This document shows positions 1-64,000 of a DNA stretch of 64,000 bases, piece by piece; the first letter of the stretch is position 1, and every line of letters starts with the position of its first letter. The stretch is from Heptranchias perlo (lineage: Eukaryota), in assembly GCF_035084215.1 (NCBI RefSeq), contig NC_090342.1, forward strand, positions 45,694,001 through 45,758,000, in the 5' to 3' direction. Below the pieces are notes generated by a model. It did not search any database, was not told the DNA's origin, and was given only the letters and a program-made list of their open reading frames with translations. The translations under genes and the position numbers were made by a program.

Positions 1-150
1 CTGGAGACCCCTCCAGTAAAGCCTGTAAGTTCCATCATAGCCCCCTCCACATGGAGAGTGCCTGTGGATGATAGTCACGGACGATCCAGTGTCTACTACC
101 ATAATTTGTTGCCAGCCCCCTCCTACAACTGCCTTAACGGTGGGTCATCT
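1..150 (-). pseudogene. Retroviral-type aspartic protease fragment
   Basis: Minus translation PTVKAVVGGGWQQIMVVDTGSSVTIIH with DTG at 93-85, in frame with the gag ORF 259..660. A frameshift follows, before MMELTGFTGG. Confidence 0.8.
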
Positions 151-258
151 CGGTCTATCCAATGTTAGGGGTACTGGTCATCCCCCTGGGGGCCCATACC
201 TTCAGGAGAGGGACGGATCTCCCAGCGGTGAAACCAAGGCCTGGCTTATAACGGCCAC

Positions 259-1925
259 CTAGCCCTCCCTGTTTTCCGGCGCCCTTCCAGTGACTTCTCG
301 GTCGACCATGTCTTCACACATCATTTTATTCATAACCTGTAGCTTCCCCATTTCTGTCCAATTCAGCCAGCTCGTCTCACGGCGGCCCTCCCCGCCGTGG
401 TGGCCCCTGTAGCCCTCGGCTCGGATCTCCACGTTCCCGGGTGAAATGACCTGTGTTCCTGCAGCTATAGCGGGTGGATCCCTTGGCGGGTCTCTGTTGG
501 AATCTGGGAATGGGGGGTAAGGACTCTCTACTACCGATACCTGCCCTTTCCCTTTGGGGTTAATGATGTCTTTCACTGAATCCCATGCCACTATGGCACG
601 GAGTTGGGCCCGAGCCCGGGGGGTCCCCGGTGGTGCAGTCATTCCCATGGCGGCCCTCACTCGGGGGTGTACCTAGGAACATAGGAATATAGGAACAGGA
701 GTAGGCCATTCAGCCCCTCGTGCCTGCTCCGCCATTTGATAAGATCATGGCTGATCTGTGATCTAACTCCATATACCTGCCTTTGGCCCATATCCCTTAA
801 TACCTTTGGTTGTCAAAAAGCTATCTATCTCCCTGTTTTAGGAACATGTGTTTGTACATCCGATCATCCCGGCGATTCGGGACTGTCGGCTGTGCTCGCT
901 GGTAAAGGTCGAACAGATGGTTACTGAAGACCGTGGGGTGTTCATTTGGGCCCTGCGATGTCTCGGCCCACATCTCCATGAGATTCCAAACCTGTCAGCC
1001 CATGAGGTCCAGAACCTCCGTCAGCACGACATCTGGATTATTAATGGCGAGCGCCGCCGCACCAGGCAGGCCTTGATGGACCCCGCCAGGGTGCGTGGAA
1101 GGACTCTTTTCAGGTCCTCTAACTCGGGGTGGGCTCGTTTGAAATCGCCCCGAGCCTGAGCCACGACGACAGGACTGTCCTCATTATTTATAGGTCCGAG
1201 TTGGTCAGCGGTCAGGCCCCGATTGTAAGTCAACCGAGCCTGCACTACATAGTTGGTGTCCCGCCTGGTCTTCCATGTGATCACTGACAGGTGGGACCTG
1301 CCTTGCCCTATCTGGACTTGGCCCATGCTCAGTCTTGCACTAGCCTGCGGCCTCCTCCTCATTATCACTGTCCCAGTTTGCCTGTTGTCCAGTCATGGCG
1401 GCACCCTGGTGACCCAGATTCCCCTGTAATTCACAATCTTCAGTGTACACTGGGTGCGATCGGCTTCCCTTAGGGCTCCCCTGGTGTCTGCCCATTCTTT
1501 GGCCAGGTTTGTATTTTGTTTCTCCAATTTTACTCTGCTATCTTCCAATTCCTGAGTGCTGGTGCCGTCGCATTACACGAGCTGTTTTGCTGCTGCTGCG
1601 CTGGCAGCACTGGTTCCTGAATCTCACTGTCGACTCTCTCCCGTTTGACCATCTCCTCTTTTAGCTGTTCCTTTAACTCCTCCACCTCTTTCTCCTGCGC
1701 CTTCTCCTTTTCCTCACTCCAGCTTGCCCAGAAGCGAGCACAAAATTGTTTCTTTGGCACTTTGTCTTTTACCTTTTTCTTATCCAGATCTTCCACAATT
1801 AAATTACATCCTTTACTGTATGACAGTCTGTCTCCTCCCATGAGGCGAGCGATCGGTTTATTATACTTGGTTGACCCGAGTCCCTTTCCCGGTAACTCAT
1901 CTGACCCTCCTCCTATCTGCGCCAT
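259..1925 (-). pseudogene. gag-like polyprotein, disrupted by stops, frameshifts and a CR1 insertion
   Basis: ORF pieces 1530..1964, 1021..1368 and 259..660 lie between the PBS and protease. Coiled-coil segments EKEKAQEKEVEELKEQLKEE and QELEDSRVKLEKQNTNL are present. Confidence 0.7.
675..831 (-). mobile_element. CR1 LINE 3'-end fragment inserted in gag
   Basis: AGGAACATAGGAATATAGGAAC tail plus GGAGTAGGCCATTCAGCCCCTCG 3'UTR motif shared with the other CR1 copies. Flanked by CCT at 672-674 and 832-834. Confidence 0.85.
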
Positions 1926-2048
1926 GTCCCTGTCTTTGTCACTGGAGAGTCCCTTAGGTCTCACTCCCTATTGGGTTCCCTCCTTAGTTGGACACGTTGA
2001 TCAATCGCTCTGACCCAAGGTCAATCTGTTAACTGTTCCTCTGGTCAA

Positions 2049-2066
2049 GTCCTACCACGGTCGCCA
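2049..2066 (-). promoter_or_regulatory. Primer-binding site, tRNA-Arg(TCG)-like
   Basis: Minus strand reads TGGCGACCGTGGTAGGAC, 3 nt from the LTR end. It is complementary to the recalled tRNA-Arg 3' end GTCCTGCCGCGGTCGCCA with two G:U pairs. Confidence 0.7.
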
Positions 2067-2069
2067 ATT

Positions 2070-2710
2070 TGTGAGAAGTGTATTTCCCCGAGGAGAATAT
2101 CCCTTCTTTATCCAATGATTCGACTTTACTCCATATTGGTGAAGAACAGATTTATTAAATTAATAGATTGATTTGCAATACAATGATAGCTAAGCAGTAA
2201 CTAACAACCCAAGTCGGCGAACATATTACCCGCTCAGTTGGCGAGGGACTGGGTTCTCCCCAGCTGCAGCTCCCTAGGCTACACAGGGTTAGGCTCCAGC
2301 CAGCATTCACATCCCCTGGAGGTATCTAGCCTGGTCTCGGTTCCGACTGCAAACCTGATGGCTGAAAGCCAAGCTTTTTAATACCCTATTCCTACCTGAG
2401 GAATGTACAGTTCTGCGTACTGTCTTGCATGTGGCATGGGAGGGGCTAAGAAAAGGGAAGTGCAAAAGGTCACCCTGTGGCTGCTACAATGTTTGAGTAA
2501 GGTCCATCAAACAACCTATTGTAGCAGTTTCTAAAGTGTTTACAGCTTTCCTATTATCTGACTGCATTGTTATTTTAGAAAGGTCGATAGTTTTCATTAT
2601 ATTTTGCCCAGTGCCTGGTTCTGTCACCTAATCTTTTTAGTTCTTAACTCATTTACAACGGACTTCATATTTAATGGACTCCTATTGGACTCTCACAATG
2701 GACTCTCACA
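2070..2710 (-). repeat. 5' LTR of the retroelement
   Basis: Terminal inverted repeat TGTGAGA...TCTCACA. Minus-strand TATTAAAAA at 2375-2383 and AATAAA at 2151-2156. The terminal ATGGACTCTCACA motif is duplicated, so the end may be 2697 instead. Confidence 0.8.
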
Positions 2711-3225
2711 AGACTAAGGGTTAATTTGATAGAGGTATACAAAATAGTTAAAAGAATAGATTCTATTCCCATTGATAGATTATTTCAATTTAATACATTG
2801 GGGAAGACCAGGGGTCATGCTTATAAGTTACACACAGAGTAGGTTGGATATTAGTCGGTTCTTCTCTTGCCAGAGGATAGTAGACCTTTGGAGCAAGTTG
2901 CCGGCTCGTGCGGTGAGCGCTGACTCTCTGTAAACCTTCAAAAGAGAGCTGAACCAGTTTCTGTCTGGGGCAGTGATCACATCTTGTAAAAGGTAGGTGA
3001 ATACCAGGTAATATAGCATGACCAATGTGACCTCCTGGAGTGGTTTTTGATCGCTAAAGGGGTCAGAGGAATTGTCCAAATTTTTTTCCCCCTAATTGTC
3101 CATGGGAGATTACATGGCTGCTGGTGGGTAGGGGATGTCTAACCATGATGCTTCGTAGATGACGATTGTGTGGAGCATGCTTGATGGACCAGATGGTCTT
3201 TTCCTGCCTGTCATTTTCGTATGTT
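2711..3225 (+). mobile_element. CR1 LINE 3' fragment, the target of the LTR element insertion
   Basis: Degenerate RLR..LIEVYKI..LFQF..TRGH ORF2 C-terminus followed by a CR1-type 3'UTR. Confidence 0.75.
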
Positions 3226-3607
3226 TGCGTTATTATTTTATTTACTATTAACGACAATAGCATTGCCACAAGGCAAATGTCAGAAGCTTGTCAGTATTAC
3301 AAATCAAAGGACAAACACTATTAATCCATCTGCTCCCCTTTACATGGCCCAATGCTGGGAAGCTATTGAGAAAGATAAGTAGAGAGGGAGGGTGGATTGC
3401 ATCAGGGTAGGCCTCCACACTGAGGCAATCTACGTCCTCCATGGTCAGCGCTCAGGCAAGAGCAGTTTTAGGTGTCACCTCTATACTGCATACTTTTTGT
3501 TTTAAACAAAAAGGATTCTTTCCACTAGTGGGATGGAAATGGAATGAGTCTTCAGGAACATTTAGCATTTGCGTGCAGAGGAAATTTAAGGTGGAATTAT
3601 TAATGAA

Positions 3608-3800
3608 AAGCAAAAAAAGTACAGATGCTGGAAATCAAACAAAAATGGAAAATGCAGGAAACACTTGACAGGTTAGGCAGCATCTGTGGAGAGAACAGAT
3701 GCGTTGATGAAGTGTTCACACCTAAAATGTTAAACTCCTCTATTTCTCTCTCCACAGATGGTGCCTGACCTGCTGAGTGTTTCCAGCATTCTGTATGTTT
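3608..3800. repeat. Old hairpin (palindromic) Penelope-derived element
   Basis: Inverted arms GGAAACAC..AGGCAGCATCTGTGGAGAGA / TCTCTCCACAGATGGTGCCTGACCTGCTGAGTGTTTCC. Related copies at ~10330-10790, 15896-15985, 16955-17150, 30726-31175 and 59225-59315. Confidence 0.65.
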
Positions 3801-4191
3801 GTTTGAGTTGGATTCATACTTGCTTTTGCACCTGCGTTTTCACTTGTTCCAACCCCCCCGCCCCAACTCCAAAGGAACAAACATTTTGGTCCAAGATACT
3901 AAAGCAGGATTTTCACCAGAAAGATGAGAATTTCACCAGCAAATTCAAACAAATATCCTGCCACAGCTTAAATGGAAGTCTCGGGCATTTTCAGAAGAAA
4001 TGTGCCTGTGACAGTTTGAAGTGCTTTGTCTCTGTTTTTTTTTGTTTCTATCTTTTTTCCTGGTCGATTCAAGGTTAAAATATGATTTACTTACAAGAAA
4101 ATAACCCATTCTGTTTGATGCACAACAGTCCAGGAATAGATGATATCTGTTGTAGGTATCAGAGTGATATTATTAAGTAAATGGCTTAAAA

Positions 4192-4548
4192 TGGGTACGG
4201 TAGTGTACTGGACTAGTAATCCAGAGGCCTGGACTAATAATCCAGAGAATGTGAGTTCAGATCCCACCATGGCAGTTTGAGAATTTGAATTCAGTTAAAG
4301 CAAATCTGTAAATAAAAAACTGCTATCAGTTAAAGTGACCATGAAGCTATCAGGTTGTTGTAAAAACCCAACTGGGTAAAGGGAACCTGCCACCCTTATG
4401 TGGTTTGGCCTTTATGTCACTCCAGTCCTACACCAATGTGCTTGATTCTTAATTGCTGTCTGAAGTGACTCACCTTCTCAGAGCAACTAGAGATGGGCAA
4501 TAAATGCCAATCTTGCCAGTGATGCCCACATCCCAAGAAAGAATTTTA
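4192..4548 (+). mobile_element. tRNA-derived SINE with a LINE-shared 3' tail
   Basis: B-box-like GTTCAGATCCC. The tail GATGGGCAATAAATGCC...GATGCCCACATCCC matches the LINE 3' ends at ~37260-37310 and ~59665-59715. A second copy lies at 10795-11178 (-). Confidence 0.7.
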
Positions 4549-5097
4549 AGAATTGTAACTGTTTACTTGCTTGCTTTGTACTGTCACTTCAAAGGGGACC
4601 GTTACAGCTCAGTAGCATTTAGATTGTTCCAGCAACTGTTAGGCGGGTAGTGGCCCATCCTTGCTTTGTGATCAATGTATTTGCATACAATTATGTGCAG
4701 GTTATAAATTCCTGAGTTTTCACTTGAAGACAGTTTGAGACTCAGTCCCATTTAGCTTCGACATCTGTAAAGGTCCCAAAAATCTAACAACTTCATTGTT
4801 ATTTTAGCCCTTACACTTGATATCAGATCATCTCTCCTATTAGTTTACCTACTTCCACATAAAAGAAATCCTTGTAATTGCAAATTGGTTGTAAATTGAA
4901 TGGAATAATGTATGATATATATAATAACCAGCACACTACGACTATCTTCCAAGTAGGCATTCAGCATCTGTGCAAAAACGGTCAACATAGCTTCACATAG
5001 AGAGTGATTCTCTTCTTCTTAGTTTGAAGTATTACAACTCTCGCAACATACATGTTGCATGTATGTCCAAAATAAACTTCCCATTTTCTTATTTCAG

Positions 5098-5263
5098 GTG
5101 ACTGTCTCAGAAAACCCCAGACTGGATTACGAAACTCAATCCAATTACGCCCTGTTAATCTACGTTGTAGATAATAAGGGGAATACAGACTTTCAAACAC
5201 TTACAGTTTTGTTAAGCGATGTCAACGAACCCCCGAGATTCCTGGATAATCTAGCAAATGGAG
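5098..5263 (+). CDS. CDHR3: CDHR3 exon (probable exon 3)
   Basis: tttcag|GTG...GGAG|gtaagg; VTVSENPRLDYETQ...DVNEPPRFLDNLANG. Confidence 0.95.
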
Positions 5264-8200
5264 GTAAGGATCAGTGTAGCCTGAGCAAAATGTACATTTC
5301 TCAAAAAAGAGCATGAGCAGAGTTTTCATGGTTGGCATTGTACAGACATTATTATAACAGACTGTTATTTTCACCCTCTTTACAAGCACAAATTAAAAAA
5401 TACACTCTTGGACAGACTGGGATAGATTTTGACTTTTGAAATTTGCATTTATATAACACCTGTCACAACTTCAGGACATCCCAAAGTGCTTTACAGCCAA
5501 TGAAGTACTTTTGAAGTTTTGTCATTGTTGTAATGTAGAAAACATGGCTGCCAATTTGTGCACAGCAAGTTCCCACAAACTGCAATGTGATAATGGCCAG
5601 ATAATCTGTTTTGGTGATGTTGGTTGAGGGATAAATATTGGCCAGGACACCAGGGAGAATGCCCCATCTCTTTTGAGCAGTTGACCAGTGAAACGAGCTG
5701 GCCATGAGGCCCGGGCCTCAATTGAATCTGACTGGTGAGCAAGCGGATGCCAAACAGGTGTCCCGAGTCAGCTCATCGGTTTTGGACCATAGGAATATGG
5801 ACCAGCTGTGACACTTGGTGGGAGTGGGGGGTGAAGAAGGAGGGGGGAAAGTTTCAGGGAGGTCCTGGGGGGGAGCAAAGCAAGATCAAGCCCTGGCCAA
5901 CAGGAGCCCATCGTATTTTAGCGGGGCTCTGACCAATTCTATCCTACAATGGCAATCGGGGTTCTATGTACGTCATAGCACCCCAATTTGTGTATTAAAA
6001 AGGGGGCTTACTGCTTGAAACAGGCAGGAACTTCGGCCGCCAAGCAGTAGCCCCCTGTGACAGTCACAGTGGGCTGATTGTTTGGGTTAACGGGGGCGGT
6101 AAGGCTAACAACCCCATTTTGAGGCCATTACCACTTGGGTCACACTCAGTCGCTTGGCAGCTAATATTTGTTCAGAGTGAATTTTAAGTGATAAAACTGT
6201 TCAAATCGTGCTGTAACTTCCTGTTATTTCCAACATAAAAGACGTGCAATGGGGCAGGCATTATATTCACCATTGTTCCTTTGATTTCTGTGGGGAGCTT
6301 CGACTTTAAACAGGCAACGAACTACTAACACAGTTGCTGAGATTCTCAAGAGAAAATTGCAAACATGTGTCATTTCTCTAAAATGACCACAGCCACTTTG
6401 ACCTAATTTAATTGCTACACATAATCTATCGGGGGGCGGGGGGGCAGATAGAAATTGTGTATCCAGGCAGATGTTTGGGTAGAAAATATGCTAATGAAAA
6501 GAAAGGTGGGGGGGGGTGGGGGGGGGGGGGTGGGGGGGGGGGGGGGAGTGCAGGGATGAAGGTTTATAGGAATCTGAATAGCACTGGTTGCTTTTTCAGG
6601 GAAGGTAGTTAGTGGGGGTGAAAATGAACTTCGGCAGGTGTGCGCAATGGGCGGTAGTAGATTGGCCGCCAGTTATACACCCCACCGATTGAAGTCAATG
6701 GGTGGGGTGTATAATGGGAGCAGATCCACTACCACCTGTTTCCTATAGTTGAATTTCACCCCCTAGTGTTCCTTAAAGTAGGGAGTTAACAGGTTGTGAT
6801 CATGATAGCAGGAGCCAAAGGGAAAGACCATGATAATTAATCATATGTGGACTCTGGATGGAGCAAGTTCGATGGGCCAAATGGCTTTTTCTTGCTGCGG
6901 ATGTTTAAAGCAGAGGTCAACGAAAGAAATAACTCAGCCCTGCATTGTTCCTGTGTAATGGGCAGGGTGGATAAAGGGGAACCAAAGGATGCAGTATATT
7001 TGGATTTCCAAAAGGCGTTCGATAAGGTGCCACATAAAAGATTACTGCACAAGATAAGAGCTCATGGTGTTGGGGGTAATATACTGGCATGGATAGAGGA
7101 TTGGCTAACTAACAGAAGAAAGAGTCGGGATAAAAGGGTCATTGTCAAAATGGCAATCTGTAACTAGTGGGGTGCTGCAGGGCTCAGTGCTGGGGCCTCA
7201 ACTATTTACAATATATATCAATGACTTGGATGAAGGAACAGAGTGTCTTATGGCCAAATTTGCTGATGATACAAAGATAGGTGGAAAAGCAAGTTGCGAT
7301 GAGGACACAAAGTGTCTGCAAAGGGATATTGACAGGTTAAGCGAATGGGCAAAAATTTGGCAGATGGAATATAATGTGGGAAAATGTGAAGTCACCCACT
7401 TTGGGAGGAAAAATAAAAAAGCAAAATATTATTTGAATGGAGAAATACTACAAAATGCTGCAGTACAGAGGGATCTGGGTGTCCTCGTTCATGAAATACA
7501 AAAAGTCAACATACAGGTGCAGCAGGTAATCCGGAAGGAGAATGGAATATTGGCCTTTATTTCTAGGGGGATGGAGTATAAAAGCAGGGAAGTCATGCTA
7601 CAACTGTACAGGGTGCTGGTGAGACCACACCTGGAGTACTGCGTACAGTTCCGGTGCCCTTATTTAAGGAAGGACATACTTGCATTGGAGGCAGTTCAGA
7701 GAAGGTTTCACTGGGTTGATTATGGGTATGGAAGGGTTGTCTCATGAGGAAAGATTGAACAAGTTGGGTCTATACTCATTGGAGTTTAGAAGAATGAGAG
7801 GAGATCTTTTTGAAACATACAAGAAAACATGGCTGCCACCTGTATGTTGACTTTTTGTATTTCATGAACGAGGACACCCAGATCCCTCTGTACTGCAGCA
7901 TTTTGTAGTATTTCTCCATACAAATTGGCAGCATGGTACATCAACTCGGTGAGGGAGGCCCTCTGATCCGCCCAAAACCTGTTGGTTTTCCAGCTGAAGG
8001 AGCTGTCCACGACAGAGTGTTGCCGACTGGCACACTCCAAGGTCCAGAAGTACGTGCTGTGGGACGCACTGAAGCGAGGTGCAGCCTACGCAAAGGCTCT
8101 GTGGGGAAAGGCCACCGTGTAAAGCCACTCCACTTTGTATTGTGCAGAATGTATTAGAAGATATGCACTATATTTTGAATTGTAGGGATGAGATCATAGT

Positions 8201-11200
8201 GTGTATGATCTGCATTGTATTGGTTTGAACTATATTGCTTGAAAGTGTCTTTTTACATGGAACTGTGCGTATCTTAAAATTTTATGAAATAAAGTATATT
8301 TTGAAATTTTAAAATATTGTCACTTCAGTTCAGATCATGTCCCTCTCTGCCATTGTACTTGCCACCAACAAAATATAGAGCCCACTGCAAATGGAATTTA
8401 AAGAAACCCAGCACTTAAATTAAAAAGAATGCAAGTTGGTGTGTGTTACAATGATGCAACGGACATCGAGATCCAGATGACATCAAAAAAAACTGTCTAC
8501 TCTCTTGCAACATTCTGACCCAGTCATCATCCTATTGAATATCTTCCTTACATTAAAGTCTTTTGATCAATCAAGAGGATTATACTAATTGATCCATGAA
8601 TAAATGTATCCACAATAGCCCATCAATGTGCTCATTTATCCTGTGTTACTTCACAGCTGTATATGTGGACTTTCTGGAGAATTTAGCAGTTGATGCGATG
8701 ATCTACGAAGTTCAAGCAACTGATCCTGACAGGGCTGACGTTCTCTCAGTAAGTGATTTCCAAAACAGGTCAACACAAATTCTCAAAACTGACCTTTTTT
8801 TCTTCCCACTTTTTCCTGAAGGTGGTGACTCATGTTGGGATAAAGATGTACCTGCAGTCCTAGATTGCCTCATCCGTGTGACAATCCTTTACTTGTAATT
8901 TATAGTGGCGTGGGGAGGAAAGGGCGTCACAGTCAGACTTCACCCTGCCCTCGTCTAACTTCCTCGCATGCTCGTTTCGCAGTCGGGGTTGCTGGATAGC
9001 GACGAGAAGGAACACTAGCTGATTTTTCCACCCACACTCTGCAGCCAAGAACACGGAGGCTAATTGTATCACTGCTAATCCAGCTAAGATCAGCAAACTC
9101 AGCACAAAGCCTGAGCTCTCCCTGGGCTATAAGATTCAGCACCTCATTGCAGAGTGCTTTTGCCTGCTGTGATATAGGGGGGAGCTCCACAATTTAGCAT
9201 TTATCAAAAAAAAAACACAATTCAGCCAATCTCAAGTTCAGAAGTTCACATCACAATATGCTTCACCAGTGTACCTTATATATCAGGAAAACCTGCTAGT
9301 CAACAATTAATCTGTCGGAGCAAGTTGGCAACATAGAAACCAAGCAACACCTTATTTTACTGTTCAAAAGATTATTTGATTTAGGGTTGCTATTAGGTTT
9401 TATTTGACTTAAGAAAATTGAAATGTGAGATACATCCAATAACCAAATGAGAGTGTTTAAATTGCTACCTTCCTATTTTCCTGTAATATAGGTGGGTATA
9501 CCTGTTGCAATTTCGCATTTTTTTTTTGCCAGTTTTCAAATTTAAAATGCGAACTGGCAATGTTGAAATCCAGTAGCTGAAGTCCCGGAACAGTCAGTAA
9601 ATTGCATTGAGAGGCAGCAATGGAGATAGGAAAGTACCACAATGCAAAGCAGCTCAGAAAAGGCTCTATTTCTTAAGTGCGCTGGTTTGCATTGAGTGAG
9701 TGAGTGAAAATGTGTTGAGGCGTTAACTAAATAACAACCAAATAAAAAGAAAGGAAACTTAAAAATAATGAATCCTTACAGATTTCAAACATCATATCTT
9801 TATATTTTTGTGAAAAAATGTAGAAAAGAACTGGTTCATTTGAGAAAGTAACCAAGTGCTTTGGCTTTATTTCAGTATTCAGTCAACTCTCCTCTGGTTA
9901 CTATTAATCCCAATGGGAAAAATGGGGTGATTCTTGCAGCAAAAACGTTTGACTATGAGAAAGATTTTCACAGGTAACAATTCTTCTTTCCCTTTCAAAA
10001 TTGTCTTATTTTGTTAATTCATTTGTGTTTTACACACTGATAACTTCAGAATACCTAGATTACTGCTTTATATTTTTGCAGCTTCAGTGTGTTAGTGACA
10101 GTAAAGGATGCAGCAGGTAATAACGTCACTGGGATTGTGGTGGTCAATTTAATTAACGTGAATGACAACTGGCCTGTCTTTAAGCAGTAAGTGCAAAAAA
10201 AAAGTGTTTCTTCCTAACTCGATGAATGTTAAAGTTTGCCGAAAACCCGTGTCTGGGCAGATGCAGCTGTAGGAAAGAGAACAATGAAAATAAAAGATTA
10301 AAAACTACTGCCCTGTTCCATAATAAAACAAGAAAATGCTGGATATGCATAGGTTGATCAGTGTCTGTAAAAGGGGTAACGTTAGCTGGTTCTGAAGGGT
10401 CAGTTCTGATGAAGAGTGACACTTAAAATATCAATTGTAAACAATTTTACAACACCAAGTTATAGTCCAGCAATTTTATTTTAAATTCACAAGCTTTCGG
10501 AGGCTACCTCCTTCCTCAGGTGAACGATGTGGAAAAAAGGAGGGGCAATAAATTTTTCCACATCGTTCACCTGAGGAAGGAGGTAGCCTCCGAAAGCTTG
10601 TGAATTTAAAATAAAATTGCTGGACTATAACTTGGTGTTGTAAAATTGTTTACAATTGTCAACCCCAGTCCATCACCGGCATCTCCACATCATGACTTAA
10701 AATATCAACCTTGCTTTTTCCTTCAAATTGATCTGGCTGATCTGCTGTATATTTCCACCGATTTCATTTCAGATTTCCATCATTTAAAAAAAATTATTCA
10801 TTCTTGGAATGTCACTGGCAAAGCTGGCATTTATTGCCCCTCCTTAGGTTCCCTAAGAAAGTGGTGGTGGGCTGCCTTCTTGAATGACTGGTAGCAGTTT
10901 TGATACAACGAAGAGGCTTGCAAGAGCACTTCAGAGGGCAGTTAAGAGTCAACCATTTGTTGTGGAACTGAGTAAGCATGTCACGTTCCCTTCTTGGGAA
11001 TCACTTGGGTTTTTACAACAATCTGCCTGCTTCACGGTCACTTTTTCTAATACCAGCTTTTTATTTCCACCTTTTAAAAAAAAAACTGAATTCAAATTCT
11101 CAAACTGCCATCTTGGGATTTGAGCTCGTGTTCTCTGGATTATTAGTCCAGTAACATAACTACACTACCGTGCCCCATTCACAACTTTTCTTTTTGTTAT

Positions 11201-14200
11201 TTTTTCAGGGAAATTACTTTAGAAAATGTATAAGGGTTCATGTTTTATCTTGTGCTTTGGTTATAACCTCAAACAAATAAATTAATTGGTTTTGCTGAAT
11301 TGGCACTTCGTGGCAGCTGCCGTGTTATCGTGTTATATTCTTGATCCCATGTATCTGTTGCAGAAATAAAATGACATTTGACATTTCGGAAGAAAAGCCA
11401 CCAAATTCAGTAATTGGAAAGGTTACAGCCTACGATGCCGATGACAATGGTACATCAAGCAGCTTGATTTACGTTATGAATACTGCAAACCGGTTCTTCA
11501 CCATTGACTCAGGTACGTGAAATACAAGCCAAAAACAACCTCCGCTGAAATATAACCAGAGCTTGTCATTTAAAATGTACCAACTATTTGGGGATTACAG
11601 CTGTGCACAGACACCAAACGCCTGACAGGAGGAATCCTACATTACAAAGCACAAAGTCTACACATGTTATTCACCAGCTAAAAGGCATGTGTAACTCTGA
11701 ATAAATACTTCCAACAATCTATTAATCGATCCCTGGATTTTCACTTCTTAGTCTGGTATTTTTTTGGTGCAATAAATACAATTGTATGTCTTCCATTTTG
11801 TGATTGAGAACGATATATTAGTGAAGGGGTTACAATGCTGTAACGAATGGGGAGCTTGGGATCTTCTGTAACTACATGAGACAGAAAAAGTATATCATAT
11901 TAAGGCTGAGATCGGTTTATAATCTTCAAATCACACTGAAGAATCTGTATTGATAACATTGGTACACATGCAAAACAAAGCAATTGTCACATGGTGATTC
12001 TACAATGCAAGATTAGTGTAATTAACAGGGTCCTGTGGCACAGAAAAGGCTTTTGCAATCCTTATGCATTACATAAATAACAGAAGAGTATTAGAAGACT
12101 TCAGTTGTTACTCACTCTTATCTGTTCCAGGGCTATGGGGAAAGAGGAGGGGAGTAGGATTAATTGGATAGCTCTTTCAAAGAGCTGACACAGGCACGTT
12201 GGGCCGAATGGCCCCTTCTCTGCTCTATTATTCGATTGCAGGTTACTAAATTAAATAGATTCTTTTAAAATGTTGATATAATTCCAAACATGCCACAACA
12301 GATTAGCAAAAATAACACTGGGCCGCGGGAAGAACTCAACATTCCCTTCTTTATTAACACTTGCCTTTCTTGTTCATTTTCGCCTCTCCTCTCTGGAGGG
12401 GTTGCCTCCTTGCTGGAGAGTGGTTCACAGATGGTAGTAGTCTTCCTGTAACCAACTGGCCCTTGTTCGTGTGTGAGTGATAGCAGGCTATTCTGACTCT
12501 GGAATGGTGGAGGGGGCAATGGAGTTACAGTCGAGTTGGATCCTTTCCTCACCTGACGCTACAATGGTTTCCAGCAGGGATCGGTCTTCTAAATTTTAAC
12601 AATACTCTATTCCCAAAAATATTTAGAAGTGTTTAAAGCGAAATATTATTCTAAGTGCAGTGTGGTGGTTTTCTACTGCAGTTACAGGTGAGCTGATTGT
12701 ATCAGCAATAATTGACAGAGATAACAGACCTTTCAGGGATGTTCCAACTCAAGAGTTTGAAGTCGCTGCTAAAGACAGCCCTTCTGGAGGGCATACGGCC
12801 TGGGTTACAGTGAAAATCATCATAAGAGACGTCAACGATAACCAGCCCTTCTGTTTCCCACATACACACAGGTACCTTGTGAATTAATTCTTTTGTTGCT
12901 GCAAATGTTGGTAAAGGATTCAGTTAGGTGATAGTAGATCCCATTGCACAATGAGAAACTGGCCATTTACGTTGGAGATTTGTTCTGTGTGCTATGTGTG
13001 GCATATCTGGAGACATACAAAAAAAGCTATTTTATGATTTTGCTACACATTATACACAGGAAATCTTTATGATCTGCTAACCAAATTACAAGGGTGCAAA
13101 AAATTGATGTCTGCAAAACATAGATGCCCTGCTACAGCGAATTCTGGCCCTAACAGCACCTGCTGTTAGTTAGACTTGCCCCTACACCCTTCAGCTCAAA
13201 AATGCGTTGCCCACAAAGTTGCTGAAAGCGCGAGCTGGTAACAGCACAGCGAGAGTAAAAGGGCATCAGGTGCCTGAGTGAACAGGGCATCACCTTAACC
13301 AGTGAGATTTAAGGATTGGGAAATAAACACAGGAAGGACAGAAGGAGGCTGAATTCAATATCAAATCAAATAGAGAAAAAGAAATAAAGAGGGGGAAAGA
13401 AGGTTGGATTAGGAGAGAAAGAGACAGAAAAGAACATTTTTTTAAAAAAAAAATGACATTTTTAAAATCTCCCCGAAAAATTCAAAACCTGAAGGAATGA
13501 GACTCCACACTTGTAAGAATTAATTTTTGATGCTAGGAGGGGTTAATTGGCAGTCATTAACACTTACCACATCGATAAAAGGGTACTTATGCTTGTAATG
13601 ATAAGACTTAACTTTCTGTGGCAAGTTTAGTGGGCAATTAATAGGCAAATACAGCAAGTTCCTAAAAAGAAACAGGAGGGCCAAGGACGAGATATCATTT
13701 TTGCAAAGCTAACAGCGGAGTGGCGCAACTCGGACAGCAACTATTGGATATTCACATTTAACCGTGCATCTGCTCTAGGCCTGAAGTTGCTGTACCATTT
13801 ACCCATAAATAACGGAGAACGCCATTAGCCCTTGCCGTTATTGTGACAGAAAATTCTGGCCCATACTCTAAACAGCCTAGACTGCCCACGATTCCCTCAA
13901 GCATAATCTCCCGGTTTCTGTTGTTGCATAGAGCAAAATACAAGCAATTCTCCACAAGGAGAGAGTGAAACTCTGCAGGGAAGAGATGTGCCAGCCCACA
14001 ATGTTTCCCAGTGGCTAGATAAAGAACAACATTGGTGGAAGCCTGTGACTGGATCACCTGCCAACCTGGCATATGATGTGTGGCACAGGGACATCAAAAA
14101 AAGTGAAAAACACACACACCCTTCAAATTTAAATGCATACAAAGTACTTTTCAAAAATACCATAGTACATTGAGCTAGTATCATACCATGGGCACACTAG

Positions 14201-17200
14201 CAATGTGGATGCACATTGGGCAAGTCACCCAGATTATTGGACGCTCAGGCTTGTTCTGTGCCTCTTAGCGTGGCATCATGTGTTGTTGAGGACCTGTGCA
14301 CCTTCTGTGCGCTAGGCTCATGAAGGCCACAGATATTATTCAAATAAAACCACACAATGCCCTCAGCATCTGAACAATGCTCCAATCGCTTAGTGCCCAT
14401 ATAAAATGGGCATTGGCTGATGGCCTGTTCAGCTACATTGGGTCCTCAAAAAGGGACAGCAATGCCAACTTATGTGCTGCCCTTTTAGGTTTTGCCACTG
14501 AAGTTCATTGAAGTTGCACCCTATCTCCCATCTCTGAATGGCTGGCAATGAAACCCTAATTATCCAGAGCCTCAATAGCATCCATGGGTATCCAACCTGG
14601 CATAACAATCCGTCTGCTGGTCCTGGAGGAAGAGGTGGTGGCGATGGAGGTAGCAAGCAAGGCAGATGCATTCACATCCTAAGTGCTCAAGAAGTAGTAT
14701 CCTTACTCTGCCGCCCCAAATACTAGCCAAGCCAATTGTACCTGGACATTTCCAAGGGAATCTGCATGCGGAGACCATGATTCAGAAGGGAAGCACTTAC
14801 AGAACTTTGTACTCACCTGGAGCCAGACTTTGACTCTATTTGAATGAGAGCTAGCTCTGTTAGTGGCTGTCCAGGTGGCAGTTGGGTTGCATTTTTTGCC
14901 ACTCATTCTTTCCACGTAACAGGAGAATATCAGTTAAGTCTCACAGCCAGCAGTGAAAGGCATTAATGATTGCATGCATGTAGCCATATGGGCCTTATGG
15001 GATAAAGAACGTTTCCATTTCATGAACATGCAGCTGGTCTGTGACCATTGGTACAGAATCATGTACATTAATGCCCACTAATCTGACAGCTATCATGACT
15101 CTTATTTTATGACAATCAACGGCGCTACCATTATTTCAAAGGTCTAGGAGTCCAAAGCTATCCTCTGACCTTTTAAGGCACCCATAGACAAGACCTGAAA
15201 AGAGACATAGTGAGGTACATGGTGGAGCAGAGCATCAGGATGTTAAAGCAAAGGTTCCAAAGTTTTGGCCGATCAGTGGGCTGGGGAGTCTTGCAATGCA
15301 GCCCAATAAAGACATCCAAGATTATCAGCCATTTATACCTTCCACAATTTCATCCTGCAAAGGGACATTTCCATGAAACGAGTAGAAAAGGTGAGCCAGT
15401 GGCAGAAGAGGATGTTGAGATGTTTGTAGAGTCAAGATAAAAACTTTTAAGGCAGACTTTAACAGATAATAACCTTAATTAAGGGCTGCATTATCCAAAA
15501 AACAACAGTCATTGCATATGTGTCCAATACACTGTCAGGATCATGAAAAGCAATGCATTTCTCCACACCTACCTTATTTTGCCTCAAATCGAACTAAGGT
15601 GTTGATTTTAAACCCTAAGAATGGGTGGGTTGGGGGCGGGTGGAAGTTGGAAATATTAGTTTTTTGGGCCGCGACCGCAACCCGGCTTTATTTCCGGGTT
15701 TAAATGTACAGGCTTCCCACTGGGAATGCAAAGTCTGAAAATGTTGCAGTCGCGACCCAAAAAAACAACTATTTTCAACTCCCACCCGCCCCCAACCGAC
15801 CGGTTCTTGGGGTTTAAAATCACCCCCTAAATGATGCAACACATTAATAATATGTGTTAATAGATACTTTAATCAGTATAGTGTATTTTATATAACAGAA
15901 AATGCTGGAAATACTCAGCAAGTCAGGCAGCATCAGTGGAGAAAGAAAGAGTTAACATTTCAGGTCGATGACCTTTCATTAGAATACGTCTATTTTATCT
16001 TGCTGCTTCCTCATTGTGGAAGCGGAGGGTACATGTCTTCTACTTTCTAACCACTCGCTTCTTCAAAGTTTTTGCCAGTGGGAGCAGGAAGTAAGATGGA
16101 TGTCTGCTGGGTGTTGGTCTTTACCTCTAGGGGTGGCAGTGGCCCAGTACCTTTTTGTGCTGGGTCAGTCGAATACTTTAGGCACCATGGGTACTTTTGT
16201 CTTTACTGTCCATGAGCTATCTGACACATCTGGAGTCATTGGAGCAGGGTGGTTTTGTGGTATAGATGTGACATCATCCCGAGAGACATTATTATCTTGC
16301 AAGCTCCAGTATTTTGTTGCTGCTGGGAAGTCCCTCAGCATGTCCAGAGAGTAGTTGCTGTGTAACCGTGAGGTTGTTGAAGCCCTGTGTTACGGCTGTC
16401 TAACTCTGATTCCCCAACATGGTCAAGGTTGGAGTCCAATGTTTCTGTAACTCCAGTCAAGGCATTCATAGTGTTTTTAGTGATGTTGGTTGAGGGATAA
16501 ATAATAGCTAGGACACCGGGGAGAATTCACTAGCTCTTCTTTGAATAGCATCGTGGGATCTTTTACGTCCACCTCAAAGATGGCACCTCTGACAGTGCAG
16601 CACTCCCTCAATACTTCACTAAAGTGTCAGCCTAGATTATGTGCTCAACTCTCTCGCGTGGGACTTGAACCCACAACCTTCTGACTCAGAGATGAGAGTG
16701 CTACCTCTGAGCCAAGGCCGACACCTTGAGTAGGTAAGATCAAGAATAAAAAGTAAATAATGGTACTAATGTGAGGTTCGGAGGCCTTCTACCTCCACTA
16801 CTCTCACTATTGTCTACAGGTCCAGAATCTGGAGTCTCCTCTCCTCATAAGCAGCCAGAAATCTTAAGTGTGCAGGATCCCTTCATTTCACATTTGCTGG
16901 CACCTGTTATATGCACTTCCCTTTTACAAGAGGATTTTTAAAAAAGAGAAATAAAAGCAGAAAATACTAGAAGTATATAGCACATTCGTAATGGGAAAAG
17001 ACAGGTTATGAGATTATAATATGTGTATCCTTCATCAGAATCGATGTAGGCTCCTTACTAGTAAAGTCATACCCAGTCTTTTCTCTTCTCACATGCTGAC
17101 TGACCCCCTGCGTATTTCCAACAGTTTCAGTTTTTATTTCAAATTTGCAGCTTTTCCTTGTTCTTAGATAGAAAAGGGACAGATGTTAGTGTAAGGAATA

Positions 17201-20200
17201 TAAGAGCAGGTGTGTCTGTCACTCAAGTTGCACAACCCACCAGCCACCTTATGAGAGTCTATGAACATGCAACATGCCAGCAGCTTGCCTCATGTCTGTA
17301 GCTTGCAAGATTTAACAGGCAGCAGTGCAGGTGTATTTGTATGGCAGCAATACAGAGTATCCTGCAAAAACACTGGCATGCCTGTGCATTTGGAAAGCAG
17401 ATGAACAGTTGCCAGATTCGAGTTTACGATTCCTATGTGATGCTGCGGCAACCTAACAGGGTAGCACTGCTGGCATGCATTGTAAGGTAATATTGTAAAT
17501 CAGGCAAATACGAGCACACTTACCTTGGCAATCTTTCAGAGGTCTGAAAATTTCTTCAAGTGATCCCACAATGGAGCATATTGGAGGCTACATTCACCCT
17601 TTCTGTAACCTCCATCCAGGCTGAACTGATGTGATTTGAGAAGGTCCCTCCACTCCAAATAGTAACACTCCTCTGCAGGAGGACCACCTGCAGCAGAACC
17701 TCCAAGACTACATCTTCAAAAAAAGCACTGCTCCTTTGGTGGAGCCATTTCTCCATCTTCAATAGCAGGACAGCTTAAAAGTCTACTACAACAATAACAG
17801 CAGTTTGCATTTACATAGCGCCTTTAACATAGTAAAATGTCCCAAGGCGTTTCACAGGAGCGATTATGAAACAAAATTTGACACCGAGCCACATAAGATA
17901 TTAGGGCAGGTGACGGAGGTAGTTTTTAAGAAGTGTATTAAAGGGGGGAGGGGGGCATGAGAGATTTAGGGAGGGAATTCCAGAGCTTAGGGCCTAGAAG
18001 GCTAAAGGCACGGTTGCCAATAGATGGGTGAAGGAAATCAGGCATGCTAAAGAGGCCAGAATTGGAGTTCTTGAAGGTTTGTAGGGCTGGAGGAGGTTAC
18101 TGAGGTGGGGAGGGGTGAGTCCATGGAGGGATTTGAAGGATTAGAATGTTAAGTTTGAGGCATTGCTGGACCAGGAGCCAATGTAGGTCAGCAAGCACAG
18201 GGGTGATGGATGATTGGGACTTGGTGCGAGCCAAGATTAGGGCAAGGGCCCTTTTACAGCTACTGACTTCGGATAGCCCACGTCTTTACTCTGAGCGCAC
18301 CATTGGATGTGTGCCAGGAACACTGCTAAATTATGTTAACTTGCTGAACTCACTTTCTAGTGGGATGTCAGCTAAAAGCGCTGTAGGAACATAAAGGACT
18401 GAAAGAGCAGCAGTCTCACCAACCGCACTATGGGACCTCATTATTGGCCCCCCATCAAGAGACACGGCAGGCTGTCAGTTCTTTCCAAGATCATGACTGC
18501 AGCTCCATAAAAGTTGCCAGAACTGTTGTTAGACTCTCAAATATATGCCATAACTGAAAGGTCTGCTACACCAGCACCTCAACTTTCAATATTAATCCAA
18601 ACATCGAACCAAAAGGCCATCAGCGAAATTTCACATCTCGGCCTTTGAATTCTGTCCCAGACAGTATTTTTGCCTGGAATTCCATTCTCTTATATGCAGA
18701 GTTAACCATTACTTGTGAACTGGAACATGCAATATGCTATGGAAAATCTGATGGCCCTTGTACTCCAGTACAATCTCTGCAAGTGTTTTTGCAAGTTCCT
18801 TTGATCGCTCGGGTCCATTTTGTGAAATGCCTGTCCATGTTCGTTTGTGTCTGGCTGCGCCTCGTTTTTAATGCCATCCACTATACAAAAACTATTATTC
18901 AAGGTTAGTAATATCAGAGATAAGATATAAATCAAGGAAATTCATAAGGATCTTAAAATTAGAATTTCTGAAAACGACAACTGCTCATTTTGTCCTTTGT
19001 TTAGTATTCAGGTACCAGAAACAATTGAAAAGGGTACAACGATTGTTACCATATCCTGCAAAGACAATGATGTGGATCTTGCAAACAGCCAGTTCACTAT
19101 CTCACTTCAACCTGGTCTCAAAACTGGTGTAAGATTTGCTTTGGATGGGAAGAATAATAGTACTATTGTGGTATGAGAGTTTCACTTTTCAGCATTCATA
19201 CTAAATAAATTCCAAATCAGCCATTCTATCAAGTTAGTAAATAATGACTTTATAGGAAAAATGATCCTTCAAAAAAAAACCAGATCTATTTCTGTGACAA
19301 CCCAGCAAAGCTTGCCTGATGGCTCACTGGTAAAGGCACCGCATGGTGTGTTACTGATCCACGGTCCGCGGGAAAGGTATATTCTGCCTTAGTGAGTTTC
19401 AACCAAGACAGAGGTAGGAGCACTACATTTGGCATCAGTGTCCACCGACTTGGGGAAGGGCGGTGGGGGGAGGGGTGAAAATCAGCTGGAGTTCCTGCTC
19501 CTGATCACTGTTTCAGCAGAGAATATGAATGGATGCATTTCAGGACATGGAGGTAGATCTTGACTTTGTGCGATAATGTAAAACAGGTGATAGCGAGTCG
19601 GCAGCCCATTTTACACCTCTCCCCATTATTTCCATTGACTTCACTTTTACACTTCATACAAAGTCAAGATCTACCACACGAGGTGAAGATCTGATTGGAT
19701 TTGGTTATTATGACCCCCCCCCCCATTGTCTTGGCTCTCACGTGCCACCTGGGCAAGGTACCATGGGGGTGCAGGCACCTGTGCAACCATACCCCAGCAA
19801 AGAGGAATCGAGGGAGAAAAAAAACCAACAAAAAACTAAAATAGCTTTAAGCATATCTTTTGTTTTCGACAAGTGAAGTTGAAAAGAAAGAAAGAATAAT
19901 CGGATGGGCAGGTTGAAAGGTCAAGTGGTTTTCTCTCGGGATAGATTATCTTCTTACTACAATGAAGGGTATGGTTTGTTTTTTAAAAACACACTATAAT
20001 AATCAGTTTATTACCTCAATGAAAAAGTTGTGCGTAGGATCAGTTCCTGGAACAACCAAGACTAAAAACACCACTGCCGCACTGCAGTGCTGACATCCAC
20101 TGTAACAACACACTGCAACACGAGCCCACCCTATTTAATATTCTAATTAAAAAAAAAGTGAAGAAACATATTGAACAAAATCATACGCTTAAACTAAAAG

Positions 20201-23200
20201 CCTCCTTCTCCCTCTTCAAGTGTTGCAAGAGGACATACTCAAGAAGTAGGTGGGTCCATTACATACTATGGTTGTAAGAACCCTCGTTCAATGCTGTGGG
20301 AGTGAACTGCTCCAATCAACTCTGCTCCAGTATGGAACAAATCATCTTGTTAATGGTGGCACATTTTCCTTTCGAGAGAAAGTAGCTTTTTACCAGGACA
20401 TTCTTTCTGCAGCCCAAGAGATCCATTAGTTTATGGGAACAGTTCAAACTCCCACCAATGCCCGAGACATATTCCACTTTTTCAAAGCTATGTGTGTTTG
20501 TCTTTATAAGGGAAAGCACTGCTGAGAAGAGAATAGAACCTGATCCCATCTGACAGCACACTGCCCCCCAACAAAGGTATCCTGGAAAAGAACCCCTTGG
20601 TTATACCTTCAGAATGGTGGCCTTTGGCCATTCAGTCCCTTGAGCCTGTTCCACCATTCAGTTAGATCATGGCTGATCTGTACCTCAACTCTATTTACCC
20701 GCCTTTGCTCCATATCTCTTGATACCCTTACTTCACAAAAATATATCGATCCCTGTCTTGCAAATTTCAATTGATCCGGTATCCAAAGCCTTTTGAGTTC
20801 CAGAAAAAACTGTTCCCCAATTTCACTCCCAAATGGCCTAGCTCTAATTTTAAAATTATGCCCCTGGTTCTAGATTCCCCCACCAGTGAAATAGTTTCTC
20901 TGTAGCTACCCTATCGAATCCTTTTATCATTTAAACACCTCGATTAGATCAACCACCAACACACTATTCTGGAAATTGCCAAGCTGCAAGAATATATCTG
21001 CTTTCATATTTGGGAAGAGAAATGGCCAAAGGCCACATTCTGAAGGTATGACCAAGGGGTTCTTTTCCAGGATACTTTTATTGGGGGGGCAGTATGCTGT
21101 CAGATGGGATCGGGTTCTATTTTCTTCCCAGCATTGCTTTCCCTTATAAAGACAAACATACATAGCTTTGAAAAGGTGGAATAGACCTTGTGCAACATTT
21201 AAAATTTTATTACACCTGGTTCTGGATCCTGAAATGACAAAGCACTCCCTTGAAAATGTGAAACCTGACCCCAACCTGCTGCGAAAGCGTTTACTTCTGG
21301 TTTAACTGGGGCGGGTTGGAGGGCGGGCGAGTAACCTGCTCTCGAGAGGCGGATCAGTAATTTAAACATGTTAGTGAGACTGTGTGCCTCAGATTTTAGC
21401 AGCCGTTTAGATTTAACGGCTGCAGGCTGGGCTTCCCAGGACTCGGGGAACCTGGTAGCTGAAGGGGAGAGAGAACTGCCAGATCCAGCAGGTAAGTGCT
21501 TTTTATAGCACTGCTTGTGGGCCAGAAGGAGCAGGAATGCTTCCCCCCAGACCCCCCCCAAGCTAACCTGTCGTGCTATCCCCCCCCCCCCGATCCAACC
21601 TCCCTTGCTCCAATCCACCCCCCGCCCCGCCCGCCCCCCACAATTCGATCCAACCCCCACCGCGATCTCTATGCACCTCCCCTTAATCCAATATCCGATG
21701 CCGGCCCACGATCTCTCCCCCTACCCCACAATCTCTTTCTGCCCCCCCCTCATCTCTCCCTCCCCCCACCCCCCCGCATCTCTCCCTCCCTACTCTCCCA
21801 AGCCTTGTGCCGTAGGCCTACCCACCCAACAGCCAGCCAGTCAGTCTCTCAATCTGGCCAGCTGCTGGCCGGGAAACAGAGAAAAGAAAATTCAAATGAG
21901 GTCCTGCTGTTAAATTCGGCAGGACCTCCGCATTCCCCGGCCGCTACAAGTTGCGCTCCCTCCCCGCAAATATCGGGGCCGTTGTTTCTGCGGATTATTT
22001 GAATTTATCCCCTTCAAGCGCAGGCTGTGTCCTCTGGTTCTACTGTTCTGAACAAGGTGGAATAGTTTGCCATGGTTTACATTATCTCGTGCCTACTATC
22101 TGGTGCTGATCATTAGTTCCAATGTGGATATAAGTATTGACACAAAAATGTGACAAAAAATGACAGGACTCAAGGTTTTGTAAACAGGAAGTTCATGAAG
22201 ATAACATTTTTGAACAGTATGTACAGTATATCAAACTCAAAAATTCAAGCACAAGGCACTTCTATTTAGTTGTTCAGCTATTTCTTGGTGGTGCTGATGT
22301 CACCATTACAACTAAAGCACCCTTCTGTTCTGGTAGGTTATTGGAGACCTGGACTTTGAAGCTGTTACTACTCTTGATGATGACAATGTCTATGTGATGT
22401 CAGTAGTTGTCACTGATATTGCACCACCACATTACCAAGGTAAATGACTACCTTAAGGATTCAAAAAGGAACAAGTTTCATTTTCTGAGTTAAAAAAGGA
22501 CTTTGTTTTCTCTTTGAAGCCTTTAAATATTGAAATATTAATTTCACAGTTTAGGAAAGAAATTCCAGTAAGGTGAGTTTATTGAGTTTCAACAATTCTG
22601 TACACATCTACAATTCTGATTTACAGGGTTAGAAATTTTTTTGAAAAGTTATTTTTTATGTGGTGAGACTAGAGAAGCTGGGATTGTTCTCCTTAGAGTA
22701 GAGTAGAGAAGGAGAAGGGAAGATTTAATAGAGGGGTTTTGATAGAGTAAATAAGGAGAAACTATTTCCACTGGCAGGAGGGTTGGTAACTAGAGGACAC
22801 AAATTTAAGATAATTGGCAATAGAATCAGAGGGGAGATGAGGAGACATTTGTTTATGTAACGAGTTGATATGATCTGGAATGCATTGCCTGAAAGGGTGG
22901 TAGAAGCAGATTGACTTAAAATAAAACTGTAGAATGTGGTTAGAAATCAATTACTCATGTATGTTATCCTTTCAATTCATTTTTAAGAATTTTTTTTTCA
23001 AATTACCTTTTGGCTGGGAACTCATCTGATCGTGTTAGTGATTCATTCATTCAATATTATTGGTAGGGAAAAGAATTTTTAATTTTATATTTTAGGAACT
23101 AAAGAAAATATTTAGATTTAAGTGATTTCCAGCCAAGTCTTTTTGGTTTCTTTTAATGTTGGTTTTCTAGGTATATTATTATTAGAAGCAAACATTACAG

Positions 23201-26200
23201 TAATAACAAAATTAAAGACAAAAATGTTCTTAAAGTTATCTGCTTTACTGAAACAATAACATTAAGCAGAGTTTGACCATAAAGAGCCAATGCACTTTCT
23301 GATGAAATATTACATAGGAAACTATTAATCGAATGGTCATTTTCCAAGTGACATGACGTGTGTCTAATTTACCTCATCTAGATACAGTGACTGTGTACAT
23401 CACAGTCATGCCAGTAAACGAATTTCGTCCATCCTTCACCCAGACGTCTTATACTTTCAACATATCCGAATTCAGTGAAAGTAAGTAAACCTCCAACGGC
23501 ACTGAGGTAAAACCATCTCGTTCAGTTATTCCTTTTCTGGTTAAGGTTCAAGTGAGCACAAGACATTGCTTAAACAGCCCAGTGATAAAAATTGGCGTAA
23601 AACAAGCAGAAAATCAGCGAAATCAAATCGGGGCCTGAGGAAAGAGTGGGACACAAGCCACCTTCCTTCTTTAAGGTCCCTCTTTATCTTTTTGTGATGC
23701 AAATTAAAGTTTGAAACAATCAAACCATCATTTATGCACATTAAGCACAAAATGTTTAAGAAAATACAATTGTGGAAGCTTTTCTCTTTTTAATGCAACA
23801 GATTCTGATGCCATAAAAAAAGCATTCAAATATATAGAAAACAGAGTGCAGGATTCAATAAGGAGAAATAAAGAAGTGCTACAATATGCTAGAAATAGTG
23901 ACTTTGGGTCCCCAAAATTTTGGGCATAAATTTAGACAAAATTGGTAAATTGGCATCAATGCAGGAAACTCGCATTCTCTGACCTTTTGCATGGGCCGGG
24001 ACTACGTTAATGAGCCAAGTGGGGTTTGGGTGGATGTAATTAGAGAGGGGCGCAAATTCGCAGTTCATAGGAATAGGAGTAGGCCATTCAGCAGGAAAGG
24101 ATGCCCCAGAGCATGGTACATTGGCAAGACCATGCAGACGCTGCGACAACGGATGAACGGACACCGCGCAACAATCGCCAGACAGGAGGGTTCCCTCCCA
24201 GTCGGGGAACACTTCAGCAGTCAAGGACATTCAGCCACCGACCTTCGGGTAAGCGTACTCCAAGGCGGCCTTCGAGACACAAGACAACGCAAAATCGTCA
24301 AGCAGAAATTGATAACCAAGTTCCGCACCCATGAGGACGGCCTCAACCAGGATCTTGGGTTCATGTCACGCTACACGTTACCCCACCAGCGAACAAATGT
24401 TATCTGTCATTTCCACGGCATTCACCAGAGGAAGGAGGAAGCCTCCGAAAGCTTGTGAATTTCAAATAAAATTGCTGGACTATAACTTGGTGTTGTAAAA
24501 TTGTTTACAATTGCCATTCAATTAGATCACGGCTGATCTGTATTTTAACTCCATCTACTCGCTTTAGTTCCGTAACCCTTAATGCCCTTGCCTAACAAAA
24601 ATGCTAAACGAGCGCTCTACCATTTGAGCTCATTCCCCGGTTTGGCATGAAACCATCATAAATCAGTTACACGTGAATTTCGTCGGGATGAAAATGGCGC
24701 AGCATAGCTCTTACACTCCAGGAAATTCCAGGCCATTCTAACAAATCTCCATGTGGTGTTGTACACAGTTTATCTTCAGCAAACCTGGGCTCTCTTATCA
24801 TTACCATTCAGACAATTACGTGCCTCATTAGACCCCAAGGTAAAAAGCAGCATGTGGTCAACCATGACTTACTATCTCAAGGAATTCATGGTGAAGCTCA
24901 TCATTTGTTTATAGTTTGCAACCCATAGCTAAAAGACATTAGAATACAAGGAACAAAGAAATGCCATCCTGCTCACTCCATCACACAGATCCAGTCTAAC
25001 CACTTTTGATCCTTAACTGATCCAAAAACTGATCTAACAACACCCAAGCATAAAATCATTTATCAGCGCACAGTAACCAAATGAACATTGTAAGAATTTA
25101 ATTTTATTAGATAAGGTTCTCTCTCGTTTCCAATTTATCTTGGAAATGGAGAAGTGTCTCATTTACATTCACAATATCCCAAGCTGCTGGATGTCTTAGT
25201 TCTAACTATTTCATTGGGTGGTTTGGTTTTGTAACCAATCAGCTGACTAATATGTTAAAAACCGGCAATAAGTTAACGCAAAGTATCAGAACGATTATAT
25301 TAGTTTAAATAAAAGAGAATGTTGTTATATTTGAACCAAATTTTTGCTGCCATTATAATAGTCCCTAGAGGAAAAATTGCAATTTGTTATTGATCTGATC
25401 TTGATCTGTAGATCTCCTTCAATGGCTGATATTTTCCGGTCCTCTTAGAATGGAGAAATGGAATTTGTAAAACGAATAAGTTAACGTTGATTTTAGCACA
25501 ACATGATTACAACACTCCATGTTAACAATTTGTGTCATGTTGCACTGAGTGCACACATATGAAAATGGAAAAATTGGGAGCATAGAAACCTTCAAACAGA
25601 AAATGACATGATTGTACACAATGTAACAGACTGGTATGGTGAATAATGACTGCTCAATCAACTGTGAAAGACCCAGATTGGGAAAATCTTCAGAAATGAA
25701 AAAAAATGGAAGTAACATGCCTTCTCCATTGTGATATTCCACATTTTCTTGGGGCATCATTAACTATTCCCGGAAGCACTGCCGATGCGCATTTCAAAGG
25801 AGATCAACAACTTGCATTTATATAATGTCTTTAACGTAGTAAAACATCTCAAGGCACTTCACAGGAGTATAATCAGACATTAGGACAGGTGACCAAAAGC
25901 TTGGTCGAAGAGGTGTGTTTTAAGGAACGCCTTAAAAGGAGGAGAGAGAGGTGGAGAGGCAGAGAGGTTTGGGGAGGGAATTCCAGAGTCTAAGGCCTAG
26001 ACGGCTGAAGGCATGGCTGCCAATGGTGGGGCGAAGGGAGTGGGGGGTGGACAGGAGGTCAGGGTTGGCGAAACGCAGATTTCTCGGAAAGTTGCAGGGT
26101 TGGAAGAGGTATAGAGATAGGCAGATTGAATGTAGTGAAATTAGCAACAGTGCCAGCACAATAGTGTAACTGTACAATGTTATCTAATAACTGCTTCTCT

Positions 26201-29200
26201 GTTCTTTCCTTTCCAGTAGGAACAAAGGTTGGACAAGTGCTTGCAGAAGACAAAGATTTTCCTGTCCTTGAACTCATTTACTCACTTATAGGAGGGGGAA
26301 GCACACTGAGCTACAGTCAGTTGTTTTGGATTAACCCAACCTCAGGGGAAATACACCTTGTGGCCCAACCAGACTATGAGGCAACTGCCCAATATTTCCT
26401 TACAGTGCAGGCTGTTGAAATAGATCCTGATGATCCAAAAGCTGCTACAACTACTGTAAGTAGTTTCTAATACTAAAGGTTCGTTCACCTGCGAGACATG
26501 TTGCAATAAACATTAACTAGATATCGGGGTCATGGTTTTGAATTTTAACAAGAAAATTAATCCAACGCTGAAATATTCAGCAGAATATATATATTTTTTA
26601 AACTCTTTCACTGCTGGGTTTACAATTTTCTCTCAGTACCAGGAAGACAATTTTGTACTCAGTTACTGAGCCATGCAATTTTAAAACACCTCTCGTTTCA
26701 CCATTGACATTGGCTGACATTGTGAAGGCATTAATTGAGGAAGTTAAGTTTAACACACCACAGGAATTTGCCTGGCATATTTGCAATACAAATTCTTGAT
26801 CAAATTGCGAGATGAAACACGTGGTGGAGCCAGAATGCTGCACTGCCAGAGGGGGGTAGCTATCCAAATCATACAACTCCTACAGGGCTATAAAGGAATG
26901 ACATTGACAAGTCACTTCCCATCTCTCCCTGATCCAGCAGCCCTTGTTTTCTTGCACGATTTTCCACCCTTTCCCTCACCGATATAAGCTACTCATTGCT
27001 GATTGTGGGACCTTGCTGTGTGAAAACTGGCTGCCGCATTTCCTCCATTATAACAGTGACTACACTCAAAAAGTACTTCATTGGCTGTAAAGCGCTTTGG
27101 GACATCCGGAGGTCACAAAAGGCGCTATATAAATGCAAATCTTTCTTTAGGAACTCGCCTAAATAGAGTTGGTTTAAAATCAGCTGATCACTGCACTATG
27201 CCATGCAGTCAGTGTTTGGTTAAAGCAGCAGGCACAAAACCTGCTGTAATAATTCTCAACTACTTCCATTGAAAATCTTCCTTCCAACATCCAAAGTAAT
27301 TGAATAGATAAGGGAAGAAAATTAACCCACTAAATTAAACACTACAGGGGGTGAATATTTGCAGGATCCTCCTGTAACTACAGTGGGGGAGCTGTGGAAA
27401 CCTCGGAGAAACAGCGTAAACAGGAGAACCCCCACGGAAATTTGTACCCATGTTTCATGAACTTTTTGAAGGGTGTGCAGTCTTTTGTAAAAGTGCACTT
27501 TCATCTGGTATTTCAATTAATGGAGGAAATAATTGTTGTCCCTGTGGCTGACCAGGTAATTCAGCATGAACCATATCAAAAAGGAATGTCCCAGTTCGAT
27601 CTCTGTCGTGTGCTAAGTTGAATGATCTTGGCCACGGCACTGGTAGGGGTGCTACATTGACTTAATTTCCCTGGGCTGGAGAGAAGGCTAAAAATTCAGT
27701 AAGGGTTCCCCACTCCTGATTGCAACGTAGTGACTCCTTACCAGAAAGCTTACATGGTAGACAGTGCGTGAGGACAAGATCGGGGGTTAGCTTTGATGAA
27801 TTCCCATCAAAGAGACATTTACGGTCTAAATTCAAAGATGAACAGCCACGTGGGTGGGTTACTGGAGGGCACTTGATCCCTTGGCACTGTACCTAAGCAC
27901 GAGGCAGCTTAGGACAAAGGGGATCGATATTTGAGGTAATTCAGGAAACCATGTATTTTCTTGCTAATTAGATACTGTTCTGTTCTAGGTCACAGTCAGT
28001 ATTCTTCCAACCAATGATGAACCACCTGAATGTCAGCCAAAGTTTTATTCACTGGTGATTTTTGATGACATAGCTGTGGGAACAAACATTCAGGGGTTTC
28101 AGTTATCCTGTACAGACCGGGATTCTTCCCCTCAGTCTCTCCGTTACTCCATAACTTTAGGTACGTCAATGAATAGCCTGGTGGAACCATTCTTGTTTTT
28201 CTATCTTGATTTGGACACGTCTCTTCAAGGTGTACTTAAAATCATAGAATGATACAGCACAGAAGGAGGCCATTCAGCTAATCGTGCCTGTGCCAGCTCT
28301 TTGAAAGAGCTATTCAATTAGTCCCACTCCCCTGAAAATTTTTCCCCTTTAAGTATTTATCCAGTTCCCTTTCGAAAGTTATTATTGAATCTGCTTTCAT
28401 CGCCCTTTCAAATAGCGCATTCCAGATCATAACAACTCATTGCGTAAAAATCGCATCTGGTTCTTTTGCCAATTACCTTAAATCTGTGTCCTCTGGTTAC
28501 CGACCCTTCTGCCACTGGAAACAGTTTTTCTTTATTTACTCTATCAAAACCATTCATGATTTTGAACACCTCTATCAAATCTCCTCTTAACCTTCTCTGT
28601 TCTAAGGAGAACAATCCCAGATTCTCTCGTCCCTCCACGTAACTGAAGTCTTTCAACCCTGGTACCATTCTAGTAAATCTCCTCTACGGCCTTGACATCC
28701 TTCCTAAAGTGTGGTGCCCAGAATTGGACACATTACTCCAGCTGGGGCCTAATGTTTTATAAAGACTTAGCGTAACTTCCTTGTTTTTATACTTTATGCC
28801 ACTATTTATAAAGCCAAGGATCGCATAGGCCTTTTTAACAGCCTTCTCAACTTGTCCTGCCACCTTCAAAGACTTGTGTACGTACACCTCCAGGTCTGTC
28901 TGTTCCTGCACACCCTTTAAAATTGTACCATTTAGTTTATAATTCCTCTCCTCATTCTTCTTACCACACTTCTCTGCATTAAATTTCATCTGCTATGTGT
29001 CTGCCCATTTCACCAGTCTGTCTATGCCATCTGAAATCAGCTACTATCCTCCTCAATGTTTACTACATTTCCAGTCATTAAGTTTGTATTTGTTCCTTGG
29101 TGATTTAAATGACAGGAAGAGAGAACGTGGTCACCTTGCTTACACTTGGCCCTAAGTTAAGGGGATTGATATCAAGCTTTTGACAATGAATATGTAAAAT

Positions 29201-32200
29201 TTTAGGACCTCCAAACTGAAGGCTGAAACCCGAAAAGATCAACCAATTATCTTTGATGATCTAAAGTGCAGATCCTGGTGCCAGCTTTGCACAGATTAAT
29301 ACAATCATAAAGGAGCCTGAAAGGTAGAATGGCCTGTCAGGCCTTTCAAAAGTCTTAGTACAGAAGAATTGCACCATACATGCTTCTTTGCTGATCCACT
29401 CTGTTTGATGGGGTTACTATAGTCTTGCTAATGGCAATGACATCAATAGCTGATGTTGAGATAGATCGTGAATTTTTAATAAGCTAATTCTGTACAAGTA
29501 GAGTGATCGATCAATTCATCGTTTTCGGGTAGCACAATTTCGACATTCTAACATTTAATTTTGGGCTTGTGTCTGCTCGTCTATGTTTTCAAAAATGTTG
29601 AAAACAAATGCTCACATGTCTGTACAACATCAAAGGCAAAGTTAGGAGCAATGAATCCTATCCCAACCCTAGTAGCATTATGCCAACTCCTTCAGAATAA
29701 TGGCTGTCAAAAGCATCGAGTTTTTAATGTTGTTTTGCAATGAGAAGAGCTAGCTGTTGGCTTTTCTGTTTAAAACCTTAAACGGTGTCTGAAGTACTGA
29801 TTGAAAAAAATGATAGAAAATAACCATTTTCGATTATGTGAACCATAATCATAAATGTGCAACTTAAAAGTGTAGGATGAGTTACCTTTTGGAATACAAG
29901 GCCTTAAAAGAGTTTTTGTAATTGTTGTTTGTCAGTAAACGACTTTAATCAGGTCACTTTCTGTATCAGGTAATATCAACAACCACTTCAGACTTTCTCC
30001 CAATGCTGGATCCAACATCACTAAGCTGATACTTGCACTTCCTTTTGATTATACTCATGGTGTTGACAAAGTCACAGATTATAAACTCATTGTTCAAATA
30101 ACTGATGACAACCTACTGACTGGGAGCACAGAGAGGAAGGTCATACAAACAGGGAGAGTAAGGATCAACATCAGAGTTATTATCCCTACACCCAGTACTC
30201 AAGAAACAACCACAACAGTAAGTACATCAGAGTATCCACAGGCGATATACCTTATGGGAGTGAAGCATCAATAGCAAAACAAAATAAAGCCTCTAAAAAC
30301 AGTTATTCTTCCTTTAGTCATGAATCTGTCTCTGATTCAGAATCCCAGCTCCTTGCTCCAACTATTCAAACAATGAAAAGTTAGTGTTTAAATTTCCTGC
30401 TCTCAGTGGGATGTAATTTTAGAACCACAGACGTGTCCATGTTCAGTTATTCGACTAATTAGAACACTGGAATTTTTTCCACTAGTTTACATTGCTATAC
30501 TAGCAGATCTGCAATGATGTTGGTCACAGTGAGTTGACCATTACATTGATGTAAGGAGATGCTGGGGTGTGCAAGTGGAGGTAGGGTGCGTGCCTTCACT
30601 GAATGGATTTAGAAAGATGTTTGTAAGAGAACTGCCCTGGGAATATGAAGTCAATGCTTTGGATTGGTTTGTAGAAAATAAGTATTTCCCTTTTCCAGTG
30701 AAGTAAATCAGAAAAATACATTTAAACAGAAGCAAATACTGCAGATGCTGGAAACCTGAAATAAAAACAGAAAACGCTGAAAACACTCAGCAGATAAGGC
30801 AGCATCTGTGCAGAGAGAAATAGAGTTAACGGCCTCGATTTTAACCATCCCTCCGCCCCCCCCCCCCCGCCACCTGACGGGTAGGAGAAGGTCAGGGGAG
30901 GTGGGGGAGTTAAAATATCAGGATCAAGCAACCTGATCTTTTTGCCACAGAAAATACTACCAACTGAATTAAACTCATACATATTGTATTTGTATTGCAC
31001 AATTAATCTTAGAATGTCTATTCACAATTCAAATACTAGAAATTTAAAATAAAATGCACAGCAGATTCATCATCATCTAAAAAAAAGAGAAACGATGGGT
31101 TAGCATTTCAGTAAGAGATCTTCATCAGATGCTGAGGGACCTGCTGTGTATTTCTGGCATTTTCTGTTTTTACAGCAGTTTCAGAATTTGGTTGTTGATT
31201 GACCCCAACACAAACCTGAAATCAATCAAATGAAACTGAAAGTATCTGAAAAGAACCTACAACTTAATGGTCAGATTCACACTGGTGATTGGTGCAAACA
31301 GATCCTCTCACTTAAATTATAACACTCCTCCCTAGAATATTCTTGCTTCTTAGGAAACTTTTAGCTCCTGCTTCAATGCTTACCTGTGTTCCATTTAATT
31401 ACCATGGCGACAATCTCATACTGAACACGAAGGATGCAAAAACAATGAGAATAAACAAACCATTTATTTCAAGTCATCAGTGGTTTCTCACTAAGAGTTT
31501 CATTTCTGTTTGTTCACAGCCCAATATAACATATATCAGGCTATCTCAGAACACCTATCAAGCAGATGCTTGGTACATACCATTCCTTATCACCTTGTGT
31601 TGTTTATTGCTGCTCGGAATGCTGGGATATTTAACGCATCTTTTGGCTAAATATATCCGCTCCATGCCAAAGTCAAAAATCAAGAAAAAGCCACTGTAAG
31701 TTACAATCATCACTCTGCTCATCAGACCGGTTCATTCCAGTCAATCCAAGTATTCTTTACATCTTATTTCAGTAATCCACTTACAACTCATCCTTTGACA
31801 GCAGTTTATTTACACTCCTATGGGTTTAATTTTCTCTGGTAGCGCACGTTTATTTAACACGTTTATTTAAAAGTCTTTCACACACGACTGTAAAGTGGTT
31901 GGTAACCGTTGAACAGCACACAAAAGGAGCCCCTTAGTCTAAAATCCCACGGTTCCACAAAATTCTGTTGAAGTTAGTAAGGGTAAAATTAAATAGTTTA
32001 CACGAAGCCATCTTAATTAGCCATGCTTTTATCCGGTTATAAAAGGGAGAAGGCCTCCTTAGGTCTACATGGGCATGTTGAAGTCATGCTGTGCAATGTT
32101 ATTAATGAAGCACTAACGCGGAAATCTTTTCACAGCCAAAGGCCTTTGTTAAAATACCAGACAAAGAAATTTCAGACAAACATGTTAACAAATTGATTAC

Positions 32201-35200
32201 TAATATCATGCAACCTTCCCATTTCTCTAGTCAGGTTGCATTGTGTTAGATTCCAGCTGAGACGATGGCTAAAAAGCTTTTTTTTCCCCTGCTGGTGTGG
32301 GAAATGGCAATGGTCCAAGATATCCATCTAAAGTTGGGGTTGAGACTTGCTGGGAGAGAATAGAAGGGACTTGTTGCTGTGCCTAAATCTGGTTATACTT
32401 GACGCAAGAATGCTTAATGCTCATGCTGAGCGTTCAAAGTGAAGGTTTCGTTATTTTTAAATTCTTAACAAATGCAATAATTTACAAAGGTAGATGATAA
32501 ATCACCTCTCATTGTCTTATTACAAATGTCTGGTTGTTTAACTGGTAGTGCATAACATCACAGGATATCTTAACCTGCAGGCAGATTTCACAACAGTTCC
32601 CCTTAATGTGGGGCCTGCTCTTTCTCAAATTACAAATCAGGAATATGGAGCCATACATTCTTTTGTGTTGCACAACAGACACCAGCATCATGTAAACAGA
32701 CATTCCCTGTCTATTGAAATATATATTTGAACATTATAAGTTATGGTACATGTGTACAATTCAGTTCCTGCATTTGGAGAACCACTCTTAAGCAAATGAC
32801 TTGTTTGCCACATACTTCGCCAACAATGCCACATATAGAGCTCAATTCTGTTCCAATATGCTTTGAGGTTTTTCAAAGGCATTCAATAAGGTGCCACACA
32901 AGATTAGGACTCATGGGATTGGGGGTAATATGTTAGCATGGATTGAGGATTAGTTAACAGACAGAAAACAGAGAGTAGGAATAAATGGGTAATTTTTGGG
33001 TTGGCAGGTTATAACTAGTGAGTTGCCACAAGGATCAGTGCTTGGGCCTCAGCTGTTTACAATATATATTAATGATTTAGATGAGGGGACCGAGTGTAAT
33101 GTATCCAAGTTTGTTGACGATACAAAGCTAGGTGGGAAAGTAAACTGTGAGGAGGACGTAAAGAGTCTGCAAAGGGATATAGACAGGTTAAGTGAGTGGG
33201 CAAAAAGGTGGCAGATGGAGTATAATGTGGGAAAATGTGAAATTATCCACTTTGGTAGGAAGAATAGAAAAGCAGAATATTTTTTAAAAGGTGAGAGACT
33301 AAGAAATGTTGGTACTCATAGGGATTTTGGTGTCCTAGTACACGAATCACAGAAAGTTAACCAGCAAGTAATTAGGAAGGCAAATGGTATGTTAGCCTTT
33401 ATTGCAAGGGGGTTGGAGTATAAGAGTAAGGAGGTCTTGCTGCAATTATATGGGGCTCTGGTGAGACCACACCTGGACTACCAGTTTTGGTCTCCTTCCC
33501 TAAGGAAGGATATACTTGCCTTAGAAGCAGTCCAACGAAGGTTCACTGGATTGATTTCTGGGATGAGAGGGTTGTCCTATGAGGAGAGATTGAGTAGAAT
33601 GGGCCTATATTCTCTGGAGCTAAGAAGAATGAGAGATGATCGCATTGAAACACGTAAAATTCTTAAAGGGCTTGACAGGGTAGATGCTGAGAGGCTGTTT
33701 CCGCTGGCTGGAGAGTTTAAAACTGGGGGTCATGGTCTCAAGGTCGGCCATTTCGGACAGAGATGAGGAAAAATGTCTTCACTCAGAGGGTTGTGAATCT
33801 TTGGAATTCTCTACCCCAGAGGGCTGTGGATGCTCAGTTGTTGAGTATATTCAAGACTGAGATCGATAGATTTTTGGACACTAGGAGAATCAAGGGATAG
33901 GGTGGGAAAGTGGAGTTGAGGTAGAAGATCAGCCATGATCTTATTGAATGCCGGAGCAGGCTCGAGGGGCCGTATGGCCTCCTTCTTATGTTCTTGAGGT
34001 AAAGTGTGCTGAGGCAGGAAATACAGCCCTAAAGTACATATGGAGGCATAAAATAATGTCAAAAGTCAGAAATTTGTTGGGCCACAGAGATGCTTTCAAA
34101 GAGCGAAACATAGTAAAAATGTATTTATACTTTAACAGAGAAAATATTGATACATAACTAATTACCATGTAAATATTGCTCTTTGTTTCACTGCAACAAA
34201 TCACATTGCTGAATATGGAGTGGGATCAACTTGGATGGATCTGCATAGACAAGTTAAAGGGCCTCTATTTTTATACTAAAAGAATACATTCAGAAATGAA
34301 TGCTGAACAATTTCAGCCACAATATAATCCACACCTTCTGCAGCGTTTGGTTAATGTAAACAGTTGGATAAGGATGGCATCGCATTAAAAGGGTTGAACT
34401 GTAGATAAGTTATGTCAAACTGTGAAGTGGTTTTAGAACAGGCGCATTCTTTCACTGTATCAGTCAACTTTCATCATTTGTCACACACTATTAAGAATAT
34501 CACCCTGTGAATTCCTAAGAAATTTGTCTGTACAAGTTGTGGCAATTTAATTTGCACTGGAAGATTTTATGGGAAAGTCAATTGTTTCATATATTTGTAC
34601 GAATTTTAACTTACCATCGTTTAACAGACTGGAAAAATAATTACTAAAAAGAGGTAATTGCACCAGATTTTGTTACCCAATTTAAACAGAATAGACCAAA
34701 AATAAACTGAATGTTTGCCTTAAAATTCTATTGATGAAATCTTTGAAAATGGTAGAAGTTAATTCAATCATTTTTTTCCCCTTTCTTGTTCCAGGATAGA
34801 AGAACAAGGTGAGTGCTTCCAACTTTCTCGATGTTTTTCAGTGTGATTGGAACTTATAGTTTTTTCTCATTGCAATGGAGTAAGTGAACTTTTCCTTTGT
34901 TAAATATAGAACCCAAGAAGAAGAAGAAGAAGAAGCACAGTGTGATTGTGGTGAGTTTCCAAATGACCAGCAGATAACAATATTTTTTGCACATGGTATT
35001 CAAAAATCTGGCTGCTTTACACTTCCTCATGTGACCATCTCCTCTGGGAATCTCTTGGCTGGTTTAGAGCTCCAAATGATAATTTGATTTGCTAATTACA
35101 CCAAATTCACTCTAGAAGTCTGACACTCAGTATTTTGTTTCCAAGGTCCTTTCGAAGCTGAAACATAATGAACTCCAACAGGACTGTGAATTTACCAACA

Positions 35201-38200
35201 CAAGTCTGAAACCTGGACGAACTCAAGTGGATGCCAAGTAGCCACAAGGCTCTGCTTCCAAATCTGTGCCTAATATATCCACCTCCCTTCTCCTTCTCCC
35301 CCTCCCCCCCACCCTTTCCAGTTTGCAGATAAGTGCAGACAAGTGCCAGTGAAACCAGGCAAAACACTGCACATTGCACAACTTTCCTTTGTTAGGGTTT
35401 TACCCAGATCACAATAAAATCTTGGAGCATTTATGACTCGATTTCTAAATTCTGTTTCCCAAAGGCTTTGAGCATGTACTGCAACATTCTGTACCCTCTC
35501 CACATAGCATTGCAGTCATCTCTGCAATGATCCTTAACGAACACTATTCCACTGATTCCCATTCTCCTGCTGCTAAAAGAAATTTTAAAAAGAACTTGCA
35601 TTTATACAGCACCTTTCACAACTTCAGGGTGTCCTATAGTGCTTTACAGCCAATGAAGTAGTTTTGAAATGTCGTCACTGTTGTAATGTAGGAATTGCGG
35701 TAGCCAATTTGCACACAGCAAGGTCCCACAAACAATAAGTGACCAGATAATCTCTTTTTAATGAAGTTGGTTGAGGGATAAATATTGGCCAGGACACCAG
35801 GGAGAACTCCCCTGCTCTCCTTCGAATAGTGCCATGGGATCTTTTACTTCCACCTGAGGGGGCCTGGGTTTAATGTCTCATCCGGAAGATAGCACCTCCG
35901 ACAGTGCAGTACTCTCTCAGTACTGCTCTGAAGTGTCAGCCTCGATGTTGTGCTCAAGTTCCTGAGGTGGGACTTGAATTTTCTGACTCAGAGGCGAGAG
36001 TGCTACCACTGAGCCACAGCTAAATGACCTTTAAAGAAAAAACAACGCCAGAAGATGTGGTTGTGTTGTGAAACTTGTTTATAGGAGACACACCCCTCGA
36101 CCAGAGCTCTCCAACCTGCAGCTCCAGGACCATCTGTAGCCCCTGAATCCTGGCAGTCAGCTCATGGAAGCCCAAGCAAAGTCAGTCCTATTAGTGCACA
36201 TATTTGTTATTTGATAGTTTGTCCTGTTTTCATTTTGTAGGCTTAGAAGTTTGGAAAAGGCTATTTTTGAGCAGTTGTTTCATTGGCAGATAAATACTAA
36301 GTCAGAACACCAAGATTTGTTACATCTATGCAAATTAATGAGATGTATCATTAAATATATGTAAATTGATAGGTATATGGATTTGAACTTTATACGTAGC
36401 CCTGAGGTTCCATGGTACAAACCTATGTGGAAACCCTTGCCTCAGACTTTCCTATGGAGGGTATAACTTGCCATATTTTTAATATAAATGGTGGCGAGTA
36501 GAGACATACATTTTCACAGCCTCCCTACCCCTGTCCCCGATCACCATGTTCTCAAATCCTGTGCTTACCACAGGCTGCAGCATGAGAGACTAACACATAA
36601 AATGTCAGCCCACTGAATGTTCTGTGCATTTCAGGAAATGATCACATGCAATACAATCTTTGATGGAGAAGCTGTGGATCCAGGTAAATGGACATCTTTA
36701 ATACTTTTTCACGGTTATAAATGTACATGGGCCATGGTATTTTTCTGGGTAAAATATCAGCTGCTAGTTTCCTCCCTGCCTTTCTTTTCCTTTTTATGTT
36801 GGGACCCATCTTGGTTTCTTGTACTGTCCCTCTGCTTTCATTCTGCTCATTGCTTCTCTTATTACTGTTTCAGCCTTCAATCCAAGCAACTCTTGCCATT
36901 GATAGTCTCCTCAGAGAACCTTTCCCTCAAATCAGGCCTTCTATTTCTCTCTCTCGTTGCAAGACTCCCCCTTCAAACTATTCTCCACAAGCATGAAAGC
37001 AAAGCCTGGCATGGACTTAATCAACATTTGACTTCCTTCAAGTCTCACTCCCTCCCTACATGGTACATGGGAACAACTCCACCTGCACATTCCACTTCAT
37101 GTCACACACCATCCCAACTTGGAAATATATCGCCGTTCCTTCATCGTCGCTGGGTCAAAATCCTGGAGCTCCCTTCCTAACAGCACTTTGGGAGAACCTT
37201 CACCACACGGACTGCAGCGGTTCAAGAAGGCGGCTCACCACCACCTTCTCAAGGGCAATTAGGGATGGGCAATAAATGCCGGCCTCATCAGCGACGCCCA
37301 CATCCCATGAAAAACATTTTAAAAATACACACAGTCTCAATTCTTCTCAGTGCAATCGCTGAATCATGACCTACTCCATGCCCTTCAGTGGTGTGAGGAA
37401 CATCTTGCTCTCTCTCACTGCAGGACTGCTTACTTGACATTAAGGCTGTATTACCCCATATTTTACCTGCCTTCCACCATCATACTTTTCAGACAACTAA
37501 ACAAATCCAAATTATGTCACTTTCCTTCTGAAAATGTTGACCTTTGAAGATGTTTAGTAAGGGGAAAAAAAATCAAACAACACAGTTGTCACAGAATTAA
37601 ACATCACTCCTTGTCATTTTGGGCCCTTGGAAGAGAATTTTCAGACTGTTGGATTACTTACTGCTTGAAGTTCAACCAGGTGTGTCTGTCCTTTTCCCGA
37701 GTGAGATTTTCAACAACATGCCTACAGGTGGGGCAATTCCTTGCTGTTCCTGCTAATTGTTCAGGTTTATATGGGGGGAGGGGGCAGTGGGAGTTCTGTA
37801 ATTTCCATCTGCTTCCAATGATTTTCAGAATTACAAAGTGAAGTGGTGACTGGAGCAACTTAAAACTATTTTGATGCCCAATGAAGGGAGCAATAATTCC
37901 CTCCAGCTGGATTTGGCAGAATCTGAGGCAAGATCTTTATTTTTAAATTGCATCCAGGCCAGATTCATATGCTGGATCTGATAATTCTACTTAACCTTTC
38001 TGTTAGCAGTGCTCCTTATTTCAGATTTCAAGGTGGCTAAATACCACCGACAGTAAAGTGTAACATTCAAATTTAAAAGCTTATTGTCCAGGCAGGAACA
38101 ATAATTGGAACAGGAATCCTGGCCTATTTCAGCAGGTGATGAGCCTTTATGTCTGACTTTCTGAAAATGTCCTCCGATATTATTATTTGAAATCTGGAGG

Positions 38201-39707
38201 CCCATTTCACCACCTTTCATAAATATTATTTAATCCTGATGATTTGTGTGCCTGAATTAAAAATCAGTTCAAGGAAGATTGACATGGTTGCAGAACAAGT
38301 CCCACATCAATGTGGTTGACTCTTAACTGATATTCTGAAGGGGCCTTGTAAGCCACTCAGTCGTATCAAACCTCAAGAAGGCGGCCCACCACTATCATCT
38401 CAGGGCAACTGGGGATGCGCAATAAATGCCAGCCTTGCCAGTGACGCTCACATCCTGAGAACGAATAATAAAAAAAAAATTGACATAAAAGGCATGATTT
38501 TAGCCCTCAAGATCAGGTGGGTTGGGGGCGGGGGGCGGGGGGCGGGGGGCAAACAAAATCGATGTTTTTAGAAGCGGGCAGATATCCCGGCTCCAACCCG
38601 CCCATTTTTGCATTAGACCCAGGCAGATCTGTGTACGTGTGCACAGCAGTCACCAGGAAGTCCGGTCCCCACTTAAATCCGGTGGGCCGATACTTAAAGG
38701 GGCAATGTATCTAATTGAGATACTTAAAATACTTTATATTTTGTGTATTGGGCACTTAAAATGATTTTAACCTTACCTGTTTGAGATTCCCATCATTTCA
38801 GATTCACACCAGGTGAAAGCAGATGGGAAGGACGGGATCAATGAACAATACAGTAAATAAATTAAATAAAATGACATTTTCCATGCTAAAAAAAGTTAAC
38901 AAACATAAAATCTTAAAACCAATGCTGCCTGGAGCGCCTGATCTCTGATGTCAGCTGGACGACACCTCCCCCCACCGATGTCGGCTGGAAGACAACCCCC
39001 CCCCCTTCACTTTCCCCCTCCGATCTCCAATGTTTCCCAAAGCCCGGTGATCTCTCTCTCTTTTTCTCCCGCCCCCCTCTCTGATGTGCAGTTCCTCTCA
39101 TTGCCGACAGGCTACCAGGCTGGCTGGCGTGCGCGAAACTCGGAAGCGCCATTGATTGGCCTCCGTGACTCGCCCACTTACCTTCCGGGTTTCACACCCA
39201 CAAATCCATCCCACCCGCTCACTTCCCGCCGCCATGACCCAATATTTTCAAACCAGGTAAATTAGAATCAGATGAAAGTTTAAGGAGTTATTTGGTTTTA
39301 GTGCACAACCCACAAAAACGAATTCATGCACTCAACAGTATTCGTGGCCTTTTTAAAAACCTGTTGATATTGAATATTTACTTAATGTTTCAGTCACAGG
39401 CAATGTATATCAATATAGTACAAACTCTGGAGCTAGACGTTGGAAGGATACAAAGTTGCCCCTGAATGATTACGGGAATGCTGCTGCTGAAACTCTGAAT
39501 TTTAGACCCAGTACCGACAAAATCAACGGGACAACTTTGACTCAAAACAGTCACCTGAAGGATGTCGATGCGGCCCAGAATGCACAGCAGAAGACACCCA
39601 ATGACCAAACTCCTCCAAAAACTCCTTCAAAGCTTGGAAAACAGACCAAAGTTGCACCACAAATACCAGAGCCACCTCAAGCTCAAAATTCTTTGGCTAA
39701 TGTATAA
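5098..39707 (+). CDS. CDHR3: Cadherin-related family member 3, 5'-partial spliced CDS of 17 exons (806 aa + stop)
   Basis: All introns are GT-AG with matching phases and the exons total 2421 nt. Cadherin motifs (LDYE, DVNEPP, DRD, DVNDN), a TM segment WYIPFLITLCCLLLLGMLGYL and a tail NTIFDGEAVDPVTG..GARRWKD closely match my recollection of human CDHR3. Confidence 0.95.
5442..5680 (-). mobile_element. SacSINE1/DeuSINE-like fragment
   Basis: Matches the fuller copy at 35592-36021 (TTGCATTTAT..CAGCCAATGAAGTA..GAGGGATAAATATTGGCCAGGACACC). Confidence 0.75.
6614..6763. mobile_element. Palindromic MITE (Harbinger-type ends)
   Basis: GGGGGTGAAA...TTTCACCCCC termini, flanked by TAGT on both sides. 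Confidence 0.65.
6955..7823 (+). mobile_element. CR1 LINE RT fragment
   Basis: YLDFQKAFDKVPH, QGSVLGP and KFADDTK motifs, with frameshifts. Confidence 0.95.
7926..8312 (+). mobile_element. Tx1-type LINE 3' end
   Basis: INSVREAL*SAQNLLVFQLKELSTTECCRLAHSKVQKYVLWDALKRGAAYAKALWGKATV*, then an AT-rich UTR with AATAAAGTATATTTT. Confidence 0.7.
8657..8748 (+). CDS. CDHR3: CDHR3 exon (probable exon 4)
   Basis: cacag|CT...TCA|gtaagt; VYVDFLENLAVDAMIYEVQATDPDRADVLS. Confidence 0.93.
8795..9180 (-). mobile_element. LF-SINE-like element
   Basis: Reverse complement resembles the recalled LF-SINE consensus (TGTGCTGAGTTTGCTGATCT..GGAAAAATCAGC..CGCTATCCAG..CCCAACATGAGTCACCACCTTCAGG). Confidence 0.7.
9876..9973 (+). 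CDS. CDHR3: CDHR3 exon (probable exon 5)
   Basis: tttcag|TAT...CAG|gtaaca; YSVNSPLVTINPNGKNGVILAAKTFDYEKDFH. Confidence 0.93.
10082..10186 (+). CDS. CDHR3: CDHR3 exon (probable exon 6)
   Basis: ttgcag|C...CA|gtaagt; FSVLVTVKDAAGNNVTGIVVVNLINVNDNWPVFK. Confidence 0.95.
10486..10524 (-). ncRNA. Minimal type I hammerhead ribozyme (minus-strand copy)
   Basis: Mirror image of 10566-10604. Confidence 0.7.
10566..10604 (+). ncRNA. Minimal type I hammerhead ribozyme (Penelope-associated)
   Basis: TTCAC-CTGAGGA-A-GGAGG tag CCTCC-GAAA-GCTT-GTGAA: stem I TTCAC/GTGAA, core CUGAnGA, stem II, GAAA, palindromic AAGCTT helix III, NUH = CUU. Confidence 0.75.
10795..11178 (-). mobile_element. tRNA-derived SINE, same family as 4192-4548
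   Basis: Reverse complement of the 4192-4548 element (GAATTCAAATTCTCAAACTGCCAT..TCTCTGGATTATTAGTCCAG..CACTACCGT). Confidence 0.7.
11364..11512 (+). CDS. CDHR3: CDHR3 exon (probable exon 7)
   Basis: ttgcag|A...G|gtacgt; NKMTFDISEEKPPNSVIGKVTAYDADDNG...FFTIDS. Confidence 0.95.
12682..12871 (+). CDS. CDHR3: CDHR3 exon (probable exon 8)
   Basis: ctgcag|TT...AG|gtacct; TGELIVSAIIDRDNRPFRD...DVNDNQPFCFPHTH. Confidence 0.95.
14850..15440 (+). pseudogene. Decayed PIF/Harbinger (HARBI1-like) DDE transposase
   Basis: QLVCDHWYRIMYINAH*SDSYHDS and VEQSIRMLKQRFQSFGRS..GVLQCSP motifs. Confidence 0.7.
15598..15827. mobile_element. Palindromic MITE
   Basis: Long inverted arms TGATTTTAAACCC..GGGCGGGTGG / CCACCCGCCC..GGGTTTAAAATCA. 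Related termini at ~30835 and ~38494. Confidence 0.65.
16470..16726 (-). mobile_element. SacSINE1/DeuSINE-like 5' part
   Basis: tRNA head on the minus strand (GGCTCAGAGGTAGCACTCTC..GGTTCAAGTCCC) plus central domain. Confidence 0.75.
17515..17762 (-). pseudogene. Myb/SANT-like second gene of a Harbinger transposon (decayed)
   Basis: RSSAFFEDVVLEVLLQVVLLQRSVTI...AWMEVTERVNVAS resembles Harbinger Myb/SANT proteins. It is convergent with the transposase at 14850-15440. Confidence 0.55.
17795..18245 (-). mobile_element. L2 LINE 3' fragment
   Basis: TTGCATTTACATAGCGCCTTTAAC..GAGGGAATTCCAGAGCTTAGGGCC L2 tail. Similar pieces at 25805-26125 (-), 43550-43745 (+), 45660-46015 (+) and 58290-58800 (-). 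Confidence 0.7.
19005..19170 (+). CDS. CDHR3: CDHR3 exon (probable exon 9)
   Basis: gtttag|T...GTG|gtatga; IQVPETIEKGTTIVTISCKDNDVDLANSQF...NNSTIV. Confidence 0.93.
19310..19820 (+). mobile_element. LF-SINE-like element interrupted by a MITE (~19549-19676)
   Basis: AAAATCAGCTGGAGTTCCTGCTCCTGATCACT core. Inserted GGTAGATCTTGACTTTGT...ACAAAGTCAAGATCTACC palindrome. Confidence 0.65.
20625..20960 (-). mobile_element. CR1 LINE 3' fragment
   Basis: GGCCATTCAG..GAGCCTGTTCCACCATTC..GATCATGGCTGATCTG 3'UTR and ORF2 end. Confidence 0.8.
21200..21981. mobile_element. GC-rich non-autonomous DNA-transposon-like repeat
   Basis: Shares the GGGCCAG(A/G)AGGAGCAGGA(A/G)TGCT motif with ~50090-50660 and ~62735-63210. 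C-rich low-complexity core. Confidence 0.5.
22337..22439 (+). CDS. CDHR3: CDHR3 exon (probable exon 10)
   Basis: tggtag|GTT...G|gtaaat; VIGDLDFEAVTTLDDDNVYVMSVVVTDIAPPHYQ. Confidence 0.95.
22660..22915 (+). mobile_element. CR1 LINE ORF2 C-terminal fragment
   Basis: RLEKLGLFSLE..EKLFPLAGG.VTRGHKFKI motif. Confidence 0.8.
23382..23480 (+). CDS. CDHR3: CDHR3 exon (probable exon 11)
   Basis: atctag|AT...A|gtaagt; TVTVYITVMPVNEFRPSFTQTSYTFNISEFSE. Confidence 0.95.
24066..24600 (-). mobile_element. CR1 3'-tail fragment, interrupted by a Penelope insertion
   Basis: CATAGGAATAGGAGTAGGCCATTCA (24066-24090) resumes as GCCATTCAATTAGATCACGGCTGATCTG (24513-24600). Confidence 0.8.
24091..24512 (+). mobile_element. 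Penelope-like element 3' fragment: GIY-YIG endonuclease C-terminus plus terminal repeat
   Basis: CPRAWYIGKTMQTLRQRMNGHR...VGEHFSSQGHS...GLNQDLGF, followed by a hammerhead-like repeat at 24421-24459. Confidence 0.88.
24601..24638 (-). pseudogene. tRNA-Ala(AGC) 5'-half retrocopy
   Basis: Minus strand GGGGAATGAGCTCAAATGGTAGAGCGCTCGTTTAGCAT versus recalled vertebrate tRNA-Ala-AGC GGGGAATTAGCTCAAATGGTAGAGCGCTCGCTTAGCAT (2 mismatches in 38). It ends just after the anticodon. Confidence 0.8.
26217..26455 (+). CDS. CDHR3: CDHR3 exon (probable exon 12)
   Basis: ttccag|TA...ACT|gtaagt; GTKVGQVLAEDKDFP...FWINPTSGEIHLVAQPDYEATAQYFLTVQA. Confidence 0.95.
26993..27145 (+). mobile_element. SacSINE1-like 3' part
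   Basis: Reverse complement of the 5442-5680 segment; ends GGCGCTATATAAATGCAA. Confidence 0.7.
27620..27925 (+). mobile_element. LF-SINE-like fragment
   Basis: GGTAGGGGTGCTACATTG..CCCTGGGCT..GGGTTCCC.ACTCCTGAT..GTGAGGACAAGATCGGG..ACTGGAGGGC. Confidence 0.55.
27989..28160 (+). CDS. CDHR3: CDHR3 exon (probable exon 13)
   Basis: ttctag|GTC...G|gtacgt; VTVSILPTNDEPPECQP...VGTNIQGFQLSCTDRDSSPQSLRYSITL. Confidence 0.95.
28241..29075 (-). mobile_element. CR1 LINE 3' fragment
   Basis: ORFs 28408..28668 and 28684..28989 (LGLFSLEQRRLRGDLIEVFKI), plus tail. Confidence 0.9.
29970..30217 (+). CDS. CDHR3: CDHR3 exon (probable exon 14)
   Basis: tatcag|GT...ACA|gtaagt; NINNHFRLSPNAGSNITKLILALPFDYTHGVDKVTDYKLIVQITDDNL. 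Confidence 0.96.
31520..31695 (+). CDS. CDHR3: CDHR3 exon (probable exon 15, transmembrane)
   Basis: tcacag|CCC...CT|gtaagt; NTYQADAWYIPFLITLCCLLLLGMLGYLTHLLAKYI. Confidence 0.95.
32865..33995 (+). mobile_element. CR1 LINE RT and 3'UTR fragment
   Basis: ORF 32996..33766 (PQGSVLGP, KFVDDTK) and a TTCTTATGTTCTT tail. Confidence 0.95.
34795..34808 (+). CDS. CDHR3: CDHR3 14-nt micro-exon (probable exon 16)
   Basis: Strong pyrimidine tract, ttccag|GATAGAAGAACAAG|gtgagt. Phase 2 to phase 1 joins the neighbouring exons. Confidence 0.85.
34910..34950 (+). CDS. CDHR3: CDHR3 41-nt exon (probable exon 17)
   Basis: atatag|AA CCC (AAG)7 CAC AGT GTG ATT GTG|gtgagt, giving EPKKKKKKKHSVIV. Phase 1 to phase 0. 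Confidence 0.85.
35592..36021 (-). mobile_element. SacSINE1/DeuSINE-like SINE, near full length
   Basis: tRNA head GCTGTGGCTCAGTGGTAGCACTC, central domain and L2-like tail ending ATAAATGCAAGTTCT. Confidence 0.8.
36635..36683 (+). CDS. CDHR3: CDHR3 exon (probable exon 18)
   Basis: tttcag|GAA...G|gtaaat; EMITCNTIFDGEAVDP. Confidence 0.93.
37060..37322 (+). mobile_element. Non-LTR LINE 3' end, same family as 59655-60258 and 63343-64000
   Basis: AAATATATCGCCGTTCCTTCAT..CAAAATCCTGG..CACCACCACCTTCTCAAGGGCAATTAGGGATGGGCAATAAATGCC. Confidence 0.8.
38490..39270. mobile_element. Non-autonomous DNA-transposon-like element
   Basis: Left end ATGATTTTAGCCC..GGGTTGGGGGCGG is related to the MITE at 15598. 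GC-rich interior. Confidence 0.45.
39394..39707 (+). CDS. CDHR3: CDHR3 terminal coding exon (probable exon 19)
   Basis: tttcag|TC ACA GGC...; TGNVYQYSTNSGARRWKD...NSLANV TAA. Confidence 0.93.
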
Positions 39708-39917
39708 GTTTTGCTGAAATGAGAGTAAAATTAATATAGTATTTTGCAAATTAAATTAAAATTGTGTGGCTATCTTTGCTTGGTTGCCCGACCTTCCATA
39801 TTAAAATGTAGCCCTGGAACTAAAATCTCTCTGGGGCCTCCTGTATCACTGGCATGCGGGCTGGCTGTTCGCCCCAGCCCCACCTCCCCCAGCAATATAT
39901 ATTATAATCTCATGCTT

Positions 39918-39923
39918 AATAAA
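39918..39923 (+). terminator. Candidate polyadenylation signal of cdhr3
   Basis: First AATAAA about 210 nt downstream of the stop codon. Confidence 0.45.
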
Positions 39924-41289
39924 ATAATGTTGTAGAGGGTCTTCCTTCAGTAGTTATTTCAGAGGAATCCATCCAATACAAAACAGCAATTTTGATGTCA
40001 ATGTTGCATAAGCAACAGACCAAAAATAATGTACATTTATTTCAGTTGTACAGTGAAATTTGTTTGAAGTGAAACTCAGTTTCACATTGTCTCCTGGCTA
40101 TGGTTACAGAGTTTAAAATGTTTAAACACGTAGGACTGATTATTGTAAATGCCTTGCATGTGTCAAAATGTGCTCTTCAGAAATCGAACAGAATGTTTAT
40201 GTAACAATTTAGCATTAACAAAGTTGAGAAACTCTTCGGTTTCATGACTTCTGAATAGTATTCAGTGTACATATTAAAAGATTTACTGTGACTTTGCAGG
40301 AACACTTTATTTATTGCATTTCTTGACATTATTTAAGTCTTCTGGGTTATTAATCTCCATTGATTCTTCAGAAAAAGTCCCTCATTTGCTTTTCTCGAGG
40401 CATTTTATAATCAATCACACAAACAAAAGTTTCATACGGAATCCACAACTGCATTTATAGGTCTGACACAATTGCTATAGCATTCCAAACTACTCTTTGT
40501 GGGAAACAGAGATAGACATGAACTATGCATACAAGGCTGAAGTAAAGGCAAGATGACATCCAAGCTGTCCTACAATGAGTTGAGCACCTCTCACATGCTG
40601 GTGCACAGCAAGCTCCACCGCCATCCCAGCCATTTAATATACACATTGGGAGAGGCCACGCAAAACCTCCATATGTGTCTAATGCTCTGCTAGCATCCTT
40701 CTCTTCATGGCAGGAGCTGTGAGATCATCATCCATGGTTGACATGTCTTACACCTCCACTCAACAACATCTGGTTTCATTTCCACATCTGCATCCTTTGG
40801 GAGTTCTTGACTATTGTGCTTAGAGAATACCCATATGCCTCTCTGGTGATTCAGTTATGTGCCCTGTTAGTCATGTGAAGCACACAATTATGGAGCCATA
40901 TTGGAATTGGAACAAAATTGTCCATGGCCATGACTGGGATGGCGGTGGAGTTTACTGTGCGCCAGCATGCGAGAGGTACTCAACTCATCGTAGGACATCT
41001 TGGACAGCTTGGATGTCATCTTTACTTCAGCATTGTCTGCAAGATGTAAATTCAATTCTGCTGCATGCAATTATGGAGCCATTTTGGAATTGGAACAAAA
41101 TTGTCCATGGCCTGACATTTCAACAACTTAGTCTGCTTCACAAAATCCCTAATGATGGTAACCGTCCAAGGTAGGGCTGGGTACTAGGGACTTCTGACAT
41201 GGCTGATTGTACAAGTATAGTTACTGTGAAAAGACAGATACTCTGGAGTACTTACAATGTGCACATAATCGAGCTGCAGTATTGTGCAA

Positions 41290-41800
41290 ATTGTGCAATG
41301 ATTTCTTTCATTTTATAACAAACAGTGCAAACATATACCAGTTGTTGCAAGTTGTGTGAGGTAAGAGTGTCTTCAGATGACTAACAGCCATTGTGAGGTC
41401 ACTAAATTTCTTCTGACACTGCAAGGCGTTTCTACAGGTTATGGAGATCCCACTTGCAGCCACAACCACCACCTTCCATATTGGACATGCTGTTGCTCTC
41501 CCGGGTTGATTTGAATGAATGAGGCCATGAGCTTTCGAGATCTGGCTGCTAAGTGTCTGGCATGCAAGGCAACCCATCTATCCACCCCATCTGGCTTCCA
41601 CCATGATATGTGTAGCCGTATATGTACATCATCTCCCATCAGCGCACCCACAACAGCTATGATTCATCCATCGATTTGATGGGAGACCCCATAATCATCT
41701 TCCCTGATTTTCCAATAATGGCATCTCTTCTCTAATTTGTGCCAGCAGCATTGCCACATCAGCCTCTGAACAATTAGAAGCTCGCCTTTAGCTCCAGCCA
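41290..41800 (-). pseudogene. Decayed Harbinger Myb/SANT-like gene fragment
   Basis: ASNCSEADVAMLLAQIREE and WKVVVVAASGISITCRNALQCQKKFSDL motifs. Confidence 0.55.
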
Positions 41801-44800
41801 TTTCACTTCCTCTTCCAAGAACCTGCTCAGCCGTTTAAATAGGAAAATTTTGCCCTTGCTCTGCCCCCTTCCTGAATTTTTTGGGCTCCCCCTGCTTATT
41901 TAGCCCCCTGTTGCTGGAACGCCTGCCCTTGTCCTGCCAGCATTATTTAAATCAGCTGACCCCAGAATTTCTGACTGGACAAGCCTCCTCCAATTTCGCC
42001 CGGCATAAGTTCCACTCTTAACGTTGGCAGATCAGGGCGCCAGGAATTTCCAGGGCAGTGAACAAGTGAAGGCAATCCAATCGCCTTATTCCAGTAATCA
42101 ATACCAATAGTTGATAGCACCTTCCCTGATGAAAGAAGACTTCCAAAATTCGGGAAGGGGGTCAGAGCAAGGGTGAAATTTTCCTATTTAAGCAGCTGAG
42201 CAGGTTCTTGGAAGAGGAACTAAAGGCGACCTTCTAATTGTTCAGGCGCTGATGTGGCAATGATGCTGGCACAAGTTAGAGAAGGAAGAGATGTTTAATA
42301 TTATACTTTGCTGATTCACTGCCACTGTTGCATTGATAAAATAATGGAGTACTGTAAAGTACTTCTTGTAACTGGCCCTTATTGGCTAAGGATTGCCTGG
42401 CCAACTAGCCATCAATTTTAAAGAGGTTCATAGAATCACAAAGATTTATATCAGAGTAAAATGATTAACATGGGGCAGACACCTCAGTGCTCCAATGGGT
42501 TTACTAAAAGAGGTGAAAGCAGGGCACTAATGCACCAGCTAGCAGTATTATACTGGCTGATAACATGGGACAAAAGACTTGACCTGGGAATGCCATCCAG
42601 TGCTGTATTGTGTAGTTACCTTATCACAGCATGCACTGATTTAAAAGGTGTCCAGTTAATAAATTTCACGGTTAATGATTAAAGATATGAGAAACATGAT
42701 AAACTAGGATTTGTTTTTGAAATCGTTGTACTTAGAACTTTAGGTACTTTACATCAACCAGAGACATAACCCAGAAACTGGCAACTGGAGTTCTACAGCA
42801 TCGACACACATGGAATGATTAATCCTTTGAAAGTGCTGTTCATAGTTACAATTCTTGGAGGAAGAGGTAAATTCAGTTTTAGTTGCACACTTCTTTACGA
42901 TAAATTATCTGCTGTACAAAAGCAGAGATGTAAATGCTTGAGTTCTTCACTTGATTACAAATTGTATTTAAAGCAGCTTTTTGAATTAGTTTCAACTGTT
43001 GGGTTTTTTAAACTAGAGAATGCTTGCCCTTAGTACTTTTTTTAACAATAAAATCCATTTTCAATAATTTTATATGCACCTTGGTGCTACACTGAAATGA
43101 ATGATGGAATAGCATTTGGAGACCTGTTGTCAAAATTGTGCTTTGTGATGTTATATTATAATGAACACATTAAAATATTTGTATTAATTTTTTCCCCACT
43201 ATTTTAACAAAGAGGTTAAAAAATAAACAAACGGGTTCATGTCGAGACCCTGGATGAACAAATAACTGAAGTTTTAATTTGTGGTAAATAGCTCTGCTAA
43301 TTGCTGGGGGTTCATCTTGGGAGCTGGATCACTAGATGATGTGAATTCATTTGATCAAGTCACCATAATCGATCTGGCAGTACGCCAATTGTGAACTGAC
43401 GTTTCTATGAGTTCTGAAAAGCATGTTAACCGAGTGAAATGTCACTAGTGAATTAAAAATCACCGCTAGTTATGTAATTGCAGCAACAAAAAACATTGAT
43501 GGAGAACATTTTAAGCTGTGATTTTTATTCATTGTTGAAGTGAGTTGTGTAATTATCCCTAAACACCTCTGCCTCTCTACCGCTCTCTCCTCCTTTAAGA
43601 CACTCCTTAAAACCTACCTGTTTGACCACTTATCCTAATGTCTCCTTATGTGGCTCAGTGTCAACTTTTGTCTGTTAACACTCCTGTGAAATGCCTTGGA
43701 TCGTTTCACTACGTTAAAAGTGCTGTATAAATGCAAGTTGTTGTTACATTTGTTACTCAAACAATGAGGATTTGCGAAGACCTTCTTCGTGAATGGAACA
43801 AACATAGATGGAATTTTAAAACATGGTCTGGAACTCTGCTTTTCTGTGGGCTTTAAATAGGCTTTGTGTTTCTTTCTGTAATTCATTAGTCTTAATATAT
43901 TCCAGATAATCACTTTTTATAGATCTTATTTAAACTGGGATTAGTTCGAGAGCCAATTAAAATAAAAATTACTATTGATTAGTAATCAGCAGGCACACAT
44001 TACAATATCTGTTTATTTTTCTTTTTCAACATACCTCAATTGCTGATGGTCAGTAATACTGAGTACTACCTGAACCTGACCTGGTCATTGTTTGTTGTTA
44101 CTATAGATTTTAACCAGCTTTATTAGCGAGCTGCAGATTTAAGGGAAATTCCCAATAAGAGGTTCTGGAACACTCTTCAGCCCCAAAATACTCCCCTTTA
44201 CATGTGCCTTACATATTCAAAGAAAAGCTTGAAAACATACAACCTCAATCAATGAATGTCTAAAAATGAGATAATTTAGCCTAGGAATTGGTAGAGGTAC
44301 AGCAATCATCTTTCAGATTTTAGAGGAGGTGGGTAAATTGTGATTGCTGGTTATAAAAAGGCAACCAGTTTTACAACATAGGATCATATTTACATATTAA
44401 GAGTTTTGCAGAAAACCAACATCAATGTTTATAATACAATCTGTGATTGGCATGTCCATAAAATTACTGAGCTTTAACATATAATTTACATCAGACAAAT
44501 AAAGGGCACATGGCCACACATTGCTATTGTCGCTCAGCCCCTCCCTCACTTTCTACAGAAAGCTCAGTGATCTCAGGGGGGTACAACTCGGGCTGGGGCC
44601 AAATTATGCCCAAGTGGTATTGCTGCAACTAGACGTGGAAACACCAAATAAAATTAAAGCCCATGAATTTGTTGAAATGTCAGTAATATACTGCACAAGT
44701 TAGGAGTTTGTTGGTAATGAATTCTTTAAAAGCATGCAATGTCACACATATAACATCACAGTCCACCCTTTGTTGAAGGTCCCAAATTACAGCGAAATAG

Positions 44801-44910
44801 TCTGGATGAATTTCAATGGCAGTCAATGGGGCCAAGAGAAATAAATTGAAAGAAAATGTCCCACTTACTGTTTTGTGTGGACTTCCTGCCAAGTGCTCCG
44901 TGGCGGCAAT

Positions 44911-45536
44911 TGTAAAAGAGTGATCACCATAACATGCAATGTGTAGTCAATTTTGACTTTCTGTTCAATGTTTGAGACTGACACCATAATGGTTAGTAAC
45001 CACATGACTTTATTTAGCACAAGTAAGAATCAATACCTTACAGTATTTAAGCAGTAGTTTACAAAGCAAAATTGGGAATTATATTACCGCGTTGTCCTTT
45101 GGGTAGAAGCCGCGACCTCGTTCCCCGTTCCTTCATGCACGTATTCTTGTTCTCGTTTACCCGCCTGGTACTTTCTTTTCCTGTCTTCTACCCTGATTCT
45201 GAGTAAGGACTGGCTACTTATGCATCGAGTTAACCCCTTGCTCCCCTTTTCACTGCAGCAAATATAAGCCACTTATAGATGGTCCCTTTACCAGCACTTT
45301 TAGGAGCCCATCAATCGTTCTTCCTTGATTCTGGAATATAGTTGCTTAGCAACATGTTCGGACATACAGACTCATCCTTTGTGTCACTGTTTTTGCCTCA
45401 GATAGCACGGTTGTATGTTTTTAACCAAGAGTATTTCTGCACGAAGGCTGGTTCCTGTTGTTTCTCACTCATAACCCCGTTAAGTCTAACCCTTTGAATT
45501 CCTCGCACATTTGTGTGAAATCTATATTTCCTTACA
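44911..45536 (-). mobile_element. LTR related to the 2070-2710 LTR
   Basis: TGTAA...TTACA ends. Conserved TTTATT / TAAGCAGTA / ATATTA spacing. No clear TSD. Confidence 0.55.
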
Positions 45537-46670
45537 GTTGTCTACTGGGTAAAAATTTCGACATTTAAATTTGGTTGCAGCTGGCATCAAAGGAATCACC
45601 ATGGGTCTTTCACCTTGCCTATGGATTGGAGAATCCAGTTCAGTGTGCCATTTCTGTATTAATGATGTTCAAATCCCTTTATGGCCTCGATCCTCCCAAT
45701 CTCTATAACCTCCTCCAGCCCTACCACCCTCTGAGAACTCTGTGTTCCTCCATCTCTGGCCTCTTGTGCATCCCCCACTTCTTTCACCCCACCATTTGTG
45801 GTCATCCTGTCTAGGCCCTAAGCTCTGGAATTCCCTCACCATACCTCTCCGCCTTTAAGACCCTCCTTAAAACCTACCTCTTTAACCAAGCTTTTGGTCA
45901 CCTGTCCAAATGCCTCCTTCTTTGGCTCGGTGTTAATTTTTGTCTGATTACACTCCTGTGAAGCATCTTGGGATGTTTTACTTTGTTAAAGGCGATATAT
46001 AAATGTACGTTGTTATCGAAAGATGAACTATTTAGTTGTCCTTGTGATCATTATTCTTTGAATATGGGTAATGTTGTCAAACCAGGAAAATTCAAGCAAT
46101 CTTTCAACTCGTACTTCTGTGAACTTTGCTTCTTATGCGTACTCCCGCTCCCATCCTTAATTCTTTTGGTAAGATGCTGAGGTTTGGGGATGAAACGGTT
46201 TACATGTATGTTTCTGATGATGAAAGAAGCGGAGTGACATTTATGACAATTGAAAACAAAAAAATGCTAAAACACATCCCATTACAAGATGAAGGGTATG
46301 ATAGAACATCCAATATAGTTGGCCTATTCAGTAAACAGCCCAGCTATCTCTTTCCACTAGAAGGTAAAAGGTGGAAACAGGTTTTGCTTAAACCCTCAAG
46401 GAGCTGAATTTTTCAGCACTGATTAGTAAATGAAAAATGAGTAATAGACACCATCGTGAGGCATGTGATCTCAATTGCGTATGCATGTGTACTTTAACAT
46501 TTTTGTGCGTTTGTTGGTAAAATGGTAAGACGGAAAGCAAAGTGTGCAGTTGTTTCTGATCATTACGTGCGTTTTCCTTCCTTGGTTACTGCATATTGGT
46601 TATCTGCTGAAATGATGTGTGACGCGGGTGAAAATGCCACACTTCAGCACCATGGAAACACCAGCAATAT

Positions 46671-47105
46671 TGTATGGAAGGTGTCAGAATGATTGGACTT
46701 GACCCCAATTGGATTTGGTGAAACTTTATTAACTTCATACAAGGATCAACACATGCGTGTGTCTAAGCAGTAGTCAACAGTACAGAACAAGAATTATATA
46801 TTATCCGTTCCATTCTGGGTAGAAGGTGTGTCTGCTTCTCGTTCCTCTTGCTTCTACACTAACAAAGTCTCAGGCCCCTCCAGTTATGCCACAAAAGAAC
46901 AGAACTGCGGCAAAACACATCCAATCAGGTATTTTCCCCAATGTGCCCCTTAATTTACCCAATCATATGGACAATACGTAGTTGTCCAGAAGAGACAATG
47001 CCTTGTGGCCCCCCTTATTTTAAACACCCACCACAAATACAGTAGTCTCCCCCCAACCCCACCTCATTCCAGAGTGTGAAGAGATGCTTAAGGAATCCAC
47101 ATACT
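46671..47105 (-). mobile_element. Degenerate LTR related to the 2070-2710 LTR
   Basis: Starts TGTATGG. AATGATTGGACTTGACCCCA resembles AATGATTCGACTTTACTCCA of LTR1, and the same motif triad is present. Confidence 0.5.
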
Positions 47106-47683
47106 TGTAAAATATATATATATATATACTTTTTAAAAAGACTTCTTTGTAACATTCTTAGAAAGAGCCACTGGGGGGTGTAGGAGAATCAAATATTTAA
47201 TCAGTCAGTCACATGCATGATTGCTTGTGTAAATCTTTAACTGATTCTGAATTGAAAACACTGGTCACTGCTACAGTTATAAATACACAGGAAAGCAGTG
47301 AGTTAAGAAAAGCAGCATATGCATTGTGTATATAACTCAACACCATTGCTGGTACCATATAGAGGATAATTCCATAAACTAAATGGGAGCCAATCATTCC
47401 CTTTATGAATGGTTTACTTTATGGAATTGGCCCCGATATAACACAGTCCTGCAAACGTAGGGGGTGAAACTAGTCTAGGTCAGCAGTGCAATACGTGCTC
47501 ATAGAGCTGCCGATTTGCTATGAGCCTGTTTCAAGCTCGGTCAACTTCACTCCCCCAGACTTCAAAACAATAAAATGGGTTCATTTTAAAGCTTCTTGGC
47601 CCTGAATTTCCTCACTATCCATTGTACTGTTGGGCAAGCTGTGTTGGGCAATATTAAATGGACTTTGAGGCCAATTATTTACT

Positions 47684-47843
47684 GGGGTAGACCTTGACTT
47701 TGTGGGATAGTGTAAAATGGGTGATTGTGAATCTGCAGCCCGTTTCACATCTCTCTCGATTTTCTTGACTTCAATGTGATGTAAAACGGGCTGCTGACTC
47801 GTTATCACCCGTTCTACATATCCCCCAAAGTCAAAATTACCCC
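47684..47843. mobile_element. Palindromic MITE, same family as ~19549-19676
   Basis: GGGGTA..TTGACTTTG / CAAAGTCAA..TACCCC termini with internal inverted arms. Confidence 0.7.
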
Positions 47844-48350
47844 ATTGTCTGTTGGCCAGAAAAGTGGTTCAGCAGGTTTATGTAGTTTGTGGCTGGATTA
47901 CACAGAGCAGGAATGTTGCGGGTTGGATCGAATCTGTGCGGAATTGGTTGATGTTAGCCGGGACAGTTGACTCCCGTCCTCCTGAGGTCTTGGGCTTTGA
48001 TGACAGAGAAAAGAAAACTAAAAATGGGATGAGAAATGTCAAATGAGCAATTGTCCCACATCCCTCGACAGCCACAGCAGCTTTGCCCAGGGCCTGGTCC
48101 TCTCAAACAACGCAGCAGGCCCAAGGTGGGAGAAAGGGAACAAGTGAAGAACAATCGGGAGAAAGAGGACAACAAGCTCTCAAAAAAACCCACTAATGAT
48201 GTAAGTGGTGGTGTCAGTCGGTCTATGTTAAGTCCTTCCAGGCGATCGTGGAGCCAGCAGAGAAAGACAACACCACCATGATTGACAATGCTGGCACTTG
48301 CTTTGTTAACAAAAGGGTGCAATCAACCAACCAGCAGTATCAGTCAATGG

Positions 48351-49466
48351 TGTAAGGGGTTTTTATTACTGTTTCTCGGGCTTATAATAGGTCAGCCAGT
48401 TATGCTTTCCTGAGCTGCCCTTCCCGCAGTGCGGTTGCGAATCGCTTACCCCTTCCTGATTCTGAGCTGAGGACTTATCGGGCGGTAACAAAGACAGACT
48501 AACAGACCAGTGGATTGGTACAAGGAAAACCAATGTTTATTAATAAGAAAACTAAAAACTACAAGGTAAACAGTATTATACAGAAGATAAAGAAATCGCT
48601 ATAGATACAATACAGTCTTACACTTATCGGGGTGGAAGAAACGGACACATCGAGGGAAAATTCTAAAATCACAATTTTAGCAATATCCCTTTAACCCCCA
48701 CCCTTATACCTAGATAGGTTGTCTTGTGGCGGCCAGAAAATTAATGCTCACCGGTGAAACAGATGAAAAGGCCTGGCCTCTGTTCCCTGCTGCTGCCGTC
48801 GACATGTGGTTGCGAGGTTTTTGGATGGCCTTCCTTCTTGGTTGCGAGCAAGCAGACAGGACCACCGGCCACCAGGCGAAGAGAGAAGAGAGGAGAGAGA
48901 GATACTGGGAGGCCCAGTTATACCCTCTTGGTAACAGGTTTTTTTCGTACCTCATCAGCTTGCTTCATTGTTTGATTTAAGCACGAAACGTAAGACAAAG
49001 GACCCCATCTCTGGCCCATTTACATTAATGGCCGGTTCCTGTATTGCTGAGTTTCATAACTGCTTTAAGACAAAGGACCTCATTTCTGGCCCATTTACAT
49101 AATGGCCGGTTCCTGTATCGATCTGTTCCATAACTGCTTTACCATTGTTCCGAATGTACCTTGATGGTTCACCTTTTGTCCTGCGATCACTTCCTGCTTG
49201 AATTTTGATGTGTTGGCCGGCCATGTTGATGGCTTGCCTCAGGGCTTGAATGCACCTGCATTGTGCAAGGAAACCTGTCTGAGACACGAAGCCTGCCAAG
49301 TTGTTAGAGAAATGCTGCAGGCTTTTTTTTAGGCCATGAGTCTGACCGCAGCCATTTTGAAAGATCCTGGATTTTTTAAAAACACAGTCACACCAGGGTT
49401 TCTTTAATAACTCCAATAAAATCTTCGGCGGGGTGGGGGACATGTGAAATTTTGCGAATCCCTTCA
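48351..49466 (-). mobile_element. Solo LTR (Gypsy/ERV-type, ~1.1 kb)
   Basis: TGTAAGGG...CCCTTCA termini. 4-bp TSD ATGG (48347-48350 and 49467-49470). Minus-strand AATAAA near 48536 and an internal 75-bp tandem duplication. Confidence 0.7.
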
Positions 49467-51639
49467 ATGGACTAAAATTAAAACACCTCATTCTTTAACC
49501 TCTCAGGAATACATACTGTACACGTTTTAATAGGTCACCACCCTAGTCCAGTGACTAACTGCTTTTAAGGTCACAATTTCTGAAAGTTAATTTAAATTTT
49601 GCCATTTTAAATTGTACATTCTTTATTACGTAGCCTGCCTGATTTTACAAGTAGGTTTCACTCCATGTTACTTCCTTTCATTTTTATCAGAAGCAAAACC
49701 TTCTAAGTTTTGGGCATGATAATGTCACAATTCTTTTCCCTGAATCACTGCTGGAGTTATTTACTAACATAGCTTTTTACTGTCCATTTAATGTTAAGAA
49801 TCTGTTTAAAATTTCCAAACTGATGATTACATCTATTAAATAGATGATTAAAACTATTTTAATATTTTAGGTTATGGTCAGAGTTCGAGCTGTCCTGAAT
49901 TTTTAAACTCAAAGCAATCAATTTATATTAAAGATGTCCATGGAAGTGCAGATCTTACAGTTTCTCTACATGATGTGAAAGATTTCTGGGCTGTCTGGCA
50001 GATGCTTGCAAGTCCTCGCGTCAGCTAAGTATAACCCATAGTCTTCAGTATTAAACAGATCAAAGATCAGGTCAGAGGTTCAGCAGATTTGAACTGCAGG
50101 CCTTGTTTCAATCCTGCCAATCAGCTGCTTGGGCCTTTCTGGCGGAAAGCGGCAGCTGACTGGCGGGATTGAAAGAAGGCCCGCGGGGGCTGCGGGGGGC
50201 GGGGGGAGACCACGATTGGGCGGTCTACAGGCTGCCCACCGTCAGTGGGAAAAGCGCTGCTGGCTATAACTTATGTCCCGGATGGGAGGTGTTGAAAGGG
50301 TCCCGTGATTTGGGGGATGGCGAGTAAGCCCGGGGTGCCAGGAACTCGGAGTTTCCTTGTGGACCCTGGAGGAGCACTCTTGTTCCTCCTGGCCCAACTA
50401 ACCCTAGCAGGTCTCGCTGGCTTCTCGACTGCTTTATCTGGCGGGGTGAGCGCTCTGCTCAGGAGTCGGTTACCATCCCATGTACGACAATGGAACCCCG
50501 ATTCACATTTATTAATGAGGCCCCAGCAGAACCCAGTGGGAGTCTCATGCACCGCCAAAACCAGAAGCATCAAAATGGGAATGAAGTGGGAGACAGAGCC
50601 ACTCCATTTTAACTGCTTCCCCGCTCTGTTCCCGTGGCTGTGAAACATTTTTGTCCTGAGTTAGTGAAAGGTGTTATATAAATGCATGTTCTTTCTTTTC
50701 CTGCATCCCTGTTTCCAAAAGCTTTCTATCCCCTAACTCTTCTGTCTTAAATTTTTCTTTTTCACCCTTTTAATGTTCACCATTCCTGCCTTATTAAACA
50801 CAGAGAAGTTTTCTTTTACATGATGTTGCTTTATAGATCAAGTTGTTGGTGTTTTATTGTGACAGGACCGCCCATCATTTGCTGTATATTTTTCAGCATA
50901 ATCCAGGCACTGAGTTTAATCACCTAGATTAAGATCAAAATAGTGAATTAAGTGTTGCTTGGTTGATATTTTCTTATCAATGGTTTTATAAGTATGTTGT
51001 GCTTTTTGAAATGAGGGCAACTGTAAACAAATTGGAAATAAATATCAAATTGATAAGACAGTAGTAATGGGGGTTCATGTCTCTTTTCTATTCAGAACTC
51101 TTTGCTTACCTCAGGTAATTAGAAATTTATGTACAAACTTATTTAAACTTTAAATAAAACAACTGCGTGATTGGTCTACTTATTTGAATCTTTTATAAAA
51201 GTGAAGTGTTTTCAGTTAGCATTGAACATGCTAAACCTATCTCCCGGTCCTTTACCAGCCTGACCACAGGTTTGACTCAAGTTATTGCTGAGAATAGACA
51301 TTTGATCTGTTTTTTGAAGAAAGACGTTACTCTCATTGTATTGTAATTTAAGTCACATTATCACTTTCAACCAAACTGATTGTGGGCTCATTTCACACTC
51401 TGTCCTTGATTGGTTAGGAACCCCAAGAAACCTGCTGAAAAACACTGAGTTCTAATGTGGGATCTTGCAAGGTGCCGGGTCACCAAAATCTTACATGGCC
51501 TTTCCTGCGTCTTCACTGTATGGAGATCAGTTGGTCATTTTCTGAGTGTGCATGGATGGCAGGGAACATCGATTTCAAAAGGGCGGAAAAACACAACAGC
51601 ATGCCCGTGATTTTCTGAAAGACTCTAAACATTGTTTAG

Positions 51640-52295
51640 GACAAGTTGATAAGGCTATTAAAAAAGCAAACAGGATCCTGGGCTTTATTAATAGAGGCAT
51701 AGAGTACAAAATCAAGAAAGTTATGCTAAACCTTTATAAATCACCGGTTAGGCCTCAGCTGGAGTATTGTGTCCAATTCTGGGCACCACACTTTATGAAG
51801 GATGTCAAGGCCTTAGAGAGGGTGCAGAGATTTACCAGGATGGTACCAGGGATGGGGTATTTCAGTTATGTGGAGAGATTAAAGAAGCTGGGGTTGTTCT
51901 CCTCAGAGCACAGAAGGTTAAGTGGAGATTTAATAGAGGTGTTCAAAATTATGAGAGGTTTTGATATAGTGGATAGGGAGAAACACTGGCAGGAGGGTCG
52001 GTAACCAATGGATGCAGATTTAAGATAATTTGCAAAAGAACCAGATGGGCGATGAGGAGAAATATTTTTACGCAGCAAGTTGTCATGATCTGAAATGCAC
52101 TGCCCGAAAGGGAGGTGGAAGCAAATTCAATGATAACTTTCGAAAGAGAACTGGATAAATACTTGAAAAGGAAACATTTGCAGGGCTATGGGGAAAGAGC
52201 AGCGGAGTGGGTCTAATTGGATAGCACTTTCAAAGGACAGGCACAGGCATGATGGGCCAAGTGGCCTCCTTCTGTGCTGTATGATTCTCTGATTC
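51640..52295 (+). mobile_element. CR1 LINE 3' fragment
   Basis: KANRILGFINRGIEYK..RPQLEYCVQFWAP; tail TATGATTCTCTGATTC. Confidence 0.9.
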
Positions 52296-52334
52296 TCTGA
52301 TTGTCTTCTACTTTAACTTATTCTTTCCCAGTAA

Positions 52335-52545
52335 CATAGTACCGAGAGTAGGCCATTCAGCCTATCAAGCTTGCTCCACCATGCAATTAGATCATGGCTG
52401 ACTTGTACCTCAACTCCTTTTACCCACCTTTGCTCCATGTCCCTTGATATCTTTACCTAACAAAAATCTTTCTATCTCATTCTTGAAAGCTCCAATTGTT
52501 CCAGCATCCACAGCCTTTTGGGGGAGAGAATTCCAGATTTCAACT
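52335..52545 (-). mobile_element. CR1 3'-end fragment
   Basis: GAGTAGGCCATTCAGCC..AGATCATGGCTGA motif. Confidence 0.75.
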
Positions 52546-53246
52546 GGGACTTCAAAACTGTGGAGCTCCTTAAACCCCTTTCTCTTTCCTTCCTCTTCCA
52601 ATCTTTAGTTTTTCTATAAATGCAAGCTTGATGTCACCAACTTGCCTCATCTTCCCTTAGTCTTTTTAATCTTGGTTACCTGCATTGTTAGCCATTTTTC
52701 TCCATAAAAAGAATCCACAAGGGTCCATAATCACATGGCACTACTTTTACGAAACCACACGCGACAAAGAAATGGATCCAGCCAATGACATTAATGATCA
52801 GTGGAATCACAGGGAGCAGGAAATCACAGCTCACGAATTATTAGTGAGTCCTGCTCAGCCATGTCAGAAGTCGAGACAGCAGCATATAATTTATTGTTTG
52901 CAAATGCCAGTGGTGGCACAGAAATGGCGGAGGAGAGGGTTAGGAAAATGGGCGACAAACTCGATTGTTAGGCCTCCGCCCATAATGAAGCACAAGACAT
53001 TACTGTGGGGAGGGGAGTTGTAAGATAAACAGAGAAAACTCTCACTAAAGAACATAAGAACATAAGAAATTGGAGCAGGAGTAGGCCAATCGGCCCCTCG
53101 AGCCTGCTCCGCCATTCAATAAGATCATGGCTGATTTGATCCCAACCACAAATCTAAAGAACACAAGAAGTCGGAGCAGGACCCGGCCACATAGCCCCTG
53201 GGCCCTCTCCGCCACCCACAGGGCATTGACCGATCCGAACTCAGCT

Positions 53247-56102
53247 TCATGTCCAATTTCCTGCCCGCTCCCCATAACCCCTAATTCCCTTTACTTCTAG
53301 GAAACTGTCTATTTCTGTTTTAAATTTATCTAATGATGTAGCTTCCACAGCTTCCTGGGGCAGCAAATTCCACAGACCTACCACCCTCTGAGTGAAGAAG
53401 TTTCTCCTCATCTCAGTTTTGAAAGAGCAGCCCCTTATTCTAAGATTATGCCCCCTAGTTCTAGTTTCACCCATCTTTGGGAACATCCTTACTGCATCCA
53501 CCCGATCAAGATCCTTCACAATCTTATATGTTTCAATAAGATCGCCTCTCATTCTTCTGAACTCCAATGAGTAGAGTCCCAATCTACTCAACCTCTCCTC
53601 ATATGTCCGCCCCCTCATCCCCGGGATTAACCGAGTGAACCTTCTTTGTACTGCCTCGAGAGCAAGTATGTCTTTTCTTAAGTATGGAGACCAAAACTGT
53701 ATGCAGTATTCCAGGTGCGGTCTCACCAATACCCTATATAACTGCAGCAATACCTCCCTGTTTTTATATTCTATCCCCCTAGCAATAAAAGCCAACATTC
53801 CGTTGGCTTTCTTGATCACCTGCTGCACCTGCATACCAACTTTTTGATTTTCTTGCACTAGGACCCCCAGATCCCTTTGTACTGCAGTACTTTCCAGTCT
53901 CTCGCCATTAAGAAAATAACTTGCTCTCTGATTTTTCCTGCCAAAGTGCATAACCTCACATTTTCCAATATTATATTGCATCTGCCAAATCTCCGCCCAC
54001 TCACCCAGCCTGTCTATATCCCCTTGCAGGTTTTTTATGTCCTCCTCACTCTCTACTTTCCCTCCCATCTTTGTATCATCTGCAAATTTTGATATGTTGC
54101 ACTCGGTCCCCTCCTCCAAATCGTTAATATAGATTGTAAAGAGTTGGGGACCCAGCACCGACCCCTGTGGAACACCACTGGTTACTGGTTGCCAGTCCGA
54201 AAATGAACCATTTATCCCAACTCTCTGCTTCCTGTTTGATAACCAATCCTCCACCCATGCCAGAATATTACCCCCAATCCCGTGATTTTTTATCTTAAGT
54301 AATAATCTTTTATGTGGCACCTTGTCGAATGCCTTCTGGAAGTCTAAATACACTACGTCCACTGGTTCCCCTTTATCCACCCTATACGTTATATCCTCGA
54401 AGAACTCAAGCAAATTTGTCAGACATGACTTCCCCTTCATAAAGCCATGCTGACTTTGTCCTATTAAATTATGCTTATCTAAATGTTCCGTTACTGTCTC
54501 CTTAATAATAGACTCCAAAATTTTACCCACCACAGATGTTAAGCTAACTGGCCTATAATTTCCAGCCTTCTGCCTACTACCCTTTTTAAATAACGGTGTT
54601 ACATTAGCAGTTTTCCAATCTGCCGGGACCTCTCCTGAGTCCAGGGAATTTTGGAAAACTATCACCAAAGCATCCACAATCCCTACTGCCACTTCCCTCA
54701 AGACCCTAGGATGGAAGCCATCAGGTCCAGGGGATTTATCCGCCTTGAGTCCCATTATTTTACTGAGTACCATCTCTTGAGTGATTTTAATCGTATTTAG
54801 CTCCTCCCCCCCGAGAGTCCCCTGTTTGTCCAGTGTTGGGATATTCTTAGTGTCCTCTACTGTAAAGACTGAAACAAAATATTTGTTCAGCATTTTTGCC
54901 ATCTCCATGTTTCCCACCATTAATTTCCCGGTCTCATCCTCTAAGGGACCTATGTTTGCCTTAGCCACCCTTTTTCTTTTTATATAACTATAGAAACTCT
55001 TGCTATCTGTTTTTATATTTTTTGCTAATTTCTTTTCATAATCTAACTTCCCTTTCTTAATCAATCCTTTAGTTACTTTTTGCTGTCTTTTGAAGAATTC
55101 CCAATCTTCTATCCTCCCACTAAGTTTGGCTACCTTATATGTCCTTGTTTTTAGTCGGATACTATCCTTGATTTCTTTACTTAGCCACGGGTGGCTGTCA
55201 TTTCTTTTACACCCTTTTTTCCTCAGTGGAATATATTTATTTTGAAAGTTGTAAAATAACTCCCTAAATGAACACCACTGCTCATGTACCGTCTTACCCT
55301 TTAATCTATTTTCCCAGTCCACTTTAATCAATTCCGCTCTCATACCATCATAGTCTCCTTTATTCAAGCTCAGTACGCTTGTTTGAGAATCAACCTTCTC
55401 ACCCTCTAATTGGATATGGAATTCAACCATGTTGTGGTCGCTCGTTCCAAGGGGATCCTTAACTAGGACATTATTAATTAATCCTGACTCATTACACAGG
55501 ACCAGGTCCAAGGTTGCCTGCCCCCTTGTAGGATCAGTTACATACTGCTCAAGAAATCCATCCCTGATGCACTCAATGAACTCGTCCTCAAGGCTGCTCT
55601 GCCCAATTTGATTTGTCCAGTTAATATGATAATTAAAATCCCCCATAATTATGGCTGTTCCCTTATTACATGCCCCGACTATCTCCTGATTAATACTTCT
55701 TCCAGCAGAGTTGCAACTATTAGGAGGCCTATATACTACGCCCACTAATGTTTTTTTTCCCTTATTATTCCTTATCTCCACCCAAACTGTTTCATTATCT
55801 TGATGCTTTGTCCCAATATCATTTCTCTGTATTACAGTGATTCCTTCCTTTATTAACATAGCCACCCCACCTCCCCTTCCTTCCTGCCTGTCCTTCCTGA
55901 TTGTTAAATACCCTGGCATATTTAATTCCCAGTCGTTGTCACCCTGCAGCCATGTTTCTGTAATGGCCACAAGATCATACCCATACGTAGTTATTTGTGC
56001 CGTTAACTCGTCCATTTTATTACGAATGCTACGTGCATTCAGATAAAGAACTTTCAAATCTGTTTTGTGACGCTTAGTTCCTGCTTTTTCCTTTTTTAAC
56101 AC
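53247..56102 (-). CDS. CR1 ORF2: APE endonuclease + reverse transcriptase, 951 aa, uninterrupted
   Basis: LNARS, ITETW, GDFN and SDH (APE); KSPGPDG, YLDFQKAFD, PQGSVLGP and FADD (RT). Confidence 0.97.
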   Translation of the reverse strand: MLKKEKAGTKRHKTDLKVLYLNARSIRNKMDELTAQITTYGYDLVAITETWLQGDNDWELNMPGYLTIRKDRQEGRGGGVAMLIKEGITVIQRNDIGTKHQDNETVWVEIRNNKGKKTLVGVVYRPPNSCNSAGRSINQEIVGACNKGTAIIMGDFNYHINWTNQIGQSSLEDEFIECIRDGFLEQYVTDPTRGQATLDLVLCNESGLINNVLVKDPLGTSDHNMVEFHIQLEGEKVDSQTSVLSLNKGDYDGMRAELIKVDWENRLKGKTVHEQWCSFRELFYNFQNKYIPLRKKGCKRNDSHPWLSKEIKDSIRLKTRTYKVAKLSGRIEDWEFFKRQQKVTKGLIKKGKLDYEKKLAKNIKTDSKSFYSYIKRKRVAKANIGPLEDETGKLMVGNMEMAKMLNKYFVSVFTVEDTKNIPTLDKQGTLGGEELNTIKITQEMVLSKIMGLKADKSPGPDGFHPRVLREVAVGIVDALVIVFQNSLDSGEVPADWKTANVTPLFKKGSRQKAGNYRPVSLTSVVGKILESIIKETVTEHLDKHNLIGQSQHGFMKGKSCLTNLLEFFEDITYRVDKGEPVDVVYLDFQKAFDKVPHKRLLLKIKNHGIGGNILAWVEDWLSNRKQRVGINGSFSDWQPVTSGVPQGSVLGPQLFTIYINDLEEGTECNISKFADDTKMGGKVESEEDIKNLQGDIDRLGEWAEIWQMQYNIGKCEVMHFGRKNQRASYFLNGERLESTAVQRDLGVLVQENQKVGMQVQQVIKKANGMLAFIARGIEYKNREVLLQLYRVLVRPHLEYCIQFWSPYLRKDILALEAVQRRFTRLIPGMRGRTYEERLSRLGLYSLEFRRMRGDLIETYKIVKDLDRVDAVRMFPKMGETRTRGHNLRIRGCSFKTEMRRNFFTQRVVGLWNLLPQEAVEATSLDKFKTEIDSFLEVKGIRGYGERAGNWT

Positions 56103-56185
56103 TTTACCTATTACTCCATACCTTCTGTCCCTTCCTGTTACGCTTTCCTCTCTCTCCCTGCTCAGGTTCCCAACCCCCTGCCACT

Positions 56186-56904
56186 TTAGTTTAAACCCTC
56201 CCCAACAGCACTAGCAAACACTCCTCCTAGGACAGCGGTCCCGGCCCTGCCCAGGTGCAGACCGTCCGGTTTGTACTGGTCCCACCTCCCCCAGAACCGT
56301 TTCCAGTGTCCCAGGAATTTGAATCCCTCCCCCTTGCACCATTCCTCTAGCCACGTATTCATTTGAAATATCCTCCTATTTCTACTCTGACTAGCACGTG
56401 GCACTGGCAGCAATCCTGAGATTACTACCTTTGAGGTCCTATTTTTTAATTTACCTCCTAACTCCCTATATTCTGCTTTTAGGACCTCATCCCCTTTTTT
56501 ACCTATATCATTGGTGCCTATGTGCACCACGACAGCTGGCTGTTCGCCCTCCCCCTCCAAAATGTTCTGTAGCCGCTCCGAGACATCCTTGATCCTTGCA
56601 CCAGGGAGGCAACACACCATCCTGGAGTCTCGGTTGCGGCCGCAGAAACGCCTGTCTATTCCCCTTACAATTGAGTCCCCTATCACTATAGCTCTGCCAC
56701 TCTTTTTCCTCCCAGCCTGTGCAGCAGAGCTACCCGTGGTGCCAGGAAGTTGGCTGCTGCTGCCTTCCCCTGATAAGTCATCCCCCCCAACAGCATCCAA
56801 AGTGGCATATCTGTTTGAGAGGGGGATGGCCACAGGGGACCCCTGCACTACCTGCCTGCATCTCTTACTCTTCCTGGTGGTCACCCATTCACTTCCTGCC
56901 TGTA
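56186..56904 (-). CDS. CR1 ORF1 C-terminal part with SGNH/GDSL-like esterase domain (5' end replaced)
   Basis: IVIGDSIVRG, CLPGA, HIGTND and DGLHL motifs. Confidence 0.9.
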
Positions 56905-57184
56905 TACCCTTTTTAAATAACGGTGTTACATTAGCAGTTTTCCAATCTGCCGGGACCTCTCCTGAGTCCAGGGAATTTTGGAAAACTATCACCAAAGCAT
57001 CCACAATCCCTACTGCCACTTCCCTCAAGACCCTAGGATGGAAGCCATCAGGTCCAGGGGATTTATCCGCCTTGAGTCCCATTATTTTACTGAGTACCAT
57101 CTCTTGAGTGATTTTAATCGTATTTAGCTCCTCCCCCCTGTTACGGGGGGAGGAGCTAAATACGATTAAAATCACTCAAGAGAT
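56905..57184 (-). repeat. Duplicate of ORF2 segment 54578-54811 plus a fold-back hairpin at the CR1 5' junction
   Basis: 56905-57138 reads identical to 54578-54811. 40-bp perfect arms at 57099-57138 and 57145-57184. Confidence 0.9.
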
Positions 57185-57699
57185 TGGTATTGAAGCTATT
57201 GAAGCAGGCAAGAGCTTCAATACCACGTTAAAATCAGGTCCAATAAGATGCAGATAAGCGCATGCATAATTGCCCATGATTCTCAATAATAAAGCAGTGT
57301 GCTAATCTTGCCAATATAAAGCAGGTATTCGAGGAAGGGCCATTCTGCAGTGACAGGAAGTCAGCATTTAAAGGGATACAAATTGCTGAACATTTAAACT
57401 GCTATCTTTATGGATTTATGGTACCGGTTATTTTGGCAGCATTTTTTTTTGCAAGATTATTTTTAAATGTTTTAAGCCAAGATATTTTTAGTTGCAATTA
57501 TAATTTACAATATGGGCACTCCAATGGGAATTCCATTGTTTCCATGTTATTTAGAAGATGAAAAGGAAAGGAGAGATACCAGGCAAGCGAGGCTATGCCT
57601 GAGATGGACTGTCCATATCGACCGTTACCCATGGACTTTTATCGATAGGCAAAGGCACATGTATCTTGGCAGGTCAGAGAGGAATCTGGCCTCCACAGG

Positions 57700-58160
57700 C
57701 TGTGCTTCACTTGGAAGGCAGTGACAGAGTTCTGCTGTCTACTGCAAAACTGACCTCCCGCCAAACCCACCACAGAAATGACACTGCCAGCAGCTGTCAA
57801 GGTCACCACAGCCATGACCTTTTATGGTTCTGGTTCATTTCAAGCTGTCACAGATATATCAGCCAATCTACAGTTGGCAGATGTGTCAATCAGGTGATTG
57901 AGATGTTGTTCACTGGGGAAACAATATAATTTTTCCCCTGGGCAACTGTCAGCAGAATGAGAGGGCACCGCAATTTCCCCTCTCCACTTCCCCACTCCCA
58001 AAATCCAGAACATCATTGGCAGCACTCATGTGCCTTCATGAACTGCATGGACTGATTATGCCACCATCATGGAGATTGTCTGTGACCATCAAAATAGCAT
58101 CATGCACGTGAATGCCCACTTCCCAGGTAACAGTCATGATACCTTGATTTTATAGAAGTG
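57700..58160 (+). pseudogene. Decayed PIF/Harbinger transposase
   Basis: AVKVTTAMTFYGSGSFQ, ISQSTVGRCVNQVIEMLF, KIQNIIGSTHV and EIVCDHQNSIMHVNAHFPGNSHD motifs. Confidence 0.75.
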
Positions 58161-59654
58161 TACAGTGAGTCACAAAGAAAAGCGCATCGTTGTCTGTTTT
58201 CAATTTTTTTTTCAAAATGTTTTAAATGATTAATCCACTTGTCACTAGGAGAGTATAAAAACTTGGTCAACAAAATGGATTTTCAGAACGTTTTTAAAGG
58301 TGGCGACAGTAGACTGAGAGATGGAGAGATTGAGGAAGTGAGTTTTGGAGAATAGGGTTGAGGCGGCCAAAGCCTATCCCTCTAAAGATTGGGTGAAGGC
58401 ATAACCGGCCAAAGTCTGAGGACCGAATGGTGTTGCAAGGATGTAAGCCTAAAGATGGTTGCAGTGATAGGGTGAGACGAGGATGTGGACGGATTGGAAG
58501 ATGAGGGTGAGGATTTAAATTCAATCCATGGGGGCCAGAGAGCCAATGTAGGTCAGTGGGATGATGGATTTTCGGGACTTAGTATGGAACAGGATACAAA
58601 TGGACGAGTTTTGGATAAGTTGGACTTTATGAAGGGAGGAAGATGGAAAGCTAGCAATGAGAACATTGGAAAAGTTGAGTCTGGAGGTGACAAATGCATT
58701 GTTGAAGGTGTCAGTTATAGTGGGGCTGAACTAGGGCCATGGGAGAAAAATGTTGGGTCGGTGGAAGTAAACGATGGATAGGATGTGGGGTTTGAAGCAT
58801 AATGCCAAGTTTCATTGTCTGGTTCAGCCTGACCATGCAGCCAAAAGGGAGAATGGAGTCAATGGCAGGGGAACAGAATTTATTGTGAGGGCCAAAAGCA
58901 ATTGTTTAGAGCTTTCACTTGTTGATATGCAGATTCATTCTCACATAATCTTGGATTGTGTTTCCTCACAGTTGCAAGTATTTTAATTCCAGAGAATTTA
59001 GCAGTTGATCATTTACACAAGTATAAGTGCCTGATTTTTCAACAGCTCCAAAGGAGAATCCAGAGGGTCTAAAGTAACCAATGAAAAGTGATGCACTGAG
59101 ATAGCAGCAGAGGGCACACAGTCAGAACTAAACTGCACCAATATCATACAAGTGAAGGTGTGCAAGGGTCTCACAATACAAGGCTTAACTTCACTAGTCA
59201 AATGTAAATAGGCTTTTAAAAAGCCAGAAAACACTGGAAAATGCACAACAATTGATCAGCATTTGAAAGGGAAAAGGTAAGTTAACATTTTGGACATTGA
59301 AATTTCATCAGAACAGACTAGTTGAGATTATGTTGACATACTGCTTGGGCAGCAATTTGCAACAAAACCTCAATCTCGTGCTAACAGTTTTGTAACACTC
59401 TGAAGAAAGCTGGCTCTCATTATCTTTATACCCCAGTAATTTGGAGTACCAAACATTTAGGTTATGTTGACCCTAAATTGGCTACAGGTTTGATCTTGTG
59501 ATCTTTTATTTTCTTAACCCTCAAGTTGTTTTTTTAAATGTCAGTGCATTACAACACAATACGTTTCTTCTTTTCCCCTTTGTTTTCAGTCAACTCTACA
59601 TTATTGCTTGATATTACTCATTGTAGGATAATTCATTTAACACAGATTTTTAAA

Positions 59655-60258
59655 ATATTTGTTGATGGGATGTGGGCGTCGCTGGCAAGGCCGGCATTTA
59701 TTGCCCATCCCTAATTGCCCTTGAGAAGGTGGTGGTGAGCCGCCTTCTTGAACTGCTGCAGTCCGTGTGGTGAAGGTTCTCCCACAGTGCTGTTAGGTAG
59801 GGAGTTCCAGGATTTTGTCCCAGTGACAATGAAGAAACGGCGATATATTTCCAAGTCGGAATGGTGTGTGACTCGGAGGGGAACGTACAGATGGTGTTGC
59901 TCCCATGTGCCTGCTGCCCTTGTCCTTCTAGGTGGTAGAGGTCGCGGGTTTGGGAGGTGCTGTTGAAGAAGCCTTGGCGAGTTGCTGCAGTGCATCCTGT
60001 GGATGGTACACACTGCAGCCACGGTGCGCCGGTGGTGAAGGGAGTGAATGTTTAGGGTGGTGGAAGGGGTGCCAATCAAACAGGCCACCTTGTCCTGGAT
60101 GGTGTCGAGCTTCTTGAGTGTTGTTGGAGCTGCACTCATCCAGGCAAGTGGAGGGTATTCCATCACACTCCTGACTTGTGCCTTGCAGATGGTGGAAAGG
60201 CTTTGGGAAGTCAGGAGCTGAGTCACTTGCCGCAGAATACCCAGCCTCTGACCTGCTC
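59655..60258 (-). mobile_element. Non-LTR LINE 3' fragment (ORF2 C-terminus)
   Basis: ORF 59711..60226 (KAQVRSVMEY..LAWMSAAPTTLKKLDTIQDK), plus tail. Confidence 0.85.
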
Positions 60259-60547
60259 AGATGATCGATTAGGAGAAAGAATCTGAACACAGGTACAGAT
60301 AGCTTACCCTTGATTAATAATTCAGATGCTTTAATCTAATAAATGTGTAAGATACATGGATGTTTTGTATTTTTTTCACAACCACATCTCAACAGTGAGG
60401 CTGTTGTTGGCACTCTTAGAGTTATCACACTCAATATGAATGACAACCCACCCATCTTTAGTCTTTAAGTATTGCAAATTTACTTCTACCGTTGTTGCTT
60501 CCTCCAAGACACAACACAAAACTTCATTCTCTAAGCACTTGCTAATG

Positions 60548-61790
60548 CATAGAGTCATAGAAATTCCAGCACAGAAGGCGGCCATTTGGTCCATCGTGCA
60601 TGTGCCAGTTCTAACTCTTCAACTGGAGCTAATTATTCGAATCCCATTTCCCTGAAATTCCCCGCATTCTTTCTTTTCAAAATACTTATCCAATTAGCTT
60701 TTAAATTATGTTATATCCTATGCACCAATAACCTATGCACATGTGGTAAAGCATTCCATGTTCTAATAACCCTCTGTGTGAAAATAATCTTCTAATTTCA
60801 CTCTTCATTCTTCCAGTGATAATCCGGAATTTATGCTCCCTTGTTACCAATTCACGTACCAGCAGAAGCAATCTATCTCAAATCTTTCCCAAGACCTGTT
60901 ATAATTTTGAAAAGCTCTATTAGCTCCTCCATTAACCTTCTCTGTTCCAGTGGAAAAAGCACCAATTTTTTGAGTCTTTCTTCATAACTATAATCTCTCA
61001 TTCTTGATATCATTCCTGTGAATCTTCACTGCAGTCTTTTTATAGTCTAATATACTTTTTATAATAGGATTCCTGGAATTACGTGCAATGCTCCAACCAT
61101 GGCCTAAATCAATGTCTTGGTTTTATATTTAATATCCCTATATATCCCAGAATCTCATTTGCCTTTGTTCTGGCCTTTTCTACCTACACCCCCACCTTTG
61201 AAGGTCTATGTATCTGCAACCCGAGAATTCTCTTCTTTTACTATCTAGGGTATACTTCTATTCACTGTCCTTTTCCCCAAAACATACGATGTCGCATTTC
61301 TCTGTGTTGAGCTGTGTCTGCCAACTATTTGTCCACTCTGGTAGTCTGTCTGTGTCTTGTATTCTTCCTCACCATTTGCTATGCCCCTCAATTCAGTATC
61401 ATTAGCAAACTTCAATATCATTCCTTTTGTGCCGATGTTCAAATCATTTATATAAATGGAAAACAAAAAAAAAAGAGGTCCCAGTACAGATCCCTGGAGC
61501 ACTTCATTAAACACATCCCACTGATCCAAAAAACATCCATTTACCACCGCTCTGCTTTCTGTCCCTGCGCTACCATTCTATCTGTGCAACTACCTTCCCT
61601 TTAATAAAGTGCTTTAATTTTTGTAACAAACTTATTTCATGGCACCTTATCAACTGTCTTCTGAAAATCCATATACACAACATTCACTGCATTCCCTTCA
61701 TCTATACAATCTGATTTCCTCAAAAAAATTCAATAAAATTAATCAAGCAGACATGCCACCTGCAAATCAATATTGACTGTTCATGCCTTT
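60548..61790 (-). mobile_element. Old CR1 LINE fragment
   Basis: QGSVLGP..IYINDL..KFANDT on the minus strand; tail CATAGAGTCATAGAA. Confidence 0.8.
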
Positions 61791-63342
61791 CTAAGTGTTT
61801 GTTAATTTAATCTCATATAATGGACTCCAGAACTAATTTTTTAGGTTTTTTTTTCTTTAAAATCCACCACCCTCCAGTTCTTTGGCCCAATTCCATTTCT
61901 AAATATCTCCCACTGCTGGTCCTTGTTTGATCTGCCACTTTTTCCAAACAATTAACTTGGATTAGATCCCATTTCATCCAACTGAAATTAACTGTTTTCC
62001 AGCCCAACATCTTTATCTTTGATTTTTGAGTCAAATGATTTCAAAAGAAGCTAGAGCATGAACTTTTGAATTTTTTTTCAGGTAAGGTTCAATAGGAAAA
62101 CTATTTTCAGGTATTTTTGCTGCTTCATAGACATGGGTTGGCAAAGAGGGATAGGGGGAAGGAGAGGACTAATAATGGAATATTACCCAGAGAGTGATTA
62201 GAATGTGGAACTTGCTACCACAGGAGTAGTTGAGGCGAATCGCATAGATGCATTTATGGGGAAGCTAGATAAACACATGAGGGAGAAAGGAATAGAGGAT
62301 ATGTCAATAGGATTAGATGAAGTAAGATGGGAGGAGGTTCGTGTGGAGCATAAACACCGTTTAGACCTGTTGGGCCGAATGGCTTGTTTCTGAATTGTGA
62401 AACTATGTAATTGTATGTATTGAGCTGCAGTTGGTAAGGAAAACACTATTTATTTTTCAGAAACCAATCAAAAAGTGCTTACATCACTGGCTCTAAGCAG
62501 AACTGTTAAAAACTTCATTGATTTTTTAAAAATCCTCGTGGGATGGAATGGTGAAATTAGACATAGATGTTTGAAACAGGCCTGTCGGAGGCTGCACAGA
62601 CAGGACCACAGTAACAATCATTGTGGAAGACCTCAGTGAAAACCCCCCCAAGTATACAGGTATGTTCAGTAAAGTGAGCTGTTACACAATGATTTAGACA
62701 CAGCCTCAGTCACAGATGCACTACAGTCTCGATTCTCTGGCCCCTGATTTTAGAAGCGGGCGGTGCACCCAGAGAGTCCGGGGATGTGGAGGCTCTGCCA
62801 ATCTTAACAGTTGGGACTTATTACCACAAAGTTTCCGGAGTCCTGTCCAACACTGGGCCAGATCCACTACCTGGCCGGTGGGCAGGAGCAGGCATTTGGC
62901 AGCAGAAGGCTGCAGCCGGTGATCCTTGGGCACTGTCCTTGGGAGTCAGTGGGAGGAGGGGTCTGGGGGCGATCAGGGTGGATGTTCCCACCATGATCAT
63001 GGGGAGGCCGGGCCTGGGGAGGCCCAAGAACTCTTTGTGGGGTTGGGGGGTGGAGTGAGGGGGAGCACTCCTGCTCCTCCTGGCCCACAAGGAGTTCTGG
63101 CAGAAGTAATTTTTTACAACTAACGTCGGACGAGAACGCAGCGACCTGAAGCCAGTAAGTCGACTCGGCCTGCTGGGCACACCGTTCCTATTGGGCGAGG
63201 GGGGTTAAAATCGAGTGTGTGCTGGCAGCTTGGTGGGGTCGGGAGGTCCTGGTTGCCGTATGTGACGGTTGCTGCTTTCAAATATAAAACGTCGAGTGGG
63301 CTTTCTCTCACAGTATCCAAGAAAAAGAGGCAATTTTTGTCG

Positions 63343-64000
63343 CACCAGACAAGTGCCAGGCAATGACCATCTCCAACAAGAGACAGTCTAACCACCTCCC
63401 CTTGACATTCAACGGCATTACCATCGCCGAATCCCCCACCATCAACATCCTGGGGTTCACCATTGACCAGAAACTTACTGGACCAGCCATATAAATACTG
63501 TGGCTACTAGAGCAGGTCAGAGGCTGGATATTCTGCGGCGAGTGACTCACCTCCTGACTCCCCAAAGCCTTTCCAACATCTACAAGGCACAAGTCAGGAG
63601 TGTGATGGAATACTCTCCACTTGCCTGGATGAGTGCAGCTCCAACAACACTCAAGAAGCTCGACACCATCCAGGACAAAGCAGCTCGCTTGATTGGCACC
63701 CCATCCACCACCCTAAACATTCACTCCCTTCACCACCTGCGCACCATTCCTGCAGTGTGTACCATCTACAGGATGCACTGCAGCAACTCGCCAAGGCTTC
63801 TTCGACAGCACCTCCCAAACCCGTGACCTCTACCACCTAGAAGGACAAGAGCAGCAGGTACATGGGAACAACACCATCTGCACGTTCCCCTCCAAGTCAC
63901 ACACCATCCCGACTCGGAAATATATCGCCGTTCCTTCATGGTCGCTGGGTCAAAATCCTGGAACTCCCTTCCTAACAGCACTGTGGGAGAACCTTCACCA
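63343..64000 (+). mobile_element. Non-LTR LINE 3' fragment (runs off the window)
   Basis: ORF 63500..63826 (RAGQRLDILRRVTHLL..YKAQVRSVMEYSPLAW); same family as 59655-60258. Confidence 0.85.

What the first reader, a model, noticed from the sequence alone, without database searches (positions are those of the whole stretch)
10432..10658. Perfect 106-bp palindrome in a cdhr3 intron encodes a self-masked hammerhead ribozyme on both strands
Seen: the arms 10432-10537 and 10553-10658 are mismatch-free with a 15-nt loop, so the insertion is very young. Each arm holds a complete minimal hammerhead (stem I TTCAC/GTGAA, CUGAGGA, stem II GGAGG/CCTCC, GAAA, palindromic AAGCTT helix III, CUU site). Known: Penelope-like elements carry such minimal hammerheads, which are thought to cleave as dimers. 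Inference: on either strand the antisense arm is transcribed first, so the ribozyme would be born into a 106-bp duplex. That could let a self-cleaving motif sit about 250-400 nt after a coding exon without cutting the pre-mRNA, while creating a dsRNA substrate for ADAR or Dicer.
Basis: partly seen in the sequence, partly recalled or inferred. Interest (0 to 1): 0.7.

Follow-up and report, generated by a model that had tools for sequence, protein, structure and literature searches.

The report
Mirror-image Penelope retrotransposon stub in cdhr3
This perfect DNA palindrome in an intron of a cadherin gene is one of many similar short, back-to-back stubs left by a Penelope-type jumping gene in this genome; the layout is already described, and the hiding of its ribozyme is likely a by-product of how the element inserts, not a device.

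Summary
Observation confirmed: perfect 106-bp arms, 15-nt spacer, a minimal hammerhead motif on each strand, in a cdhr3 intron. The arms are the end (pseudo-LTR) of a Penelope-like element (PLE); a copy with an open 902-aa ORF exists in this genome, and the 39-nt hammerhead has 5,781 exact matches. Of 70 sites sampled by position, 50 are head-to-head pairs, 48 with exactly one tailed arm, 49 with a 12-14-bp TSD. Inverted pLTR plus tail plus TSD is a published PLE footprint. The duplex is predicted to mask the ribozyme, but masking is probably not needed: published minimal PLE hammerheads do not cut as monomers, and 20 of 70 sites are unpaired. An RNA-like contig splices across this intron. Likely origin (inferred): both strands of a staggered cut prime reverse transcription at the element's two start sites, and the two cDNAs are end-joined; the spacer is copied from the flank 135 bp away. 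This scan has noted the same reading before on other DNA, in this genome too. Cleavage, editing and small RNAs are untested.

The parts
10421..10434 (.). Target-site duplication, left copy (14 bp)
   Evidence: identical to 10695-10708
10432..10537 (-). Left arm: inverted, untailed copy of the PLE end; its outermost 3 bp lie inside the TSD
   Evidence: same end class as 60 of 120 arms
10486..10524 (-). Minimal type-I hammerhead motif, minus strand
10538..10552 (.). Spacer: filler DNA, not element sequence; with one base on each side (17 nt) it is the reverse complement of 10829-10845
   Evidence: only match in the window
10553..10658 (+). Right arm: PLE end from about the predicted transcription start, sense to cdhr3
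10566..10604 (+). Minimal type-I hammerhead motif (stem I, core, extra A, stem II, GAAA, palindromic mini helix III, CUU site 10597-10599)
   Evidence: 5,781 exact matches in the genome
10659..10694 (+). 36-nt PLE tail, on this arm only; in the intact element it leads up to the ORF start codon
10695..10708 (.). Target-site duplication, right copy
10829..10845 (-). Flanking DNA that matches the spacer; likely its template during end joining
10082..10186 (+). cdhr3 exon upstream of the host intron
11364..11512 (+). cdhr3 exon downstream of the host intron; joined to the upstream exon in an RNA-like contig
   Evidence: Pfam Cadherin E 6e-5, below cutoff; run X5, record 17
5092..5256 (+). Exon region used to name the gene as CDHR3-like
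24111..24516 (+). Second, older, unpaired copy of the same family in a later intron: end of the ORF (GIY-YIG-like), shortened 3' UTR, untailed pLTR end; hammerhead core changed at U4

Best explanation
The palindrome is a short head-to-head insertion of the hammerhead-bearing end of a Penelope-like retrotransposon, flanked by a 14-bp target-site duplication, and was likely made when both strands of a staggered DNA cut each primed a cDNA on the element's RNA leader and the two cDNAs were then end-joined. Shown: identity with the element end, the TSD, one tailed and one untailed arm, many sister copies, a spacer that matches nearby flank. Inferred: (1) the pLTR promoter (TATA-like box 29 nt before an initiator-like A, 12 nt before the hammerhead) starts an RNA; (2) the element's protein cuts the target with a 12-14-nt stagger; (3) one strand primes at the inner start site (about +90 from the hammerhead) and the other at the outer site (about +126); (4) both cDNAs run off the 5' end of uncut RNA after about 100 and 140 nt; (5) host end joining links them, here with filler copied from the flank. 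In cdhr3 pre-mRNA the arms are predicted to pair and hide the hammerhead, but a lone minimal hammerhead would probably not cut anyway; the insertion is most likely a neutral passenger removed with the intron. Confidence: about 0.95 for the identity, about 0.65 for two-ended priming.
For: Family: 5,781 exact hammerhead matches, 0 for the reversed control. The same end follows the ORF and 3' UTR in the loci. L094 holds a 918-codon open frame (902 aa from the Met) with RVT_1 (E 3e-10, above cutoff), a DKG motif and a C-terminal YIG motif. Position-ordered sample, all 70 sites behind the first 100 listed matches (C1, 1.4-35 Mb): 50 pairs, all head-to-head; 48 of 50 tailed/untailed, 2 untailed/untailed (apparently one event duplicated), 0 tailed/tailed; p about 1e-13 against independent ends at 0.5. 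TSD 12-14 bp in 49 of 50 pairs against 4 of 20 unpaired sites. 3' ends of 120 arms: 60 at +86..+99, 59 at +123..+130, 1 at +53. 5' ends: 79 of 120 at -12..+8, 30 of them at -12/-11, the predicted start. Centres differ between otherwise identical copies: microhomologies, A/T runs, element-derived filler. In 15 of 27 long pairs the untailed arm reaches further 5' than the tailed one, which a simple copy-back of the tailed cDNA cannot give; a copy-back of an untailed cDNA cannot make the tail. In 6 of 27 long pairs both arms stop within 21 nt of each other, and arms are closer to each other than to the median other copy in 19 of 19 pairs, as expected from one RNA template. In vitro the Anolis PLE protein nicks and extends both strands and starts at two sites that bracket the tail (PMC11167929).
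Against: The mechanism is inferred from genomic ends; no biochemistry was done. PMC11167929 saw no difference in start site between top and bottom strands, which does not by itself predict the strict one-tail rule. My idea that the untailed cDNA always leads failed in the extra sample: 9 of 13 in the first set, but 6 untailed-longer, 5 tailed-longer, 2 equal among loci picked by ORF match. Arm similarity can also come from gene conversion, and in 3 of 19 pairs another locus was closer than the partner arm. The transcription start is predicted from motifs and copy ends, not measured. The sample is one region of one contig, and each site was anchored on an exact hammerhead, which biases against arms that start inside it. 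Pfam GIY-YIG scored only E 0.025, below cutoff, on the window fragment and was not reported on the full ORF.
Confidence: 0.72

Rival explanations
1. Masking matters: the antisense-first geometry lets an otherwise harmful self-cleaving motif persist in introns, so paired copies are favoured there over unpaired sense copies.
For: Full duplex predicted; hammerhead fold disfavoured by 69.5 kcal/mol. A single arm is predicted to fold stems I and II (pair probabilities 0.87-0.95). The unpaired sense copy in this gene (24421-24459) has a core change (n=1, in a copy 7% diverged). The intron is spliced in an RNA-like contig. Two of the partner arms start within 2 nt of the cleavage site, a weak hint that some RNA is cut. 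Tandem retrozymes are reported depleted from introns in Xenopus (10.64898/2026.07.22.740005). [quoted passage not shown]
Against: Single minimal hammerheads showed no detectable cleavage (PMC4209133); the Anolis one needs the protein, and no RNA-seq ends were found at its site (PMC11167929). A trans dimer here has only a short helix III (-4.9 kcal/mol). 20 of 70 sites are unpaired. Pairing is explained by insertion alone. Most arms start upstream of the hammerhead, so their templates were uncut.
Confidence: 0.07
2. The inverted arm arises by self-priming or fold-back on one nucleic acid (the antisense-template self-priming idea of Arkhipova et al. 2013), and the tail by endonuclease resolution of the intermediate.
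For: Published proposals (PMC3846280; PMC8557442). It explains identical arms, equal 5' ends in 6 of 27 long pairs and element-derived fillers, and it gives a one-tail rule naturally.
Against: Either arm can be the longer one. The spacer here matches flanking target DNA, which points to free DNA ends being joined at the site. The tail has been mapped to the stretch between two RT start sites on sense RNA (PMC11167929).
Confidence: 0.17
3. The palindrome is a non-autonomous unit (MITE-like or retrozyme-like) that moves as a whole.
For: Many copies of similar size with TSDs.
Against: Centres differ from copy to copy, sizes grade up to several kb with ORF parts in both arms, ends are asymmetric, no tandem arrays. 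A few identical sites (L001-L003, L027/L028, L111/L112) share their flanks too, so they are duplications of the region.
Confidence: 0.03
4. Assembly or fold-back read artefact.
For: Perfect palindromes can come from fold-back reads (general knowledge).
Against: A TSD, a one-sided tail and a flank-derived spacer would not come from a fold-back read; 50 of 70 other sites, and older diverged pairs (L162), have the same build.
Confidence: 0.01

Closest known systems
Endonuclease-bearing PLE insertions with inverted pLTR, tail and TSD (Adineta vaga Pen2a_Av, PMC3846280; general scheme in PMC8557442 Fig. 2 legend)
   Same: Head-to-head inverted 5'-truncated copy, 30-40-nt tail on one end only, TSD, TATA-like box before an initiator in the pLTR, tail running into the ORF start.
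   Different: Here the whole insert is 260 bp with no ORF; TSD 12-14 bp against 8-10 bp in the rotifer cases; 37 of 70 sampled sites are such short pairs.
Minimal PLE hammerheads (PMC4209133)
   Same: Type I, extra base between positions 9 and 10.1, palindromic mini helix III, located in the pLTR; dual motifs on opposite strands were already noted there.
   Different: This sequence variant (CUU site, 5-bp stem II) has not been assayed in the papers I read; the two motifs here are 41 nt apart inside perfect arms.
Poseidon element of Anolis carolinensis, PAc (PMC11167929)
   Same: Hammerhead upstream of two internal RT start sites that bracket the tail; uncut RNA as template.
   Different: In PAc the ORF starts inside stem II; here the first Met follows the tail. 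That paper's main text does not discuss inverted insertions or TSDs.
L1 twin priming (recalled, from no call)
   Same: Both target strands prime reverse transcription and an inversion results.
   Different: In L1 the two cDNAs cover different parts of the RNA; here both cover the same part, giving a palindrome.
Non-LTR retrozymes (10.64898/2026.07.22.740005)
   Same: Small, PLE-related, type I hammerhead, no ORF.
   Different: Retrozymes are tandem direct repeats; this is an inverted pair built at insertion.

Membership tests
EN+ Penelope-like element (source of the arms) | Single ORF with reverse transcriptase | tested here: met
   L094: 918-codon open frame, RVT_1 40.5 bits against cutoff 29.6; DKG motif
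EN+ Penelope-like element (source of the arms) | C-terminal GIY-YIG endonuclease | tested here: inconclusive
   YIG motif at residue 805 of 902; Pfam GIY-YIG E 0.025, below cutoff, on the window fragment and not reported on the full ORF
EN+ Penelope-like element (source of the arms) | pLTR with hammerhead; partial tandem before the ORF | tested here: met
   Arm sequence follows the ORF and 3' UTR; in L094 its last part also precedes the ORF
EN+ Penelope-like element (source of the arms) | Inverted 5'-truncated copy, 30-40-nt tail on one end, TSD | tested here: met
   Window: 36-nt tail, 14-bp TSD; 48 of 50 pairs one-tailed, 49 of 50 with 12-14-bp TSD
Penelope/Poseidon clade versus Neptune or others | RT phylogeny | not tested
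   No tree was built
Minimal type-I hammerhead | Core residues, stems I and II, palindromic helix III, NUH site | tested here: met
   across related copies the stems keep pairing, with a two-sided change in stem II in 3 motifs and in stem I in some, and N7 and loop II vary. Rfam models did not match
Minimal type-I hammerhead | Self-cleavage as monomer or dimer | not testable with these tools
   Needs a bench assay
Non-LTR retrozyme | Tandem direct repeats each with a hammerhead | tested here: not met
   Inverted pair; one sense motif per strand
MITE-like unit | Fixed unit with matching terminal inverted repeats that moves whole | tested here: not met
   Asymmetric ends, variable centres, size continuum
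miRNA precursor | Rfam gathering score or processed small RNA | tested here: not met
   Five hairpin models hit, all below gathering score; small RNA not tested

The most novel reading that the evidence does not exclude
These palindromes record two-ended target-primed reverse transcription: a PLE protein dimer cuts with a 12-14-nt stagger and copies one RNA twice, once from each strand, always from different start sites, and host end joining links the cDNAs. This would explain the inverted pLTR, the one-sided tail and the TSD of PLEs in a single reaction, and it would leave this genome with roughly one to two thousand near-perfect 100-bp hairpins (extrapolated from one region), some in introns, as a source of endogenous double-stranded RNA. 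Not found in print in my searches (subscription papers and supplements not seen), but noted before in this scan.
Probability: 0.6. Interest if true: 0.5.

Novelty: new member of a known kind. Interest (0 to 1): 0.22.

Why it matters
The locus itself is ordinary: one of many stubs of a retrotransposon family with a described footprint. Its value is as a data point. PMC8557442 names the formation of tandem and inverted PLE structures as an open mechanistic question; this genome holds thousands of near-identical copies and an open ORF, so the two-ended priming model can be tested by a census and in vitro. If intronic copies are edited or diced they would be a counterpart of inverted Alu pairs, but nothing here shows that.

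Tried and rejected
Rfam scan: no hammerhead family match; miRNA hits rejected as generic hairpins. No RNA holder was listed on record; four runs were RNA by guess. DNA contigs of runs X1 and X4 run 18-20 nt from unique flank into the element at the left junction, and X1 at the right one, without differences, but that is short of the tool's 31-letter rule and the runs are one sample, perhaps the assembly's own. No contig of X1-X4 covered the middle of the spacer, 10539-10547; the tool warns that a hole proves nothing, so this is no evidence either way. No empty-site joint was among the 15 joints shown; 318 were not shown. Editing could not be tested: no RNA-like cover in the unique intron bins. 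A DNA search with the part 3' of the cleavage site, meant to sample 5' ends without bias, returned nothing because common words are skipped. The idea that the untailed arm is always the longer one did not hold in the second sample. A sense hammerhead in L162, checked as a possible unmasked copy near cdhr3, is itself in a palindrome. The first cdhr3 exons were not found by motif in the 25 kb upstream of 5100. The Lunse et al. dimer paper was not held. Look-ups of earlier findings by place and by sequence were empty.

Full report
1. Observation. The arms at 10432-10537 and 10553-10658 are exact reverse complements around a 15-nt spacer. A motif scan of my own finds a minimal type-I hammerhead at 10566-10604 on the plus strand and its mirror at 10486-10524; nothing else in the window passes, and shuffled loci give 0 hits. 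Rfam reports no hammerhead family there, only miRNA hairpin models below their cutoffs. The gene is CDHR3-like, on the plus strand, and the palindrome lies in the intron 10187-11363.

2. What it is. A search of the window's own genome (3.25 Gb) with the right arm and tail scored 40 of 671 candidates; all 40 were 99-100% identical. The 39-nt hammerhead has 5,781 exact matches, the reversed control none. A second copy in this window (24111-24516) follows the end of a GIY-YIG-like frame. In the loci fetched with it, the arm sequence is the last 145 nt after ORF and 3' UTR. L094 holds an open frame of 918 codons, 902 from the Met, with RVT_1 above cutoff, a DKG motif and a late YIG motif; the tail leads into its start codon. 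The GIY-YIG call rests on the motif and a sub-threshold Pfam hit. The arms are therefore the pLTR end of a Penelope-like element.

3. Census. I fetched all 70 sites behind the first 100 listed matches (contig C1, 1.4-35 Mb) and classed them against L094. No site was dropped. Fifty are head-to-head pairs (37 short, 13 long), 20 have no partner within 160 nt of their 5' end in up to 6.5 kb of flank. Of the 50 pairs, 48 have one tailed and one untailed arm, 2 have two untailed arms and look like one event duplicated, none has two tails (p about 1e-13 for 48 of 49 at 0.5). TSDs are 12-14 bp in 49 of 50 pairs and in 4 of 20 unpaired sites; the finder may include a base or two of chance overlap. The 3' ends of the 120 arms fall in two groups, +86..+99 (60) and +123..+130 (59; the upper edge is capped by the reference), with 1 outlier. 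The 5' ends pile up at -12..+8 (79 of 120; 30 at -12/-11), where an initiator-like A lies 29 nt after a TATA-like box; 32 are long truncations, 6 lie at -30..-14 and 3 inside the hammerhead beyond +8. Scaling 19 pairs with both motifs exact, or 37 short pairs, per 100 matches gives about 1,100-2,100 short palindromes; this is an extrapolation from one region.

4. How it likely forms. A staggered cut that leaves a TSD has a free 3' end on each strand. If each primes a cDNA on the sense RNA, the product is head-to-head, as all 50 pairs are. In vitro, the Anolis PLE protein nicks and extends both strands, starts at two internal sites that bracket the tail, and uses uncut RNA (PMC11167929; parts 1-2 of 4 read); its main text does not mention inverted products or TSDs. 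Short arms would be run-off copies of the RNA leader. Centres differ between copies and show microhomology, A/T runs or element-derived filler. Here the spacer plus one base each side, 17 nt, is the reverse complement of 10829-10845, the only match in the window, as templated end joining would give (general knowledge). Simple fold-back fits poorly: of 27 long pairs with both ends in view (13 from the census, 14 from loci picked by ORF match or listed with them; two cut by the locus edge were left out) the untailed arm was longer in 15, the tailed in 6, and 6 were within 21 nt (read by eye from the tables). Arms were closer to each other than to the median other copy in 19 of 19 pairs and at least as close as the nearest other copy in 16 of 19; gene conversion could also do this. 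My further guess that the untailed arm always leads did not hold. The published alternative is self-priming on an antisense template (PMC3846280, passages).

5. The masking idea. The hairpin is predicted at -187.5 kcal/mol and the hammerhead fold costs 69.5 kcal/mol more, so masking is a fair prediction. A lone arm folds stems I and II, and related copies show stem-preserving changes, so the motif is probably under selection in source elements. But a single minimal motif showed no detectable cleavage and dimers only little (PMC4209133; parts 1-2 of 4 read; also PMC6765202, passages), and the Anolis motif needed protein. Each strand here has one sense copy, and the trans helix is weak (-4.9 kcal/mol). 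Twenty of 70 sites are unpaired, though I do not know which lie in genes. An 807-nt contig of RNA-like run X5 joins 9876-9970, 10079-10186 and 11364-11512, so at least some transcripts splice across the intron; this fits both masking and an inert motif. Editing and small RNAs could not be examined.

6. Known or new. Inverted pLTR, one-sided 30-40-nt tail and TSD are described (PMC3846280; PMC8557442, passages), and paired minimal hammerheads on opposite strands were noted in PMC4209133. I found no paper stating two-ended priming for PLEs in six searches; subscription papers are not held and I opened no supplements. The scan's own notes hold 134 findings with these words in at least 15 genomes, several with the same twin-primed reading and one in this genome. 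I had written my reading before that look-up; the notes are not independent evidence.

7. Verdict. Real, ordinary, a new member of a known kind; interest 0.22. The ribozyme masking is likely incidental. The census supports a testable model of PLE insertion (probability about 0.6, interest 0.5 if true).

Noticed in passing
window 24111-24516: Unpaired sense copy of the same family in a later cdhr3 intron; it lacks about 200 nt of 3' UTR present in other copies, and its hammerhead core is changed at U4.
   Followed up: partly
L162:3842-4034 (about 6 kb before the window start): A 193-bp palindrome of an older subfamily with different stems, same tailed/untailed build and an apparent 12-bp TSD.
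   Followed up: partly
window 10366-10420 and 10709-10780: The target site looks like a decayed older repeat with a hammerhead-like core just left of the TSD (resemblance to a shark short repeat is recalled, from no call); a second minimal hammerhead type with other stems was seen twice in my loci.
   Followed up: partly
window 7431-7519 and 7837-7925: An 89-nt, 99% complementary inverted repeat 317 nt apart in a LINE-like fragment, at the edge of what may be a recent inversion or insertion.
   Followed up: no
L114 and L031: Partner arms start at +33 and +36, next to the predicted cleavage site (+34); may come from cut RNA.
   Followed up: no
L094:2003-4756 (-): Copy with an open 902-aa ORF and a partial pLTR in front; a candidate recent source element.
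   Followed up: partly
L001-L003: Unpaired tailed stubs inside a satellite-like array, amplified with their flanks.
   Followed up: no
L026: A tailed stub sits just before what reads as a histone H3 start (recognised from recall), on an unplaced contig.
   Followed up: no
L141 and L129: Pair junctions hold 100 and 24 nt of non-element DNA of unknown origin.
   Followed up: no
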